Assembly (NCBI GenBank): GCA_009780275.1
Contig: WRAI01000005.1
Span: forward strand, 5,241-69,240
DNA from: Oscillospiraceae bacterium
GTDB taxonomy: Bacteria; Bacillota; Clostridia; Oscillospirales; UBA929
Length of the DNA stretch: 64,000 nt
Reading direction: 5' to 3'
Positions 1-64,000 of this stretch are shown piece by piece; positions within the stretch are counted from its first letter, which is position 1; the number at the start of each line of letters is the position of its first letter. The notes under the pieces were generated by a model. The model was not told the DNA's origin. It made no database searches and was given only the letters and a program-made list of their open reading frames with translations. The position numbers and the translations under genes are program-made.

Positions 1-846
1 AATAAAGTCGTCGTAATAACATGGTGTATTTGGGGTTAGCTGCTTGTAGTCATTTTCGCGGCCGTGGACAGCCAGCCAATGGCGTGTTTTTTCGTCTGTC
101 TGCCAGATGGAAGAGAGACAAGTTGTCTCGGTCGTCATGACATCAATGCCATTGCGCATGTCAATACTCATCTTGCTAATGCCATCACCAATGAATTCCA
201 ACACGGCGTTTTTAACGATGCCTTTTGCGAACACCGCGCCGATGAGCGACAACGCTATGTCTTGCGGACCGACGCCGGGATTGATTTCGCCTTGAAAATT
301 GACGGCTACGACGCGGGGTGGAGCGATATCATAGGTTTTGCCCAACAGTTGCTTCGCCAGTTCGCCGCCGCCTTCGCCGATGCCCAGCGTTCCGAGCGGG
401 CCGTAACGCGTGTGACTGTCGGAGCCCAGAATCATTTTGCCGCCGCCGGCGTAAACTTCACGCGTATATTGGTGAATGACGGCCATATGTGCAGGTACGT
501 ACTCGCCGCCGAATTTCTTGGCGGCAGACAACCCGAAAGCGTGGTCGTCTTCGTTGATCGTGCCGCCGACAGCACAAAGGCTGTTGTGACAGTTTGTCAA
601 GACATATGGCAAGGGGAATTCTTTCAGCCCTGATGCCCGTGCCGTTTGGATGATGCCGACATAAGTGATGTCATGGGATGCCATGGCGTCTACTTTAAGT
701 TTGAAAAGGTTGGGGTCAGTTGATGTGTTATGGGCGTTTAAGATATCGTATGCCATCGTGTTGGCACGGAGAGCTTTTTGTTGGTCATTGGCTGTGGACA
801 CTGTCTGCCCGTCGTAAATGACGGGGTTTCCCGTAATTTTAATCAT
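1..846 (-). CDS. Aconitase-family hydratase, N-terminal part (3' end lies beyond the left window edge)
   Basis: Absent from the ORF track because it runs off the edge. My minus-strand translation from ATG at 846 gives [40 protein letters not shown]...[33 protein letters not shown]...[34 protein letters not shown]. It carries the aconitase GSDSHT motif. A GGAGAAAAG Shine-Dalgarno sits just upstream. The + ORF 64..633 is its antisense shadow. Confidence 0.8.
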
Positions 847-1093
847 GTCTTTTCTCCTTTGCGTGTTCACTTTCTGTATGTAGTATACCACAAAGGCGTT
901 TGTTTGTCGAGTAGAAGGCGTGCAAAGACACACATTATGCCGACACGAAAGCAGACGACCGATGGTCGCCCCTACACTGCATTTTAGTACATTTTCTATT
1001 GTGATATGGCGCGGGCGCTTGATATTTATCGGACGATATAGTAATATGTCAGTGTTACGTATGATTTAACTGCATATTTTGGAGGAAGTGTGT

Positions 1094-1585
1094 ATGCACG
1101 CTCACAGTCTACAAGTCGGAGAAACAGTCTTTGCGCTTTGGGCGCCGGACGGATTCTATTATCCCAGCATTATTCAACAGGCGCTTGACAACGATGAGTA
1201 TAAAATCTCATTCTTGGACGGCCATACAGGCCAAATGTCAAGCACACATATTGTAAAACTGCAAGAAGCCCTCAGTAGCATGAAAATTCAGAGCAACTGG
1301 GGCAATTTCGGCACTTTTTACCCGGGAACACTTTCGGGTACGCAAGAACCCTTTACAATACACTATGATGACGGCGATATTTCGCGCCGCACAAAATTGA
1401 GGCAACTGCGCGGGATAAGAGCTGTGGCGCCTGCTGCATCTGACCATGCTGCGCAGGCACAACCTCCGTCGCAAGTGGTAAGTTTTCGCTGTGACGCCTG
1501 TACTGCACCACTGGATATAGGTACAGCGGTGCGCGGCCAACCGGTCGTGTGTAAATATTGCGGAACGCAGAACATGGTGCTATAA
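1094..1585 (+). CDS. Hypothetical protein: two Tudor/Agenet-like repeats plus a C-terminal CxxC...CxxC zinc ribbon
   Basis: ORF 1079..1585. ATG at 1094 follows a GGAGGAAG RBS. The pattern VGETVFALWAPDGFYYPSII recurs as IQSNWGNFGTFYPGTL. The C-terminus reads FRCDACTAPL...VVCKYCGTQN. Confidence 0.6.
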   Translation: MHAHSLQVGETVFALWAPDGFYYPSIIQQALDNDEYKISFLDGHTGQMSSTHIVKLQEALSSMKIQSNWGNFGTFYPGTLSGTQEPFTIHYDDGDISRRTKLRQLRGIRAVAPAASDHAAQAQPPSQVVSFRCDACTAPLDIGTAVRGQPVVCKYCGTQNMVL

Positions 1586-1587
1586 AA

Positions 1588-1621
1588 CAAAGCGGACGAT
1601 GGCTGTTGTTCGCTTTTATTT
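1588..1621 (+). terminator. Rho-independent terminator candidate
   Basis: AAAGCGGAC / GTTCGCTTT stem followed by TTTTATTTT, directly after the stop at 1585. Confidence 0.55.
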
Positions 1622-1667
1622 TCATCCAACGTTAACACGGTTATAAACGTCTCTTTCCACTAAACAC

Positions 1668-3107
1668 TTAAGTGCCGCAAAAGGTTTGATATCTGCAGGA
1701 GGTTGGCTCTGGCCGCCGGGAGTACTCTTTTGATTCCTCATAGGGGTTTCGCAAAGCTTCAAGCAAGCTTTCCATCACTGAAAAATTTCCCTGTTCTGCA
1801 GCGGACAGAGCTTCTTCTACATGATGATTTCTTGGGATAACAGCGGGATTGTGCTTTTTCACCCTATCTATCGCCTCTTTTAGGCTTTGCGGCTGCCGAC
1901 TTAGCTTGGCTTGCCATTTTTCATGCCAGAGGGCAAGCTCGGGCATTTCAGTTAATGGCGATATTTCTTGGTCGGCGGAAGACAGAGCTCGAAAGGTGCT
2001 TGTATAATCTAAAGCATGTGTTTGCATTAATCTCAACAACTCTTCAGCAAGAGCAACATCTTGCGGCTCGTCAGAAACGATCCCCAGCTTGGCCCGCATG
2101 CCAGCTAGCCAGTTTTCATGATAGCACGCCCAATACTTGTCTATCTCTCGTTGCGCCAATTTCACAGCTTCGTTTTGATCATCGTCAATTAAGGGCAACA
2201 AATCCTCTGCAAATCTTGATAGATTCCAGGCTCCCATCGCGGGCTGATTGTTATACGCATAGCGACCCGCTATATCGATGGAGCTGAAAGTACTATTCGG
2301 ATCATACGTATCCATAAAAGCACAGGGGCCATAGTCTATTGTTTCGCCTGAGATGGTCATATTGTCTGTGTTCATCACACCATGGATAAATCCAACCAAC
2401 TGCCATTTTGCGATTAGGGATGCTTGGTTCCGAGCCACTTCCCGTAAGAGCAAAAGATACTTGTTTGGAGCGTTTTCAAACCAAGGGAAATGACGTTGGA
2501 TACAGTAGTCTGCGAGCCTCTGCAGATCTTTCTCTGTGCCATAAACAGCTGCATAGTCAAATGTGCCCACCCTAACATGACTTGATGCTACCCGTGTTAA
2601 AACAGCACCTTGTAAAACCTTTTCTCTGACAACGTCTTTTCCGGTAAGAGCAACGGCCAAAGCGCGCGTTGTGGGAATACCTAAAAAGAACATGGCCTGA
2701 CTGATAATATACTCTCTCAGCATGGGCAAGAGGGCGGCTTGCCCGTCGCCGCGCCGGGAATACGGCGTCTTTCCTGACCCTTTCAGCTGGATATCAAATC
2801 TTTGGCCGTCCGGCGCAATATGTTCCCCAAGCAAAACTGCACGACCATCTCCCAACATGGTAAAATGACCGAATTGATGGCCGGCATACGCTTGAGATAT
2901 AGGGTCGGCTCCATCGGGCAACACTGTGCCGGTAAATATTCCGGGCTTGCTTTTTAGTGCATCTGCATTTAGTCCCATGTTTCTAGCAAGCTCTTGATTA
3001 AACATAACCAGTTTTGACTTAGAAGCCGCCGCCGGCGTTTGGTTGTGATAAAATGTTTTGGGAAGCTTTATATAGGTGTTTTCAAAATTCCAGCCTTCAG
3101 TTGACAT
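1668..3107 (-). CDS. selO: Protein adenylyltransferase SelO (YdiU/UPF0061 family)
   Basis: 479 aa. Contains the family signature [22 protein letters not shown] and a ...[24 protein letters not shown] block. GAGAGGA RBS. Confidence 0.9.
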
Positions 3108-3218
3108 ATTGTAGTATCCTCTCGAAAAGATTCTGTCTGTTCAGCAATTATTATTCACGTCATCACCGTGTCTTAGTCATTTACATGAAAGCCGGCAGCC
3201 GCCTGTTGCCACTGTCGA

Positions 3219-3247
3219 TTGACAAATGGTTTTTCAGATATTATAAT
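3219..3247 (+). promoter_or_regulatory. Sigma-70/SigA-type promoter upstream of the Lrp-aminotransferase pair
   Basis: TTGACA (3219-3224), 17-nt spacer, TATAAT (3242-3247). Both hexamers match consensus perfectly. Confidence 0.7.
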
Positions 3248-3379
3248 AGATTGGTTCAAAGTGAGCATGTTATCTGACAAGCGACGACTTGAATTTGACG
3301 TTATTGATATGCCGCGCCGGAAAGCATTTCGCTTCGCTTGGGTAAATGGTTGCGCGGCCGTGTTTTGGAGGCTTTTACC

Positions 3380-3859
3380 ATGTTGGATATTTTACGTCTA
3401 TTAGAACAAGATTGCACGCTGACGCCTGTGCAAATTTCCGCCATGACGGGGCATGATATATCAGAGGTGGAGCGTGTCATTACCGACTGTCAAGAGAAAG
3501 GCATTATCTTGGGCTATAAAGCTAAAATCGATTGGGATAAGACCCGGCAGGAAACAGTGACGGCCATTATTGATGTGTCAGTGACGCCACAGCGCGGCAG
3601 CGGGTTTGACCGCGTTGCCGAACGCATTTACCAGTACGACGAAGTCGAGAGCTTGTACCTCGTATCGGGCGGGCACGATTTTTCTATTGTTATCAACGGG
3701 CGTACGATTAAGGAAGTGGCGCTCTTCGTTGCCGAAAAGCTGTCGCAGCTCGAAAATGTTACCAGCACGGCGACACACTTTATGTTGCGGCGCTATAAGG
3801 AAAACGGTGTAATTTTTGCCCATCCAACGGATGAACAGGAAAGGATGAGCCTGCTGTGA
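3380..3859 (+). CDS. Lrp/AsnC-family transcriptional regulator
   Basis: MLDILRLLEQDCTLTPVQISAMTGHDISEVERVI is the HTH; an AsnC-type ligand domain follows. GGAGG RBS before ATG 3380. The track start at 3338 is probably too far upstream. Confidence 0.85.
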   Translation: MLDILRLLEQDCTLTPVQISAMTGHDISEVERVITDCQEKGIILGYKAKIDWDKTRQETVTAIIDVSVTPQRGSGFDRVAERIYQYDEVESLYLVSGGHDFSIVINGRTIKEVALFVAEKLSQLENVTSTATHFMLRRYKENGVIFAHPTDEQERMSLL

Positions 3860-5019
3860 GTTTCTCTTTTGCCCTTGGAAGACAGGCACAGGCGCTTCCA
3901 CCATCTCCCATTCGCCGCTTTTTTGATTTGGTTGAGCAGAACAAAGACGCCATCAGCCTCGGCATTGGTGAACCTGACTTTGTTACGCCCTACCCTATCC
4001 GTGATGAAGGCATTTTTACGCTGGAAAAAGGGTATACAAAATACACGCCCAACGCAGGGCTGACGCTGCTGCGCCAAGAGGTTTCGGCATATATGGCGCG
4101 GCATTTTGGACTTACTTATGATTATGCCAATGAGATTTTAATCACAGTCGGCGGCAGTGAGGCCATTGACTTGGGCTTGCGAGCTTTGCTCAACACGGGC
4201 GATGAGGTGCTGATTCCCGAACCTTCTTTTGTTTGTTATGCGCCGTTGACACAGTTGGCGGGCGGCGTGCCTGTCGGCATTGAAACAATTGCGGCAGAAA
4301 ATTTTCGACTGACTGCCGACCGTCTGAAAGCCGCCATCACGCCCAGAACTAAAGTGTTGGTTTTGCCGTTTCCCTGCAATCCCACAGGCGCCATTATGGA
4401 ACACGCCGATTTAGAGGCTATTGCCCAAGTGCTGTGCGGCACGGATATTGTCGTGCTGTCCGATGAGCTTTACGCCGGCTTGACGTATGGCGTATCACAT
4501 ATTTCGATTGCCACCGTTGATAACATGCGTGAGCGAACGCTAGTTGTCAACGGACTGTCTAAATCTCACGCTATGACGGGCTGGCGTATGGGGTTTGCGT
4601 GCGCACCGCCGCCACTGATTGCACAGATGACGCGCATCCACCAATACGCCATTATGAGCGCGCCGACGATGAGCCAGTATGCCGCGATTATTGCGTTGCG
4701 CGACAGTGACGACAGCGTGGAACAAATGCGACAGGCTTATGACCAGCGCCGCCGCTTGGTGTTGAATGCATTTGAAACAATGAACCTGCCCTGTTTTGAG
4801 CCACAGGGCGCATTTTATGCTTTCCCCGATATTCGCGGCACGGGGCTGTCAAGTTTTGCGTTTTGCGAGCGCTTGTTGACCAAATATAAGGTTGCCGTCA
4901 TCCCCGGCGACGGATTTGGAGGTTGCGGCGAGGGCTTTGTGCGAATTTGCTACGCGGTTGATGTCGGACTATTGACAGAGGCATTGCGGCGGATTGAAGC
5001 ATTTATTAAGGGGTTGTAA
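3856..5019 (+). CDS. Pyridoxal-phosphate-dependent aminotransferase, class I/II (aspartate-aminotransferase-like)
   Basis: 387 aa. PLP-lysine context NGLSKSHAMTGWRMGF. The GTG start overlaps the Lrp stop (GTGA), which suggests translational coupling. Confidence 0.85.
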   Translation: MSFSFALGRQAQALPPSPIRRFFDLVEQNKDAISLGIGEPDFVTPYPIRDEGIFTLEKGYTKYTPNAGLTLLRQEVSAYMARHFGLTYDYANEILITVGGSEAIDLGLRALLNTGDEVLIPEPSFVCYAPLTQLAGGVPVGIETIAAENFRLTADRLKAAITPRTKVLVLPFPCNPTGAIMEHADLEAIAQVLCGTDIVVLSDELYAGLTYGVSHISIATVDNMRERTLVVNGLSKSHAMTGWRMGFACAPPPLIAQMTRIHQYAIMSAPTMSQYAAIIALRDSDDSVEQMRQAYDQRRRLVLNAFETMNLPCFEPQGAFYAFPDIRGTGLSSFAFCERLLTKYKVAVIPGDGFGGCGEGFVRICYAVDVGLLTEALRRIEAFIKGL

Positions 5020-5056
5020 GGGCGAACAGCGTGCAGGCAAACCCCGTCCGTTGGTG

Positions 5057-5515
5057 ATGGAAAGGATTATTGCCATGATTCACTTGCGAGAAATTGACGA
5101 AAGCAACTGGCTTGATTGCATTGATTTGAAACACGAAGACGAGCGATTTGTCGGTAGTCCGGCGTTTATATTGGCCGATGCGTATGTGTCAAGGCATTAC
5201 ATGACGGCATATGCCTTTTATATGGGCGAAACCATCGTCGGTATGACGCTTTTGCAGAACGAGCCAACAAACCATGAAAAAGGCTACGCCTTCACCGAAT
5301 TTTTTATCGACGACCGCCACTTACGCAAGGGCTACGGCCGCCAAGCAGTTGGATTTTGCTTAGAGAAATTGAGAGAAAACGGCTTTGCTGTTGCCAAAGT
5401 GTGCGTTGAAGAAAAAAACGATATTTGCTTGGCCTTTTGCAGAAGCTGTGGTTTCACTGAGAGCAGACGCACAGATTGGGATAGCCGCTATATTGATTTT
5501 TCGATGATTTTATAG
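5057..5515 (+). CDS. GNAT-family N-acetyltransferase
   Basis: ORF 4994..5515. Acetyl-CoA motif RKGYGRQAVGFCLEKL. The start is uncertain: ATG 5057 or ATG 5075. Confidence 0.75.
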   Translation: MERIIAMIHLREIDESNWLDCIDLKHEDERFVGSPAFILADAYVSRHYMTAYAFYMGETIVGMTLLQNEPTNHEKGYAFTEFFIDDRHLRKGYGRQAVGFCLEKLRENGFAVAKVCVEEKNDICLAFCRSCGFTESRRTDWDSRYIDFSMIL

Positions 5516-5589
5516 GGGCGATATTTCATCGCCCAGAATTAATTCAATACTTTCGGGCGGCGGGATGCTGCCCCTATACGAGGATTATC

Positions 5590-6702
5590 ATGATTCAAAA
5601 AATTGCCGCCATCCCTTGTCATACATACGCCCAAGCAGAAGTTGACACCGCTGTTACACGGATATTCAAAGCGTTCGGCGGGGCGGCAGCGATTGCCAAG
5701 ACGGGGCATCGTGTCTGCATTAAGCCCAATTTGCTTATGCCGCGCAAGCCTGAAGATGCTACGACAACACATCCGGCTGTTGTTTCTGCGGTGACTCGGC
5801 AGTTTACGGCGCTGGGCTGTACGGTGGAGATTGCCGACTCTTGCGGCGGGCCTTATAATGCCGCTATGTCCAAGCTGCTTTACCGCAAAACCGGCATGGC
5901 GCAAGTTGCCGAAGACACCGGCGCGATCATCCGCTACGACGGCGAAACAACAGCGTCTGAAGTGCCGCTGGCCGCGGGTGCGGCGCGTAAGTTCCATATC
6001 ATTCAGCCGATTGTTGACGCCGATGTGATTATTAACATTGCCAAACTCAAAACCCACGGACTGGGGCATTATACCGGCGCGGTCAAAAATATGTATGGCG
6101 TGGTGGCGGGCCTGCAAAAAGCCAAGGGGCATGCGGCGTTTAAGTCTCGGCAAGAGTTTTTCGCTTGCCTGCTCGACTTGTATCAACATATCACGCCACA
6201 ATTTAACATCATCGACGGCATTGTTGGCATGGAGGGTGACGGTCCGAGTGGCGGCACGCCCAGGTCAGCCAATGTGCTGCTAGGCGGTATTGACGGTCAC
6301 GTGCTGGATCAATTCGCCGTTTGGCTGACGCATTTGGATGAAAGTAAAGTTTTTACGCTGGTTGACGCACAAAAACGTGGAATTTTAGAGGACACGCCCC
6401 CGCGTGCCCCGCACGACGTAGAGCGCGTGCGCTTCCGTCAACCATCAACCGATAAAAACAGCACCATTATTTTGCGCACACTATTGCCACGCCGACTGCG
6501 CAACTATTTGCGCGACCGGCGTATGCCCTATCCGCATGTCATTGGGGCAAAATGCACAGGCTGTGCCGATTGCCGGCGCATTTGCCCCGAAGAGGCGATT
6601 GAAGTGGCGGGTAAAAAGGCGCATATTCTACGCGAAAAGTGCATTCGCTGTCTGTGCTGCCATGAGGTTTGCCCACCTAAGGCGATGGAGTTAAAGCGAT
6701 GA
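5590..6702 (+). CDS. DUF362 domain protein with a C-terminal 2x[4Fe-4S] ferredoxin domain
   Basis: 370 aa. Contains ...IKPNLLMPRKPEDATTTHPAVV..., then CTGCADCRRICP and CIRCLCCHEVCP cluster motifs. Confidence 0.8.
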   Translation: MIQKIAAIPCHTYAQAEVDTAVTRIFKAFGGAAAIAKTGHRVCIKPNLLMPRKPEDATTTHPAVVSAVTRQFTALGCTVEIADSCGGPYNAAMSKLLYRKTGMAQVAEDTGAIIRYDGETTASEVPLAAGAARKFHIIQPIVDADVIINIAKLKTHGLGHYTGAVKNMYGVVAGLQKAKGHAAFKSRQEFFACLLDLYQHITPQFNIIDGIVGMEGDGPSGGTPRSANVLLGGIDGHVLDQFAVWLTHLDESKVFTLVDAQKRGILEDTPPRAPHDVERVRFRQPSTDKNSTIILRTLLPRRLRNYLRDRRMPYPHVIGAKCTGCADCRRICPEEAIEVAGKKAHILREKCIRCLCCHEVCPPKAMELKR

Positions 6703-7595
6703 TTGTTGAGAAAGCCTACGCCAAAATTAATTTAACGCTTGACGTCCTCGGCAAGCGCGCTGACGGCTATCATGAACTGCGCTCTGTGATGCAGACGATT
6801 TCGCTGCATGACGAGTTGACACTTACGCCCAACGACAGCGAGTCATTGACGGTTGGCAGCAACTGCCCCGGCTTGCCGGCCGACGAAGGCAATTTAGCCA
6901 TTAAGGCAGCTAACGTATTTTATGCTGCGACAGGCATTGCGCGGCAAGGGCTGCATATTCATATTGACAAACGCATTCCCGTTTGCGCCGGTTTGGGTGG
7001 CGGCAGTGCCGACGCCGCGGCGGTGTTGCGCGGACTCAATGTGATTCACGGTGACTTTTTGTCTATGGACGACTTAATTGAACTTGCGGCGCAGGTCGGG
7101 TCTGACGTGCCGTTTTGCATCCGTGGCGGCACACAGCTGGCTTGCGGTCGCGGAGAGATTTTAACACAGTTGCCGCCGTTGCCCGAGTGCTGCTTTATTC
7201 TCTGCCAAATTGGGCATAAGACATCAACAGCTGACGTGTTTGCGCAATTTTCTGGCTTGGCGGGAACGAACACAATTCGTTCCTATACAGACGAGATGAT
7301 TGTAGCTTTGCGGGCACAAGACTTGCCCAAAATCGGCGAATGTTTGGGCAACGCACTGGCAGGCGATGTATCTTTTTCGGCAACGCGTGAGACATTAGAG
7401 TTATTAAAACAATCGGGCGCGTTAGGCGTATCCGTCAGCGGCGCGGGGCCGACAGCGTTTGGACTATTTAGCGGCAATTCGCCGCCGACATTGGCGCTTG
7501 CGAGCGCAGGACGGGAGTTAAAGGATAAATGCGACCAAAACGAAAACTTATTCTCTCCGCCGTATTGGCCGTGGCAACCATTGTGCCGTGGCTGA
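6699..7595 (+). CDS. ispE: 4-(cytidine 5'-diphospho)-2-C-methyl-D-erythritol kinase
   Basis: MIVEKAYAKINLTLDVLGKRADGYHELRSVMQTISLHD and the GHMP-kinase loop PVCAGLGGGSADAAAV. ATGA overlap with the upstream stop. Confidence 0.9.
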   Translation: MIVEKAYAKINLTLDVLGKRADGYHELRSVMQTISLHDELTLTPNDSESLTVGSNCPGLPADEGNLAIKAANVFYAATGIARQGLHIHIDKRIPVCAGLGGGSADAAAVLRGLNVIHGDFLSMDDLIELAAQVGSDVPFCIRGGTQLACGRGEILTQLPPLPECCFILCQIGHKTSTADVFAQFSGLAGTNTIRSYTDEMIVALRAQDLPKIGECLGNALAGDVSFSATRETLELLKQSGALGVSVSGAGPTAFGLFSGNSPPTLALASAGRELKDKCDQNENLFSPPYWPWQPLCRG

Positions 7596-8608
7596 TTGCC
7601 GGGCGTTGGAACGGCACGGTTACAGCTTTTTTTCGCCCTATTTCGCGCGTGTTGTCACGTATACTGGGCTATATCTTCTCGCCGTTTCCGTTTGCCGTCT
7701 TTGAATGGCTGATTGTGCTTGCCGTTATCGGCTTGATTGCCTTATTGGTGCGACTGATCGTGCAACTTGTCAAAACTCGCGGCAAACGCAAGCAGTGTTT
7801 GGGCAAAGCAGCTGCGTCACTGTTGGTCGGTGTTTTGTCCGTCGCTTTTTCGTTTACGTGGTTGTGGGGCTTAAACTATGTCGCACCGCCGCTGCACGAG
7901 GTGATGGACTTACCTATGCGTGCACATGAGGAAGCGTTTCTCATCCAAGTCACTGTCCATCTCGCCGAACGCGCCAACGAAATCGCACCGCTCGTGCCAC
8001 GACATGAAAACAATCGCACCATCTATCGCAGCGTACGAGCCAGCAATGCCTCAGCGTTGCAAGGCTTTGCTGCTTTGGCGGAAGATAATAGGCTCTTTCA
8101 CGCCGCTTCGCCTGGCACCAAGCGGCTGACATTTCACGGATTCTACTCAGCGTTTGGTGTAGCCGGCATGTATTTTCCCTTCACCGGCGAAGGCGGCGTT
8201 AACCCTGATACGCCTGCCGCAGTGCTACCTTTTATCGTGACACATGAGATTGCACACAGGCTAGGTCTGGCGCGCGAAGATGAGGCAAACTTTGTCGCTT
8301 TTCTTGCCGCTCGCGCGTCTGATGACCCGATGACACGCTACTCGGGCTACTTGAATGCCTTGATCTACTGTTGGAACGCCCTGTCGACAGGCGGACAGCG
8401 TGAAGTCGCACCGCTATTGGGTGAATATATTTTAGCGGATTGGCGCGAGATTGGTGAACATTTTGAGCGTCATGCCGGCCCGGCGAGGGACTTCGGTGAA
8501 CGCGTCAATCATGGCTATTTACAGGCCATGGGACAGCCTGAGGGCGTGGACAGCTATGGCATGGTGGTCGATTTGATTTTGGCATATTTCTACAAGCATG
8601 GAACGTAA
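7529..8608 (+). CDS. DUF3810-family membrane protein (HExxH-type putative metallopeptidase)
   Basis: N-terminal transmembrane segments. Contains GMYFPFTGEGGVNPDTPAAVLPFIVTHEIAHRLGLAREDEANF. GGGAG/AAAGGA RBS. Overlaps the ispE 3' end by 67 nt. Confidence 0.75.
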   Translation: MRPKRKLILSAVLAVATIVPWLIAGRWNGTVTAFFRPISRVLSRILGYIFSPFPFAVFEWLIVLAVIGLIALLVRLIVQLVKTRGKRKQCLGKAAASLLVGVLSVAFSFTWLWGLNYVAPPLHEVMDLPMRAHEEAFLIQVTVHLAERANEIAPLVPRHENNRTIYRSVRASNASALQGFAALAEDNRLFHAASPGTKRLTFHGFYSAFGVAGMYFPFTGEGGVNPDTPAAVLPFIVTHEIAHRLGLAREDEANFVAFLAARASDDPMTRYSGYLNALIYCWNALSTGGQREVAPLLGEYILADWREIGEHFERHAGPARDFGERVNHGYLQAMGQPEGVDSYGMVVDLILAYFYKHGT

Positions 8609-8670
8609 CACCTATTTATACTGCCCGGCGCGCCGAAGACGCCGCGCCTTACATATTTGGAGGATATTTT

Positions 8671-9498
8671 ATGAGAAAAACATTTAACCGATTCTGTTAT
8701 AAATATGAGAAGTTCGGCATTAGCAATTTGATGTATTATATTGCCGGCGGGTATATCATTACATTTATCGCTGAAATCGCCGCTCGCGCGAACGGAAACA
8801 GCATTATACCTATGCTGACCTTTAATCTAAATGCCATTTTGCAAGGTCAAATTTGGCGTTTGTTGACATTCTTGCTTATCCCGCCTACGATGGATGTACT
8901 TTTCGTCGTCTTTGCTATTTTGTTTGCTGTCTTCGCGGGACGCTCGCTCGAAGCAGCGTGGGGCAAGATGCGCTTGACTATCTATTACTTTTCCGGCGCG
9001 CTGTTATCGATACTTGTAGCGACGGGATTTACGCTGTTGACCGGTTTTTCCCTGCCCATCGACAATACATTTTTGAATCTATCACTCATCATGGCGTTCG
9101 GCACAGTATTTCCCGACCAAGAAGTGCGTTTAATGCTCATTCTGCCTGTTCCGGCAAAAGTTTTTGCTCTTATCGGTGGTGCTTCCATCTTAATTATGGC
9201 GTTTCGAGTAGGCTGGCCGCTAATGTTGATACCTTTGGTGGCTATTGGTAACTACTTACTCTTCTTTGCCCCCGATGCTTGGGCAATGCTGCACAAGCAA
9301 CCCGCACGGCAGCGACAGCGTAGCGCACAATTTCGTCAGCAAGTCAGGCCAAAATCGAACAAGCAGGCTCGCCACACTTGCGCTGTTTGCGGCATCACAG
9401 ATATTGATGATCCGGGCATGGAATTCCGTTATTGCTCGCTGTGCAAGGATTATTTGTGCTATTGCTCGAAGCATTTATTTGGACACGAGCATAAGTAG
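8671..9498 (+). CDS. Rhomboid-fold-like polytopic membrane protein with a C-terminal Cys/His cluster
   Basis: GGAGG RBS. Contains GQIWRLLTFLLIPP, a rhomboid-like helix motif, but I see no GxSG catalytic motif. The tail reads HTCAVCGITD...YCSLCKDYLCYCSKHLFGHEH. Confidence 0.55.
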   Translation: MRKTFNRFCYKYEKFGISNLMYYIAGGYIITFIAEIAARANGNSIIPMLTFNLNAILQGQIWRLLTFLLIPPTMDVLFVVFAILFAVFAGRSLEAAWGKMRLTIYYFSGALLSILVATGFTLLTGFSLPIDNTFLNLSLIMAFGTVFPDQEVRLMLILPVPAKVFALIGGASILIMAFRVGWPLMLIPLVAIGNYLLFFAPDAWAMLHKQPARQRQRSAQFRQQVRPKSNKQARHTCAVCGITDIDDPGMEFRYCSLCKDYLCYCSKHLFGHEHK

Positions 9499-9532
9499 GC
9501 TCTGCCAAACAACCATGCACATCCCGCTCACT

Positions 9533-9799
9533 CTATCCCAGCAACAACACTAACATAATCAACAGTTCCATGTTTTCCCCGAGAGCAGCCGTTGCCCCGC
9601 TGCTGTCTTGCAGCATGAGCAGCAACAGTATGAGCAACAACATATCGTTGTTGCCCGAGCGTTTGACGGGCGTCGCCTCAGGCGACTTGAGTTCAAGAGT
9701 CGGCGTTTTGTTTTTTTGTGATTCAACAGGCGGCGTGTCGAGGTCGCCGCGTCCCACACTGTTTTCCGCATTTTCCGACTTCATATAACGGCTGTACAT
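9533..9799 (-). CDS. Small hypothetical protein with a hydrophobic Leu-rich C-terminal half
   Basis: ORF 9533..9808. ATG at 9799 lies 9 nt after GGAGG. It is the last gene of a three-gene small-protein operon. Confidence 0.5.
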   Translation of the reverse strand: MYSRYMKSENAENSVGRGDLDTPPVESQKNKTPTLELKSPEATPVKRSGNNDMLLLILLLLMLQDSSGATAALGENMELLIMLVLLLG

Positions 9800-9823
9800 G
9801 ACAATCAACCTCCGTTATTCCGA

Positions 9824-10252
9824 TTATTCCAACAATTTTCCCAACAAACCGCCGCTACCGAATGTTTCCATGGCAATCTTAGCCGTTGCCGCCAGCTTAA
9901 TCATGCGAACAGCTCGATCCATCTGCCCATGACGACTCTCATGCATATACGGCTTTAAGGCATGAATCAACCGCGTGCGATGGTCTTCCGGTTTACTATA
10001 TTCGCTCAGAATGCGCGACATGCCATTGAGTATCCCGGGGTCCATGTTGGCGACCATGCGCATTAAATTGCCCGCATCGCCCATCGGCGTAAGACTGTTG
10101 ACGATGGCCGGCATGGCATTTTCAATGACATTTTCCTCTTTTTTTGGCTCGTCTTTATTGCCGCCCAGCCCAAGCGATTGTGCCATGGCCATAATCTTCT
10201 CCATGCCGGCCGGGTCGTTGAGCATGGCCGATATTTTACTTTCTATGTCCAT
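9824..10252 (-). CDS. Hypothetical protein (142 aa, Met-rich, helical)
   Basis: ORF 9824..10279. ATG at 10252 follows a GGGGGAAGG RBS. No motif recognised. Confidence 0.55.
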   Translation of the reverse strand: MDIESKISAMLNDPAGMEKIMAMAQSLGLGGNKDEPKKEENVIENAMPAIVNSLTPMGDAGNLMRMVANMDPGILNGMSRILSEYSKPEDHRTRLIHALKPYMHESRHGQMDRAVRMIKLAATAKIAMETFGSGGLLGKLLE

Positions 10253-10318
10253 AGCCTTCCCCCGCGAAACCGGTTTCACGGGAACCCCCTTTCGATTTTA
10301 TCAGCAGCGCCACAAATG

Positions 10319-10573
10319 TTATTCCGTTGCTTTCTTAACCTGCGCAATCAAATCCTGCCCTTCTTTGCTTGTCACCAGGTCTTTGAGCAGAGCTGACATG
10401 GCAGTCGCGTCACCAGCTTTGGCTTTTTCGGCGTTAAGATTGTTTTTGATTTTGTTGATGCTGTCTTTGTTCTCGACGATATTGACTTTGCGCATAATAT
10501 CGTCCAAGTTGGCCGCCGCTTTAGCACCATTAGGATTACTTTGCAACATTTGCTGTAACAGTTCCGAATTCAT
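10319..10573 (-). CDS. Hypothetical protein (84 aa, Lys/Ala-rich, helical)
   Basis: Within ORF 10319..10870. ATG at 10573 follows AGGAGGCAAATTT. The upstream part of the tracked ORF overlaps the dnaJ promoter and is unlikely to be coding. Confidence 0.55.
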
Positions 10574-10633
10574 AAATTTGCCTCCTGCTGTCTTATCAAT
10601 ATGCTCCCATTCTATGCGGCAAAACAGGCGGAC

Positions 10634-10662
10634 TTTACAGATGGGCTTAAATTGAGTATAAT
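10634..10662 (+). promoter_or_regulatory. SigA-type promoter of dnaJ
   Basis: TTTACA (10634-10639), 17-nt spacer, TATAAT (10657-10662). Two short hairpins follow in the leader. Confidence 0.55.
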
Positions 10663-10756
10663 GTGTAAGGCGCGATGTCCTCATCGCGTTGAGACAACAA
10701 ATAGTCATTTTATCACACGGCGTGATGAGGACGTCACGCCCTACACAGGAGGAACA

Positions 10757-11866
10757 ATGCAAAAACGCGATTATTATGACGTGCTTGGCGTCGGCAAAAG
10801 TGCCGGCGACGACGAAATAAAAAAAGCCTATCGAAAGTTGGCAAAACAATACCATCCCGACCTCAATCAAGGTGACGATGAGGCCGAAGTGAAGTTCAAG
10901 GAAGTCAACGAAGCCTACAATGTGCTAAGTGACGGCGATTTGCGGGCGCGGTATGACCAGATGGGTCACGCCGGCGTTGATCCCAACGGCGCAGGCGGCG
11001 GACAGTACAGCGGCGGCTTTGGTGGTGGTGGCGGCTTTGGGTTTGACGGCTTTGATTTGGGTAGCATTTTTGACTCTTTCTTCGGCGGATTCGGGGGCAA
11101 TCAGCGCGCCAATGCGGCGACACGGGGTGAGAATATTCGCACGGCCGTGACGCTTGACTTTGAAGAAGCGGCATTTGGCTGCGAAAAGAAAATCGCCGTC
11201 AACCGCATCGAAGAGTGTCATACCTGCCACGGCAACGGCACAAAGGACGGTAAGCCGGCACCCGTTTGCACGCAGTGCGGCGGCAGCGGCACGGTGCGCG
11301 TACAACAACGCACGCCGTTGGGCATGATGGCAACCACCGGTGTCTGCCCGACCTGCCACGGCAAGGGGCGCGTCATCAAGGAACCGTGTGAATCTTGCCG
11401 TGGAAGCGGATTGGAGAAAAATCGCGTGGAACTGACGGTCAAGTTCCCCGCCGGTATTGATAACGGGCAAACACTTAATCAACGCCGTCAGGGTCATGCC
11501 GGGCAAAACGGCGGTCCGCACGGCGACTTGCTCATCAGCGTCAACGTGCGACCGCATAAACTGTTTGAGCGCGACGGCAACGATGTGCATATGACACAGG
11601 ACATCAGCTTTGTACAAGCGGCTTTGGGTTCAGCGTTAGAAATTCCCACATTAGAAGGCAAGGTTAAGCACACCATCGCGGCGGGTACGCAGAACGGGAA
11701 AGTGGTGATTCTTAAAAACAAGGGCATTGTTGATGTGCACAATAAAGGAAAAGGCAGCCAATATGTGCATATCAATGTCGTTGTACCCACTGACTTGACC
11801 GAGGCGCAAAAAGAGTTGTTGCGTGAGTTTGAAGGCTTGCCGCCGAAGAAAAAGAAGAAGAAATAG
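10757..11866 (+). CDS. dnaJ: Molecular chaperone DnaJ (type I: J domain, G/F region, four CxxCxGxG zinc motifs)
   Basis: [35 protein letters not shown]. Zinc motifs [41 protein letters not shown]. The track start at 10601 is too far upstream. Confidence 0.93.
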
Positions 11867-11987
11867 GTTTTTGTAGGGCGCGGTGAGGGCACTGCGCCGC
11901 TTAATTGGTACAACCACTATACTGCGGACGTGATGAAGGCATCGCGAACGCTTGAACGCCGCCCCTACAAAGTTGGAGGATATACCT

Positions 11988-14516
11988 ATGAATGTCTTGC
12001 TGCCTATTGCCACAGTTATCTTCGCCGTGTGGTTTGTCGCACGGTATGTTTGTAAGCTCCGGAAACGTGATGACAATACTGTAGAGAACGCACCCCCGTG
12101 CATCTCGCAGCAAGGCAGCTGTCCTGAAAAACAGGGTGTTGAACAGGCCCCCCGCCAATCCATTTTTACACGTTCGCGCGGCAAGATGACCCCTTTAGAT
12201 ATACTGCCTCTTGTTGTCATCACACTTGTTTACGCTTGCGTGGCGTTTTTCAACCTCGGCGACAGGCAAGCGCCGCAGTCGGGCTGGATGGCGCGAGAAG
12301 AGACGTCCGCCTCTGTTACCATTGACTTGGGCGAAGAGGTTGAACTATACCGCATTGTCTATTTCGGCGGCGTCCTGCAAGCCAATCCGCTGGGAAGCGG
12401 GCTTTTTCTGCGCGCCGAGCACTGGGAAGTAAGCGAGGAAGATGACAGTGCTTTTATACCGGTGGTAACGGAGCGGAAAGAGTTTCGAACGGCCTCCGAC
12501 GCCGCGTTTGTCTGGCGTGAGTTTCAGTTTAACAGCCAAGGCGACGATCGTACACGCTATCTTCATTTGACTGCGTTGCGAACATTTCAAGTCAACGAAT
12601 TAGGCATTTACGTGCGTGATGCTGACGGCGAAATTACGCGGCTTGACCCTGCTAATTTCGACTTTTTCGACGACGAAAATGCAAAGGCTCTTTTTGACGA
12701 GCAACTTTTGATCCCCGGGCAAATTGCCGCTCAAGGCAATGGGCAAGAACCGCAAACGGGCTGGCCGGCGCGAGAAGAGCCGCCCAGTCAAACTGTCATG
12801 TTTAGCTTAGGTGAAGAGGTTGAGCTATACCGCATTGTACATTTCAACGGTGTCAAGCACGGCAATATTTGGCAGGATCCTAACCTTCCGCCGTGCTGCG
12901 TCATTCGTTTTCAAACGCGCCTTAGCGCCGACGAGCCTTGGGTGGAGCGCGAAACGCTGCGGGCGGGATTTAACGACGTCTTTTATTGGCGGGATCTGCA
13001 GCTTGGCGGCGGCGAACATAACCGTGCGCGTTATATCCGTTTGATCTCGGTTCGCACGTTCCAAGTCAACGAAATGGGCATTTACGTGCGTGATGCTGAC
13101 GGCGAAGTGACGCGGCTTGACCCTGCTAATTTCGACTTTTTCGGCGACGAAAATGCCGCGCGATTGTTTGACGAACAGCATTTAATCCCCGAACACTTCA
13201 CATTTACCAATCAAATGTACTTCGATGAGATTTACCACGGACGCACGGCGTACGAAGTCATTCATGGCATTTATCCTTATGAGACAACGCATCCGCCGCT
13301 GGGCAAAGCCATTATCAGTTTGGGCATTCGCATGTTTGGTATGACGCCGTTTGGCTGGCGGTTTATGGGCGTGGTTTTTGGCATTATGATGTTGCCGTTT
13401 TTCTACTGGCTGCTCAAAGGGCTGTTCAACAAAACGCTTGTTGCGGCGGCCGGCACAACGCTGCTTGCCACCGAATTTATGCTCATCACACAATCGCGCA
13501 TTGCCACCATTGACACGTATACTGTGTTTTTCATTATCGTATCGTACTTGTTCATGTTCCGCTATATCACTTCGGGGTTGGATGCGCCGTTGAAAAAGAC
13601 GCTGCTGCCGCTGTTCTTATCGGGGTTGGCGTTTGGGTTGGGCGTGGCGAGCAAATGGCCGGTGTTGTACGCGGGATTGGGCCTGCTTGCCTTTTATGTG
13701 ATGTATCAAGTCGCGCGAATTCGCCATGCGAAGAAACAGGGCGTTGATTGGGTTGTTTTCTTGTCTCGTACACTTTCAGCGTCGATCATTTTCTTTATTT
13801 TCGTGCCGGTAACGGTGTATGTTGTGTCCTATGCACCATATGTACAAAACAACCATGAACGCATTGTGTCTATGCGTATTCCCGAGGACGACCACTATTT
13901 GGTATGGCAGCCCAGCGGCGAATGCATGCCATTGACGGCAAATAACTTGTGGGATAAAGCGTGGAGCAACTCCATTGACATGTTAAGCTATCACGGCGGC
14001 AACCCGGGCGATTCGGCACATCCCTTTGCGGCGGCCTGGTATCACTGGCTGGTCAATGCCCGCCCCATGCTCTTTTATGCCGACTGGGGGTGGTGCAGCG
14101 ATAACGGGCAGTGGGTATTTCTCGCAGGATTTGCCAGCTTTAACAATCCGCTGATTTCGTGGGCGGGCTTGTTGGCGTTGTTTGCTGTCGCATGGGCATT
14201 TTTTCGCAAGCGGCATTGTTTAGCCACCGTATTTATTGTTGTCGGATTTTTATCGCAGTTTGCGCCGTGGCTGCTCATCTCTCGGGAAACGTATGCCTAT
14301 CACTACTTCCCGTCGATTATTTTCTTGATACTGGCGTTGGCATATATTTTTAACGATTTGCTCGATATGGATATTAAGCAAAACCGCCGGTGGGTGGTAG
14401 GCTTTGCCGGCGCATCGGTAGTGTTGTTTGCGCTGTTCCTACCGGTGCTGATTGGCATCCCCATTCCAAGTTGGTATCTTAGCGGACTACAATGGTTGCC
14501 GAATTGGCCCTTCTAA
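11988..14516 (+). CDS. GT-C glycosyltransferase (family 39 / PMT-like) with an N-terminal anchor and a duplicated extracytoplasmic beta-sandwich module
   Basis: ATG 11988 follows GGAGGA. One transmembrane segment, two ~160-aa repeats, then a polytopic core (YFDEIYHGRTAYE...HPPLGK...). The C-terminal third is PMT-like. Confidence 0.75.
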   Translation: MNVLLPIATVIFAVWFVARYVCKLRKRDDNTVENAPPCISQQGSCPEKQGVEQAPRQSIFTRSRGKMTPLDILPLVVITLVYACVAFFNLGDRQAPQSGWMAREETSASVTIDLGEEVELYRIVYFGGVLQANPLGSGLFLRAEHWEVSEEDDSAFIPVVTERKEFRTASDAAFVWREFQFNSQGDDRTRYLHLTALRTFQVNELGIYVRDADGEITRLDPANFDFFDDENAKALFDEQLLIPGQIAAQGNGQEPQTGWPAREEPPSQTVMFSLGEEVELYRIVHFNGVKHGNIWQDPNLPPCCVIRFQTRLSADEPWVERETLRAGFNDVFYWRDLQLGGGEHNRARYIRLISVRTFQVNEMGIYVRDADGEVTRLDPANFDFFGDENAARLFDEQHLIPEHFTFTNQMYFDEIYHGRTAYEVIHGIYPYETTHPPLGKAIISLGIRMFGMTPFGWRFMGVVFGIMMLPFFYWLLKGLFNKTLVAAAGTTLLATEFMLITQSRIATIDTYTVFFIIVSYLFMFRYITSGLDAPLKKTLLPLFLSGLAFGLGVASKWPVLYAGLGLLAFYVMYQVARIRHAKKQGVDWVVFLSRTLSASIIFFIFVPVTVYVVSYAPYVQNNHERIVSMRIPEDDHYLVWQPSGECMPLTANNLWDKAWSNSIDMLSYHGGNPGDSAHPFAAAWYHWLVNARPMLFYADWGWCSDNGQWVFLAGFASFNNPLISWAGLLALFAVAWAFFRKRHCLATVFIVVGFLSQFAPWLLISRETYAYHYFPSIIFLILALAYIFNDLLDMDIKQNRRWVVGFAGASVVLFALFLPVLIGIPIPSWYLSGLQWLPNWPF
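12266..13190 (+). repeat. Intragenic tandem duplication (two ~474-480-nt units) inside the GT39-like gene
   Basis: The units start near 12266 and 12745. 12588-12680 and 13062-13154 differ at only 6 of 93 nt. A second conserved block reads GAAGAGGTTGA(A/G)CTATACCGCATTGT at 12333 and 12813. Confidence 0.9.
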
Positions 14517-14520
14517 ATCA

Positions 14521-14550
14521 AAAAAAGACAGCTCACGCCGTCTTTTTTTG
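14521..14550. terminator. Bidirectional terminator candidate
   Basis: AAAAAAGAC..GTCTTTTTTT lies between convergent genes. The stem is short and imperfect. Confidence 0.45.
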
Positions 14551-14564
14551 CGCATCGGCAGCCA

Positions 14565-14885
14565 CTAAAACGGCCCTTCTAACAAAGGCTCATCCCATTG
14601 ACATGCTTTCATATCCACCCGTCCATTAGGCAGAAATGTAACGCCTTCGCTCTCCAACAATCCACGACGTATTTCGGCGCATTCGCCGCCTGTAACGCTG
14701 CCGTCTTTTTTAACAACACGTTGCCATGGGATATCATCGGACGGGCAACAGCGCATGGCAAACCCAACGTGACGCGACATACGCGGTGCGCCCAGCATTT
14801 GAGCAATTTGCCCGTACGACGCAACCTTGCCGTACGGAATTTGCGCCACAATTTCGTAAACTTGCTGAAAAAAGTTATTACTCAT
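14565..14885 (-). CDS. MGMT-family alkyltransferase-like (ATL) protein; the active-site Cys is replaced by Trp
   Basis: YGKVASYGQIAQMLGAPRMSRHVGFAM is the HTH. IPWQRVV stands where methyltransferases have PCHRV. ATG at 14885 overlaps the upstream stop (ATGAGTAA). Confidence 0.75.
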   Translation of the reverse strand: MSNNFFQQVYEIVAQIPYGKVASYGQIAQMLGAPRMSRHVGFAMRCCPSDDIPWQRVVKKDGSVTGGECAEIRRGLLESEGVTFLPNGRVDMKACQWDEPLLEGPF

Positions 14886-15990
14886 ACAGTGCGTACACGT
14901 TCTCGACCGATGTGCCATGTAATATTGAATTTGAACTACCAAGAATCAGCCGTGAGCCTGCGGTTTCTTTGCACCATGCCGCGAATTCGCGGATTTGCGC
15001 CGGTGTGCCGCTGTGCAGCAAGTCGCACGGCACGTTGCCCATGAGGACTAATTCGGGATACTTTGCACGCAGTTTATCAAACGTCATACCCGCATGATGG
15101 TCGATTTCGTAATAAGCGTCAGAGCAATTTTCGCCAAACAGTAAATCCGAAATTGCCCAAATATCGCCGTCAGAACGGAAGATATACTTCTGCCCGTTGC
15201 GTTGGCTCATTTTAAATTGCGTACGATATGCAGGCGCAACCGCTTGCTCGAAAAATTTGGGCGAATACGCCAGCCCGCTGTTAAATGCCAAGTCGCCGCC
15301 GCCGTTAATCAGCCAAATGCCGATGTCGTGCTGCGCTTGAATATACTGCGCCTGGTCGTGTCCCACAATTTCAAACCACGCCGCAAGCAATCCGGGGTCA
15401 AGTACAGTAGCTTCCAGCCAACCCGAATCCAGCGGCAACGCGCAAAAAGCGTCCCCGGCAACAACAAATTCGTCGCTCAATTCACGTACAGCGCGTTGTA
15501 ATATAGGGCGCACAGTATGGCGCGCCGTTGTGCCATCGTGCTTATCTACAATTTTGCGCAAGTTGTCAATCACTTTATCGGGGCAATCGTTGCGCTGCGC
15601 GGTCTCTGCCAATCCATATGTGCGCGAATGCGGGTCATAGGCGTACACGCGCCAATTGCTGCCGTCAGGGTCGCCGTAGAGAATACTATTTTCGTCAATT
15701 CGCTTTGTCGGGCGTTCTGTCATACGCCACGGCAAAAAGAATATATCGAATTTCAATGCACGGTGCAGTGCAACAACATCTTGATAACATTTTTCCACGA
15801 ATTCGTCGTGTGCACCATCGCCGTCGAGCCATGCGCAGGCCTCGAAGTAATGCAAATCTGTCGAACCTGTATAGGCATTGTAGCCCAGTATTTCTGATGC
15901 AACACTCGATGCAAACGCCTGCTCGCAGACGGGTGTGCGATCGCAGGGAACGCCGTCAAATGCGGCGCGGACACGTTGGGGTGATGTCAT
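14878..15990 (-). CDS. Uroporphyrinogen-decarboxylase (URO-D)-fold family protein
   Basis: Family-typical N-terminus MTSPQRVRAAFDGVPCDRTPV and a length of ~370 aa. ATG at 15990 follows GGAG/GAGGG. The family call is pattern-based. Confidence 0.55.
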   Translation of the reverse strand: MTSPQRVRAAFDGVPCDRTPVCEQAFASSVASEILGYNAYTGSTDLHYFEACAWLDGDGAHDEFVEKCYQDVVALHRALKFDIFFLPWRMTERPTKRIDENSILYGDPDGSNWRVYAYDPHSRTYGLAETAQRNDCPDKVIDNLRKIVDKHDGTTARHTVRPILQRAVRELSDEFVVAGDAFCALPLDSGWLEATVLDPGLLAAWFEIVGHDQAQYIQAQHDIGIWLINGGGDLAFNSGLAYSPKFFEQAVAPAYRTQFKMSQRNGQKYIFRSDGDIWAISDLLFGENCSDAYYEIDHHAGMTFDKLRAKYPELVLMGNVPCDLLHSGTPAQIREFAAWCKETAGSRLILGSSNSILHGTSVENVYALYE

Positions 15991-16114
15991 AGTAGCCCTC
16001 ACTTTGCTCCGTTAAATGATAAATAAGAATGCAGAAATAATAAATTGCGGATTACAAAATTTTGTCCGCAGGAAATATTTCTGCATTTTTATTTCTTATT
16101 TGTTATTTAATAAA

Positions 16115-18022
16115 TTACCCGTTCATCGGACACGCGCTGACAATCCGTTCCCAAATGTTGCAGTGCGTGTTTATGTCAGCACCTTCGGGAATGGGACCGT
16201 TAAAGCCTAAGCGTTCGACTTCGAGTTCTTCAAGCCGCTCAATGTCGCCGTCCAAATAGCCGTTAATGCGCCGCTGTGCCGCAAGTAAGCGTGTACGCAC
16301 CCCGCCTAAGCGGATATGAATGACTTCCAAGCCTTGCGGCTTATTTTCGCGTGCCCAGAAAGTTTCAAAGCTTAAAATCAGCTCGTCCACCATACCGCAA
16401 AGTCCCGGCAATACATTGTTTGCCAGTGTCCTTAATTTTTCACGCTCGCCGTTGCGATAGGCTTCGGTGATGGCAATGCCTACCGTGCTTTTTACCATAA
16501 GCAGGTCGCTCAATGTCGCCATATGATTGAACAGATAGCCCCATTCGCCGTTGCGCTTGGCCGCGGCGTGCAGTTTGTCCGTCAAGGTTTCGTAGTGCGC
16601 GGGGAATGTCGCAATATCAACGTGTTTGTCAAACAAGCCGAGCAATACATCCTGGTACAGCAATGGCTTGGACGTATTTGTCGTACCGTCACGCCGCGCC
16701 GTTGTGTTGTTAACATCGTCGAGCAAGAAGAAATCTTCCCACACGCCGCCTGTGCAGACGGCGAACCGCGCCGCTAGTTCCGCATCGGTAAAAATTGTAC
16801 AGTCGAGAATATCAACTGCGTCAAGTGACTTGGGTTGCGTGTATTTGAAGTCTATATAACCGCATTCGGCTTGCAATTGCAACGCCGGCAGTACGCTAAA
16901 CGCCGGGCATTCTGCGCCGTTGTCGCCCCAGCCTGTGGCAAATACAATGTCTACGCCGGTTGCACGGCAAGCCGCAAGGCTAGATCGCGATGTGTGCATA
17001 TTAAAGCGCAAATCAGGCGCCAATCCGCCCCATTTCCATGCGCCGCCGGCGAACCCGATGGGGTTCGGAAACTTTTTATGTTGTTTGAGCATACCCTCGT
17101 AATGTGCTTGGCTGAGGTGATAATAATCCCAGTACACCAATGTAACTTCGGGCGGCAACAATTCCAAAATTTCTTTCGGGAACGGCACATCGCTGCCGTG
17201 GTAGTAGTCGCCGCCGACAAGGCGGAAGAACATATCACTCCACATCATGGGTTTGAATCCGTACTTTTTACAGATTTCGACAACTTTTGTCAAGTGGCGA
17301 CACATGATTTCGGTGCGATTTTGATAGCCGTGTTTGTCGAGATATTTGCCCAGCCCCAACATATGCGCTTCGTCCATGCCGATGTTAATGTTGCGGCTGG
17401 TGAAACAGCTTGCCAGCTGTTTCATCATATCGTCGATAAATTTATACGTTTTCTCTTCGCCGACAAGTAAAATGTCGTTGCAGTCGATGATATCATGAAA
17501 TTGCACCCAACGCAACGCCGCGTTAAGATGCGCCAGCGTTTGCACGCAGGGAATCAGCTCAATGCCCAACTTGGCGGCGTAGGTGTCGATTTCTTTGAGT
17601 TCGTCGGCTGTGTAGCGTCCGCGCTGGTAGCCAAAATATTCCCATTCCGGGATTTCAAATGTGTCTTCGGTGTAGAGCTGCAACGTGTTCAGCCCCATCA
17701 AAGACATGGATTGCAGTAGTCTTTTAACCGCCGGAACGGTTGCCACGGCATTGCGCGAACAGTCGAGCATATACCCGTTTTGCGAGAACGCCGATTGCTG
17801 CGCAACGTCAAAATTACCTTGCAGTACATAGCTTACAGCACGGAAAAAATCAATTTCGCGCTCGTATGTGATAGAATTTTGCGTAACGGCAAAACCCTTG
17901 CCGCCTTGCGTGACAGTGATAGCCGTGCCGTCGGGCGACAAGGCAAATTTGCCGGCCTCGGCAAGCAGTTGCAAGCCGCTGATAATCGGCTGTGTATCGC
18001 CTGTGAAATTAAATGTTTGCAT
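16115..18022 (-). CDS. Glycoside hydrolase family 20 beta-N-acetylhexosaminidase; no signal peptide
   Basis: 635 aa. Contains GYMLDCSRNAV...LNTLQLYTEDTFEIPEWEYFGYQRGRYT..ELKEIDTYAAKLGIELIPCVQTLAHL. AAAGGAG RBS. Confidence 0.8.
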   Translation of the reverse strand: MQTFNFTGDTQPIISGLQLLAEAGKFALSPDGTAITVTQGGKGFAVTQNSITYEREIDFFRAVSYVLQGNFDVAQQSAFSQNGYMLDCSRNAVATVPAVKRLLQSMSLMGLNTLQLYTEDTFEIPEWEYFGYQRGRYTADELKEIDTYAAKLGIELIPCVQTLAHLNAALRWVQFHDIIDCNDILLVGEEKTYKFIDDMMKQLASCFTSRNINIGMDEAHMLGLGKYLDKHGYQNRTEIMCRHLTKVVEICKKYGFKPMMWSDMFFRLVGGDYYHGSDVPFPKEILELLPPEVTLVYWDYYHLSQAHYEGMLKQHKKFPNPIGFAGGAWKWGGLAPDLRFNMHTSRSSLAACRATGVDIVFATGWGDNGAECPAFSVLPALQLQAECGYIDFKYTQPKSLDAVDILDCTIFTDAELAARFAVCTGGVWEDFFLLDDVNNTTARRDGTTNTSKPLLYQDVLLGLFDKHVDIATFPAHYETLTDKLHAAAKRNGEWGYLFNHMATLSDLLMVKSTVGIAITEAYRNGEREKLRTLANNVLPGLCGMVDELILSFETFWARENKPQGLEVIHIRLGGVRTRLLAAQRRINGYLDGDIERLEELEVERLGFNGPIPEGADINTHCNIWERIVSACPMNG

Positions 18023-18049
18023 GGTGTTGCTCCTTTTCGTCGCAGTGAG

Positions 18050-18129
18050 AAATTAGAAGTTAGTAGCGAGAAGTGAGAAGTGACTATCTCGCGCCGTGCG
18101 CAAAACTACCAACTCCTCACTTCTAATTT
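18050..18129 (-). promoter_or_regulatory. Structured intergenic RNA element: purine 5' arm, pyrimidine 3' arm, 27 nt upstream of the GH20 start
   Basis: On the minus-strand RNA, AAATTAGAAGT pairs perfectly with ACTTCTAATTT (11 bp). The helix extends imperfectly inward (8 of the next 10 positions, including G-U). The apical region carries a GCGC-ACG-GCGC hairpin. Confidence 0.5.
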
Positions 18130-18152
18130 ATAACTGTAATGCACAAAGTGCG

Positions 18153-19706
18153 TTACACCAACTCCACCCAATGCACAATGCCACCGTTGGAGTTGCCCAG
18201 AATAATGTACTCAACTGTCAGCTGCTCAACACTGTTCGGCGCAACGGTAACTTCCGCCGCCAATGCGCGCTCGTGGTGATGCTCCCAGTACGGGCGGCCG
18301 TCAACAATCGGCCAGTAATTGCCGTCACGTTCGACATAACGCGGGTCGTTGGCCTTGCTTTCGTCTTTGTCGATAATCGCGTGGCAGTTTAACTTCGCGC
18401 TCAACGGGTTGCCGTCACGGTCGCGGATTACCACGTTCAATGCACCGGCAATCGCGCCTTTTTTGTAAATCTTAAACGTGCGCGGCTTTGTGCCGGTGTT
18501 TGCCAGCGTAAAGTTGTCTTGGTACGGAATCATCCAGTTGCCAAAGTTGCCGGGACGTCCTGCACCGTCGGCGCAATCGTTGGTCAAGAACACTTCTTTG
18601 CCGTCCTCGGTGATGCAACGGAAACTCGACATATCTGTGCCGACAGCCCTGCGGTTGTTTTGCGAGTTCAGCGCGTTTTCCCACTCGTCGCCTTCAACGA
18701 GATTTTCTTGGCTGTTGTAGACGGCATAAGGCTCGCGCTTGGCAAGTTCGCCGGTGTCTTCAAAGTTTTTAACCGTCGGGTCAAAGCTGTTTTTGTACCA
18801 AACAGGCAGCTTGCCTGCGGGTGTCAAGTCGTTGACCGTCCAGCCCGCGTCGGTTTCAATCAGACCCATTGCGTCGTCGATACCTTTGTATTGCGCCGAG
18901 AAGTTGACGTTTTCTTCAATGCCCTTGTGCGGGTTGTATTGAAAACGCTCAACAACGTAGCCTTGTTCGGGGCCGTTTTCGTCGCAATATTTCGCGTCGG
19001 TGTAGAAGTACAGCGAGCCGGTAATATCTTCGCCTTGTTCTATGTCAAACAGTACAACGCCGTTCATGCAGCGGCCGTTAGGCACAATGCGGTCGGCGGT
19101 GTCGCCAATGTTGTGGCGCGAGAAATTGTCGGCAACCGTGCCGCCCATAATCCAAATGTATTTGCCGCTAGGCACGGTGATGGTCATTGGCTCAAACTTT
19201 TTCGGCACGTGAGGCAGGAAGTCTTGTCCTACATAGTACCAGTTCTCTTCGCCTTGCTTGTTATAGTAGTCGGCGGGCAGGGTGTGTTCCACGTTATAAA
19301 AATCCGCCCATTCGCGCGCACCGAGCCACTCGCCGCAGTATTGGTAGCCGATGTTGTAAATCGTAACCACCATGTCCTTTGCGCCGTTGTTGACCAGGCG
19401 GTAACCGGCATAAATGTCCATTTCCGACCAGTTGGAGTGTTCCCAGGTAAAAAAGTAGCGACCTTTCATGTTGCGCGTACGCATATTGCAGACGCCGGGG
19501 CTTTTTTCCGACGCAATGTCTTGCCAACGTAACATTTCGGGGTTATTGGCATAAATGTACCGTCCGTCGGTGTTTTTAATGCACTTAATTTCGCAAGGTA
19601 CACAGGGGTCACTGTCAGGTGTAGCGGCCGGCACTTGCGGTTTTGGTGTACCCATCAAGCGGGTCTTGTAGGGCAAATAATCGCGTAACGGTTTGGCGTT
19701 TGTCAT
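18153..19706 (-). CDS. Hypothetical protein, 517 aa, no family recognised
   Basis: Long uninterrupted ORF with an AAGGAGTG RBS. No signal peptide. Aromatic/Asn/Gly-rich. Same strand as the GH20 gene and immediately upstream of it. Confidence 0.7.
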   Translation of the reverse strand: MTNAKPLRDYLPYKTRLMGTPKPQVPAATPDSDPCVPCEIKCIKNTDGRYIYANNPEMLRWQDIASEKSPGVCNMRTRNMKGRYFFTWEHSNWSEMDIYAGYRLVNNGAKDMVVTIYNIGYQYCGEWLGAREWADFYNVEHTLPADYYNKQGEENWYYVGQDFLPHVPKKFEPMTITVPSGKYIWIMGGTVADNFSRHNIGDTADRIVPNGRCMNGVVLFDIEQGEDITGSLYFYTDAKYCDENGPEQGYVVERFQYNPHKGIEENVNFSAQYKGIDDAMGLIETDAGWTVNDLTPAGKLPVWYKNSFDPTVKNFEDTGELAKREPYAVYNSQENLVEGDEWENALNSQNNRRAVGTDMSSFRCITEDGKEVFLTNDCADGAGRPGNFGNWMIPYQDNFTLANTGTKPRTFKIYKKGAIAGALNVVIRDRDGNPLSAKLNCHAIIDKDESKANDPRYVERDGNYWPIVDGRPYWEHHHERALAAEVTVAPNSVEQLTVEYIILGNSNGGIVHWVELV

Positions 19707-19761
19707 GGGATTTCACTCCTTATATGTAGGTTTGTGGCTAGTGTACTGTATTTACACAGGA

Positions 19762-19790
19762 TTGTCAACAGTTGGATTGTGTGGTATGAT
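19762..19790 (+). promoter_or_regulatory. Extended -10 SigA-type promoter of the kinase islet
   Basis: TTGTCA (19762-19767), 17-nt spacer, TGGTATGAT (19782-19790). Confidence 0.55.
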
Positions 19791-19854
19791 GTAGGAAATT
19801 TATATTAGGTGCGTTGCCGACATCTGATAAATTTAGAGTAAGGAGAGGTTGAAA

Positions 19855-20805
19855 GTGGAAAATAAAGGTCATATAAATGATGCGCCATATATGCAGCGAT
19901 TAAGCGATTTTATTTCACAAGAATACAATCTTATCGCAAAGTCAATCACGCCTGCGGCTCGTGGTTACTATGGCGAAACATGGCGGCTTGATACAACTGA
20001 TAAGAGCTATTTTGCCAAAGTAGATTATTTTATGCGCCACCAAATAATCTTTCAAAATAGTTTGTCCGTTATAGAATATCTTTGCGATAACGGCATTGGT
20101 TTTATCCCTAAAATTATCAAAACGAAATCTAACATGCTATATTCCGAGTTTGACTCGGCAACTGTGGGCTTGTTTGAATGGATTGATGGAACAAACATCG
20201 AAACAGATGAAACAAAAGTCGCAGAATACCAAATGTTATGCGAGATATATCCATTAACTAAACAAGGTTTTGGCATTCCGACTATGACATTTTCAAATAG
20301 CGTGGTTGTTCAAGTTTATGAAAAGTGGGAATCCCTCAAAGATACACATCAAAACAATGTTATTCTATCAACTCTTGAAAAATACAGGGAAAATTTATCG
20401 CATTGTGCGTCACGCTTGGCTCACTTTTCATCAGTTTGTCGCATGAATACAGACCATTTTTATTTTACGCACGGAGATGCAGGAGGGAACTTCTTTGTAG
20501 GCAACGACCGAAATTATTTCGTTGATTGGGACGAGGTTATTTATGCGCCGATAGAACGCGATGCGTGGGTAATGTGTTGCCATGATTGGGCGCGAGCGTT
20601 ATTTAATGATACGCTCAATAAAAATAACATTCCTTATCAGTTACGCATGGAACGACTTGCCTATTATTGCTACTATATGCTTTTTTGGTATCTTGGCGAA
20701 TTTTTAGCAGATATTGAAAAACCGGATATAGCAAAAATAATAGACGAATATCTCGATGAAACTTGTTGGATTTGGGATAGAGTGCGATTTGCTGATAAAG
20801 TGTAA
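19855..20805 (+). CDS. Phosphotransferase enzyme family protein (APH/choline-kinase fold)
   Basis: Catalytic loop FTHGDAGGNFFV followed by VDWDEV. AGGAGAGG RBS. The start is GTG 19855 or TTG 19849. Confidence 0.75.
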   Translation: MENKGHINDAPYMQRLSDFISQEYNLIAKSITPAARGYYGETWRLDTTDKSYFAKVDYFMRHQIIFQNSLSVIEYLCDNGIGFIPKIIKTKSNMLYSEFDSATVGLFEWIDGTNIETDETKVAEYQMLCEIYPLTKQGFGIPTMTFSNSVVVQVYEKWESLKDTHQNNVILSTLEKYRENLSHCASRLAHFSSVCRMNTDHFYFTHGDAGGNFFVGNDRNYFVDWDEVIYAPIERDAWVMCCHDWARALFNDTLNKNNIPYQLRMERLAYYCYYMLFWYLGEFLADIEKPDIAKIIDEYLDETCWIWDRVRFADKV

Positions 20806-20891
20806 ATCTATTTCACAAAATAAACAATTTTGACAACGCCGTTGGCATGTCAAAGCAATAGCAAAATTTATATTTAGTGTAGGAGGCTAGC

Positions 20892-21350
20892 ATGGCAACA
20901 TTGCATTTAATGATAGGACTGCCGTGTAGTGGAAAAACCACTTATGCTCGCAAACTTGCGAACGATATAAATGCTCTTTTGCTTACGCCTGATGTTTGGC
21001 ATATAAAACTTTTTGGTAATGATATAAGGCATGAAAATCATGATATTAATCATGATAACGTTGAAATGCTTATGTGGGATGTGGCAGAGCAAATATTAAA
21101 ACTTGGCTGTGATGTAATTCTTGATTTTGGGTGCTGGGTGCGTGTTCAACGAGATGATTTTAGAAATCGAGCGAAAAAATTAGGAGCAAACTTTAAGCTG
21201 CACTACATGGATGTTCCTTACGAGGAATTGTATCGTCGTTTGGAACAGCGAAATCGAAATCTACCCCAAGGCATATTTGAAATCCCCAAAGAGGAAATGG
21301 ATAAATATATTTCTTTTTTTCAACCGCCAACTTCTGATGAATTGCAGTAA
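20892..21350 (+). CDS. P-loop kinase (AAA_33-like ATP-binding protein)
   Basis: Walker A GLPCSGKTTYARKL. 152 aa. AGGAGG RBS. Confidence 0.7.
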   Translation: MATLHLMIGLPCSGKTTYARKLANDINALLLTPDVWHIKLFGNDIRHENHDINHDNVEMLMWDVAEQILKLGCDVILDFGCWVRVQRDDFRNRAKKLGANFKLHYMDVPYEELYRRLEQRNRNLPQGIFEIPKEEMDKYISFFQPPTSDELQ

Positions 21351-21409
21351 GCAAATGCCGCAAAATAAGCATTTTCTACGCAATTTATGCGCCATCGGAG
21401 GTACACGCT

Positions 21410-22531
21410 ATGACACGCAAACAACGCCTGCACGCTACGCTTGCTCGCCAAGCCGTTGACTGTCCTGCGGTCAACTTCTACGAACTCAACGGGCTTGACG
21501 AAAACCCTAACGACACCAACCCGTACAACATCTATAATCACCCGTCTTGGTTGCCGTTGATTGAGTTGACGCGCGATTTTACCGACCGTATTGTTATGCG
21601 CGGACTGCCTGTGCGGTACGCCTGCGACCCGCTTGCCGAATTGACGCACACCGAAACATTTACCGCCCCCGACGGCACGCACAATGTTATTACCGAAATC
21701 CGCGCAGGAAACCGCACATTGCGCCAGCACACCAAACGCGAGCGCGATATAAACACTGTGTGGGTGACTGAGCATTTGTTGAAAGACGAACAAGACCTTG
21801 CGGCGTGGATAACGCTGCCGCCGCGCGAGGGCGCGTTTCATGTTGACACAAACGGCGTACTTTCCGCCGAGGAAACGTTAGGCGACAGCGGCATTGTTAT
21901 GCTTGACGTAAGCAGTGCACTTTGTACAGTGGCGAGTTTGTTTTCGATGGAAGACTTTACTGTTATCGCAATGACAGAACCAGCTTTGTTTGAAGCGGCA
22001 ATCGAAAAAGTGCACGTTTCGCGTTTGCGTGACGTTGAGGCAGCATCGCGTGAGCTGCCCGGGCGATTATGGCGCATTCACGGTCCCGAATACGCCGCAC
22101 CGCCGTACTTGCCGCCGCAGTTGTACAAGGAGTATGTCGCCAAATACGACAGGCAACTGGTTGCCGCGATACAGGCGCACGGCGGTTATGCGCGTTTGCA
22201 CCAACACGGAATGCTGCGTGATACGTTGGATATGATTGTTGATATGGGCGTAGACGCCATTGACCCCATCGAGCCGCCGCCGCAAGGTGACGTAACGCTT
22301 AAATATGTGCGCGAGCGGTACGGCGATGAGCTGATTTTGTTCGGCAATCTCGAAGCCAGCGACATAGAAACGCTGCCGCCGGCGCAGTTTGAGCGTAACA
22401 TACTGACAGCACTCGAAGAGGGCGGCAAAAACTTTGTGCTAATGCCGTCGGCGTGTCCATATGGACGGGTATTGTCGGAGCGAGCGCTAGAGAATTATAG
22501 GCTGATGGTCAAAATTGTTAAATTTTTGTAA
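21410..22531 (+). CDS. Uroporphyrinogen-decarboxylase (URO-D)-fold family protein
   Basis: N-terminus MTRKQRLHATLARQAVDCPAV. 373 aa. C-terminal ...GVDAIDPIEPPPQGDV..LFGNLE.. resembles a TIM-barrel layout. GGAGG RBS. Confidence 0.55.
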   Translation: MTRKQRLHATLARQAVDCPAVNFYELNGLDENPNDTNPYNIYNHPSWLPLIELTRDFTDRIVMRGLPVRYACDPLAELTHTETFTAPDGTHNVITEIRAGNRTLRQHTKRERDINTVWVTEHLLKDEQDLAAWITLPPREGAFHVDTNGVLSAEETLGDSGIVMLDVSSALCTVASLFSMEDFTVIAMTEPALFEAAIEKVHVSRLRDVEAASRELPGRLWRIHGPEYAAPPYLPPQLYKEYVAKYDRQLVAAIQAHGGYARLHQHGMLRDTLDMIVDMGVDAIDPIEPPPQGDVTLKYVRERYGDELILFGNLEASDIETLPPAQFERNILTALEEGGKNFVLMPSACPYGRVLSERALENYRLMVKIVKFL

Positions 22532-22614
22532 ACAATCGCCAAAAACACTTGACGGATATATATATAATGGAATGCAAGGATTCTATCCTACATTAAATGA
22601 GGAGGTTCTTGCAT

Positions 22615-22836
22615 ATGAGAAAAAGGATTAAGCGCGTGGCGGCCGGTCTGGTGATGGTGTTTCTCTTTTTTAGTCTAGTGGCGTTTATCTCGCCACAACA
22701 GGCTGAAGCCACAAATCCTTATGGGCATAGGCCACCTTATTTTTTCCGCGGCCGTCTTATGCCGGCCAGTGTGAACAGCCCCTTTAACTGGCGTTTTCAT
22801 ATCCATAATCTGCCCCAAGGCGGAATGCTTTTCTGA
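22615..22836 (+). CDS. Small secreted protein (73-aa precursor, ~41-aa predicted mature part)
   Basis: GAGGAGG RBS. Signal peptide MRKRIKRVAAGLVMVFLFFSLVAFISPQQAEA. The mature part TNPYGHRPPYFFRGRL... is rich in Pro, Arg, His and aromatic residues. Confidence 0.55.
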   Translation: MRKRIKRVAAGLVMVFLFFSLVAFISPQQAEATNPYGHRPPYFFRGRLMPASVNSPFNWRFHIHNLPQGGMLF

Positions 22837-22993
22837 CGATGTCGGCATACTTTTGTGTCCACACTGGAACATCAAAACAGCATATGTTCCAACTCAGAAT
22901 GACATACTCGGCATTGTTGCCCATAGCCGACAATCTCCCTTATAAAAACTAAAACCATATCAGTTTTCAATTTCAAATCAAGGAGGATATATC

Positions 22994-23761
22994 ATGAAAA
23001 AGACTATTTTTATCTGCATTCTCTCATGCCTCTTTTTGTTGGCAGCTTGTGGAACCCCTCGTGAGCCGACTACGGAGCAAACGCCAGAATATCAGGCGAA
23101 TATCCCTCTTAGCGACGATGTTATCAGCCCAGACGGCACTATCAACTTTGAGCATGTAATCCTCCCAGAGCCAAGCACTTATCCCGCCGTTATGCTTATA
23201 TCCGTTGCTTGGCTGGGGGATACGTGGGAACAATATTTTGATGCATCCGAAGTCGTTATTATTGCACACGTAAATAATGTTGATCGCTATGGGTACTATG
23301 AGATGGAAGGCTATGAGGACGGCCATTATATCAGCCTGCCAGAATCATTTCCGCGATTAACCGTTATTGATGTCTTCAAAGGTGATTTGCTGCCCGGCGA
23401 CAATATTTTACTTCGTCAAATAGGGTACACTACTGAAGATAGCCACGACTTTGGAAGCGTGCAGGGCGTCCCGCTGTTGAGGGAAGATATGGTTGTGCTG
23501 TTATTCTTAAACGAATTTTCTATTGACACACCGGAACGTCTAGCGCATATATCGCTTGAAAATATGCCCGTATTCAGCGTTGTGGGCGCGTATCAAGGCG
23601 CATTCTTTTTCGATTCAAGCGGGTATATGCATCAAAGCAGTTTGTTTGGCCCTGAACCCTCAACGTCCAAAGACATAGAAGAGCTTCATTATGCTGATAT
23701 TGTGGCATTGCTGCAAGAAGTAAGCCTGGTCAACGCACAAAATAACGACGATGAGCAGTAA
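22994..23761 (+). CDS. Lipoprotein of unknown function
   Basis: AAGGAGG RBS. Lipobox in MKKTIFICILSCLFLLAACG. Confidence 0.7.
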   Translation: MKKTIFICILSCLFLLAACGTPREPTTEQTPEYQANIPLSDDVISPDGTINFEHVILPEPSTYPAVMLISVAWLGDTWEQYFDASEVVIIAHVNNVDRYGYYEMEGYEDGHYISLPESFPRLTVIDVFKGDLLPGDNILLRQIGYTTEDSHDFGSVQGVPLLREDMVVLLFLNEFSIDTPERLAHISLENMPVFSVVGAYQGAFFFDSSGYMHQSSLFGPEPSTSKDIEELHYADIVALLQEVSLVNAQNNDDEQ

Positions 23762-23768
23762 ACTTGCT

Positions 23769-23802
23769 CACAAAGAGCCGGTCAAATGACCGGCTCTTTG
23801 TG
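23769..23802 (+). terminator. Strong hairpin terminator candidate
   Basis: CACAAAGAGCCGGTC-AAAT-GACCGGCTCTTTGTG gives a 15-bp perfect stem. The U-tract is weak. Confidence 0.6.
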
Positions 23803-23848
23803 ATTGTCAATATTTACAGAAAGTTCATTTTTAAGAGGCCAAATTTGC

Positions 23849-23877
23849 TTGACATCCCTGCTGCCATTTGCTATAAT
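23849..23877 (+). promoter_or_regulatory. Consensus SigA-type promoter of the M23 peptidase gene
   Basis: TTGACA (23849-23854), 17-nt spacer, TATAAT (23872-23877). Confidence 0.7.
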
Positions 23878-23962
23878 GACAACGTTGTAACTTTTTTGTA
23901 GCCGCTTTGTTACCTTCATATTTAGCGACGCATAACATGAAAGTACACAAACCAACAGGGGG

Positions 23963-25642
23963 ATGAACTCTATTATGCGACAGATTGCCATCCCACGCGG
24001 CGACGCGTTGGGCGACGCAGCACGAATACATAAAAAGACTCAAAGCGTGCGCCGATTGGAAAAATCGCGCCGCAATATCGAACGCATGGCCATAAAAGGT
24101 CAAGTTGCGTCCGGTGCTATACTACACAATGTGCGCCCAAAGCTGTCATTGTTTGGACGCTTGCGGGCTTTTGTGCTATCAGCCAAGCATAGAGGCTATA
24201 TTTTCGGCGTGTCGTTCCGAGAAAATGCGTATCGCGCACTCTGTGCGACAGGTCGGACGCTACAAAGTCCTTTTGTCGGCACATGGCGGCGCATTCGGGC
24301 ACGTGATCACAAAGTTTATCGCCATGCACGGCTGAATGCCATTATCGTAACATTGCTTGTGGCCGGTGTCATTACTGCCATCGGGTTCTTTGATTTCGGC
24401 ATTGCCGTTGACTTTAACGGTGAGCAGATCGGATTTGTTGCCAACCAGCAGGTGTTTGACAATGCGGTGTCTAATGTCAACCAGCAGGTTTCACGTATGC
24501 TGGGCGAGCCATTCCGTATGGAGTTGGACGTCGCTTACCACTACTCACTTGTTGACTCTCGGCAGATGTTAGAACAGCGCGACATTGAGCGCATTTTGTT
24601 CTCCTCGGTTGAGGGTCTTGACACCGGCTATATTTTGACCATTGACGGCACACAAGTCGGTGTTTCCGATTCACGCGAAAAACTTGATACACTGATTGAA
24701 GAGTACAAAGAGAGCCATGTTGAGTACGGTGTGGCAGTGGAGATCGCGTCAGATATTGAAATTTCACGAAACTGGGTCAGCGTTGACACATTTATGGGCA
24801 AAGATGAGCTCTATGAAGTGTTGCACCGTCCGTTGCGCGGCACTGTTGAATCAACAGTCAACGAAGGTGACACCATTGCGTCGTTCGCAGCCGCCTACGG
24901 TATGACGCCGGATATTTTGAAAAGCCTTAACCCCGAAACGCTCAATGGCGAAGATGTTGTTCCCGCAGGTACACGCTTAATCGTTAACCCGGCATTGCCA
25001 TTGGTGTCCATGGCGACAACCACGACCGTTGAAGTTGAAGAAAGCATCCCGTTTGAGCGTGAAACAGTCAACAATGCCAATATGTTCCAAGGCGAGCGGC
25101 GTGTTTCACAGCAGGGTTCTTATGGCACACGAATGGCTACTTTTGACGTACGCGTTGTCGATGGTTTTGAGCAATCGCGCACATTAGTTAGCGAAACCAT
25201 TACGCGTGAGCCTGTCACTGAGATTACACAAGTCGGCACGCGAGCGCGCCCCGCCACTGTGGCGCGCGGCAACTTTGTCCGCCCGCTACGCGGCAATTTC
25301 CGCGTGACTTCACACTTTGGTTGGCGGCGTTCCGGCTTCCACCACGGCGTTGACTGGGGCGCGCCGTTTGGCACACCCATTCATGCGGCTGACGGCGGAC
25401 GTGTTGCCTTTGCAGGACGACGCGGCAATCTGGGTCTGGTTGTTGAAATCGACCACGGCAGCGGTGTACGTACTGTTTATGCACATGCCAGCTCTATCCA
25501 AGTCAGCGTCGGACAGCAAGTTTTCCAAGGCCAGCAAATCGCGCGCGTTGGCTCAACAGGCCGTTCAACAGGCAACCACTTACACTTTGAAATTCGTTTC
25601 AACGGTAACCCGGTGAACCCACTGCATCATTTGCGTGGTTGA
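23963..25642 (+). CDS. Peptidoglycan hydrolase: membrane anchor, LysM, G5 domain and M23 metallopeptidase
   Basis: LysM region GDTIASFAAAYGMTPDILKSLNP. G5-like region ...QGERRVSQQGSYGTRMATFDVRVVDG...ITQVGTRA. M23 motifs HHGVDWGAP...GNHLHFEIR. The exact start is uncertain. Confidence 0.85.
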   Translation: MNSIMRQIAIPRGDALGDAARIHKKTQSVRRLEKSRRNIERMAIKGQVASGAILHNVRPKLSLFGRLRAFVLSAKHRGYIFGVSFRENAYRALCATGRTLQSPFVGTWRRIRARDHKVYRHARLNAIIVTLLVAGVITAIGFFDFGIAVDFNGEQIGFVANQQVFDNAVSNVNQQVSRMLGEPFRMELDVAYHYSLVDSRQMLEQRDIERILFSSVEGLDTGYILTIDGTQVGVSDSREKLDTLIEEYKESHVEYGVAVEIASDIEISRNWVSVDTFMGKDELYEVLHRPLRGTVESTVNEGDTIASFAAAYGMTPDILKSLNPETLNGEDVVPAGTRLIVNPALPLVSMATTTTVEVEESIPFERETVNNANMFQGERRVSQQGSYGTRMATFDVRVVDGFEQSRTLVSETITREPVTEITQVGTRARPATVARGNFVRPLRGNFRVTSHFGWRRSGFHHGVDWGAPFGTPIHAADGGRVAFAGRRGNLGLVVEIDHGSGVRTVYAHASSIQVSVGQQVFQGQQIARVGSTGRSTGNHLHFEIRFNGNPVNPLHHLRG

Positions 25643-25652
25643 TCATTGACAG

Positions 25653-25683
25653 AAAAAAGCCATCCAATAGGATGGCTTTTTTT
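25653..25683. terminator. Bidirectional rho-independent terminator
   Basis: AAAAAAGCCATCC-AATA-GGATGGCTTTTTTT lies between convergent genes. Confidence 0.8.
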
Positions 25684-25696
25684 GTGGGGTGCTAAT

Positions 25697-27691
25697 TTAT
25701 TGCAATACGCCCCTACTTACTCTGTCAAAAAAGCAATCCATCACATCACGGGCGATAGGGGCGACATTGCCGCCTGAGTCGCCGCGTTCGACAACCACAG
25801 CGATGGCAATTTTCGGCGCATCAAAAGGCGCAAATGCTACAAAAATACCGTTGGTTTGGTCGTTGACCTGCGCACTGCCAGTTTTGCCTGCTACGGCAAC
25901 AGGATAGTCACCGAAAATATGATAGGCTGTGCCGCCGGGCTGGCATGTTTTGCGCATGCCCTGCAGGATAGCTTCTAAATTGTCAACAGATACATCTAAT
26001 TCGGCGACCTCCTTTGGCGTATTGCGCAGTTGTTCTTGACTGAAATCGTAGTTGTAGACATGGCTGATGATATGCGGTTGCAAACGCTTTCCGCCATTGG
26101 CCAACATGGCTGTAAAGTTGGCCATTTGCAGCGGTGTTGCCAAGGTATCCGATTGCCCGATTGCCATTTGCAATGTGTCTCCGGGATGCCATTGTTGGTT
26201 GCGTGACTGCCTGTGCGCCCTGCCGGCCAGAATGCCGGCTCGCTCGCCAGGAAGCTCTATGCCGGTCGGCTGCCCAAACCCCATTAAGGTCGCCATTTCT
26301 TCCAACGGCGCAATGCCTGCACGGTGCGCCGCATCATAGAAATAATAATTACATGAAACTTGCAACGCCGACACAATATTGACCGCGCCGTGCGTGCGGC
26401 GGTGGCTGCGATAGATATGACAAACAGGCGCAAAGCCTTGCGCTTCGAAAGCCGTGAAACGCCCGCGGTCGTATATATAGGTTTCCGGTGAGACCACGCC
26501 GCTTTTGAGCAGTGCCAGTCCGCTGCTCATCTTAAAGGTTGAGCCGGGCGCGTACAATCCGGCAATGGCGCGATTGAAGAGCGGCGCGGCCGGGTCATTG
26601 GTCAGTTCGTAAAACTGCGCATTGTAGACGGCAAGATCAAAAGTGGGGTAGCTTGCCATGGCCAAAATGGCGCCGCTCTGTACATCCATGGCGACAACGG
26701 CGCCGGCGTAGGCCTCGCGCCCCAATGCGTCGAAGTCTTGTTCCCCTGTTGCACGCATCTCAGCAATGCGACGGGCCAACGAATACTCAGCTGTTTTCTG
26801 TAACTCTAAATCAAGCGTTAGAAAGGCGTTGTCGCCGGGGGCGGCAGCTTGTATATCTGTCACGCCGACAACACGTCCAAGGCCGTTGCGTTCGACTTGT
26901 CGTTGGCCATCATGACCGCGTAAGTACTCTTCCAATACACGTTCCATACCATCTTTGCCAATAATGGCATCCATGGCATAGCCAAGACCGCTCATTTGTT
27001 CAAACTCTTCACGGTATATCGGCCCAATTCTGCCAAGAATATGAGCAGCGGCTTCGGTGGCGTAGTGACGCACGGATTCGCGCCCAATTCGTACGCCAAA
27101 CAAATCGGCCTCAACAATGGCAGTGAGCAAATTAACGTCAATGTCGTCAACAAGGCGATAGGGCGGCAGTCCGCCCAACGCAAAACGCAGCGACAGCTCG
27201 TAGCGCACGGCTGTAACTGCTCGAACTTCATCATCGGGCAGGCTGTCGCTGATGCGATAGGCGGCGCGCAGCCGCTCAAAAAGCTCTTGTTCAGATAAAT
27301 CCTGTCGCCAGCCACGCCAATCAAGATAGCGCGTTAAACGATTGCGATGTGTGTCGCTCATAGGTTCGGCAAAGGTGACAGTTGGCGCGACTTTGGTCAA
27401 TTGCAACAGCGCAGCGATGGAAATATTGGCCTGTTCATGGTGACGAGCCAATGCGCTTATATCAAACTCCAAATAATGACGCAGCGTGTTGATAACCAGT
27501 GGACGACCGTGACGGTCGAGGATTTTTCCGCGCACGGCGGAAATAGGCTCTATGTGGGCGATAATGCGCAGTTCATCGGTCTGCGCGATAATTTGCTCGA
27601 CCACTTGCAGTTGATAGAGGCGTGCTGACGACAAGAGAGTTGCTAAAACAAGGACAAACGTGAGGAAAGTCAGGCGGATTTTGTATTTCAA
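25697..27691 (-). CDS. mrdA: Penicillin-binding protein 2 (elongasome transpeptidase)
   Basis: 664 aa. N-terminal anchor. Active-site serine motif PGSTFKMSSG. TTG start 6 nt after AGGAGG. Follows mreC-mreD. Confidence 0.88.
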   Translation of the reverse strand: MKYKIRLTFLTFVLVLATLLSSARLYQLQVVEQIIAQTDELRIIAHIEPISAVRGKILDRHGRPLVINTLRHYLEFDISALARHHEQANISIAALLQLTKVAPTVTFAEPMSDTHRNRLTRYLDWRGWRQDLSEQELFERLRAAYRISDSLPDDEVRAVTAVRYELSLRFALGGLPPYRLVDDIDVNLLTAIVEADLFGVRIGRESVRHYATEAAAHILGRIGPIYREEFEQMSGLGYAMDAIIGKDGMERVLEEYLRGHDGQRQVERNGLGRVVGVTDIQAAAPGDNAFLTLDLELQKTAEYSLARRIAEMRATGEQDFDALGREAYAGAVVAMDVQSGAILAMASYPTFDLAVYNAQFYELTNDPAAPLFNRAIAGLYAPGSTFKMSSGLALLKSGVVSPETYIYDRGRFTAFEAQGFAPVCHIYRSHRRTHGAVNIVSALQVSCNYYFYDAAHRAGIAPLEEMATLMGFGQPTGIELPGERAGILAGRAHRQSRNQQWHPGDTLQMAIGQSDTLATPLQMANFTAMLANGGKRLQPHIISHVYNYDFSQEQLRNTPKEVAELDVSVDNLEAILQGMRKTCQPGGTAYHIFGDYPVAVAGKTGSAQVNDQTNGIFVAFAPFDAPKIAIAVVVERGDSGGNVAPIARDVMDCFFDRVSRGVLQ

Positions 27692-27746
27692 TTTAATCCT
27701 CCTGCTTCATGAGTTCATACGTAATGGACACAGAGAAATGCGTTCC

Positions 27747-28247
27747 CTATAAGGGTTCGGCAATTTTTCGAAATATCGGATACACTACTGGCACTCCAAG
27801 CAACGACAGTGCCGTTTCCAGCGGCAGACGTGTCCAAAGCAGGCTTATATTCGCGCGCCCGGCTGCAAGTAAGAATAGTACAGCGTAGAGCAATTGACCT
27901 AACAAACTGCTTCCGACCGCTATGATAAGCATCGTTACCCATGAGCGGCGCGGGAAGTTGTCTGCATATCGCCATGCAACCAGCGTAATGAGCGGGTACA
28001 ACAAGGTAAATAATATGCCACTGTGCAGATAGACATCGCACCATGTGCCGAGCAATCCCGCATACAGCAGCGCGCCTCCGCCGCTTTCAAACGCCAGCAC
28101 ACTGCCCAGCAGCAGCGGCGGCAGCCAAAACATTGCGCCCAGTATACGTCCGTACGGCACAATTGTCAGCTGCAGCGCAAGCAAAACGTAGCTTCCTATT
28201 GTATAGAATATCCATTTTTTTGCGTTTTGTAATCGCTTATCTCTCAT
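27747..28247 (-). CDS. mreD: Rod shape-determining protein MreD
   Basis: 166-aa polytopic protein directly after mreC. Its start overlaps the mreC stop by 11 nt. Confidence 0.8.
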   Translation of the reverse strand: MRDKRLQNAKKWIFYTIGSYVLLALQLTIVPYGRILGAMFWLPPLLLGSVLAFESGGGALLYAGLLGTWCDVYLHSGILFTLLYPLITLVAWRYADNFPRRSWVTMLIIAVGSSLLGQLLYAVLFLLAAGRANISLLWTRLPLETALSLLGVPVVYPIFRKIAEPL

Positions 28248-29046
28248 TGATAAAGTCAGTTATGACAAAGAGTGTTCGTAGTTGCCGATATTCGATATTC
28301 GGTGCGATTTTGGCAAGCTGTCCCAAACCGCTTTCATGCGCGCACACGCTTTCTATCATACCGATAATTAGGCCGTCCGGAAATGTATCATTGGCACCTG
28401 ATGTGACTACCAAATCGCCAGCGTTGACACGGGCGTCGTCGGGCAGATATGCCAAGCGCAGTTTATTTTGCTGCATGTCGTCAAAGTGCCCGACGGCAAC
28501 ACCAATGGTACTTGTCTGCTCAATCATGGCACCGATACGCATGTGCGCATCGGTAATCGCTTGTACATTTGCCCATGTGTCACCAGCTTCAGCGACAATG
28601 CCGGCTAAGTGCCGATGCTCGTCTATTACACTCATGCCAGCGGCAACGCCGTACCTCTCACCGCGATCAATGGTAAAAAACTGCCCCGTATTGCCGCCGC
28701 TAAATCCGATGACATTGGCCATGACAAGCGTAAGTTCGCGTTGGCGCGTTGGCAGATTAAGCAGGGTTCGCAGACGATCATTTTCGGAAACGATGGCCTG
28801 GATTTGGCGTGAAGCAGCTTCCATGTCAGCGATTTTTCCGTGCAGGTCATACACTTCGGCTTGCGTGTCGTTTGCGGTCACTCGCCGTCTCACCGCGGCA
28901 ATGCTGCGCTCGGCCGGCGTAAAGGCGGCGCGCCACGCACCTGATAGCGGAGCATTATTGCTAAGAATTGTTGCTGTTGTCATTGTCGCGATAAAAATGA
29001 ACAGCAACAGCGTGGCTAAAAATGTTTTTTGACGTTTGAAGAAGAT
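28237..29046 (-). CDS. mreC: Rod shape-determining protein MreC
   Basis: Transmembrane segment, coiled coil, then beta-barrel domains (...VVTSGANDTFPDGLIIGMI...). The track starts at TTG 29007. The frame stays open to 29046, where ATC sits 6 nt after GGGAGG and adds FFKRQKTFLATL. Confidence 0.8.
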   Translation of the reverse strand: MFFKRQKTFLATLLLFIFIATMTTATILSNNAPLSGAWRAAFTPAERSIAAVRRRVTANDTQAEVYDLHGKIADMEAASRQIQAIVSENDRLRTLLNLPTRQRELTLVMANVIGFSGGNTGQFFTIDRGERYGVAAGMSVIDEHRHLAGIVAEAGDTWANVQAITDAHMRIGAMIEQTSTIGVAVGHFDDMQQNKLRLAYLPDDARVNAGDLVVTSGANDTFPDGLIIGMIESVCAHESGLGQLAKIAPNIEYRQLRTLFVITDFINER

Positions 29047-29049
29047 CGT

Positions 29050-29667
29050 TTACCTCCCACGTTGTAGAGCAAGAGCCGGGCTCCTTCCCTGCGGTGTTTC
29101 CGCGAGAATCATTTCCAATTTTATCAGCGGTAACCCAATTACCGTATTTATATCGCCGTCAATGCCTTCAATGAAGACACCACCATGGCCTTGTGCGCCG
29201 TATGCGCCGGCTTTGTCAAATGACTCGCCTGTTTGCATATACCAGTCGAGCAGGGGCAAAATATGCTTAAACGTCACGTGTGCCTGTTCATGCCAAAGGT
29301 GTTCGACGCCGTTGGCGTCGCGGCAGTATACGCCGGTGTAAACGATATGCGTGTTTCCCGACAAGGCCGTCAACATGGCGCGGGCATTGGCTTCGTCATT
29401 TGGTTTTTCGAAAATTTCGCCTTGAAAAGCCACGGTGGTATCAGCGGCTACGATAGGGATGCCTGCGTCATAGCGCGTTGCCACGGCTTGTCCTTTGCGA
29501 TACGCTAGATTTTCTACCATTTGCGTCGGAGAAACTGAGCCTGCGACCCCTTCGTCAATGTTTGACACGTCAACAATGATATCGTAGCCATGCACCTTCG
29601 CCAACGGTTCCAATAACATCAATCGTCGCGGGGAACCAGACGCTAAAATCAAAATTTTGGCTTGCAT
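29050..29667 (-). CDS. maf: Maf-family nucleoside triphosphate pyrophosphatase (septum formation protein Maf)
   Basis: KILILASGSPRRLMLLEPL...VAADTTVAFQGEIFEKP. Confidence 0.88.
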   Translation of the reverse strand: MQAKILILASGSPRRLMLLEPLAKVHGYDIIVDVSNIDEGVAGSVSPTQMVENLAYRKGQAVATRYDAGIPIVAADTTVAFQGEIFEKPNDEANARAMLTALSGNTHIVYTGVYCRDANGVEHLWHEQAHVTFKHILPLLDWYMQTGESFDKAGAYGAQGHGGVFIEGIDGDINTVIGLPLIKLEMILAETPQGRSPALALQRGR

Positions 29668-29807
29668 AAATATTACCTATCCTTCATAGTATAGCCAATA
29701 GTTGAGTGAGATAAACAACAAGGCTTGACTTTCTTGAAAAAATCATATATACTCTCTAAGGTCTTAAACTGAGACCTACATTAAAAATCTTTGGAGGAAT
29801 CTTATCA

Positions 29808-30170
29808 ATGAAAAAGGCAATTACCTTGTTGCTCGCATTGCTGATGGTTGGCGCGTTCACATTCGCGCTGGTTGGCTGCGACAACGACAGCGGAAACAAT
29901 GAAACAGGCGACGGAAACATGAGTGCCGACTTGGTTGGCACATGGGATTTGTATATTGAAGGCGTTGGCGTTGCCATGGAAGGCGCGCTTGTCATCAACG
30001 CAGACGGTACGCTCGAGTCAATGGAAATTCCAATGGAATGGACCTACGCCGATGGCGAGATGACAATCTCTTTTGCGGGTACCGAGACAGATACTTGGAC
30101 TGTTTCGCTTGACGGTGATATCCTCACCATTGGCGCAGTGGGTGAAGTGCTCACTTATCGCCGCGCTTAA
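29808..30170 (+). CDS. Lipoprotein of unknown function (120 aa)
   Basis: GGAGGAA RBS. Lipobox in MKKAITLLLALLMVGAFTFALVGC. Confidence 0.7.
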   Translation: MKKAITLLLALLMVGAFTFALVGCDNDSGNNETGDGNMSADLVGTWDLYIEGVGVAMEGALVINADGTLESMEIPMEWTYADGEMTISFAGTETDTWTVSLDGDILTIGAVGEVLTYRRA

Positions 30171-30311
30171 GCACTTATTTTATGAAAAAGGCCGGCACGA
30201 TAATAACATCGCGCTGGTCTTTTTTGTTGATACTTTCACTAAATATGATATTCTGATTTTTGTGGCCCAAAATAGGCTCTATGATTCAACATAATTTTGG
30301 AGAAAAAAACT

Positions 30312-30476
30312 ATGAAAAAGATACTTGCCGTATTGCTCGCGTTGCTGATGGTCGGCGCAATGACGTTTGCGTTGGTTGGTTGTGGCAACGATGATGACAA
30401 CGATGACGACGGTGGCAGTCTGACTGACATTTTTGGTGTTCTGGAAGACGACGTGGCAGACATCTTTGGCAACTAA
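30312..30476 (+). CDS. Small acidic lipoprotein (54 aa); absent from the ORF track
   Basis: My translation gives MKKILAVLLALLMVGAMTFALVGCGNDDDNDDDGGSLTDIFGVLEDDVADIFGN*. GGAGAAAAA RBS. The signal peptide is paralogous to that of 29808..30170. A strong terminator follows. Confidence 0.6.
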   Translation: MKKILAVLLALLMVGAMTFALVGCGNDDDNDDDGGSLTDIFGVLEDDVADIFGN

Positions 30477-30488
30477 GTCAATTTTGAA

Positions 30489-30525
30489 ATGAAAGGGACG
30501 CAAAGTTGCGTCCCTTTCATTTTTT
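30489..30525. terminator. Rho-independent terminator (bidirectional context)
   Basis: ATGAAAGGGACGCAA-AG-TTGCGTCCCTTTCAT followed by TTTTT. Confidence 0.8.
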
Positions 30526-30580
30526 ACTTTGCCTACATGCCTCGCGGCGGCGTATTACCGGCAAAACTTCAGTGGCTCTT

Positions 30581-30907
30581 CTATACCCCGCCCATCTCCG
30601 CGCCGCGCAAGCGGACGACCTCGCGTTTGAGTTCGTTAATTTCCATTTTAGCTTTGGATGACTCTTCGATATAATCCTTCAATTGCGCACGCATATGTTC
30701 CGTCAGCTCGTTGGCTTTAAGCAGATCGTCCACAATGTTTAAGCAGGCCAAAGTTGCCGCTTGGCTAGATGAAACGCGCGTTGTTTCGATGATGCTGCGG
30801 ATTTTTTGATCAGCGATAGACGCCACCTTATACATATACTCTTCACTTTCATCGACCAACAGGTGCAGCTCCTGTCCGGCGACATTAACCGTAATGCGAT
30901 TCTTCAT
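30581..30907 (-). CDS. zapA: Cell division protein ZapA
   Basis: MKNRITVNVAGQELHLLVDESEEYMYKVASIADQKI...AATLACLNIVDDLLK followed by a coiled-coil tail. AGGAGG RBS. Confidence 0.85.
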   Translation of the reverse strand: MKNRITVNVAGQELHLLVDESEEYMYKVASIADQKIRSIIETTRVSSSQAATLACLNIVDDLLKANELTEHMRAQLKDYIEESSKAKMEINELKREVVRLRGAEMGGV

Positions 30908-30988
30908 GTCGGGTCCTCCTATATCTTGTGGTATTTTGTTGCGTTAGCCTAGTATACCACTATTTTTACATTTCGGCAAGTAGGGACA

Positions 30989-31017
30989 TTGACAAACCAA
31001 AAATTTTATGTTATCAT
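30989..31017 (+). promoter_or_regulatory. SigA-type promoter of tRNA-Leu
   Basis: TTGACA (30989-30994), 17-nt spacer, TATCAT (31012-31017), 13 nt before the tRNA 5' end. Confidence 0.6.
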
Positions 31018-31030
31018 ACCTCTTGCATGT

Positions 31031-31112
31031 GCCGGCGTGGTGGAATGGCAGACACGCGCGACTCAAAATCGCGAGGGAAACCGTGTGGGTTCAAGTCCCA
31101 CCGCCGGCACCA
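31031..31112 (+). tRNA. tRNA-Leu(CAA), class II long variable arm, encoded CCA
   Basis: Acceptor GCCGGCG/CGCCGGC. D arm GGAATGGCAGA. Anticodon stem-loop CGCGA-CTCAAAA-TCGCG. Variable arm GGGAAACCGTGT. T arm GGGTTCAAGTCCC. Ends in ACCA. Confidence 0.9.
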
Positions 31113-31282
31113 GCGTGACGCTGGACCCAATTGAGGGTTCAGCAAATTCCTGGCAAGGTGCAAAAAATCCCATAAGGACACTTGCATCATGATGATGTCG
31201 AGTTAGGCGATCATTAAAATCTCGCAGCGTGTGAATTTTGACGATAAGGTGCCGTATACGAGGCATAACAGCCAAACATTTC

Positions 31283-31336
31283 GAATTAGGAGTTAGGGAT
31301 TGAAGCGTGAACCGTTCAATTCTTAGCTCTTAATTC
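31283..31336 (+). promoter_or_regulatory. Strand-specific 22-bp RNA hairpin (four G-U pairs, 10-nt loop) in the spacer between tRNA-Leu and the leuA-family gene
   Basis: GAATTAGGAGTTAGGGATTGAA (31283-31304) pairs base for base with TTCAATTCTTAGCTCTTAATTC (31315-31336). On the opposite strand the wobble pairs become A-C mismatches. Confidence 0.6.
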
Positions 31337-31373
31337 CTAACTTCATAATTAAACGAAAGAAGGTGAACCGCTC

Positions 31374-32735
31374 ATGGAACCCAAGAAGAATAAACGCTCA
31401 GGATTGCTGGAGTTTGGCTATAAGTACACCGAATTGGAAAAACCCAACCTATTCCGCTACATGTACCCTTACGACCAAATCCCGCGCTTGATTTTTAACC
31501 AGCGGATTGTGCCGATGAACTTACCTGATAAGATTTATATCACTGACACGACATTCCGTGACGGTCAGCAATCACGCGCGCCATATACTGTTGAGGAAAT
31601 TGTGCATCTCTTCGGACTACTTCACAAGCTCGACAACGGGCAAGGCGTCATCGCACAATCGGAGTTTTTTCTCTACTCAAAAAAAGACCGTGAGGCAGTT
31701 GAAAAATGCCGGGAATTGGGCTATGAATTCCCTGAGGTGACGTCATGGATTCGTGCCAATATCAAAGACTTTCAACTTGTCAAAGACATGGAAATCAAAG
31801 AGACCGGCATTTTAGTATCCTGCTCAGACTACCATATCTTTAACAAAATGGGCTGGACGCGCGCCGAGGCTCTAAAAAATTATTTGACCATCGTTGAGGC
31901 AGCGCTCGAAGCCGGTATCCGCCCACGTTGCCATTTTGAGGATATTACACGCGCCGACTTCCACGGCTTTGTTTTGCCGTTCGCGGCCAAGCTGATGGAG
32001 TTGTCAAAAGAATCCGGTATTCCCATCAAGGTGCGCGCTTGCGATACATTAGGGTTGGGTACATACATCCCCGGCGTGGTATTGCCACGCAGCGTGCAGC
32101 AAATTATCTACGGCCTGCACAACTATTCGGGCGTGCCGAGCGAGATGATTGAATGGCACGGGCATAACGACTTCTACAACGCCGTGCCCAATGCCGTGAC
32201 AGCTTGGCTATACGGCGCAAGCGCTATCAATACGTCACTGCTTGGTATTGGTGAGCGCACCGGCAATACGCCGTTGGAAGCCATGTGTATTGAATATTGC
32301 CAACTCAAGGGGCATCATGGCGGCTTAAATTTGCGTGTCATTACTGAAATTGCAGAGTATTACGAGTCGCACCTCGGATACGATATTCCACCGCGCACGC
32401 CATTTATCGGCAAAGCGTTCAACGCCACACGGGCCGGCATTCACGCCGACGGGCTGCTCAAAGACGAAGAGATTTATAACATCTTTAACACGGCCGAAAT
32501 TCTCGACCGACCACCGATTGTTATTGTCGACAGTCACTCCGGCTTGGCAGGTTTGGCGATTTGGGTCAATACATACTTTAACCTCAAAGATGACAAGAAA
32601 GTTGACAAACGCGACCCGCGGCTGGCAAAAATCAAAGAATGGATTGACGCGCAGTACGCTGACGGGCGCAATACCACGATTGGCGACGTTGAACTGAAAA
32701 AACTGGTGGCCGAGCATATGCCGGGATTGATGTGA
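31374..32735 (+). CDS. 2-isopropylmalate/homocitrate synthase family enzyme (HMGL-like; Re-citrate-synthase-like architecture)
   Basis: 453 aa. IYITDTTFRDGQQS near residue 55. HGHNDFYNAVPNAVTAWLYGA metal-site motif. No LeuA regulatory C-domain is apparent. Confidence 0.7.
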   Translation: MEPKKNKRSGLLEFGYKYTELEKPNLFRYMYPYDQIPRLIFNQRIVPMNLPDKIYITDTTFRDGQQSRAPYTVEEIVHLFGLLHKLDNGQGVIAQSEFFLYSKKDREAVEKCRELGYEFPEVTSWIRANIKDFQLVKDMEIKETGILVSCSDYHIFNKMGWTRAEALKNYLTIVEAALEAGIRPRCHFEDITRADFHGFVLPFAAKLMELSKESGIPIKVRACDTLGLGTYIPGVVLPRSVQQIIYGLHNYSGVPSEMIEWHGHNDFYNAVPNAVTAWLYGASAINTSLLGIGERTGNTPLEAMCIEYCQLKGHHGGLNLRVITEIAEYYESHLGYDIPPRTPFIGKAFNATRAGIHADGLLKDEEIYNIFNTAEILDRPPIVIVDSHSGLAGLAIWVNTYFNLKDDKKVDKRDPRLAKIKEWIDAQYADGRNTTIGDVELKKLVAEHMPGLM

Positions 32736-32816
32736 TGCAAGGTTAATCGCCGCTTCAGCGCTCTCCCACGATATATCTGCTATGACGCACGACATTGCAC
32801 AACAGGAGCTCACACT

Positions 32817-34364
32817 ATGACCATCACACAAAATTGGATGTCTAAGAGCGTGTTTTTCTTTTGTGCGCTTGTTGCAGCACATATCTCATTACTTGCGTTT
32901 GCACAGGTGACTGTGCTGTTTGCGGCCATTTTTGTTTGCGTTGTGCTCGGTGGTATTTGGTTTTTGCGCCGTAATTTTATGCAAAAATTAACGCCGCGTA
33001 AATTTGCATTGCTTTTGGGCGGCGTAAGTTTTTTGTTTTATCTTATTTATGTTCTCAACTTGCAAACCCCACCGGTTTCTGATTTTGCTACGATGTACAA
33101 TGCTGCCGAAGAGGCAGCGCACGGAGATTTTTCTACCCTGCACGATAATCTATATTTTTACAACTGGGCGTATCAGACCGGGTTTGTTGCGTGGCAGGCG
33201 TTTTTCATTCGTTTTTTTGGCGCGGGCGTGACGTTCTTTAAAGTTACCAACGTGCTCTTTATGGCGATCACCAACGTATTGATTTTTGCCATTGCACGGC
33301 GGTTTGCATCAGAAACAGCAGCACGGTGTGTTGGTATTTTGTACGCGCTTAATCCGGCGCACCTTTTCTTAGCCTCGGTGCTGACCAATCAGCATCTGAC
33401 CAACATCTTAGTGCTACTTGCAATTTATCTCTATATTGCGAATAAGGACAAGCCCTTTGTGCCGCGAGTTTTGTTCGCTATGCTTACCGGCGCGTTGATT
33501 GCGTTTGGCAACGCTATTCGTCCTCTTGGCATTATTGCCGTTGTTGGTATTGTGTTTGTCGAAATGCTCCACTTTTTTGGCGCAATCATTAATCCGTCTG
33601 CGCGCGCAAGCAAACGCAAGTTAACAAGAAAGCAAAAGAAACAGCAAACAAAAGAGACTGCCATTGCCGCTGTTAAACAATTGATTTTCCCTGCTGCAAT
33701 GTCTGTTGTTTACTTGCTGATGGTTATGTTGCTCTCTTTTACAGTCAGAGCATCGGGGCTGAATCCCCATGGGTTGAGCAATAACTTCCCTGAGTGGAAA
33801 TTTATTGTCGGGCTCAACGCCGAACATAATGGCGTATGGAATCCCGATGATTCTGCTTTTATAGGCCCTCCGTCGCCCGAGCGCGACATTCTCGCACGCG
33901 AAATTATTTCCGAACGGTTAGACAATAGCCCGGGGCACTTCTTGTTACTTTTCAACACCAAAATACAAATTATGTGGGCGTTTCAAGATTCGCCCGGCCC
34001 AGCATTTCATCACTGGGAACCAAGTCCACACGCTGCGCACTCTTTTAGGTTTTTGCTACTAGGCGAAACGTCAGTGGTTGACGTTATGCAACGTGCTTCG
34101 TTTGGCTTTCTCTGTGGCATTTTTGTGTTATTCTTCCTGGCAAGCTGGCGATTGTTTCGGCAAAAAAAGGGCGAAGACGTTTTTGTGCCGCTGTTTCCGA
34201 TTGCAATTTTCTTGCTATATTTCGGGGTGCATTTACTTATTGAAGTACAACCGCGTTACCGTGATTTTGGCATGATGTTTGTGTTTATCGCGGCGGCATA
34301 TGGGGTGGAATGGTTAATGAAACGCCGTCAAAACCCCAGCGGCAAGAAAAGCTCTCTTATTTAA
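32817..34364 (+). CDS. Polytopic membrane glycosyltransferase (GT-C, ArnT/PMT-like)
   Basis: 515 aa with more than 10 predicted transmembrane segments. A basic loop KRKLTRKQKKQQTKE. A periplasmic-type C-terminal domain. The call rests on topology and pattern only. Confidence 0.5.
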   Translation: MTITQNWMSKSVFFFCALVAAHISLLAFAQVTVLFAAIFVCVVLGGIWFLRRNFMQKLTPRKFALLLGGVSFLFYLIYVLNLQTPPVSDFATMYNAAEEAAHGDFSTLHDNLYFYNWAYQTGFVAWQAFFIRFFGAGVTFFKVTNVLFMAITNVLIFAIARRFASETAARCVGILYALNPAHLFLASVLTNQHLTNILVLLAIYLYIANKDKPFVPRVLFAMLTGALIAFGNAIRPLGIIAVVGIVFVEMLHFFGAIINPSARASKRKLTRKQKKQQTKETAIAAVKQLIFPAAMSVVYLLMVMLLSFTVRASGLNPHGLSNNFPEWKFIVGLNAEHNGVWNPDDSAFIGPPSPERDILAREIISERLDNSPGHFLLLFNTKIQIMWAFQDSPGPAFHHWEPSPHAAHSFRFLLLGETSVVDVMQRASFGFLCGIFVLFFLASWRLFRQKKGEDVFVPLFPIAIFLLYFGVHLLIEVQPRYRDFGMMFVFIAAAYGVEWLMKRRQNPSGKKSSLI

Positions 34365-34395
34365 GAACACAAAACCCTTTTCGTATGGAGATTTT

Positions 34396-35805
34396 ATGAA
34401 AACGATTTTTTTTCGCTATTTTTTTATGACGGCGACACTGCTGTTGACAAGTGTCATTGTCATCAGCACTGTTATGATGCTATTGATACACAATTATTTG
34501 CAAAATGAACAACAAGTACGGTTAGATCGACGCACTTTGAATTTACGAGATATCTTACAAGAGCATGACATAGCTCTTGATGACCCGGTCTTCCGCGCCA
34601 GTCTGCACTTTCTTGCCGATGCCACGCGTACGCATATTATGTTTGTTGATTTATCGCCTGAACGTTATGGTTATATTAAGTTCCGCACCTCTAACCATAT
34701 TGCATATGATAACCTCTCTCCCGACGCACTGACGCCCATTTATGAGGGTATAGATAAGTTTGACGACACGCTGGATGGCTTTTTTGCTACGCGGTACTAC
34801 ACCCGCGTTATTCCCATCGTGTTTTGTGGCTCTGACCAACACGTCACAGCTATTTTGGTTTCGCTGCCTATCGATGGACACTACGAAATTTTATTAGATG
34901 TGCTGTATATATTGTTGTTTATCTCGTTGCTGGTTGTCTTTGCCGCAGCCGTTTCAGCTTACTTTATGTCGCGCCGCATCTTGGCGCCGCTCAATGATAT
35001 GCGCGTTGCCGTACAAAACTTTTCGCTGGGCAACTATGCCGCGCGTGTGCCGTACCACGGCAAGCGTGACACCGAAATGGCAGAGCTCGCGACGGCCATC
35101 AACGCTATGGCGGTCGCGTTGGAAGTTGGCGAAGAGGCGCGCGCGGGATTCATTGCCAACGTCAGCCATGAGATACGCACACCGATTACTAATATCCTCG
35201 GCTACATCAACGGCATTCTCGACGGCACGTTGCCACAAGATCGTTCGCCACACTACTTAGGCATTATCCGCGATGAAATCATGCGCTTATCGCGGCTAGT
35301 CAAGCGTATGCTTGACATCGCGCGTGTGCAGTCGGGTGCGTTTGTCGCACAGCCACATCCTATGGATTTGTGCGAGCTTGCTGCACAGATGCTATTGTTG
35401 TTTGAAACGCAGATTACTGACAAACAATTAGACGTGCAAGTCGATATGCCTGACGCGGCGTTTTGCCTCGCCGATGAAGAAGCCATCGCACAGATTTGTT
35501 TTAACTTAATTGAAAATGCCATCAAGTTTTCCGAACCAGGTTCACCATTAAAACTAAAAATCTCACAGCAAAATGACAAAGCTTGGTTTTCGATTACCAA
35601 CTTCGGTGATGAAATTAAGCCGGCCGATATGCCGTTGCTGTTCGACCGCTTTTACAAGGTTGACATTTCACGCTCACGCGACCCGTCGGGGTTGGGACTT
35701 GGTTTGTTCTTAGTCAAAACCATCATCAATGCCCACGGTGAACAGATCTATGTTGAGAGTCATGATGGAGAGACGACGTTTAAGTTTTCGCTGCCGGACT
35801 TATAG
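34396..35805 (+). CDS. Sensor histidine kinase (two transmembrane segments, HAMP, HisKA, HATPase_c)
   Basis: H-box NVSHEIRTPITNI. N, G1 and G2 boxes ...NLIENAIKFS...GLGLGLFLVKTII. No response regulator is adjacent. Confidence 0.88.
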   Translation: MKTIFFRYFFMTATLLLTSVIVISTVMMLLIHNYLQNEQQVRLDRRTLNLRDILQEHDIALDDPVFRASLHFLADATRTHIMFVDLSPERYGYIKFRTSNHIAYDNLSPDALTPIYEGIDKFDDTLDGFFATRYYTRVIPIVFCGSDQHVTAILVSLPIDGHYEILLDVLYILLFISLLVVFAAAVSAYFMSRRILAPLNDMRVAVQNFSLGNYAARVPYHGKRDTEMAELATAINAMAVALEVGEEARAGFIANVSHEIRTPITNILGYINGILDGTLPQDRSPHYLGIIRDEIMRLSRLVKRMLDIARVQSGAFVAQPHPMDLCELAAQMLLLFETQITDKQLDVQVDMPDAAFCLADEEAIAQICFNLIENAIKFSEPGSPLKLKISQQNDKAWFSITNFGDEIKPADMPLLFDRFYKVDISRSRDPSGLGLGLFLVKTIINAHGEQIYVESHDGETTFKFSLPDL

Positions 35806-35813
35806 TGTAAAAC

Positions 35814-35843
35814 AAAAAAACAAGCCGATTGGCTTGTTTTTTT
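35814..35843. terminator. Bidirectional rho-independent terminator
   Basis: AAAAAAACAAGCC-GATT-GGCTTGTTTTTTT lies between convergent genes. Confidence 0.8.
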
Positions 35844-35870
35844 CGTGAAATTATAGTACAAAGCGCGCCC

Positions 35871-37091
35871 CTACCAAGCCCATTCGCCTTGCTTGAATAC
35901 TTGAACTTCTTTGCCGTCTTGAGTGATGCCAATAATATCCATATCCCCCGACCCAATCATAAAATCCTCATGCTCAAACGATTGGTTAAGTCCCATAGCG
36001 ATCCGCTCTTGCTCGCTTTTGCCGACAGCTCCTGTGATACAGTCGGGATAACCATCACCTAACGCCAAATGGCAAGACGCATTCTCGTCATAAAGAGCAT
36101 CATACCACAAAATGCCTGACTGAGAAATGGGCGAGGAATGGGGTACAAGAGCCACTTCGCCCAAATAGTTTGACCCCTCGTCGGCAGTCAACAGTTTCTC
36201 TAGCAAGTGTTGGTTCTTCTCAGCGGCATATTCCACTACTTTACCATCCTCAAACCGTAGCCAAAAACCGTCAATGACATCCCCATAATAGACCAGCGGC
36301 TTGGTGGCATAAACCACACCATTAACGCCATTCCGTTGCGGTGCAGTAAACACCTCTTCTGTTGGCATATTTGCAACAAAGTTGATGCCGGTTTTGGCCT
36401 CCTCACCACAAGCCAGCCAACAATGATTTTTCGGCAATTTCACTTCTAAGTCAGTGCCTAGCCCACTGGTAAATCGCAGGCTCTGAAAATTCCATTTGTT
36501 CAGCGCATCAGCCTTACCCTGCAAATACGCTACGTGCACCTGCCAATTCTCCACTGGATCGTTGTCGTCAATGCGACAAGCGGCATAAATAGCTTCCCAC
36601 ATCAATTCCATGGCTTGCTCATCGCCGGCAGCGTCAGGAAACACTTTTCTGGCCCAAGCAGGCGACGGCACACTACAGCTAACCCACTGTACTTCATTGG
36701 CCATAATCTGATCGTCGCGTGGTTTGCTCATTTTATTGTACGCCTTTTCGTCCCGCTCAATTCTATCGGGACAAACCCCTTTTAGGTTCTCGGGGTCGTC
36801 AGAGGAAATCCACAGCACATGATACTTCTCATCCACCAAATGCTGCATTCTGGCTCTCTCCCACTCCGCCACTTTCCCAAAATTTTCGTCTGGCGCAAGA
36901 AGATAGCCAATTCGCTCACTGGCCTCGTCACTCCAACGTATCACAACATCAGCTGCCCCACGGCGATACGCCTCTTCCATTGCCATCCGAGCCATATATG
37001 CCGCATTAATTTCGCAGTATATCGCCAACTTCTGCCCGGGCTGGATATTAACTCCGATTCCAAGAACAGCTTCCACATACTTCTTCAACAT
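35871..37091 (-). CDS. Aminopeptidase, M29 family (AmpS/PepS-like)
   Basis: MLKKYVEAVLGIGVNIQPGQKLAIY... and C-terminal ...HLALGDGYPDC...HEDFMIG. The start could instead be GTG 37103, 8 nt after GGAGG. Confidence 0.8.
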   Translation of the reverse strand: MLKKYVEAVLGIGVNIQPGQKLAIYCEINAAYMARMAMEEAYRRGAADVVIRWSDEASERIGYLLAPDENFGKVAEWERARMQHLVDEKYHVLWISSDDPENLKGVCPDRIERDEKAYNKMSKPRDDQIMANEVQWVSCSVPSPAWARKVFPDAAGDEQAMELMWEAIYAACRIDDNDPVENWQVHVAYLQGKADALNKWNFQSLRFTSGLGTDLEVKLPKNHCWLACGEEAKTGINFVANMPTEEVFTAPQRNGVNGVVYATKPLVYYGDVIDGFWLRFEDGKVVEYAAEKNQHLLEKLLTADEGSNYLGEVALVPHSSPISQSGILWYDALYDENASCHLALGDGYPDCITGAVGKSEQERIAMGLNQSFEHEDFMIGSGDMDIIGITQDGKEVQVFKQGEWAW

Positions 37092-37193
37092 TTTTTCACA
37101 CACGGCATAAGCCTCCAAAATATTAATTTTTTACACTGCCGTAAACTATACAGCTCGTCGTCAGAGGCAATCGTCGCCCGTTATGTGCATTCC

Positions 37194-37979
37194 TTATTTC
37201 ACTTCGACAAACTGCGAGGCCGAGGCTCTTATCTTTTTTGGCAATGGCACATATAGGCCGTCAATACGCCGTGCAATGTCGAGCATGGCTTGGCCTGCGT
37301 TGGTGCGCCCTTGCAAAATTAGCGGTGAGGCGTGGTTGGCGCAAGCGATGACTGTCTCATCTTCGGGCACGAGCCCCAACAGTGGCAGACCCACCATATC
37401 CATGACTTCGTCAATGTTCGCAGCTTCACCGGCAACAATCTGATGCGGGCGCACGCGGTTGACCACTAAACGGCATTGCTTTTGCCCCTCTGCCTCCGCC
37501 AACAACAACTGATGTACGCGCGCCGCATCACGCAAACTGATGAGCTCAGTATTTGCCACAACGATAACCATGTCGGCCACCGATACTGCCAGTTGAAACG
37601 CCGTGTCCACACCTGCCGCACTGTCGACCAAAATATAGTCGAAGTGCGGGCGCAACGGCTTCATCATGGCTTGAAAGACATTGAGATCTATTTCTTGCGG
37701 CATGATCGTGTTAGGCGCAGCCAGCAGTGATAGCCGTTTAAGCACCGGATGCGCAGTCACTGCGTCGTTGAGCGTACAGCGGCGCTCAATGACATCATTA
37801 AAATCGAAAGCCATTGATTCATGCATACCGAGCAACACATCCAAGCTGCGCAGCCCGATGTCGGCATCAACTGCCAACACGCGTTTGCCCAGTGCCGCCA
37901 AATAGCTCGCGATACCTGCTGCCAACGTGCTTTTACCTGTGCCACCTTTGCCTGAAGCCAATGTAATGACTTTGCCCAT
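37194..37979 (-). CDS. MinD/ParA-family P-loop ATPase (orphan; no minC or minE nearby)
   Basis: Deviant Walker A SGKGGTGKST. Contains VLAVDADIGLRSLDVLLG. ATG at 37979 follows GGGGGAG. Confidence 0.8.
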   Translation of the reverse strand: MGKVITLASGKGGTGKSTLAAGIASYLAALGKRVLAVDADIGLRSLDVLLGMHESMAFDFNDVIERRCTLNDAVTAHPVLKRLSLLAAPNTIMPQEIDLNVFQAMMKPLRPHFDYILVDSAAGVDTAFQLAVSVADMVIVVANTELISLRDAARVHQLLLAEAEGQKQCRLVVNRVRPHQIVAGEAANIDEVMDMVGLPLLGLVPEDETVIACANHASPLILQGRTNAGQAMLDIARRIDGLYVPLPKKIRASASQFVEVK

Positions 37980-38124
37980 AATTCTCCCCCACGAGACGGG
38001 CCTCACAGAGGCCCCCCTCTTTTATTTATTGGCGGGCGGCCCTTACAGGGCACGCACCTAGATTACATGAAGTTGCTGTATGTTGCCGCTTCATTCGTCG
38101 GCTGCGGTGAATCCGGCAACATTT

Positions 38125-38808
38125 TTATGCTACCAACCAAAATATCCCATATAAAACCGGCTGATGCACCAAATATATAAGTAAGCCGTGCCGCCCGATA
38201 ATTGGCAAAATCGGCATATTGAAAGTGTAAAACCATTTTGGCAATTTATTTTCAACGGCCAACTTTCCCAGCCAGGTACCAAGCAAGAAAAGAAACAACC
38301 AGGGCAATAGCGGGAAATAATCAGCCCCGCGATTACCATAAAGCCCAAATGGCAGAAATAAGTTTGTCTCCTCTTCAATGGCACGCGGGAAAAAGAAGCT
38401 ACTCACAGCAAATAATGCGATATATATTGCCGGCTGTAATCGTTTTGGCAATTTGTCGAGCGTGCTTTGCAACAATCCGTACAACGTCATTGCTACGCCG
38501 AGAAAGTGCAATATACCAAAATAAATTGGCATTCCAATCCAGAATGTTGCGATGCTGACAGCGTAAGCGCAAAGTAAAACAATAACGCCGCGCCGCAAGT
38601 TGGAGCGTGAAAATCGGCTGCTCATGCCGGACAACAGAATGAATACACCAGCGAAGATAGGCTGCAAAATGCGCAGCGTTGGATTAAAAACTAATGTCGG
38701 TTCGGCAAACCCCCAGTCGACAAGATTGATGCCAAAGTGAAAGGCAACCATGAGGATAATGGCAAACCCACGCAAGGCGTCGATGAGATGAATGCGTTGT
38801 TTTATCAT
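38125..38808 (-). CDS. DUF1624 / heparan-alpha-glucosaminide N-acetyltransferase-like membrane protein
   Basis: RIHLIDALRGFAIILMVAFHF at the N-terminus. Polytopic. AAAGGAG RBS. Confidence 0.7.
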   Translation of the reverse strand: MIKQRIHLIDALRGFAIILMVAFHFGINLVDWGFAEPTLVFNPTLRILQPIFAGVFILLSGMSSRFSRSNLRRGVIVLLCAYAVSIATFWIGMPIYFGILHFLGVAMTLYGLLQSTLDKLPKRLQPAIYIALFAVSSFFFPRAIEEETNLFLPFGLYGNRGADYFPLLPWLFLFLLGTWLGKLAVENKLPKWFYTFNMPILPIIGRHGLLIYLVHQPVLYGIFWLVA

Positions 38809-38819
38809 GCCGTCTCCTT

Positions 38820-39287
38820 TTAGTTTTCACGGGACGCCCGGGGAGTCCCCGATGAATGATTTTTGTACTCCGCCACGGCCAGTTCATCACATCGATTGTT
38901 ATAGGGGTTGTCACTATGCCCGCGTACCCAAATGAAAGTCACCTCATGTGTTTCGCAGAGGTCGAGTAGTTGTACCCAAAGGTCAGAATTCAAAGCCGGT
39001 TTTTTGTCAGACTTGATCCAATTATTGCTGCGCCATTTCTTTGCCCAACCTTTGTTAATGCCGTCGGCAACGTAGCGCGAGTCCGTGGTAACAATGACGT
39101 TACAGGAGCGCTTTAGCGTTTGCAAGCCTTGAATAACGCCTGTCAACTCCATGCGATTATTGGTAGTGTCGGGGTCATAACCGGAAAGTTCTTTTTCGTG
39201 CTCGCCGTATTTCAAGATGGCCGCCCAGCCACCGGGACCGGGGTTTCCGGAGCAAGCACCGTCGGTGTAAAGAGAGACGTTATCCAT
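38820..39287 (-). CDS. rnhA: Ribonuclease HI
   Basis: LYTDGACSGNPGPGGWAAIL...TNNRMELTGVIQGL...VTTDSRYV...WVRGHSDNPYNNRCDELA. The DEDD catalytic residues are in context. Confidence 0.92.
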   Translation of the reverse strand: MDNVSLYTDGACSGNPGPGGWAAILKYGEHEKELSGYDPDTTNNRMELTGVIQGLQTLKRSCNVIVTTDSRYVADGINKGWAKKWRSNNWIKSDKKPALNSDLWVQLLDLCETHEVTFIWVRGHSDNPYNNRCDELAVAEYKNHSSGTPRASREN

Positions 39288-39290
39288 GGG

Positions 39291-41807
39291 TTATTCCGTT
39301 TGCGGCATGTCGAGCTCACCGTGCCCTACACTGCCTTCGCTGTCACCTTCAATATTATCGCTCTCTTCCTCTCGCTTGACGCGGGCGGTAGCGATGAGTT
39401 TAGCGCCCTTACCCATGCGCATGACGGTGACGCCTGACGCACTGCGACTATAAACATTGATGGAATCGACAGCGATGCGGATGATTGTGCCATCGTCGCT
39501 AATGAGCAGAATATCATCATCGGGACTGACGACTTTGATATCAGCCACCAAGCCGGTTTTGTCATTGAGGCCGTGGTTTTTGACTCCCATGCCGCCACGT
39601 TTCTGCATACGGTACGCCGACAGCTCAGTACGTTTTCCGTAACCGTTTTCAGTGACAGTCAACAACGTACCGTCCGGGTGTGCCCGCGCCGCGCCAACAA
39701 CTTCATCACCCTCGGCCAGCCGCATACCGCGCACGCCGCCGGCCTCGCGCCCCATGGTGCGAATATCGGTTTCAGGGAAACAGATAGCTTTACCCTGCCG
39801 CGTGGCAATAATGATATCAGTGTACCCATCGGTTTTGCGGACGGTGTTTAACTCGTCGCCCTCGGCCAGCGTGATGGCACGGACGCCCGACTTTCGGTTG
39901 GTGCGCAACACATCAAGCAACACGCGCTTGACAACGCCGCGCCGTGTGACCAACACAAGGTATTCTTCAGCCATATCGTCACTGGTTGGAATAATAGCTG
40001 TTACACGTTCATCGGATTCCAGTGGCAGTAGGTTGACAATGTTCATGCCCTTGGCATTGCGCCCCGACTCAGGGATATGATAGCCTTTTTTAGTGTATAG
40101 CCGCCCATAGTTGGTAAAGAAGAGCAACGTATCGTGTGTATTGCCAACAAGTACATCCTTTATATAGTCTTCCTCACGGATGGCTTGCGCCGTTACACCG
40201 CGACCGCCCCGCCGCTGTGCGCGATAAACAGCTTCAGGCTGACGCTTGATGTAGTTTTGGCTGGTTAGCGTAAAGACGCAGTCGGTGCGCTCAATTAAAT
40301 CTTCCATGTCAATCTCGTCATCAACAATTTCAATATCAGTACGGCGTTCGTCACCGTATTTTCGTTTGATTTCGAGCAATTCTTCGCGCACCATTGCCAT
40401 AATTTGTGATTCTGAACCGAGCAGACCGCGCAGTTCTTCAATTTTCTTCATAATTTCGGCGTATTCGGCCTCGATTTTGTCGAGTTCCAGCCCAGTCAAA
40501 CGCCCCAGGCGTAAATCGACGATGGCTTGCGCTTGAATATCAGATAAGTCAAAACGACTAATCAGCGCTGTCTTGGCTTCGGGAATGTTGGTACTGGCGC
40601 GAATGATTTTGACAACTTCGTCGACATTGCGTGCCGCTATACAGAGTCCTTCTAAAATGTGGGCGCGTTCGAGTGCTTTTTTCAACTCGTATTCGGCGCG
40701 GCGAATGGTAACTTCGCGTTGGTGTGCAATATAGTGGTCAAGCATTTCGCGCAATGTCATGACTTTGGGCTGTCCGTTAACGAGCGCAAGCAAGATGATA
40801 CCAAAAGTTACTTGCATCTGCGTATGGGTGTAGAGCTGGTTGAGTACAATTTGCGCGTTGGCGTCACGTTTGAGTTCAATGACAATTTTCATGCCGTTGC
40901 GGTCAGACTCATCACGCAACGCAGAAATAGCTTCAACGGTTTTATCTTTGACCAGTTCAGCAATTGATTCGACCAGCCGCGCTTTGTTGACTTGATAAGG
41001 CAGTTCCTTGACGACGATGCGCGTTTTGGTTTTGCCCTCCTCAATTTCGGCCTTGGCCCGAACTTTCATGCGACCGCGGCCTGTGGCATATGCTGCCCGC
41101 ATCCCCGATACGCCAAAAATTGTACCGTAAGTCGGAAAATCAGGCCCTTTGATGTGCTGCAAAAGATCTTCGAGGGTAACCTCTGAGTCATCAATAACAG
41201 CGACAGTCGCATCGATAACTTCACTTAAATTGTGCGGTGGAATATTGGTCGCCATGCCAACGGCGATGCCTGAGCTACCGTTAACTAATAAATTGGGAAA
41301 CCGTGAAGGCAATACTGACGGCTCTTTACGAAAATTGTCATAGTTGGGCACGAAATCGACGGTATCTTTCTCAATATCAGCCATCATTTCCATCGCGATT
41401 TTTGACATGCGCGACTCGGTATAACGCATGGCGGCCGGCGGATCACCGTCAACTGAACCGAAGTTACCGTGACCATCTACCAGCATGTAGCGCAACGAGA
41501 AAGGCTGCGCCATACGCACCAGTGAATCATAAATAGCTTGGTCACCGTGCGGGTGATAGCGACCCATAACATCGCCGACAGCTGTTGCAGCTTTACGGAA
41601 TGGTTTATCAGAAGTAAGATTTTCTTCATACATCGTATAGAGAATGCGGCGATGTACCGGCTTCAAACCGTCACGCACATCAGGCAATGCACGACTGACG
41701 ATGACGCTCATGGCATAATCAATGTATGATTTTTTCATCTCGCGTTCCAGCTCAATGGGAACTATGGTTTGGTTAGAAAAATCGGCAATGTTATTGTTGT
41801 CGGGCAT
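39291..41807 (-). CDS. gyrA: DNA gyrase subunit A
   Basis: 838 aa. ...[18 protein letters not shown]...[17 protein letters not shown].. plus C-terminal beta-pinwheel repeats. Confidence 0.97.
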
Positions 41808-41989
41808 GGTATTTACTCCCCACGGGGCACGCCTCGGGGACTTCTAACATTTCGCCATGGGCGAAAGTCGATGGTCCGCGGGACCCCTTTTTTATTTTAT
41901 CGGCAGACGGCACGGCAAAGCTGCACCTATGGAATTGACTTGTCGCTACGCTCAGCGATTATATCGCACTTCCGGCGAACAATTTTTAT

Positions 41990-44154
<2,165 letters not shown>

Positions 44155-44188
44155 ACACCTTCTCCTGTGGACGAGTAAAACTCATCCC

Positions 44189-45286
44189 TTATTGATAAAA
44201 TTCTCCATTCCTCACTCGTATCACGTTTCCATTGAGTAATCTTGTTCTCCGATTATCGCAACAAGTAATCAAAATCTGCCCGTCTGTCACCTCATTCAGC
44301 ACTACGCGTCGGCGATGTTCATCTAATTCACTCAGCACATCGTCCAGTAACAACAATGGCGATTCATTTAACTCTTTCTTAAAATAAGCGCGTTCCGCCA
44401 TTTTGATGGCAATAACTGCCGTACGTGCTTGCCCTTGTGAAGCAAAAATTCTCAGCTCATTTTGATTGATATTCAATTGAAAATTGTCACGCTGTGAACC
44501 TGTCAAACAAAATCCAGCAGCTATTTCTTGATGCAATCGTTTGGCGAAATGATCCAATAAAACAGTTTCAAGTTGTGAGGCATTAAAAATATCTTTTTCT
44601 TCTACACAACTTACGGTTCTATACGCCAATGTCAATACTTCTTTACCGTTACTCAACTTCTCATGATAATTTTGCGCCAGTTGTGATAAGATTTTAACAA
44701 ACCTCGCTCGTTCTGGGATAAGTACGGCGGCATACTTAGCCAGTTGCGTATTATAAGCTGCCAGTAAGTCAATATCGGGTGCTTGTTTGCGCAATACTTT
44801 CTGCTTTTGTTTAAGCACCTTATTATAACGGCTTAATGCCGATAAGTATGCAGGCCGTATTTGACATAATACCGAATCCATCAATCGCCGTCGCAATGCT
44901 GGTCCTTCTTGCACCAATCCCAAATCACTTGGGGCAAATAGTACTGATGGTAAAATCCCTACCAATTCGCGCAATGTTTGCAGTGTTACACCATTGAGAG
45001 TAATTTTGCGCTGTCTGCGACGTAATAGTGAGGCTTCCAATTTTTGCTGACGACCTTGTGATATAAATTGCGCCGATAGCCACGCGTGCGGTTTACCAAA
45101 CTGTATCAACTCTTCATCATGCACCGTACGGAATGAGCGCGCTGCCGACCAATAGGCAACACCTTCGAGCAAACTCGTTTTACCCTGTGCGTTAGCACCG
45201 ACAATCACATTGATACCCTCTTGAAATTCTACGACTTGCCTATCAATATTCCGGAAATCCTCCAATGCCAATGACCGAATAACCAT
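44189..45286 (-). CDS. recF: DNA replication/repair protein RecF
   Basis: LALEDFRNI...GANAQGKTSLLEGV is the Walker A. Also ...LLLDDVLSELDEHRR. The start abuts the dnaN stop (TAAATG). Confidence 0.93.
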   Translation of the reverse strand: MVIRSLALEDFRNIDRQVVEFQEGINVIVGANAQGKTSLLEGVAYWSAARSFRTVHDEELIQFGKPHAWLSAQFISQGRQQKLEASLLRRRQRKITLNGVTLQTLRELVGILPSVLFAPSDLGLVQEGPALRRRLMDSVLCQIRPAYLSALSRYNKVLKQKQKVLRKQAPDIDLLAAYNTQLAKYAAVLIPERARFVKILSQLAQNYHEKLSNGKEVLTLAYRTVSCVEEKDIFNASQLETVLLDHFAKRLHQEIAAGFCLTGSQRDNFQLNINQNELRIFASQGQARTAVIAIKMAERAYFKKELNESPLLLLDDVLSELDEHRRRVVLNEVTDGQILITCCDNRRTRLLNGNVIRVRNGEFYQ

Positions 45287-46393
45287 TTAATCGTTGCTTA
45301 ACCGAGTTGGCAACACCATATTTAAATATACCTCACCTTCCAGCGGCAAGACAACACATGGATTTAAGCTTCCATTAAAACATAATTTTACCTCATCATC
45401 ATCGACTGTCCGTAACGCGTCAAGTAAGTAGCGGTTATTAAAACCAATTTCCAAGCCCTCACCGTCACCTTGACTGTCACATACGTCACTGCTGAAACCA
45501 AGTGCTGTTTTACATTGCATAGCAACGGTATTTTCATTGATTGTCAAACGAACGGCACTACGAATTTTTTCTTGAATGACCAGTGACACGCGCTCAACTG
45601 CTGTTTGTAACATCCGCGCATTAACAGTGACAGTATATTTGTAGTCTTCAGGAATGGCACGTTGATAATTGTGAAATTCACCTTCTAACAATCGTGAAAA
45701 TAACGTCGCGTGTCCCATCATAAACTGAATATGCCGCCGGCCCAACTCAATGGTTAATATACTCTCCTCGTCTTCAAGCAAAATGCGTTCTAACTCACGC
45801 AGCGCTGCGCCGGGCACGATGAATTTAAAGTCTTCGCCTCCGTGTTCAATTTCCGTTTTACGAATAGCCATACGGAATCCGTCCAACGCTACAACATTCA
45901 GCTGATTGCCAATAATGTCGAACAATGCACCTGTGTTGAGAATTCGACTTTCATTGTCACTCAGCGCATATGTGATATGTGACAAAATATGTCGCAATGT
46001 AGCTTGTGAGAAAGTAAAAGTTTTTTCATTTTCAGTTTCCGGTAAATTGGCGTAATCACTTGCCGGTAAGCCGGGTAATTGAAAAGCAATGGTGCCGCAT
46101 TGAATGTCAATGACATTTTGATCGTTGACTTCAAAAGAAATGACGTCATCAGGCATTTTACGTAAAATATCTTGCAACATTTTATTGGGCATAATAACTG
46201 CACCCTGCATTTGGATATCAGCGTGTAAAGATACTACAATGCCGATTTCCATATTATAACCGGTGATGGTGATATTATTGTCAACGTTAAAAAGCAAACC
46301 CTCCATTGATGGCAAAGCATTGCGCATCGAAGCTGCTCGTGCAGCCGTTGCCACAGCATTGAGTAAAATGCTTCGCTCACATTGAAATTTCAT
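45287..46393 (-). CDS. dnaN: DNA polymerase III subunit beta (sliding clamp)
   Basis: 368 aa. MKFQCERSILLNAVATAARA... Three-domain length. Positioned after dnaA. Confidence 0.93.
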   Translation of the reverse strand: MKFQCERSILLNAVATAARAASMRNALPSMEGLLFNVDNNITITGYNMEIGIVVSLHADIQMQGAVIMPNKMLQDILRKMPDDVISFEVNDQNVIDIQCGTIAFQLPGLPASDYANLPETENEKTFTFSQATLRHILSHITYALSDNESRILNTGALFDIIGNQLNVVALDGFRMAIRKTEIEHGGEDFKFIVPGAALRELERILLEDEESILTIELGRRHIQFMMGHATLFSRLLEGEFHNYQRAIPEDYKYTVTVNARMLQTAVERVSLVIQEKIRSAVRLTINENTVAMQCKTALGFSSDVCDSQGDGEGLEIGFNNRYLLDALRTVDDDEVKLCFNGSLNPCVVLPLEGEVYLNMVLPTRLSND

Positions 46394-46646
46394 AGCATGT
46401 GTACCTCCAAAATTTTTTGTCTCAAACAGATAAGAGTATAGTTTATTATTATACTTAGTGGTAGTCGTAGGGCTGTGGATTGTGGAAAAGTCACCATAAG
46501 GCTTACGAGATATGGGATTGTAACTGGGGGCAACGTGTTGATAAAAAAGAATAACTTTTAATAATTATTTTTAAAAAAGTTTATTAACAATAACTTATCA
46601 ACACTCAACAACTTGTCAACAGCGCATTGAGGTCATTATTCTCTGT
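46394..46646. other. oriC: oriC (dnaA-dnaN intergenic origin): DnaA boxes flanking an AT-rich unwinding stretch
   Basis: Reverse-orientation boxes: TGTGGATTG (46475), TGTGGAAAA (46481), TGTTGATAA (46536). Forward boxes: TTATCAACA (46595), TTGTCAACA (46613). The AT-rich run 46541-46594 reads ATAAAAAAGAATAACTTTTAATAATTATTTTTAAAAAAGTTTATTAACAATAAC. Confidence 0.8.
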
Positions 46647-47957
46647 TTAACCTCGAATATTTCGAAGAATAATATCAATCTCTCTCGCTGTTCTGTCGTC
46701 ATTGTCTTTTTTGTTTTGCACTTGGCTCATTGAATGGGTGATGGTAGAATGGTCACGATTGAAGATTTTTCCGATTTTTGTATTTGAAATATCAATTAAT
46801 GTCTTAACCAAATAAATGGCAATTTGTCGTGCGCTGGCAATGTCAGCACGCTTGCTGGAACTGAGCAATTCGTCTTCTTCTAAATGATAAAAGCGGCACA
46901 CTTCTTTAATGATATGCTCCGGTGTAGGATTTAACCCTGGGTTTTCAGATAACAAGTCTTTAATCGCGCGCCGTGCCGTCTCAATATCAAGTGGTGCATT
47001 CATCAATTGATGATGTGCCATAATTTTTTTAACTGCACCTTCTAATTGTCGAATATTTGCCGTGATGTTTTCAGCAATGTAAAAACTCAAGTCATTTGGC
47101 AGTGGTAACCCAAGTGTTATGGCTTTGCTTTGAATGATGGCGACTCGTGTTTCAAAATCCGGCGGTAAAATATCAACAACTAGTCCTGATTCAAACCGTG
47201 AACGTAGCCTGTCTGTCAGCATGGGAATTTCTTTGGGCGGACGATCGGAGGTAAAGACCAATTTGTTATTGTTCATATACAACTCGTTGAAGGTGTTAAA
47301 AAATTCTTCCATTGCGTAATCTTTACCGCCGATAAACTGAATGTCATCAACAAATAACATGTCAACAAGACGGTATTTTTCACGAAATTCTTTTGTCTTA
47401 TTGGTGCGAATGGCTGATATGATTTCGTTAGTAAAATTCTCAGCCGTTACAGCACAAAGAGTGCTGTCAGGAGTATCGTGTTTAATTTTGTTTATCATGG
47501 CATAGAGTAAATGTGTTTTACCTAAACCAGAATCACCGTAGATAAACAACGGATTGTTGGTAGTATTCGTAACGTTAGTGGTTGCCCAAGCAGCAGCATG
47601 GGCGAACTCGTTAGATTTTCCAACAATAAAGTTATTAAATGAATACTGTTCACTCAAACAATCAGGGTCAAGCTGACTGTCGATGAGCGGCATTTTAATA
47701 ACTTCCATCGCATTGGCGTCGTCGGTAATATGGATGTCAAATGTGCCACCGTACAGTGAATCCATGGCGCGGTGCAATGCCGGCATATACCGCTCTTCGA
47801 TAAACGGGCGTTTGAACGAGGAAGTGTACAATGTCAAAGCATTGGGGGCGAAAGATACGACTTGTGTATCATCAAACCAAGTTTTCATGCTTTGCGGTGT
47901 CAATTCAGTTGCCAAATGCTCGTAAATTAGTTTCCATAATTGGTGCTTATCTTCCAT
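46647..47957 (-). CDS. dnaA: Chromosomal replication initiator protein DnaA
   Basis: 436 aa. Walker A IYGDSGLGKTHLL. ...FVDDIQFIGGKD.... C-terminal DNA-binding ...IASARQIAIYLVKTLIDISNTKIGKIFNRDHSTITHS. Confidence 0.97.
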   Translation of the reverse strand: MEDKHQLWKLIYEHLATELTPQSMKTWFDDTQVVSFAPNALTLYTSSFKRPFIEERYMPALHRAMDSLYGGTFDIHITDDANAMEVIKMPLIDSQLDPDCLSEQYSFNNFIVGKSNEFAHAAAWATTNVTNTTNNPLFIYGDSGLGKTHLLYAMINKIKHDTPDSTLCAVTAENFTNEIISAIRTNKTKEFREKYRLVDMLFVDDIQFIGGKDYAMEEFFNTFNELYMNNNKLVFTSDRPPKEIPMLTDRLRSRFESGLVVDILPPDFETRVAIIQSKAITLGLPLPNDLSFYIAENITANIRQLEGAVKKIMAHHQLMNAPLDIETARRAIKDLLSENPGLNPTPEHIIKEVCRFYHLEEDELLSSSKRADIASARQIAIYLVKTLIDISNTKIGKIFNRDHSTITHSMSQVQNKKDNDDRTAREIDIILRNIRG

Positions 47958-48002
47958 GTCTGTATACCCTCATTTCAATTGACTCATTATATCATAAACG
48001 CA

Positions 48003-48047
48003 AGAAAAAGGCAAGCAGGGAACAACTAATATATCGTTCCCTGCCTG
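48003..48047 (-). terminator. Rho-independent terminator after serS
   Basis: Minus-strand RNA reads CAGGCAGGGAAC-(12 nt)-GTTCCCTGCTTGCC followed by TTTTTCTT. Confidence 0.65.
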
Positions 48048-48061
48048 TAAAGTTTTGCATC

Positions 48062-49303
48062 CTACGAAATGACCTCTTGGCCGCCTAAATAAGGGCGTAA
48101 TGCGACAGGGATATAGATGCTGCCGTCTTCGTGTTGATGATTTTCTAGCAACGGAATTAGTATTCGCGGTGTCGCAATGCCCGTATTGTTGAGAGTCCAA
48201 CAATATTGTGTATTGCTGTCGATATCACGATATCGAATATTTGATCGCCGCGCTTGAAAATCGCCCATTGTTGAGCAGGAATGCGTTTCGCAATAAGCCT
48301 CACGACTAGGCATCCAAGTCTCAACTTCATGTTTTTTAATCTGTCCTAAGCCAATTTCACCCGTACAGGCTAACGATACACGATATGGCAACTCTAAAGC
48401 TTGCAAAATGGTCTCAGTATTGCCTAATATTTCATGATGCAAATCGTCGGCCATATCGGGTGTGCAAAAGACGACCTGTTCAACTTTTTGAAACTGATGT
48501 ACGCGATACAATCCACGTGTATCTTTGCCGTATGTTCCCGCTTCACGACGAAAGCAAGTGGATTGTCCGGTGTAACGTAATGGCAATTTTTGTCTTTCTA
48601 AAATTTCATTACTATGGTAGCTGACCAAAGCTACTTCTGACGTACCGACAAGATATAACTCATCTTCGCCGACGTAATATGCCGATTCACGTCCGATGGG
48701 GAAATATCCGGTACCTGCCATGGCATGTTCTTTGACGAGTACCGGCACGGACATGGGCGTGAACCCTTTATTACACAGCACATCAAGGGTCATCCTCAAG
48801 ATGGCTGATTCAAGTAATGTACCCATATTTTTTAGAAAGTATGAACGACTACCCGCACATTTAACGCCGCGCGGAATATCCATCATATCGTGCAAATCAC
48901 ACAACTCAACATGGTCACGCGGTGCAAAGTCAAACTGTGGGATATCGCCGACACGGCGTACTTCAACATTGCCCTCTTCACCTTTACCGATGGGGACATC
49001 AGGTAAAGGAACAGACGGTACAGTCAACATCAGCGCATCAAATTCAGCCTTTAATTCACCTATAGCTATTTCCAATGTGGAGAGCTCGGGCTTGATGGCG
49101 CGTACACGCGCAATCCCCGTTTCATCGGGCTTGCCTTTAGATAATGTGTTGCGCTCGGCGCGTAGCTTTTCAATTTGTGCCGTTTTATCACGTAGTTGTG
49201 TGTCCAAGTCGAGCAAACGATCGATATCAACCGGAAAATTTTTATCAGCTGCCGCTTGTTTACAGACGATTGGATTGTTACGAATAAAATTGATATCAAG
49301 CAT
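48062..49303 (-). CDS. serS: Serine--tRNA ligase
   Basis: MLDINFIRNNP... is the N-terminal coiled-coil arm. Class II motifs ...FRREAGTYGKDTRGLYRVHQFQKVE... The start overlaps the upstream stop (TAATG). Confidence 0.93.
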   Translation of the reverse strand: MLDINFIRNNPIVCKQAAADKNFPVDIDRLLDLDTQLRDKTAQIEKLRAERNTLSKGKPDETGIARVRAIKPELSTLEIAIGELKAEFDALMLTVPSVPLPDVPIGKGEEGNVEVRRVGDIPQFDFAPRDHVELCDLHDMMDIPRGVKCAGSRSYFLKNMGTLLESAILRMTLDVLCNKGFTPMSVPVLVKEHAMAGTGYFPIGRESAYYVGEDELYLVGTSEVALVSYHSNEILERQKLPLRYTGQSTCFRREAGTYGKDTRGLYRVHQFQKVEQVVFCTPDMADDLHHEILGNTETILQALELPYRVSLACTGEIGLGQIKKHEVETWMPSREAYCETHSCSTMGDFQARRSNIRYRDIDSNTQYCWTLNNTGIATPRILIPLLENHQHEDGSIYIPVALRPYLGGQEVIS

Positions 49304-49764
49304 TATTCTTCACCCTCCGATGCTAATAAAGATTCCAATTCGGTTACGCGTTGACGTAGCTGCCGTAATTCTGACATGTAATTTTCATTTACTGTGCGAA
49401 AGGCCTCAATTTCGCCTTCTAATCGCTCAATGTCATCTTGTAGTGACTCCCTTTCCATACGTAAGGCATTGCGCTCTTCGCGCAGCGCCGCATATCGCGC
49501 ATCCATAGCGCTTAATTCATTGAGTAAAGTGTCACGCTCTTGCTCTAACATCGCGATATCTTCGCCAGCTTCAAAAAGTAAACGGTCCGTACTTATATTA
49601 TGCGTGGCAAAGAGCGACGTAACAAGAAATATAGTTGAAACAGAGAACAATAACAATATATAAATGGCCAGAAATCGCAAATTTCTCTTTGGATTCTTAA
49701 CCTTTATAGTGGATTCATTTGTCTCAGAAGTGTCGTGCTTCACATTTTTTTCGTCCATAATCAT
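49303..49764 (-). CDS. Membrane-anchored coiled-coil protein of unknown function
   Basis: One transmembrane segment (FLAIYILLLFSVSTIFLVTSLF), then heptad-like LEQERDTLLNELSAMDARYAALREERNALRMERESLQDDIERLEGEIEAF. ATGA overlap with the parB stop. Confidence 0.65.
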   Translation of the reverse strand: MIMDEKNVKHDTSETNESTIKVKNPKRNLRFLAIYILLLFSVSTIFLVTSLFATHNISTDRLLFEAGEDIAMLEQERDTLLNELSAMDARYAALREERNALRMERESLQDDIERLEGEIEAFRTVNENYMSELRQLRQRVTELESLLASEGEE

Positions 49765-50624
49765 GCATCCTTCCTTTTCGACAACTGCATCAACAACGCG
49801 TCTAAATCGTCAAGGCCATAATATTCCAATTCGACTTTGCCTTTGCGTGCGCTGTGGGTGATTTTGACTTTGCGCCCGAGTGACGAGCTCAATTGTTGCT
49901 GTAACGCCGTGATATTGGCGTCGGGCGTTTTGGCGCGAGAGGTGATATCTTTGCCGTCAGTCATTTTTTTGACTAGTGCCTCAGCTTGTCTTACTGACAA
50001 TTTGCCCGACAAAATGGACTCAGCCGCCTTTTCTTGTAACGCTACTGTGGATAACGACAACAGTGCCCGCGCATGTCCGGCGGTAAGGTTTTCATTATGC
50101 AGTAGTATCTGCACCGACTCTGGCAAGGATAGCAACCGCAAGGCATTGGCGATTGTCGGGCGCGATTTACCGACGCGTAACGCCGTCTCTTCTTGTGTCA
50201 ACCCGTAGTCGTTGATCAACTGGCGAAAACCTTGCGCTTCCTCCAATGGCGCAAGATCTTCGCGCTGTAAATTATGAATCAGGGCCATCTCGGCAGCCAA
50301 TCGATCATCTGCCTCAAAGATACGTACCGGAACTTGTGTTAAATTGGCCAAGCGAGCCGCCCGCCAGCGCCGTTCACCGTCGATAATTTGATAATAGCCA
50401 CTGGGCAATCGCCGCACAGTAATAGGCGATAGCACGCCGTGTGTTTTTAGGCTTTCAGCCAGTTCAGCGAGTGCCTTTTCATCAAAATGTTTGCGTGGCT
50501 GGTCGATGTTGGGTTCAATTTCGGCAACGCGTAGCGTCAAATCGCCCTGTTCTGCACCATGCAATGCTTCGTCGCCAATTAGCGCACCTAAACCGCGGCC
50601 GAGGCCTGTGGACTGTTTTTTCAT
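49761..50624 (-). CDS. parB: Chromosome partitioning protein ParB/Spo0J
   Basis: GLGRGLGALI...IEPNIDQPRKHFDEKALAELAESLKTHGVLSPITVR...IIDGERRWRAARLA. Confidence 0.92.
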   Translation of the reverse strand: MKKQSTGLGRGLGALIGDEALHGAEQGDLTLRVAEIEPNIDQPRKHFDEKALAELAESLKTHGVLSPITVRRLPSGYYQIIDGERRWRAARLANLTQVPVRIFEADDRLAAEMALIHNLQREDLAPLEEAQGFRQLINDYGLTQEETALRVGKSRPTIANALRLLSLPESVQILLHNENLTAGHARALLSLSTVALQEKAAESILSGKLSVRQAEALVKKMTDGKDITSRAKTPDANITALQQQLSSSLGRKVKITHSARKGKVELEYYGLDDLDALLMQLSKRKDA

Positions 50625-50687
50625 AATTTTATTCCTCGTGAAACTTGATTTCGCGAGGACCCCTTTCTTGATTTTGTCTGGCGATCA

Positions 50688-51440
50688 TTATTTCTTAGTG
50701 ACGATCTCCTGGACCAACTCACCATATGCAATTGCGCCGCGTGACAACTTGTCGTAACCGAAGATTGGCAGCCCGTGACTGGGCGATTCTGACAAGCGTA
50801 CATTTCGCGGAATAACGGTTTTATATACTTTGCCGGGAAAGTGCCGCTTGACCTCATCGGCGACTTGCGACGACAAGTTTGTGCGGTTGTCAAACATCGT
50901 TAACACAACACCTTGCAAGGACAACGTGGGATTCAATCGTTGCTTAACCAACCGAATGGTGTGTGTCAAATTACTCAGTCCTTCCAACGCGTAATACTCG
51001 CATTGAACCGGTACAAGCACAGCGTTGCTAGCGCACAAAGCATTTAATGTCAATAGCCCAATTGATGGCGGACAGTCGATGATAATGTAGTCATATAATA
51101 AATGCAGCGGCCGTAGAGCGCGACGCAAACAAAACTCACGCTCTTCTGCGCCAATCAGTTCTAATTCTGCGCCTGCCAATGCCTTGTTTGAGGGCAACAA
51201 ATCACCCCAAGGCGTTGATACGACGGCTTTAGAAGCGTCAACTTCATTAATGAGCACGTCGTAAATATGCGGCGATGAGCCCCTATCCACGCCGAAACCG
51301 GACGTGGCGTTTGCCTGTGGATCAAAATCAACAAGCAACGTGCGCTTATTTGCACAGTATAACCCCGCTGCAATATTGATAGAGGATGTCGTCTTGCCGA
51401 CGCCGCCTTTTTGATTGACTATGGCGATGATATGAGCCAT
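50688..51440 (-). CDS. parA: Chromosome partitioning ATPase ParA/Soj
   Basis: MAHIIAIVNQKGGVGKTTSSINIAAGL is the deviant Walker A. The tracked ORF extends upstream to 51575, but that extension is only read-through of the parS sites. Confidence 0.92.
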   Translation of the reverse strand: MAHIIAIVNQKGGVGKTTSSINIAAGLYCANKRTLLVDFDPQANATSGFGVDRGSSPHIYDVLINEVDASKAVVSTPWGDLLPSNKALAGAELELIGAEEREFCLRRALRPLHLLYDYIIIDCPPSIGLLTLNALCASNAVLVPVQCEYYALEGLSNLTHTIRLVKQRLNPTLSLQGVVLTMFDNRTNLSSQVADEVKRHFPGKVYKTVIPRNVRLSESPSHGLPIFGYDKLSRGAIAYGELVQEIVTKK

Positions 51441-51518
51441 ATGTGAATGTGCCTCCGTGTGTAAAATTTCTAACTTGGCTATCATATCATGTCGCGCACA
51501 AAAAAGCAAGCATAAAAA

Positions 51519-51534
51519 TGTTTCACGTGAAACA
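51519..51534. promoter_or_regulatory. parS: parS centromere-like site (perfect 16-bp palindrome)
   Basis: TGTTTCACGTGAAACA, compared with the Firmicutes consensus TGTTNCACGTGAAACA. Confidence 0.85.
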
Positions 51535-51558
51535 TTTGCGGCGGATAGCGCCTGCCAA

Positions 51559-51574
51559 CGTTTCACGTGAAACA
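51559..51574. promoter_or_regulatory. parS: parS centromere-like site (second copy)
   Basis: CGTTTCACGTGAAACA. The 14-bp core GTTTCACGTGAAAC is identical to the first site, 40 bp away. Confidence 0.8.
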
Positions 51575-51608
51575 AGTCAATTTGACAAAGTCGTGAAAAA
51601 GCAATCCC

Positions 51609-52424
51609 CTATAATTTGCTCTCACCTTTCGGGATTCGCACGGTCATCACAAAATCAGCGTCGGTATCGTCACGGTGGATATCGGCGGCCACACCGGCAG
51701 CGCGCATCATTGACAATGCGCGGTCAATGGTATTAAAAAACAGCCGCACATCTTTAATCAGCACAAGAGGCTTTCGTTGCGTCGGTTCGGACTTCTGCTG
51801 GAAAAGGCGGTCGATATACCGTTCAGCTTGTGCCACATTCCAATCGTTTTCAATGATGGTAATAAGAACGGCCTTGCGCTGAACAACATCTTCAAGGCGC
51901 AGCAATGCCCGTGCGTGACGTTCGGTCAAGTTATGCTCACGGAGGAGTGCCACCACATCGGGCGGATGGCGCAGCAACCGTAATTTATTGGCCACCGCTG
52001 ACTGTGATTTGCCCAATCGCAGCGCGGCCTGTTCTTGCGATAGTCCATAACTTTCAATAAGAAAGGCAATGCCCTTAGCTTCCTCGAAAAAATCCAAATC
52101 GCGGCGTTGTAAATTTTCAATCAGAGCCAACAGCGGGGAATCGCTATCTTTGATGTCGACCAGCAGGCACGGCACTTTTTTTAAACCGGCCAGCCGCGCG
52201 CCGCGCAATCGCCGCTCACCGGAAACTAATTCGTAGCGATGAGAAAGCCGCCGCACGGACAGCGGTTGAATGATACCGAATTGATGGATACTATCAGCAA
52301 GCTCGCGCAGAGCCGTCATGTCAAACACACGGCGCGGTTGCGAAGGATTGGGAGCAATGTGGTCAATGGGAATAAAATGTACTTTAGGGCTGTCAAGCAA
52401 ACTTTTCTTAAAAATCGGTTGCAT
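51609..52424 (-). CDS. noc: ParB-family protein, Noc-like (second ParB paralogue upstream of parA)
   Basis: IDHIAPNPSQPRRVFDMTALRELADSIHQFGIIQPLSVR...LVSGERRLRGARLAG. AGGAGG RBS before ATG 52424. The Noc versus ParB assignment rests on position only. Confidence 0.75.
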   Translation of the reverse strand: MQPIFKKSLLDSPKVHFIPIDHIAPNPSQPRRVFDMTALRELADSIHQFGIIQPLSVRRLSHRYELVSGERRLRGARLAGLKKVPCLLVDIKDSDSPLLALIENLQRRDLDFFEEAKGIAFLIESYGLSQEQAALRLGKSQSAVANKLRLLRHPPDVVALLREHNLTERHARALLRLEDVVQRKAVLITIIENDWNVAQAERYIDRLFQQKSEPTQRKPLVLIKDVRLFFNTIDRALSMMRAAGVAADIHRDDTDADFVMTVRIPKGESKL

Positions 52425-52565
52425 ACCGTACCTCCTATGTATAGACAAGCATAGTATACTGCAAGGGTTTTCATAAACCTTGAAAATGTTGTCGAACGTT
52501 TGTGTCGATTTATAGGAAGTTTTGATGAGGTAAGCTTTACATTACCGCATCAAATTGAAGTAACA

Positions 52566-52602
52566 GAGCAAAAAACCGCTCAATTACGGGCGGTTTTTGC
52601 TC
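52566..52602 (-). terminator. Rho-independent terminator after the DUF378 gene
   Basis: Minus-strand RNA reads CCGCCCGTAATTGAGCGG followed by TTTTTTGCTC. The stem is extended by A/T pairs. Confidence 0.6.
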
Positions 52603-52631
52603 TGCTGTCAGAGTTTGCTATACAGCAAACT

Positions 52632-52835
52632 CTATTCTTCCAACATCCTCGTGCGTTCGCGAAATAGCAGCGAAATGGTCCACACACCGGCTAATGCAAT
52701 AATGGCATATACAATACGACTGATGGTGGCGGTTTGTCCGCCGAATAGCGCAGCAATCAGGTCATATCGAAACAGGCCAATACTGCCCCAGTTGAGTGCG
52801 CCGATGATGCTGAGTGTTAAGGCCAATCTATCCAT
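52632..52835 (-). CDS. DUF378 small membrane protein
   Basis: MDRLALTLSIIGALNWGSIGLFRYDLIAALFGG. AAAGGAG RBS before ATG 52835. Confidence 0.8.
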   Translation of the reverse strand: MDRLALTLSIIGALNWGSIGLFRYDLIAALFGGQTATISRIVYAIIALAGVWTISLLFRERTRMLEE

Positions 52836-52997
52836 AGGGAAATTTACTCCTTTCCTGGTTATGCTGAAAAAAGAAATGCATTCTAACACTTCGTTTCTTA
52901 GTACAGGTTGGGGATAAGTTGATTCAAAATTTATTTAGCCCGTGAGTTAGTATCAGCCGAATAGATTAAACTATGCAAAAAAAAATGATTTTCAAAT

Positions 52998-53026
52998 TTG
53001 CAATTTTTGCTGTGAAATGATATACT
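52998..53026 (+). promoter_or_regulatory. Extended -10 promoter of the alpha-glucosidase gene
   Basis: TTGCAA (52998-53003), 17-nt spacer, TGATATACT (53018-53026). Confidence 0.55.
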
Positions 53027-53065
53027 GAGCAATACAATGAACGTTAACACTTTTGGGAGGCTCAC

Positions 53066-54739
53066 ATGAAAAATAAAACCTGGTGGCATGATAAAATTGC
53101 CTATCAAATCTATCCACGCAGCTTTTACGATGCCAATGGCGACGGTACCGGCGACATCAAAGGCATTACGGCAAAGCTTGATTATATTAAGAGCTTGGGT
53201 ATCGACATCGTGTGGATTTGCCCGTTCTATAAGTCGCCGATGGACGATGGCGGCTACGATATCAGCGACTACTACGACATCGACCCAATTTTTGGTTGCA
53301 AAGAAGATGTTGATGAGCTGCTTGAAGAGGCCGGCAAGCGTGGCATTAAAATTTTGATGGACTTAGTGCTCAATCATTGCAGTGATGAGCATGAGTGGTT
53401 TCAAAAAGCCCTTGCTAACCCGACTTGCGAAGAAGCAGATTACTTCTGGTTTCGCACGACGACCGACGGCAAGCCGCCCAATAACTGGCGTTCAATGTTT
53501 GGCGGTTCGGCATGGGAACACGTTGGCGGCGGGCGGTATTACTTACATTTATTTAGCAAAAAACAGCCCGACTTAAACTGGGAAAATCCCAAACTGCGCC
53601 AAAAACTATATGACATGATTAATTACTGGCTCGACAAAGGTCTCGGTGGCTTCCGCATTGATGCGATCACACACATCAAAAAAGAGCCGATGTTGGCATC
53701 CTTGCCACCTGACGGCGATGATGGTTTAGTCGATTGCTATATTCCCACACGCAACTACCCCGGCATTGGCGACTATCTGCTCGACATGCGGCGTAATACG
53801 TTTGACAAATATGAATGCATGACAGTTGCCGAGGCGGCGGGCGTGCCATATGAAGATTTAGTAGATTATATTGGAGCCAACGGTTACTTTGATACGTTGT
53901 TTGATTTCAGTTATTCCGAGCTATACCACTACGGACACGCGTGGCATACCTGCAAAAAAGCCGGTGAATGGCCAATTTCGTTGCTGCGTGACAAGATGTT
54001 CGCCTCACAAATCGAAACGGCGAAAATTGGCATGGGTGCGGTGTATTTTGAGAACCACGACTACCCACGGGCATCGGCGAAGTTTATTCCCGAGCAATAT
54101 CGTTGCGCCACGGCCGACAAAATGCTGGGTACTTGCTTTTTCTTCCTGCGCGGCATTCCGTTCATCTATCAGGGGCAGGAAATCGGCATGACCAACGTGC
54201 GTATGCCGTCGATAGACGACTACAACGATATCAGCACGAAAAACCATTACGCCCTTGCCATCGCCGACGGCCTTACGCCGGAAGAGGCCATTGATGCCGT
54301 GTCGATTTACAGCCGCGATAACGGCCGTGTGCCGTTTAGCTGGGATGATTCGCCTAACGGCGGTTTTACTGCAGGTACGCCGTGGTTAGCCACACATCCC
54401 AAGTACAAAGAAATCAACGCGGCGAAAGAGATGGCGGATAAAAACTCGGTCTACTGGCATTATCGTGCCATGATCGACTTACGTAAAAATCCGGTCTATA
54501 AAGATACCTTTGTCAATGGCGGACTTACACCGATTTTATTGGCGTATGACCAAATTATCGCTTATAAGCGTGGTGAGAATATTGCGGTGATTTGTAATTT
54601 CAGCCACGAGGAGCAAGTGGTAAAGCTGCCTTTTAATGCTCGGCGATTACTGCTGAACAATTATGAGAATTTTGTGACGCATGATATTGGTGAGGATGTG
54701 GTGCTTGCGCCGTACCAGGCAGTGGTCTTGGAAGTGTAG
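53066..54739 (+). CDS. GH13 alpha-glucosidase / oligo-1,6-glucosidase
   Basis: WWHDKIAYQIYPRSFYDANGDGTGDIKGI...DLVLNHCSDEH...GGFRIDAITHI...YFENHDYPR, which are GH13 conserved regions I-IV. Confidence 0.9.
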   Translation: MKNKTWWHDKIAYQIYPRSFYDANGDGTGDIKGITAKLDYIKSLGIDIVWICPFYKSPMDDGGYDISDYYDIDPIFGCKEDVDELLEEAGKRGIKILMDLVLNHCSDEHEWFQKALANPTCEEADYFWFRTTTDGKPPNNWRSMFGGSAWEHVGGGRYYLHLFSKKQPDLNWENPKLRQKLYDMINYWLDKGLGGFRIDAITHIKKEPMLASLPPDGDDGLVDCYIPTRNYPGIGDYLLDMRRNTFDKYECMTVAEAAGVPYEDLVDYIGANGYFDTLFDFSYSELYHYGHAWHTCKKAGEWPISLLRDKMFASQIETAKIGMGAVYFENHDYPRASAKFIPEQYRCATADKMLGTCFFFLRGIPFIYQGQEIGMTNVRMPSIDDYNDISTKNHYALAIADGLTPEEAIDAVSIYSRDNGRVPFSWDDSPNGGFTAGTPWLATHPKYKEINAAKEMADKNSVYWHYRAMIDLRKNPVYKDTFVNGGLTPILLAYDQIIAYKRGENIAVICNFSHEEQVVKLPFNARRLLLNNYENFVTHDIGEDVVLAPYQAVVLEV

Positions 54740-54743
54740 GGTT

Positions 54744-54772
54744 AAAAAAAGGACGGCATCGCCGTCCTTTTT
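54744..54772 (+). terminator. Rho-independent terminator
   Basis: AAAAAAAGGACGGC-ATC-GCCGTCCTTTTT. Confidence 0.8.
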
Positions 54773-54863
54773 GCTATGTCTTCTCGCGTTTCACTATGTT
54801 TAGCGAGGCCGATGACTTCGTAGCAGTTGCCTTTGTAGGGCGATAGATGCCTAACTCATCGCG

Positions 54864-55535
54864 CTAGACAACATACTCTCCGTCATAGGCCACCAATGCC
54901 GCGTGGTTAACACCATCAAGTTCGTTCAGTTCGTTAACGAGCGAACCCTCTTTATCAATCAACGTGACTTCATAAGTCAGCTCAATGCCTTTAGCGGTAA
55001 CGCTGCGCGAGCGCAGCTTGTTGCGCTTGGTGGCTTTGTTCATGGCGGCCAGCGCAGCTTTGGCAGCCTGATCGTCATCACAGCCGACAACGAGCAGATA
55101 GCTGAGCCCGCCCATGGGCAGTAGGTTCAACACAAGCAGCACCACGGCGACGGCGATGCTGCCGATAAACGCCAAGCGGTACATGCCGGCACCCATACAC
55201 AAACCGGCGGCAATTGACCAGAACAGGAAGAGCAAGTCAATGGGATCTTTGATCGCGGTACGAAAACGTACGATAGATAATGCACCGACCATGCCGAGCG
55301 ACAACGCCGGACTGTTGCCAATCGCCATAACCACCATGGCTACGACAACGGACATCGCCGACATCGTAATGTTAAAATTGCGGCTGTATAACACCGCGCG
55401 ACTGCTGATGCGGTAGACAAAGAAGATGTAGATAGACAACGCAAAAGTCAGTAGCAACGTCGTAACGATTTGTCCTGCCCCGATGTCATTGTCGAAGCCG
55501 ACGGCCAGCATGTCGAAAAAGCCTTGCAAGTTCAT
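54864..55535 (-). CDS. DUF4956 membrane protein
   Basis: ...GMVGALSIVRFRTAIKDPIDLLFLFWSIAAGLCMGAG... ATG at 55535 overlaps the upstream stop (ATGA). Confidence 0.75.
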   Translation of the reverse strand: MNLQGFFDMLAVGFDNDIGAGQIVTTLLLTFALSIYIFFVYRISSRAVLYSRNFNITMSAMSVVVAMVVMAIGNSPALSLGMVGALSIVRFRTAIKDPIDLLFLFWSIAAGLCMGAGMYRLAFIGSIAVAVVLLVLNLLPMGGLSYLLVVGCDDDQAAKAALAAMNKATKRNKLRSRSVTAKGIELTYEVTLIDKEGSLVNELNELDGVNHAALVAYDGEYVV

Positions 55536-56233
55536 AGTGTGTAGTTCTCCTTTATGCGCTGTGTCGCCGCACAGCATAGTATGAATTTCGACGTCGCTTG
55601 CCTGCGGCGGCCATCCAGCCTCAACATTTGCCCGATGTGTTTGGGAATAAAAGCGTCATACTTGACTTCCAAAATGGCCTGCCCGTCCGGCAGGACATCT
55701 ATGGCGGACAAATGCTGCTCGGTTAGCGGAAACATGCCAAACGGTGCGCGAAGCCTTTGGTCGAGCGTCACGCGTACATTGCCCATCGGATTGACGAAAG
55801 CCTCGCGGTAATAATCAACCAACTGTACGGGTTTCAGCAGTTGCAGGCGGCGCGACAGCTCAAAGCGGCGAAGCAGCTGTTTTTCACTGGTCATCAAGGC
55901 GCGGCTATCATTTTCGAGAATTTGCCGCAATTCCTCCGGTGTTAGTGCAGCGACTTCTTTATTGACGTAGCTATCCTTTTTCTCTTTGCGTTCCAAATAC
56001 ACCATGCCTTGGAAATTATATAGCCGCAAACGGTATTTCTCGCGCTCGGCAACGCCTTCAAGTTTGTCGAGGAAAGTGCTCATCTGCGCGTTTTCAAAAT
56101 AGAGGCTGCGTATGTAGTACCCGCCACTTTGATCGGCATTGGCATCACGTGCCATCACAGGTTCGAGCCGACGGCGTATGGTAACGACATCACTTTCATT
56201 GATAATGGTCTTGAACTCATGGCGGAAGCCCAA
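55532..56233 (-). CDS. VTC-domain (CYTH-like, polyphosphate-polymerase-domain) protein
   Basis: MGFRHEFKTIINESDVVTIRRRLEPVM...YYIRSLYFEN...YLERKEK... Paired with DUF4956, as is usual for this family. Confidence 0.7.
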   Translation of the reverse strand: MGFRHEFKTIINESDVVTIRRRLEPVMARDANADQSGGYYIRSLYFENAQMSTFLDKLEGVAEREKYRLRLYNFQGMVYLERKEKKDSYVNKEVAALTPEELRQILENDSRALMTSEKQLLRRFELSRRLQLLKPVQLVDYYREAFVNPMGNVRVTLDQRLRAPFGMFPLTEQHLSAIDVLPDGQAILEVKYDAFIPKHIGQMLRLDGRRRQATSKFILCCAATQRIKENYTL

Positions 56234-56523
56234 AACTGCTCACCCCCTTGCGTATATTTGCTATCTTACACCATTGTGGAGAATTTTGCAAGATGTATTT
56301 ACAAATGGTGAAAGAGTATGATATAATGCGCTGCCAAGCCAAATGCGGTGGGGTGCTCCCGAAAAGAACGTTATATAATTAAATTAATGGGATAGTGGGA
56401 GCGGGTTATTTCAATTTTGCAAGCAGAAAAAGTGTTAAAAAATCGCTTGAAAGTATCCCCTTCCTTCGTCCCTCCCGTAATATGGATATATTGGCTAAAA
56501 TATAGGTTTGAAAGGATATCTCT

Positions 56524-57264
56524 ATGCTTCAACTTACGAACTTAACCAAGCAATTCAAAAAGGGCACATTGGCGGTTGATAATTTGTCGCTGACTATCAA
56601 TGATAGTGAAGTTTTTGGTCTGCTGGGTGCCAACGGCGCGGGCAAGACTACCACGCTGCGTATGCTCGCTACTATGCTGTCGCCAACAAGCGGCACGGCT
56701 ACTGTTGAGGGCTTCGACATTGTCAAACAACCTGAAGATACGCGCCGCAGCCTGGGTCTGCTCTTTGGCGGCGATGTTGGGCTATATGACAGGCTGACCT
56801 TGCGCGAAAATATCCTCTATTTCGCTGAACTCAACGATATGCCAGCCGAGGATGCCGAGGCGCACGTTAAACGCTTGGCAGAGCATCTCGACTTTACAGA
56901 ACATCTCAAAAAATGGGCAGGCAAATGCTCGAAAGGTACGCGCCAAAAGGCGGCATTTGCGCGCGCCATTATCCACAACCCCAACGTCATGCTGCTTGAC
57001 GAGCCGACCATCGGTCTTGATGTTACGGCACGGCAGAGCGTGGAAGATTTTATTCTGCATTGTAAAGATCTTGGCAAAACCATTGTGCTGTCCGATCATA
57101 ATCTGGATATGGTTGAGCGCGTCTGCGATCGTATCGGCATCATTGATCAAGGCAAGCTGCAAGGTGTCGGCACCATTGCCGAATTGTGCGAACAGCACGG
57201 TTGCGAAACGCTCAAAGACGTATTTTTCAAGCTTTGTCATGAGAGAAAGGCGGTGGCGTCATGA
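56524..57264 (+). CDS. ABC transporter ATP-binding protein (ABC-2/NatA-like)
   Basis: Walker A GANGAGKTTT. Signature CSKGTRQK. Walker B MLLDEPTIGLD. Confidence 0.9.
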   Translation: MLQLTNLTKQFKKGTLAVDNLSLTINDSEVFGLLGANGAGKTTTLRMLATMLSPTSGTATVEGFDIVKQPEDTRRSLGLLFGGDVGLYDRLTLRENILYFAELNDMPAEDAEAHVKRLAEHLDFTEHLKKWAGKCSKGTRQKAAFARAIIHNPNVMLLDEPTIGLDVTARQSVEDFILHCKDLGKTIVLSDHNLDMVERVCDRIGIIDQGKLQGVGTIAELCEQHGCETLKDVFFKLCHERKAVAS

Positions 57265-58469
57265 GCAAATACACAGGTGTTGTCTTGCGAAAAGAGCTGA
57301 AAGACACTTTCCGCGACAAGAAGACAGTTTATCTCGGCATGTTGCTGCCATTGGTGCTATACCCGTTGCTCTTTTGGTTTATGGGTCGCGGTGCGGCGCA
57401 ATTTGACCAAGCCGGTGCGACGGTGGCACTCTACGGCATGAATAACGCGCCTGCCGTGCAAGCGTTTTTGACGGACACTGTTTTTGCCGATTTTGAGGAG
57501 ATTGACGTTGTTGATAGTGATGACCCACTGCAGGACCTGCTCGACGGCAACGTAAACGTTGTGATGCGTATGGACGACAATGCTGCCGCGGCCTTGCTGG
57601 CGGGCGAGCAGGCTGATATCCAGTTGATGTACAACAACACGCGTACGGCATCGCAAGTTGGTGTTGCCACGGTGCAGGGAACGCTTTACGCTTACAACCA
57701 AATCGTTGTGGCGCAGCGTCTGTATAGCGAGCATGGTGTTTCGCTTGATGATTTGTCACCGCTTGTGATATTGCCGAACGAGCGGTACAGCGACGCCGAG
57801 GGAGAAGCCAATGATTTCCTGTCCATGATGGTGCCGATGCTGCTGTTGATTATGCTGGCAGTGGGCAGCATGGCCTCGGCCGTCGACATGTTTGCCGGCG
57901 AGAAAGAACGCAAGACATTGGAACCGTTGCTGACAACACGCGCAGGGCGCGGCTCGATTTTGACGGGCAAGTTCTTGGCTGTGTCGATGATTGGCTTCTT
58001 GACCACGATTATCACCTTAGTCGGTATGTTCCTCGGCTTCTACATCAATGCCGACACCATGATGGGCGAAGGCGGTGGCTTTGGCGGGTTGTTGGAAATT
58101 CCTATTCCGGCTTTGTTGTTGTCTTTGCTGCTTGTCGTTGCGGTGCAGATGAGCTTTACCGCCATCCACGTCATTCTGTCAGCGTGGTCAAAGAATGTGA
58201 AAGAAGCCAGCACCTATGGCTCGATGGTCATGGTGGCCGCCATGATTCCCGCCTATGCCACAATGTTTATGGCGGCCGGCGATGTGCCGCGCTGGATGAT
58301 GTATGTGCCGTTTGTCAACGTCGCGGGCGCGCTGAAAATGCTGCTTGGTGGCTTCCACGACTATGCCATGGTTGGTATTGCGCTGGCCAGTTCGGCGGTC
58401 TTCCTATTCGTCCTGCTGTGGGTGACAACGCGCATGTTCAAAAAAGAGGAGATTATGCTGAGGATGTGA
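57261..58469 (+). CDS. ABC-2 type transporter permease (NatB-like)
   Basis: 402 aa. One N-terminal transmembrane segment, a large loop, then five transmembrane segments. ATGA overlap with the ATPase gene. Confidence 0.8.
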   Translation: MSKYTGVVLRKELKDTFRDKKTVYLGMLLPLVLYPLLFWFMGRGAAQFDQAGATVALYGMNNAPAVQAFLTDTVFADFEEIDVVDSDDPLQDLLDGNVNVVMRMDDNAAAALLAGEQADIQLMYNNTRTASQVGVATVQGTLYAYNQIVVAQRLYSEHGVSLDDLSPLVILPNERYSDAEGEANDFLSMMVPMLLLIMLAVGSMASAVDMFAGEKERKTLEPLLTTRAGRGSILTGKFLAVSMIGFLTTIITLVGMFLGFYINADTMMGEGGGFGGLLEIPIPALLLSLLLVVAVQMSFTAIHVILSAWSKNVKEASTYGSMVMVAAMIPAYATMFMAAGDVPRWMMYVPFVNVAGALKMLLGGFHDYAMVGIALASSAVFLFVLLWVTTRMFKKEEIMLRM

Positions 58470-58555
58470 TCCGCCGTACAAGAGGCGTGACAAATATAAA
58501 CATAGGGGCGGGCATCCCATGCCCGCCTATTTTTTATCATAGGAGATAAGCCATT

Positions 58556-59326
58556 ATGACAACAATGCCGCATCACATCATACTTGACGGCATCATCTCA
58601 ATACAAGCTTGCATTCAATCCAAGAGCCGCCCCATACACACCGTCTACATCGGCACACAAAAGCAAAGCCGAAAGATTGACTGTTTTCTCAATGTGCTGG
58701 AAGAGAATAGCATACATGTCCAATGCGTTCCGCCGGATTTTATTAAACAGCTTTCCGCCGGCAAAACAAATGGCGGTATTGTCGCGACGGCGGGAAAACG
58801 GGTATTTCAATCTGCTGAGACCATATTTGACAGCATGGCAACGCCGCACTTTTATGTGCTGCTGGAAGGCATCGAAGACCCGTTTAACGTTGGCTATTGC
58901 ATTCGGTCTTTGTATGCGCTGGGCGTTAACGGCTTGTTTTTATCTGCGCGGGACTGGGGCGCGGCGGAAAGTATTATTGTCCGTGCCTCAGCAGGGGCTT
59001 CGGAATACATGCCCATTTGTCTCTATAACGATGCGGCGGAATTGGCTTCCACCGCACGTTTTCGTAATATCGACATCGTTTGCGCCGATGCGACTGATAA
59101 AGCTATAGACTTATATGAGACTCAATTTTCTGCGCCGATGCTATTGGTTATTGGTGGTGAAAAACGCGGGATAGCAATGGACTTTCTGTCGACGGCCAGC
59201 ACTGTTGTGAAAATTCCGTATGCGCGGGAATTTCGATATTCTTTACCGGCAGCCTCGGCAACGAGTATTTTGGCATACGAGGTGATGCGGCAGCTGCGAC
59301 AAAGAGACGCCGTACGCGAGGTGTAG
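58556..59326 (+). CDS. TrmH/SpoU-family RNA 2'-O-methyltransferase
   Basis: ...LLEGIEDPFNVGYCIRSLYALGV...LVIGGEKRGI...IPYAREFRYSLPAASATSILAYEV, which are SPOUT motifs. Confidence 0.8.
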   Translation: MTTMPHHIILDGIISIQACIQSKSRPIHTVYIGTQKQSRKIDCFLNVLEENSIHVQCVPPDFIKQLSAGKTNGGIVATAGKRVFQSAETIFDSMATPHFYVLLEGIEDPFNVGYCIRSLYALGVNGLFLSARDWGAAESIIVRASAGASEYMPICLYNDAAELASTARFRNIDIVCADATDKAIDLYETQFSAPMLLVIGGEKRGIAMDFLSTASTVVKIPYAREFRYSLPAASATSILAYEVMRQLRQRDAVREV

Positions 59327-59430
59327 GTTTGGCGCATTGTTTACAATTGCATGGCTGTAGTGTATACTAGACGCAACCGTAAAGCATAGGGCGGAAAAGT
59401 GCTGCTCTTATACGAATTGGAGGCTAATAT

Positions 59431-61104
59431 ATGACATTTTCTCAAATCCCCTACGAGCGACTGACCTACGAAACCCTCGTGCCGCAGATGCAAGATTTGA
59501 CTGAGCGGTTGGCCGGTGCGGTTTCAGCTGCCGAAGCGCGTGAGGTCTATGTTGCTTACGACAAATTGGCGCAGCAGTTCGACGCGGCAATCGCCGTTGT
59601 CTACATCCGCAACCATTTGGACACGACGGACAAATTTTATGAAGACGAACAGGCATACAACGATGAAATGATTCCGCGTGCGATGGAGTTGTTACATGCA
59701 TTCAATATCAAGCTGTTGGCTACGCCCTTCCGTGCCGACTTAGAGCGCGAATTTGGGGCATTGATTTTTAAGAACGTTGAAATTGAGCAACGCGCTTTTT
59801 CGTCCGCCATTGTTGAAGACTTGCAAGAGGAAAACAGACTCGATACGAGCTATACCAAATTGTTGGCAAGTGCGCAAATTGAATACAACGGAGAAACGTA
59901 CAATTTGGCGCAATTGGACGCGTTTCATCTTGATGCTGACCGTGAAGTACGCCGCTGCTCAACGCTGGCACGAGCCGAATGGTTTAACAAGCAGACGGTC
60001 GAGCTGGATGAGACTTTCGATAAATTGGTGGCTTTGCGAACAGCGATGGCACAAAAACTGGGACACGACAACTACATCGCCATGGGCTATGACCGACAGG
60101 AGCGCAATTGTTACGGGCCGGCCGAAGTGGCAAAGTTCCGCGATGCCGTAGCAGCGCACATTGTGCCGTTAGCGGCAGAGTTGAAAGCCAAACAGGCGCA
60201 GCGTATTGGGCTTGACAGCTTAAAAATTTACGATGATGGTGTGCTCTTTCCCGACGGTAACGCCAAGCCGTTGGGCACACCCGAAGAGATTTTGGCCAAT
60301 GGGCGGCAGATGTACCGCGAACTTAGCGCAGAGACGGACGAATGGATGGAAGCTATGATTGCAAAAGACGCATTTGATGTGCTGGCCAAGAAAAACAAAG
60401 CTGGCGGCGGGTTTTGCTACACCATTCACGAGTATAAATTGCCCTTTATCTATGCCAATTTCAACGGCACAAGCGACGATGTCGAAACGCTGACGCACGA
60501 AGCGGGACATTCGTTTGCGGCGTGGCGGTCATTTAAGTACCCCATGACAGGGCAGCGTGAATACTCTTACGATACTGCCGAAGTGCATTCAATGGCGATG
60601 GAGTTTTTGACATGGCCATGGATGCACCTGTTCTATGGCGCGCAAACCGATAAATTTAAACAAGCGCATTTGGAAAATGCCTTGACGTTCCTGCCCTATG
60701 GCGTGATGGTGGACGAATTCCAGCACATCATATATGAGCAGCCGAAACTATCGCCGCAGGAGCGCAACGAAGTCTGGCGCGCGTTGGAGAGCAAGTATCG
60801 CCCGTGGCTGGACATTGACGTGCCATTTTACGCCGAGGGGCGGCGCTGGCAAGCACAGAGCCATATTTATAGCCGGCCGTTCTACTACATTGACTACTGC
60901 CTGGCACAAGCTAACGCGCTGTCGATTTGGGCCGAGTCGCAGACTGATCACAAGGCAGCCTGGCGCAAATATTTGGCGTTTGTCGAGCTGGCAGGTACGC
61001 AGACATTTATCGATTTAACGCGAGGTGCCGGACTGAGCGACCCGTTTGAAACCGCGACATTGGAGAAAGTGGCTGAGATTGTGGCAAAATCTAAACTAAT
61101 ATAA
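59431..61104 (+). CDS. M3-family oligoendopeptidase (PepF-like)
   Basis: 557 aa. Zinc motif LTHEAGHSFAAW. GGAGG RBS. Confidence 0.85.
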   Translation: MTFSQIPYERLTYETLVPQMQDLTERLAGAVSAAEAREVYVAYDKLAQQFDAAIAVVYIRNHLDTTDKFYEDEQAYNDEMIPRAMELLHAFNIKLLATPFRADLEREFGALIFKNVEIEQRAFSSAIVEDLQEENRLDTSYTKLLASAQIEYNGETYNLAQLDAFHLDADREVRRCSTLARAEWFNKQTVELDETFDKLVALRTAMAQKLGHDNYIAMGYDRQERNCYGPAEVAKFRDAVAAHIVPLAAELKAKQAQRIGLDSLKIYDDGVLFPDGNAKPLGTPEEILANGRQMYRELSAETDEWMEAMIAKDAFDVLAKKNKAGGGFCYTIHEYKLPFIYANFNGTSDDVETLTHEAGHSFAAWRSFKYPMTGQREYSYDTAEVHSMAMEFLTWPWMHLFYGAQTDKFKQAHLENALTFLPYGVMVDEFQHIIYEQPKLSPQERNEVWRALESKYRPWLDIDVPFYAEGRRWQAQSHIYSRPFYYIDYCLAQANALSIWAESQTDHKAAWRKYLAFVELAGTQTFIDLTRGAGLSDPFETATLEKVAEIVAKSKLI

Positions 61105-61155
61105 AACCATCTTGGCGGCGCAGAGAAGTTATATTAGCGACAAGGGGTGTAGGCA

Positions 61156-61560
61156 ATGAACATAACCTACAAAGACACAAAAAATTTTGTTAGCACAGAC
61201 TTACAAGAGCTATTCTTATCTGTTGAGTGGTCGTCGGGACACTACCCTGAGAAGTTAGCTGTTGCGATGAGAAATTCCGGCTCAGTGTTCACAGCTTGGG
61301 ACGGTAATAAACTTATTGGGCTTGTGAGTGCCTTAGATGACAATGTTATGACTGCATATATTCATTATTTGTTGGTTAACCCCGAATATCAAGGAAAAGG
61401 CATTGGAAAAGAATTGCTTAAGCTAATTACAGAAAAATACGAGACGTACCTGCGCATTGTGCTGATTGCATACAAAGAGGAAACAGGATTCTATCAAAAA
61501 TGCGGTTTTATTCATAATGATAGAAGTGTACCAATGAAGATTACTTCACTCTGCACCTAG
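61156..61560 (+). CDS. GNAT-family N-acetyltransferase
   Basis: ...LLVNPEYQGKGIGKELLKLI...FYQKCGF. Confidence 0.8.
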   Translation: MNITYKDTKNFVSTDLQELFLSVEWSSGHYPEKLAVAMRNSGSVFTAWDGNKLIGLVSALDDNVMTAYIHYLLVNPEYQGKGIGKELLKLITEKYETYLRIVLIAYKEETGFYQKCGFIHNDRSVPMKITSLCT

Positions 61561-61607
61561 TAAGCATGCGAAAGCACGCCCCCCCTATGCTATGATTGGA
61601 GAAAACC

Positions 61608-62237
61608 ATGACCATCACCTACACAGTTCACAATGGACTATATGTCAATCTAACCAATCGATGCACCTGCGATTGCGATTTTTGCGAGCGAAACAGCATC
61701 GACCGTGTCGGCAATTCTGGCAGTTTGTGGTTGGAGCGTGAACCGACGTTGCAGGAAATTCTCGACGATTTGGCAAAATACGACTTGATGCAATACGATG
61801 AACTGATTTTCTGCGGATTCGGCGAGCCAACACTGCGGTTAGATGTTATTTTAGGTGTTGCGCGTGATGTAAAGGCGTGTCATCCCCGCCTACCGATTCG
61901 TATCAACACCAACGGACATGCCAACCTGATTGCCGGACATGACGTCACACCGGACATGCAAGGCCTGATTGATGTGTTGTCCATTTCGCTCAACCGCCCT
62001 GACGGTGCGGCATATGAACGTCATATGAGGCCGGTCTATGACTGCGCTTTTGACGGCTTGCTCGATTTCGCGCGGCGCGCTAAGCAATATGTGCCGACGG
62101 TTGTACTAAGTGTTGTTGATGTATTGCCGGAAGAACAATTACAACAGTGCCGACTGATTGCAGAACGTCTAGATGTTACCTTTCGCGTTCGGCCCTATCA
62201 TGCCGATTCTGATAATACTGTCGGCAATTTGACATAA
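61608..62237 (+). CDS. Radical SAM protein (small, TatD-associated type)
   Basis: NLTNRCTCDCDFC contains CxxxCxxC. About 209 aa. ATG 61608 follows TGGAGA. Confidence 0.7.
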   Translation: MTITYTVHNGLYVNLTNRCTCDCDFCERNSIDRVGNSGSLWLEREPTLQEILDDLAKYDLMQYDELIFCGFGEPTLRLDVILGVARDVKACHPRLPIRINTNGHANLIAGHDVTPDMQGLIDVLSISLNRPDGAAYERHMRPVYDCAFDGLLDFARRAKQYVPTVVLSVVDVLPEEQLQQCRLIAERLDVTFRVRPYHADSDNTVGNLT

Positions 62238-62244
62238 TTCCGTC

Positions 62245-62265
62245 TGTGGATAACCCTGTGGAAAA
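62245..62265. promoter_or_regulatory. Tandem DnaA-box pair outside oriC
   Basis: TGTGGATAA (62245-62253) is the exact reverse complement of TTATCCACA. TGTGGAAAA (62257-62265) has one mismatch. Both are in the same orientation, 3 nt apart. Confidence 0.6.
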
Positions 62266-62537
62266 CTTGAATTACTCTTGATATGACGGCATTTTTAACA
62301 ATCCGATGATTTGCCTTGAATTCCACAAAGCATTGCGGCACAATGCGCGTTGTAATCCTTTGCGGGATTATTGTAAAGTAAGCGAAAATGTTTCGAAACC
62401 ATGAATTCTAGCCATTGTCTACATCAAACGTCATGTAGTGGATGCAACGCCCTGTATCCCATAGCCTGCAAATGTTTACCGATTCATATGTAAAAGCAGC
62501 ATTTCTGAAAATAATAGTTACAAACTTGACACAACCG

Positions 62538-62566
62538 TTGAATTTCTCAAAAAAACGTGGTATACT
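62538..62566 (+). promoter_or_regulatory. Extended -10 promoter of murA
   Basis: TTGAAT (62538-62543), 17-nt spacer, TGGTATACT (62558-62566). Confidence 0.6.
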
Positions 62567-62617
62567 ACTTAATGCATATTCTTTTCATGAAAGAAAACAC
62601 AAGAGAGAGGGAACCAC

Positions 62618-63916
62618 GTGATTCATTATACAATAGAGGGCGGCCGGCCGTTGAGCGGCACTGTGTCCATCAGCGGTGCAAAAAATGCTGCACTTGCCAT
62701 TATTCCCGCTGCAGTACTCGTGCGGGGCACGTATCGGCTCGACAACGTACCAAACGTGCATGACGTTTGCATCCTCATCGACCTGCTCCGCGCCATGGGT
62801 GTGACGGTTAAAAAAATCAACAACAATTGTTACGAATTCAATTCAGACAGTGCCGATTGCTGTAACGTGCCGTATGAGTTGGCACGGCGCATTCGGGCGA
62901 GCTATTATTTAGTCGGCGCTTGTTTAGGTCGCTTCGGCAAAGCCGATGTCGCCATGCCGGGTGGCTGCGACTTTGGTGTACGCCCTATTGATCAGCACCT
63001 CAAAGGGTTTCAGGCCCTTGGTGCAACTTGTGATGTACGCGGCGGCGCGATTATCGCTGAATGTGCCGGTCAATTGACCGGCAGTACGGTTTACCTTGAC
63101 AACGCATCGGTTGGCGCGACGATTAACATTATGTTGGCTGCGGCGCTTGCCGAGGGCACGACCGTTATTGAAGCGGCGGGCAAAGAACCGCATATTGTCG
63201 ACTTGGCCAATTTCCTTAACTTCTGCGGTGCTGAAATTCGCGGCGCTGGTACCGATGTCATCAAAATCCATGGCAAAAAAGAGCTGTACGCCCGTGATTA
63301 TGCTATCATACCTGACCAAATTGAGGCGGGAACGTATATGGCTGCTGCAGCGGCAACCGGCGGTGAAATTACATTGCTCAACGTCATTCCCAAGCATTTG
63401 GAGTGTATCAGTGTCAAGTTGCTTGAAATGGGCGTTGAAATCGAAGAAGGCGATGACACATTAACTGTGCGGCGTGACGGCGAAACCCCGTTGACAGCAA
63501 CGTCGATAAAAACCATGCCCTACCCCGGATTTCCAACTGATATGCATCCGCAGATGGGTGCGCTGCTGACCATTGCAGAGGGCACATCAATGATTGCCGA
63601 GCGCGTGTGGGAAAATCGCTTTCGCTATGTCAACGAATTGCGGCGCATGGGTGCCGATGTTAAAATCGATGGTCGTGTTGCCGTTATCGAGGGTGTTAAA
63701 CGTCTGTCCGGCGCGCCGGTGCAGGCATGCGACTTGCGGGCTGGTGCAGCGGCAGTCATTGCCGGCCTTGCGGCGTGGGGCACGACAACCGTGACTGACG
63801 TTTTTCAAATTGAGCGTGGCTATGAGGATTTGGTGGGAAAGCTGCAAGCGCTCGGCGCCAATATCCAACGCGCTGAAGAACCTGAAGAGCCGACGTTGAC
63901 CGTGGTGACTGCGTGA
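62618..63916 (+). CDS. murA: UDP-N-acetylglucosamine 1-carboxyvinyltransferase
   Basis: GTG start. IEGGRPLSGTVSISGAKNAALAIIPAAVL...MPGGCDFGVRPIDQHLKGF contains the active-site Cys loop. Confidence 0.93.
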   Translation: MIHYTIEGGRPLSGTVSISGAKNAALAIIPAAVLVRGTYRLDNVPNVHDVCILIDLLRAMGVTVKKINNNCYEFNSDSADCCNVPYELARRIRASYYLVGACLGRFGKADVAMPGGCDFGVRPIDQHLKGFQALGATCDVRGGAIIAECAGQLTGSTVYLDNASVGATINIMLAAALAEGTTVIEAAGKEPHIVDLANFLNFCGAEIRGAGTDVIKIHGKKELYARDYAIIPDQIEAGTYMAAAAATGGEITLLNVIPKHLECISVKLLEMGVEIEEGDDTLTVRRDGETPLTATSIKTMPYPGFPTDMHPQMGALLTIAEGTSMIAERVWENRFRYVNELRRMGADVKIDGRVAVIEGVKRLSGAPVQACDLRAGAAAVIAGLAAWGTTTVTDVFQIERGYEDLVGKLQALGANIQRAEEPEEPTLTVVTA

Positions 63917-64000
63917 CCTTTGCCGTCACTCTCGCCAGCAGCAGTGCCGGCAACGCAACGCTGTTTTCTAACGGCAGGACGCACATTTTGCTCGACGCCG
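63913..64000 (+). CDS. MBL-fold metallo-hydrolase, N-terminal fragment (continues past the right edge)
   Basis: The GTG overlaps the murA stop (GTGA). My translation gives VTFAVTLASSSAGNATLFSNGRTHILLDA, a typical YycJ/MBL-fold N-terminus. Confidence 0.6.
   Translation, partial: MTFAVTLASSSAGNATLFSNGRTHILLDA

What the first reader, a model, noticed from the sequence alone, without database searches (positions are those of the whole stretch)
18153..19706. Unplaceable 517-aa cytoplasmic protein next to a cytoplasmic GH20 hexosaminidase
This is a clean 1.55-kb ORF with an AAGGAGTG RBS. It has no signal peptide or transmembrane segment, and I cannot assign any catalytic or binding motif. It is rich in Trp, Tyr, Asn and Gly, as beta-sandwich or beta-propeller carbohydrate-active proteins often are. 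A Cys-rich stretch (PCVPCEIKC) lies near the N-terminus. It sits on the same strand as the GH20 gene, 130 nt upstream of it. The spacer holds a structured element but no U-tract terminator. The segment also contains two URO-D-fold enzymes. It could be an undescribed glycan-processing enzyme or a partner of the hexosaminidase.
Basis: partly seen in the sequence, partly recalled or inferred. Interest (0 to 1): 0.55.

Follow-up and report, generated by a model that had tools for sequence, protein, structure and literature searches.

The report
Unknown beta-sandwich partner of GH20C hexosaminidase
This real gene encodes a protein from an undescribed family of gut Clostridia that repeatedly sits directly in front of one type of sugar-trimming enzyme (a GH20C hexosaminidase), so it probably helps break down amino-sugar-containing glycans, though its chemistry is still unknown.

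Summary
The ORF is real. It lies at 18153-19706 on the minus strand and encodes 517 aa (MCL2546068.1, Oscillospiraceae MAG). It has no signal peptide or TM segment. It gives no hit in Pfam, NCBIfam, PHROGs, PADLOC or PDB sequences.

An AlphaFold model is confident (pLDDT 90, pTM 0.90) and all-beta, with several jelly-roll or sandwich domains. Foldseek finds no convincing structural relative.

The family is small: 31 close relatives, 273 at the 50%-representative level and 66 genome loci, almost all in Clostridia MAGs. It is homologous to short secreted proteins that give sub-threshold DUF3370 hits.

The GH20 pairing is not a coincidence. In 8 other, deeply diverged genomes, a full-length orthologue of the window's GcnA/GH20C-type hexosaminidase lies 13-544 nt downstream of a family member. 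These pairs sit inside a Gram-positive glycan-utilisation cassette: DUF5696, ABC permeases, FAD oxidoreductase, Lic26A-like GH26, X, GH20C and SGNH esterases. Three cassettes carry a signal-less copy next to lipoprotein copies.

Other branches of the family lack GH20. They sit at the holin end of ~11-kb phage-like elements instead. The closest relative (79% identity) also lacks GH20.

Verdict: a new, uncharacterised family, most likely a glycan-active partner of GH20C. Catalysis is not shown.

The parts
18153..19706 (-). CDS of the 517-aa protein 'X' (stop codon included). It is identical to MCL2546068.1 / FWE06_02580 and is cytoplasmic by sequence.
   Evidence: AF2 model pLDDT 90.3, pTM 0.90.
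19714..19721 (-). Shine-Dalgarno sequence AAGGAGTG, 7 nt upstream of the ATG.
   Evidence: Read directly from the sequence.
19740..19768 (-). Sigma-70-like promoter candidate TTGACA-17 nt-TACACT (10 of 12 matches). It lies in the 142-nt divergent intergenic region.
   Evidence: This is a consensus match only; function is inferred.
18059..18135 (-). Long interrupted hairpin in the 130-nt X-GH20 spacer. No U-tract follows it and no promoter-like site lies behind it on the minus strand. It is probably an intercistronic stem-loop (mRNA stabiliser or partial attenuator), not a full terminator.
16115..18022 (-). GcnA/GH20C-type exo-beta-N-acetylhexosaminidase, 635 aa, no signal peptide. It is the conserved downstream partner of X.
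16014..16101 (-). 26-nt-arm inverted repeat followed by a U-rich tail, directly after the GH20 stop codon. It is the likely end of the X-GH20 transcription unit.
   Evidence: -27.7 kcal/mol, z = -3.2. The terminator role is inferred.

Best explanation
X is the cytoplasmic representative of an undescribed family of ~500-aa all-beta (multi jelly-roll) proteins. The family occurs almost only in Clostridia and is distantly related to the DUF3370 superfamily. X most likely acts on HexNAc-containing glycans in series with the GH20C exo-beta-N-acetylhexosaminidase encoded 130 nt downstream.

Proposed mechanism. X and GH20C are transcribed together from the promoter at ~19768-19740. In related organisms, secreted lipoprotein or dockerin versions of X work outside the cell alongside Lic26A-like GH26 enzymes and SGNH esterases. 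They attack an acetylated, HexNAc-containing polymer. A bacterial or fungal cell-wall-type glycan is the best guess for that polymer. The fragments are imported by the cassette's ABC transporter. A signal-less X, like the window's copy, and the signal-less GH20C then finish the breakdown inside the cell. X would either expose or follow the terminal beta-HexNAc that GH20C removes.

What is shown: gene reality, fold class, family distribution, recurrent X->GH20C adjacency and cassette composition.

What is inferred: co-transcription, catalysis, the substrate and the order of action.
For: (1) GH20C orthologues (46-51% identity over the full length) lie 13-544 nt downstream of an X homologue, on the same strand, in L008/L019, L012, L013, L015, L025, L045, L047 and L054. 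These X copies are only 37-46% identical to the window protein and fall in separate clades. The linkage is therefore old or repeatedly selected.

(2) The cassettes contain DUF5696, 2 ABC permeases (plus an SBP in L012), an FAD_oxidored protein, 1-3 GH26-like enzymes (closest PDB match C. thermocellum Lic26A, 7e-13), X in 1-4 copies, GH20C, and 1-3 SGNH/GDSL esterases, some with dockerins.

(3) In L008, L015 and L025, a signal-less X (506-525 aa, like the window's) is followed by lipoprotein copies that carry an extra N-terminal domain. The window's own genome also encodes a lipoprotein paralogue, P0017 (the clade has 100% bootstrap support). An inside-plus-outside split is typical of enzymes and is hard to explain for a pure surface binder.

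(4) Many polar residues are conserved. There are 23 invariant columns among sequences at 35-45% identity. N54-x-P56-E57, N106, Y273-x-G275, N387, N390-W391, N403 and R409 persist in the remote homologues, and D358 and D380 persist in about two thirds of them.

(5) In the window, a strong RBS and a promoter-like site precede X. No promoter-like site and no U-tract terminator lies in the 130-nt spacer. A hairpin with a U-rich tail follows GH20.

(6) X and GH20 have the GC and GC3 content typical of the host genome.
Against: No catalytic fold or motif is recognised. Foldseek finds only weak matches: E >= 1e-4 and TM-score normalised to the query <= 0.22. These matches are to binding-type jelly rolls, namely HA70 D3, the SIDT1 ectodomain, ColH CBD/PPC, the CPE C-domain and Cry domain III.

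E57 is the only carboxylate conserved across the whole superfamily.

The closest relative (79% identity) has no GH20 neighbour. Most loci lack GH20. They show a c1-X pair instead, in several loci at the end of a phage-like element.

The window contains no transporter, GH26 or esterase. X-GH20 stands alone among housekeeping genes near oriC.

Co-transcription is not tested. dbCAN/CAZy and AFDB could not be searched.
Confidence: 0.5

Rival explanations
1. X is a non-catalytic glycan-binding or scaffolding protein, a lectin- or CBM-like stack of jelly rolls. It would present or hold substrate for neighbouring enzymes, and the cytoplasmic copies would be binders or regulators of GH20C.
For: All structural similarities, weak as they are, are to binding modules: HA70 D3, ColH collagen-binding/PPC domain, CPE C-domain, Cry domain III and CUB. 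Many relatives are surface lipoproteins or dockerin proteins, or are fused to Laminin_G_3, NPCBM, Flg_new or Cu_amine_oxidN1. The conserved residues are rich in Asn, Trp and Tyr.
Against: Signal-less copies sit next to secreted copies in the same cassette, and a cytoplasmic copy sits beside a cytoplasmic GH20C. A surface binder has no obvious role there. Conservation (23 invariant columns, many of them polar) is much higher than is usual for CBMs. The protein is large (~500 aa) and conserved over its full length down to remote homologues.
Confidence: 0.2
2. X is a bacterial cell-wall-active enzyme: a new lysin-like or receptor-destroying hydrolase or amidase acting on peptidoglycan or a HexNAc-rich secondary cell-wall polymer. 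In phage-like elements it would serve release or superinfection control. In the window, the cytoplasmic copy plus GH20C would recycle or scavenge cell-wall fragments.
For: Family members lie right after the holin, the 107-aa protein and the c1 protein at the end of ~11-kb terminase-portal-capsid elements in L027, L079, L080 and L005. L028, L022 and L073 show the same structural genes, c1 and X without a detected holin, and L029 and L030 are remnants that keep holin-c24-(c1)-X. No canonical endolysin domain was detected in these elements. The cassette partners fit peptidoglycan-like substrates: an exo-GlcNAc-ase (GH20C) and SGNH esterases that could act as O-acetyl esterases. Weak Foldseek hits include the double-jelly-roll amidase PNGase and PHM.
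Against: X gives no PHROG hit. It has no homologue in 50,697 deposited phages or in IMG/VR. Several phage-element copies carry lipoprotein signals, which is unusual for endolysins. The 570-aa virion protein gives a weak amidase PHROG hit and could be the lysin instead. The conserved Cys213 is lost in remote homologues. PNGase and PHM similarity is at noise level (probability 0.1-0.35).
Confidence: 0.15
3. The GH20 adjacency in this window is incidental, and X has a function unrelated to glycans, for example a toxin-like or structural beta-sandwich protein or a spore- or envelope-associated protein.
For: Weak fold hits include toxins (Cry, CPE, HA70). One lineage places c1-X beside sporulation genes (SipL, DpaA/B), and the window has a CotS-like kinase gene divergently adjacent. 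The closest relative lacks GH20.
Against: The X->GH20C order recurs in 8 further genomes across at least three diverged clades, within clear glycan cassettes. The CotS-like kinase lies in a low-GC island (0.37 against 0.52) and is probably a recent insertion. The sporulation neighbours are confined to one set of closely related genomes.
Confidence: 0.1

Closest known systems
Pfam DUF3370 (PF11850), uncharacterised
   Same: Short secreted homologues of X match the X profile over the full length (hhalign probability 100%, E 8e-60). Of 50 such homologues, 23 give collinear sub-threshold DUF3370 hits (best 4.5e-5), and no other family recurs. The motifs NNPE, YKG and N..GNW are shared across the set.
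   Different: X and its 30 close relatives give no DUF3370 hit at all. All hits by remote members are below the 25-bit gathering score. X is ~100-150 aa longer because of three insertions. DUF3370 has no known function, and no paper mentions it in the searched library.
Streptococcal GH20C/GcnA loci (S. pneumoniae SP_2141 in the N-glycan carbohydrate-processing locus; PMC5215778)
   Same: The same type of cytoplasmic exo-beta-hexosaminidase works at the end of a glycan-import pathway, together with locus-encoded partner enzymes.
   Different: The pneumococcal locus pairs GH20C with GH38, GH125, GH92, GH29 and a ROK kinase. It has no X-like protein, and the Clostridia cassettes have none of those mannosidases or the fucosidase.
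Gram-positive polysaccharide utilisation loci (ABC transporter + GHs + esterases)
   Same: The relatives' cassettes have this architecture: DUF5696, permeases, GH26-like, GH20C and SGNH esterases, with an SBP and an AraC regulator in L012.
   Different: X is a component with no assigned CAZy-type family. The window retains only the X-GH20C pair, near oriC, without a transporter or other GHs.
PPC / ColH collagen-binding domain / CPE C-terminal domain / Cry domain III jelly rolls
   Same: A ~130-residue C-terminal jelly roll of X aligns to these with Foldseek probability 0.9-0.98. Secreted homologues also carry an extra N-terminal domain. From its sequence pattern and my own recollection, not from a tool, I judged that domain to be PPC-like.
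   Different: E-values are only 1e-3 to 1e-2, TM-score normalised to the target is 0.3-0.4, and rmsd is 6-9 A. The match covers about a quarter of X and says nothing about the rest.
PNGase F / PHM double jelly-roll enzymes
   Same: X also has tandem jelly-roll domains, and its conserved residues are spread over both. These enzymes appear among the whole-model Foldseek hits.
   Different: Probability is 0.1-0.35 and TM-score is <= 0.17. No shared catalytic residues or Cu ligands were identified. I treat this as a lead, not a relationship.

Membership tests
DUF3370 (PF11850) | Pfam HMM score at or above the 25-bit gathering threshold. | tested here: not met
   X gives no hit, even at E <= 0.01. 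Remote homologues reach at most ~17 bits in the per-protein tables (best E 4.5e-5 among 50 members), in 23 of 50. This suggests a superfamily link but does not establish membership.
Any curated protein family (Pfam-A, NCBIfam, PHROGs, PADLOC) | A significant profile match. | tested here: not met
   Zero families in each library.
Known CAZy family (GH/PL/CE/CBM) | Sequence or fold match to a characterised member, with catalytic residues in place. | tested here: inconclusive
   There is no PDB sequence or profile hit. Foldseek against PDB gives only weak, non-specific beta-sandwich matches. dbCAN/CAZy HMMs and AFDB were not available.
Component of a glycan-utilisation locus with GH20C | Conserved, same-strand adjacency to GH20C and other glycan enzymes or transporters across diverged genomes. 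| tested here: met
   8 further genomes show X->GH20C with gaps of 13-544 nt, inside cassettes with GH26-like enzymes, SGNH esterases, ABC permeases and DUF5696. In the window itself only the X-GH20C pair is present.
X-GH20C operon in this window | Co-transcription, meaning no terminator or promoter between the two genes. | tested here: inconclusive
   The spacer has no promoter-like site on the minus strand and no U-tract terminator, but it does contain a strong hairpin. RNA evidence is not available.
Phage endolysins | A recognised muralytic domain (amidase_2/3, GH25, CHAP, M23, NlpC/P60) or a PHROG lysis family; presence in phage genomes. | tested here: not met
   No Pfam or PHROG lysis hit. 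No homologue in INPHARED phages or IMG/VR. Only the position after the holin in ~11-kb elements points this way.
PNGase F-like / PHM-like double jelly roll | A significant structural superposition over both domains, plus catalytic residues. | tested here: not met
   Foldseek probability 0.1-0.35, TM-score <= 0.17, rmsd > 20 A.
Secreted or membrane protein | A signal peptide, lipobox or TM helix. | tested here: not met
   The ORF cannot be extended upstream. The N-terminus is hydrophilic and the maximum KD19 is 0.83. Many homologues do have lipoprotein signals.

The most novel reading that the evidence does not exclude
X founds a new family of carbohydrate-active enzymes with a multi-jelly-roll fold unlike any solved CAZyme. 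It would be a hydrolase or amidase acting on HexNAc-rich bacterial cell-wall glycans. Clostridia would use it in three settings: outside the cell in a 'cell-wall utilisation' cassette with Lic26A-like GH26, SGNH esterases and GH20C; inside the cell to finish imported fragments, as in this window; and in compact ~11-kb phage- or GTA-like elements as a release or receptor-destroying factor placed after the holin.
Probability: 0.2. Interest if true: 0.7.

Novelty: new variant of a known kind. Interest (0 to 1): 0.45.

Why it matters
Gut and rumen Oscillospiraceae and Acutalibacteraceae are abundant, mostly uncultured, and poorly annotated for glycan metabolism.

This work points to a conserved component of a recurrent glycan-utilisation cassette that no family library recognises. 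If it is catalytic, it would define a new CAZy-type family and a new fold for glycan cleavage. It would also help identify the unknown substrate, which is HexNAc-containing and acetylated and possibly microbial cell wall.

The finding gives clear, cheap experiments: recombinant X with and without GH20C, tested on defined substrates.

The family's second home, at the holin end of very small phage-like elements, hints at a link between cell-wall glycan turnover and particle release. That link is worth testing.

If X turns out to be a non-catalytic binder, the finding is of modest, specialist interest.

Tried and rejected
**Searches of X that gave nothing**
- Pfam, NCBIfam, PHROGs and PADLOC scans: no hit.
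- PDB sequence search with the single protein and with the family profile: only noise or nothing.
- Foldseek of the full model against PDB and BFVD, and of the C-terminal part (residues 205-517) against PDB: only weak generic beta-sandwich hits.
- Rfam on 14-24 kb, including the spacer hairpin: none. The hairpin sequence is not repeated in the window.
- Phage GenBank collection (tblastn) and IMG/VR: no homologue.
- Literature on DUF3370: none.
- A second homologue search seeded with remote member P0099, meant to bridge to DUF3370: only 4 hits, none annotated.

**Ideas considered and dropped**
- The Cys-rich stretch PCVPCEIKC as a metal or redox site. It is not conserved.
- Cys213 as a catalytic nucleophile. 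It is conserved in close relatives but replaced, mostly by Ser, in remote ones.
- His90 as a metal ligand. It is variable.
- The window clade as sister to the GH20-linked L012 clade. Bootstrap support is only 10%.
- The URO-D genes as part of the unit. They have no synteny elsewhere.
- The CotS-like and AAA_33 kinases as partners. They lie in a low-GC island.
- An N-glycan pathway like that of S. pneumoniae. The cassettes lack mannosidases and fucosidase.

**Method note**
My first crude ORF caller picked long antisense ORFs inside family genes (cluster c2). I corrected this by selecting ORFs with the family HMM.
Full report
**1. The observation**

It cannot be extended upstream.

AAGGAGTG sits at 19714-19721 (minus), 7 nt before the ATG. 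A TTGACA-17-TACACT promoter-like site lies at 19768-19740.

The protein has no hydrophobic segment (maximum KD19 = 0.83). Trp, Tyr and Asn are enriched 2.5x, 2.0x and 2.0x; Gly is only 1.2x.

The downstream same-strand gene (16115..18022) is a GcnA/GH20C-type exo-beta-N-acetylhexosaminidase. Pfam gives Glyco_hydro_20 plus Glyco_H_20C_C. The best PDB matches are 2epk at 3e-136 and 5a69 at 7e-128. It also has no signal peptide.

The 130-nt spacer holds a strong interrupted hairpin at about 18059-18135. The 146-nt segment folds at -47.7 kcal/mol, z = -4.8. No U-tract follows it, and it has no Rfam match and no second copy in the window. No promoter-like site lies on the minus strand within the spacer.

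A second hairpin with a U-rich tail follows the GH20 stop at 16014-16101. X-GH20 is therefore plausibly one transcription unit. This is an inference.

The two URO-D-like genes exist but have no counterpart near family members elsewhere.

**2. What the protein is**

X matches nothing in Pfam, NCBIfam, PHROGs, PADLOC or PDB sequences, whether searched as a single sequence or as a family profile. It is identical to MCL2546068.1, a 'hypothetical protein' of an Oscillospiraceae MAG.

Family size:
- The word-indexed search of 5.8 billion proteins finds only 31 relatives. None carries a Pfam domain except a dockerin in four.
- An exhaustive profile search of 1.84 billion representatives finds 273 at E <= 1e-3, of which 54 are at <= 1e-30.
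- A scan of 185,579 species genomes finds 66 loci. All are in Bacillota MAGs, almost all titled Clostridia, Oscillospiraceae, Acutalibacteraceae or Ruminococcus, and most come from animal guts.

AlphaFold2 with the 31-sequence alignment gives a confident model: pLDDT 90.3, pTM 0.90. It is all-beta. One sandwich domain ends at about residue 250, and further sandwich domains follow to the C-terminus.

Foldseek against PDB finds nothing convincing. The best E-value is 1e-4 and the TM-score normalised to the query is at most 0.14. The hits are HA70 D3, the SIDT1 ectodomain, PHM, a PNGase and EngBF. BFVD gives generic tail-fibre and minor-tail sandwiches.

A separate model of residues 205-517 matches only through a ~130-residue jelly roll of the ColH-CBD/PPC, CPE-C or Cry-domain-III type. 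Probability reaches 0.98, but E is only 1e-3 to 1e-2 and TM-score normalised to the target is 0.3-0.4.

Conservation is high for such divergence. There are 23 invariant columns at a mean of 37% identity.

Short secreted proteins of 370-420 aa are full-length homologues (hhalign probability 100%, E 8e-60). Of 50 of them, 23 give collinear, sub-threshold hits to Pfam DUF3370, and no other family recurs. X therefore belongs to a superfamily that touches DUF3370. DUF3370 is itself uncharacterised, and no paper mentions it in the searched library.

These residues persist across the whole superfamily: N54-x-P56-E57, N106, Y273-x-G275, N387, N390-W391, N403 and R409. D358 and D380 persist in about two thirds of the remote homologues.

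**3. Context, the main evidence for function**

I ran tblastn with the window's neighbours against all fetched loci. Only GH20 recurs. Full-length orthologues (46-51% identity) lie just downstream of the X homologue in L008/L019, L012, L013, L015, L025, L045, L047 and L054. The gaps are 13-544 nt on the same strand.

These loci form a recurrent cassette:
- a DUF5696 protein;
- two ABC permeases, plus an SBP and an AraC regulator in L012;
- a surface-anchored 330-350-aa protein;
- a PF12831 FAD-dependent oxidoreductase;
- 1-3 GH26-like lipoproteins, closest solved relative C. thermocellum Lic26A at 7e-13;
- X in 1-4 tandem copies;
- GH20C;
- 1-3 SGNH/GDSL esterases, some with dockerins.

Of the nine GH26-linked loci with enough downstream sequence, eight have GH20C. 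L043 does not.

The GH20-linked X copies fall into several deep clades. The window clade comprises WIN, its 79% relative L001, and its own genome's lipoprotein paralogue P0017/L009. It has 100% bootstrap support. It is not reliably sister to any one GH20-linked clade (10% support). The linkage is therefore ancient or repeatedly selected.

In L008, L015 and L025, the first X copy has no signal peptide (506-525 aa, like the window's). The following copies are lipoproteins with an extra N-terminal domain. I judged that domain to be PPC-like from its sequence pattern and my own knowledge, not from a tool. The window's organism shows the same inside/outside pair, but unlinked.

Not everything fits. 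L001, the closest relative, has X behind a GFO_IDH_MocA oxidoreductase, a GNAT acetyltransferase and an AP_endonuc_2 protein, with no GH20.

About 23 loci instead have a small N-terminally anchored protein (c1, 150-190 aa) directly upstream of X.

In L027, L079, L080 and L005, this pair follows a holin and a 107-aa protein at the end of a compact ~11-kb element. The element order is small terminase-like gene (a small gene ahead of the large terminase, labelled by position only), large terminase, portal, capsid, two small genes, a 570-aa virion protein and a ~350-aa protein. L028, L022 and L073 carry the same structural genes, c1 and X, but no holin was detected there. L029 and L030 are remnants that keep only holin-c24-(c1)-X. 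No integrase or replication genes are visible in the stretches read. No canonical endolysin domain was detected either.

X has no homologue in deposited phage genomes or in IMG/VR.

**4. How it most likely works**

I commit, at about 0.5, to the following. X is a glycan-active protein, probably an enzyme, that works in series with GH20C on a HexNAc-containing and probably acetylated glycan. The window's copy is the intracellular form and acts on imported or recycled fragments.

Shown:
- recurrent adjacency and cassette composition;
- the inside/outside paralogue pattern;
- strong conservation of polar residues;
- host-like base composition (GC 0.53 and 0.51 against about 0.52 for neighbouring genes).

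Inferred: catalysis, substrate, order of action and co-transcription.

The substrate is unknown. The partner set is a Lic26A-like beta-glycanase, an exo-HexNAc-ase active on GlcNAc and GalNAc, and O-acyl esterases. Combined with the phage-end context, this makes a microbial cell-wall-type glycan my best guess. It is only a guess.

Rivals:
- a non-catalytic lectin-like binder (0.2), favoured by the fold hits and disfavoured by the cytoplasmic copies;
- specifically a lysin-like or receptor-destroying cell-wall enzyme (0.15), which is a sharper version of the main model;
- an unrelated function with incidental adjacency (0.1).

**5. Comparison with what is known, and novelty**

X fails every family membership test available here. 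It is at most a distant relative of the uncharacterised DUF3370.

By architecture, it behaves like a component of a Gram-positive polysaccharide utilisation locus. Its partner GH20C is known from the pneumococcal N-glycan locus (PMC5215778). That locus has different partners and no X.

I rate it a new variant of a known kind: an unrecognised protein family within glycan-utilisation cassettes. It is not categorically new, because the system logic is familiar and catalysis is unproven.

**6. Verdict**

This is a real, conserved protein family that no library recognises. Its link to GH20C is reproducible, and cheap experiments can test it. Interest is 0.45.

The most novel reading not excluded is this: X is a new CAZyme fold acting on bacterial cell-wall glycans, and it has also been co-opted by tiny phage- or GTA-like elements. 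I give that a probability of about 0.2, with interest of about 0.7 if true.

Noticed in passing
L027:115-11470; L028:690-11416; also L079, L080, L005: A compact ~11-kb phage-like element. Its order is small terminase-like gene, large terminase, portal, capsid, two small genes, a 570-aa virion protein, a ~350-aa protein, holin, a 107-aa protein, the c1 membrane protein, then the X homologue. L028 has no detected holin. In L027 and L028 host genes flank it directly, and no integrase or replication genes are visible. It has no counterpart in INPHARED or IMG/VR. It could be a defective prophage or a GTA-like particle locus.
   Followed up: partly
window 19849-21350 (+): A CotS/APH-like kinase (318 aa) and an AAA_33 P-loop kinase (152 aa) have GC 0.37 and GC3 0.29-0.34. 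Neighbouring genes have GC of about 0.52. This is probably a recently acquired two-gene island inserted divergently next to X.
   Followed up: partly
window 51519-51574: Two copies of TGTTTCACGTGAAACA form an inverted repeat at the 5' end of the ParA-type ATPase gene 50688-51575 (-), whose coordinates contain the repeat, just downstream of the ParB-like gene 51609-52448 (-). From my own knowledge this matches the canonical parS sequence. The window is the chromosomal origin region: dnaA 46647-47957, dnaN, recF, gyrB, gyrA and serS.
   Followed up: no
window 18519-19532 (+): A 337-aa ORF lies antisense to X. Equivalent antisense ORFs of 336-600 aa (mostly 550-600 aa) occur opposite homologues in many loci (cluster c2). 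They misled a naive longest-ORF gene caller. I treat them as a compositional artefact, not a gene.
   Followed up: partly
L045:494-2812; L054:20-955: A DUF5696 protein (772 aa, Pfam E 6e-135) heads the GH26-like/X/GH20C cassettes, ahead of the ABC permeases. It is a second uncharacterised family tied to the same unknown substrate.
   Followed up: no
L001:788-3321; L017, L018 upstream of X: A GFO_IDH_MocA oxidoreductase lies next to X in three loci that lack GH20. In L001 it is accompanied by an AP_endonuc_2 TIM-barrel protein and a GNAT acetyltransferase. The GH20-linked cassettes carry a PF12831 FAD oxidoreductase instead. This may hint at an oxidative step in the pathway.
   Followed up: no
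window 11952-14516 (+) and 38125-38808 (-): An 854-aa PMT-family (dolichyl-phosphate-mannose protein mannosyltransferase-like) membrane protein and a 227-aa HGSNAT_cat (heparan-alpha-glucosaminide N-acetyltransferase-like) protein are both present. Both are unusual glycan-related genes for a Clostridia origin region.
   Followed up: no
window 30468-30541: A 36-nt-arm inverted repeat (75% complementary, 2-nt gap) lies in a stretch with no ORF of 150 aa or more. I did not examine it.
   Followed up: no
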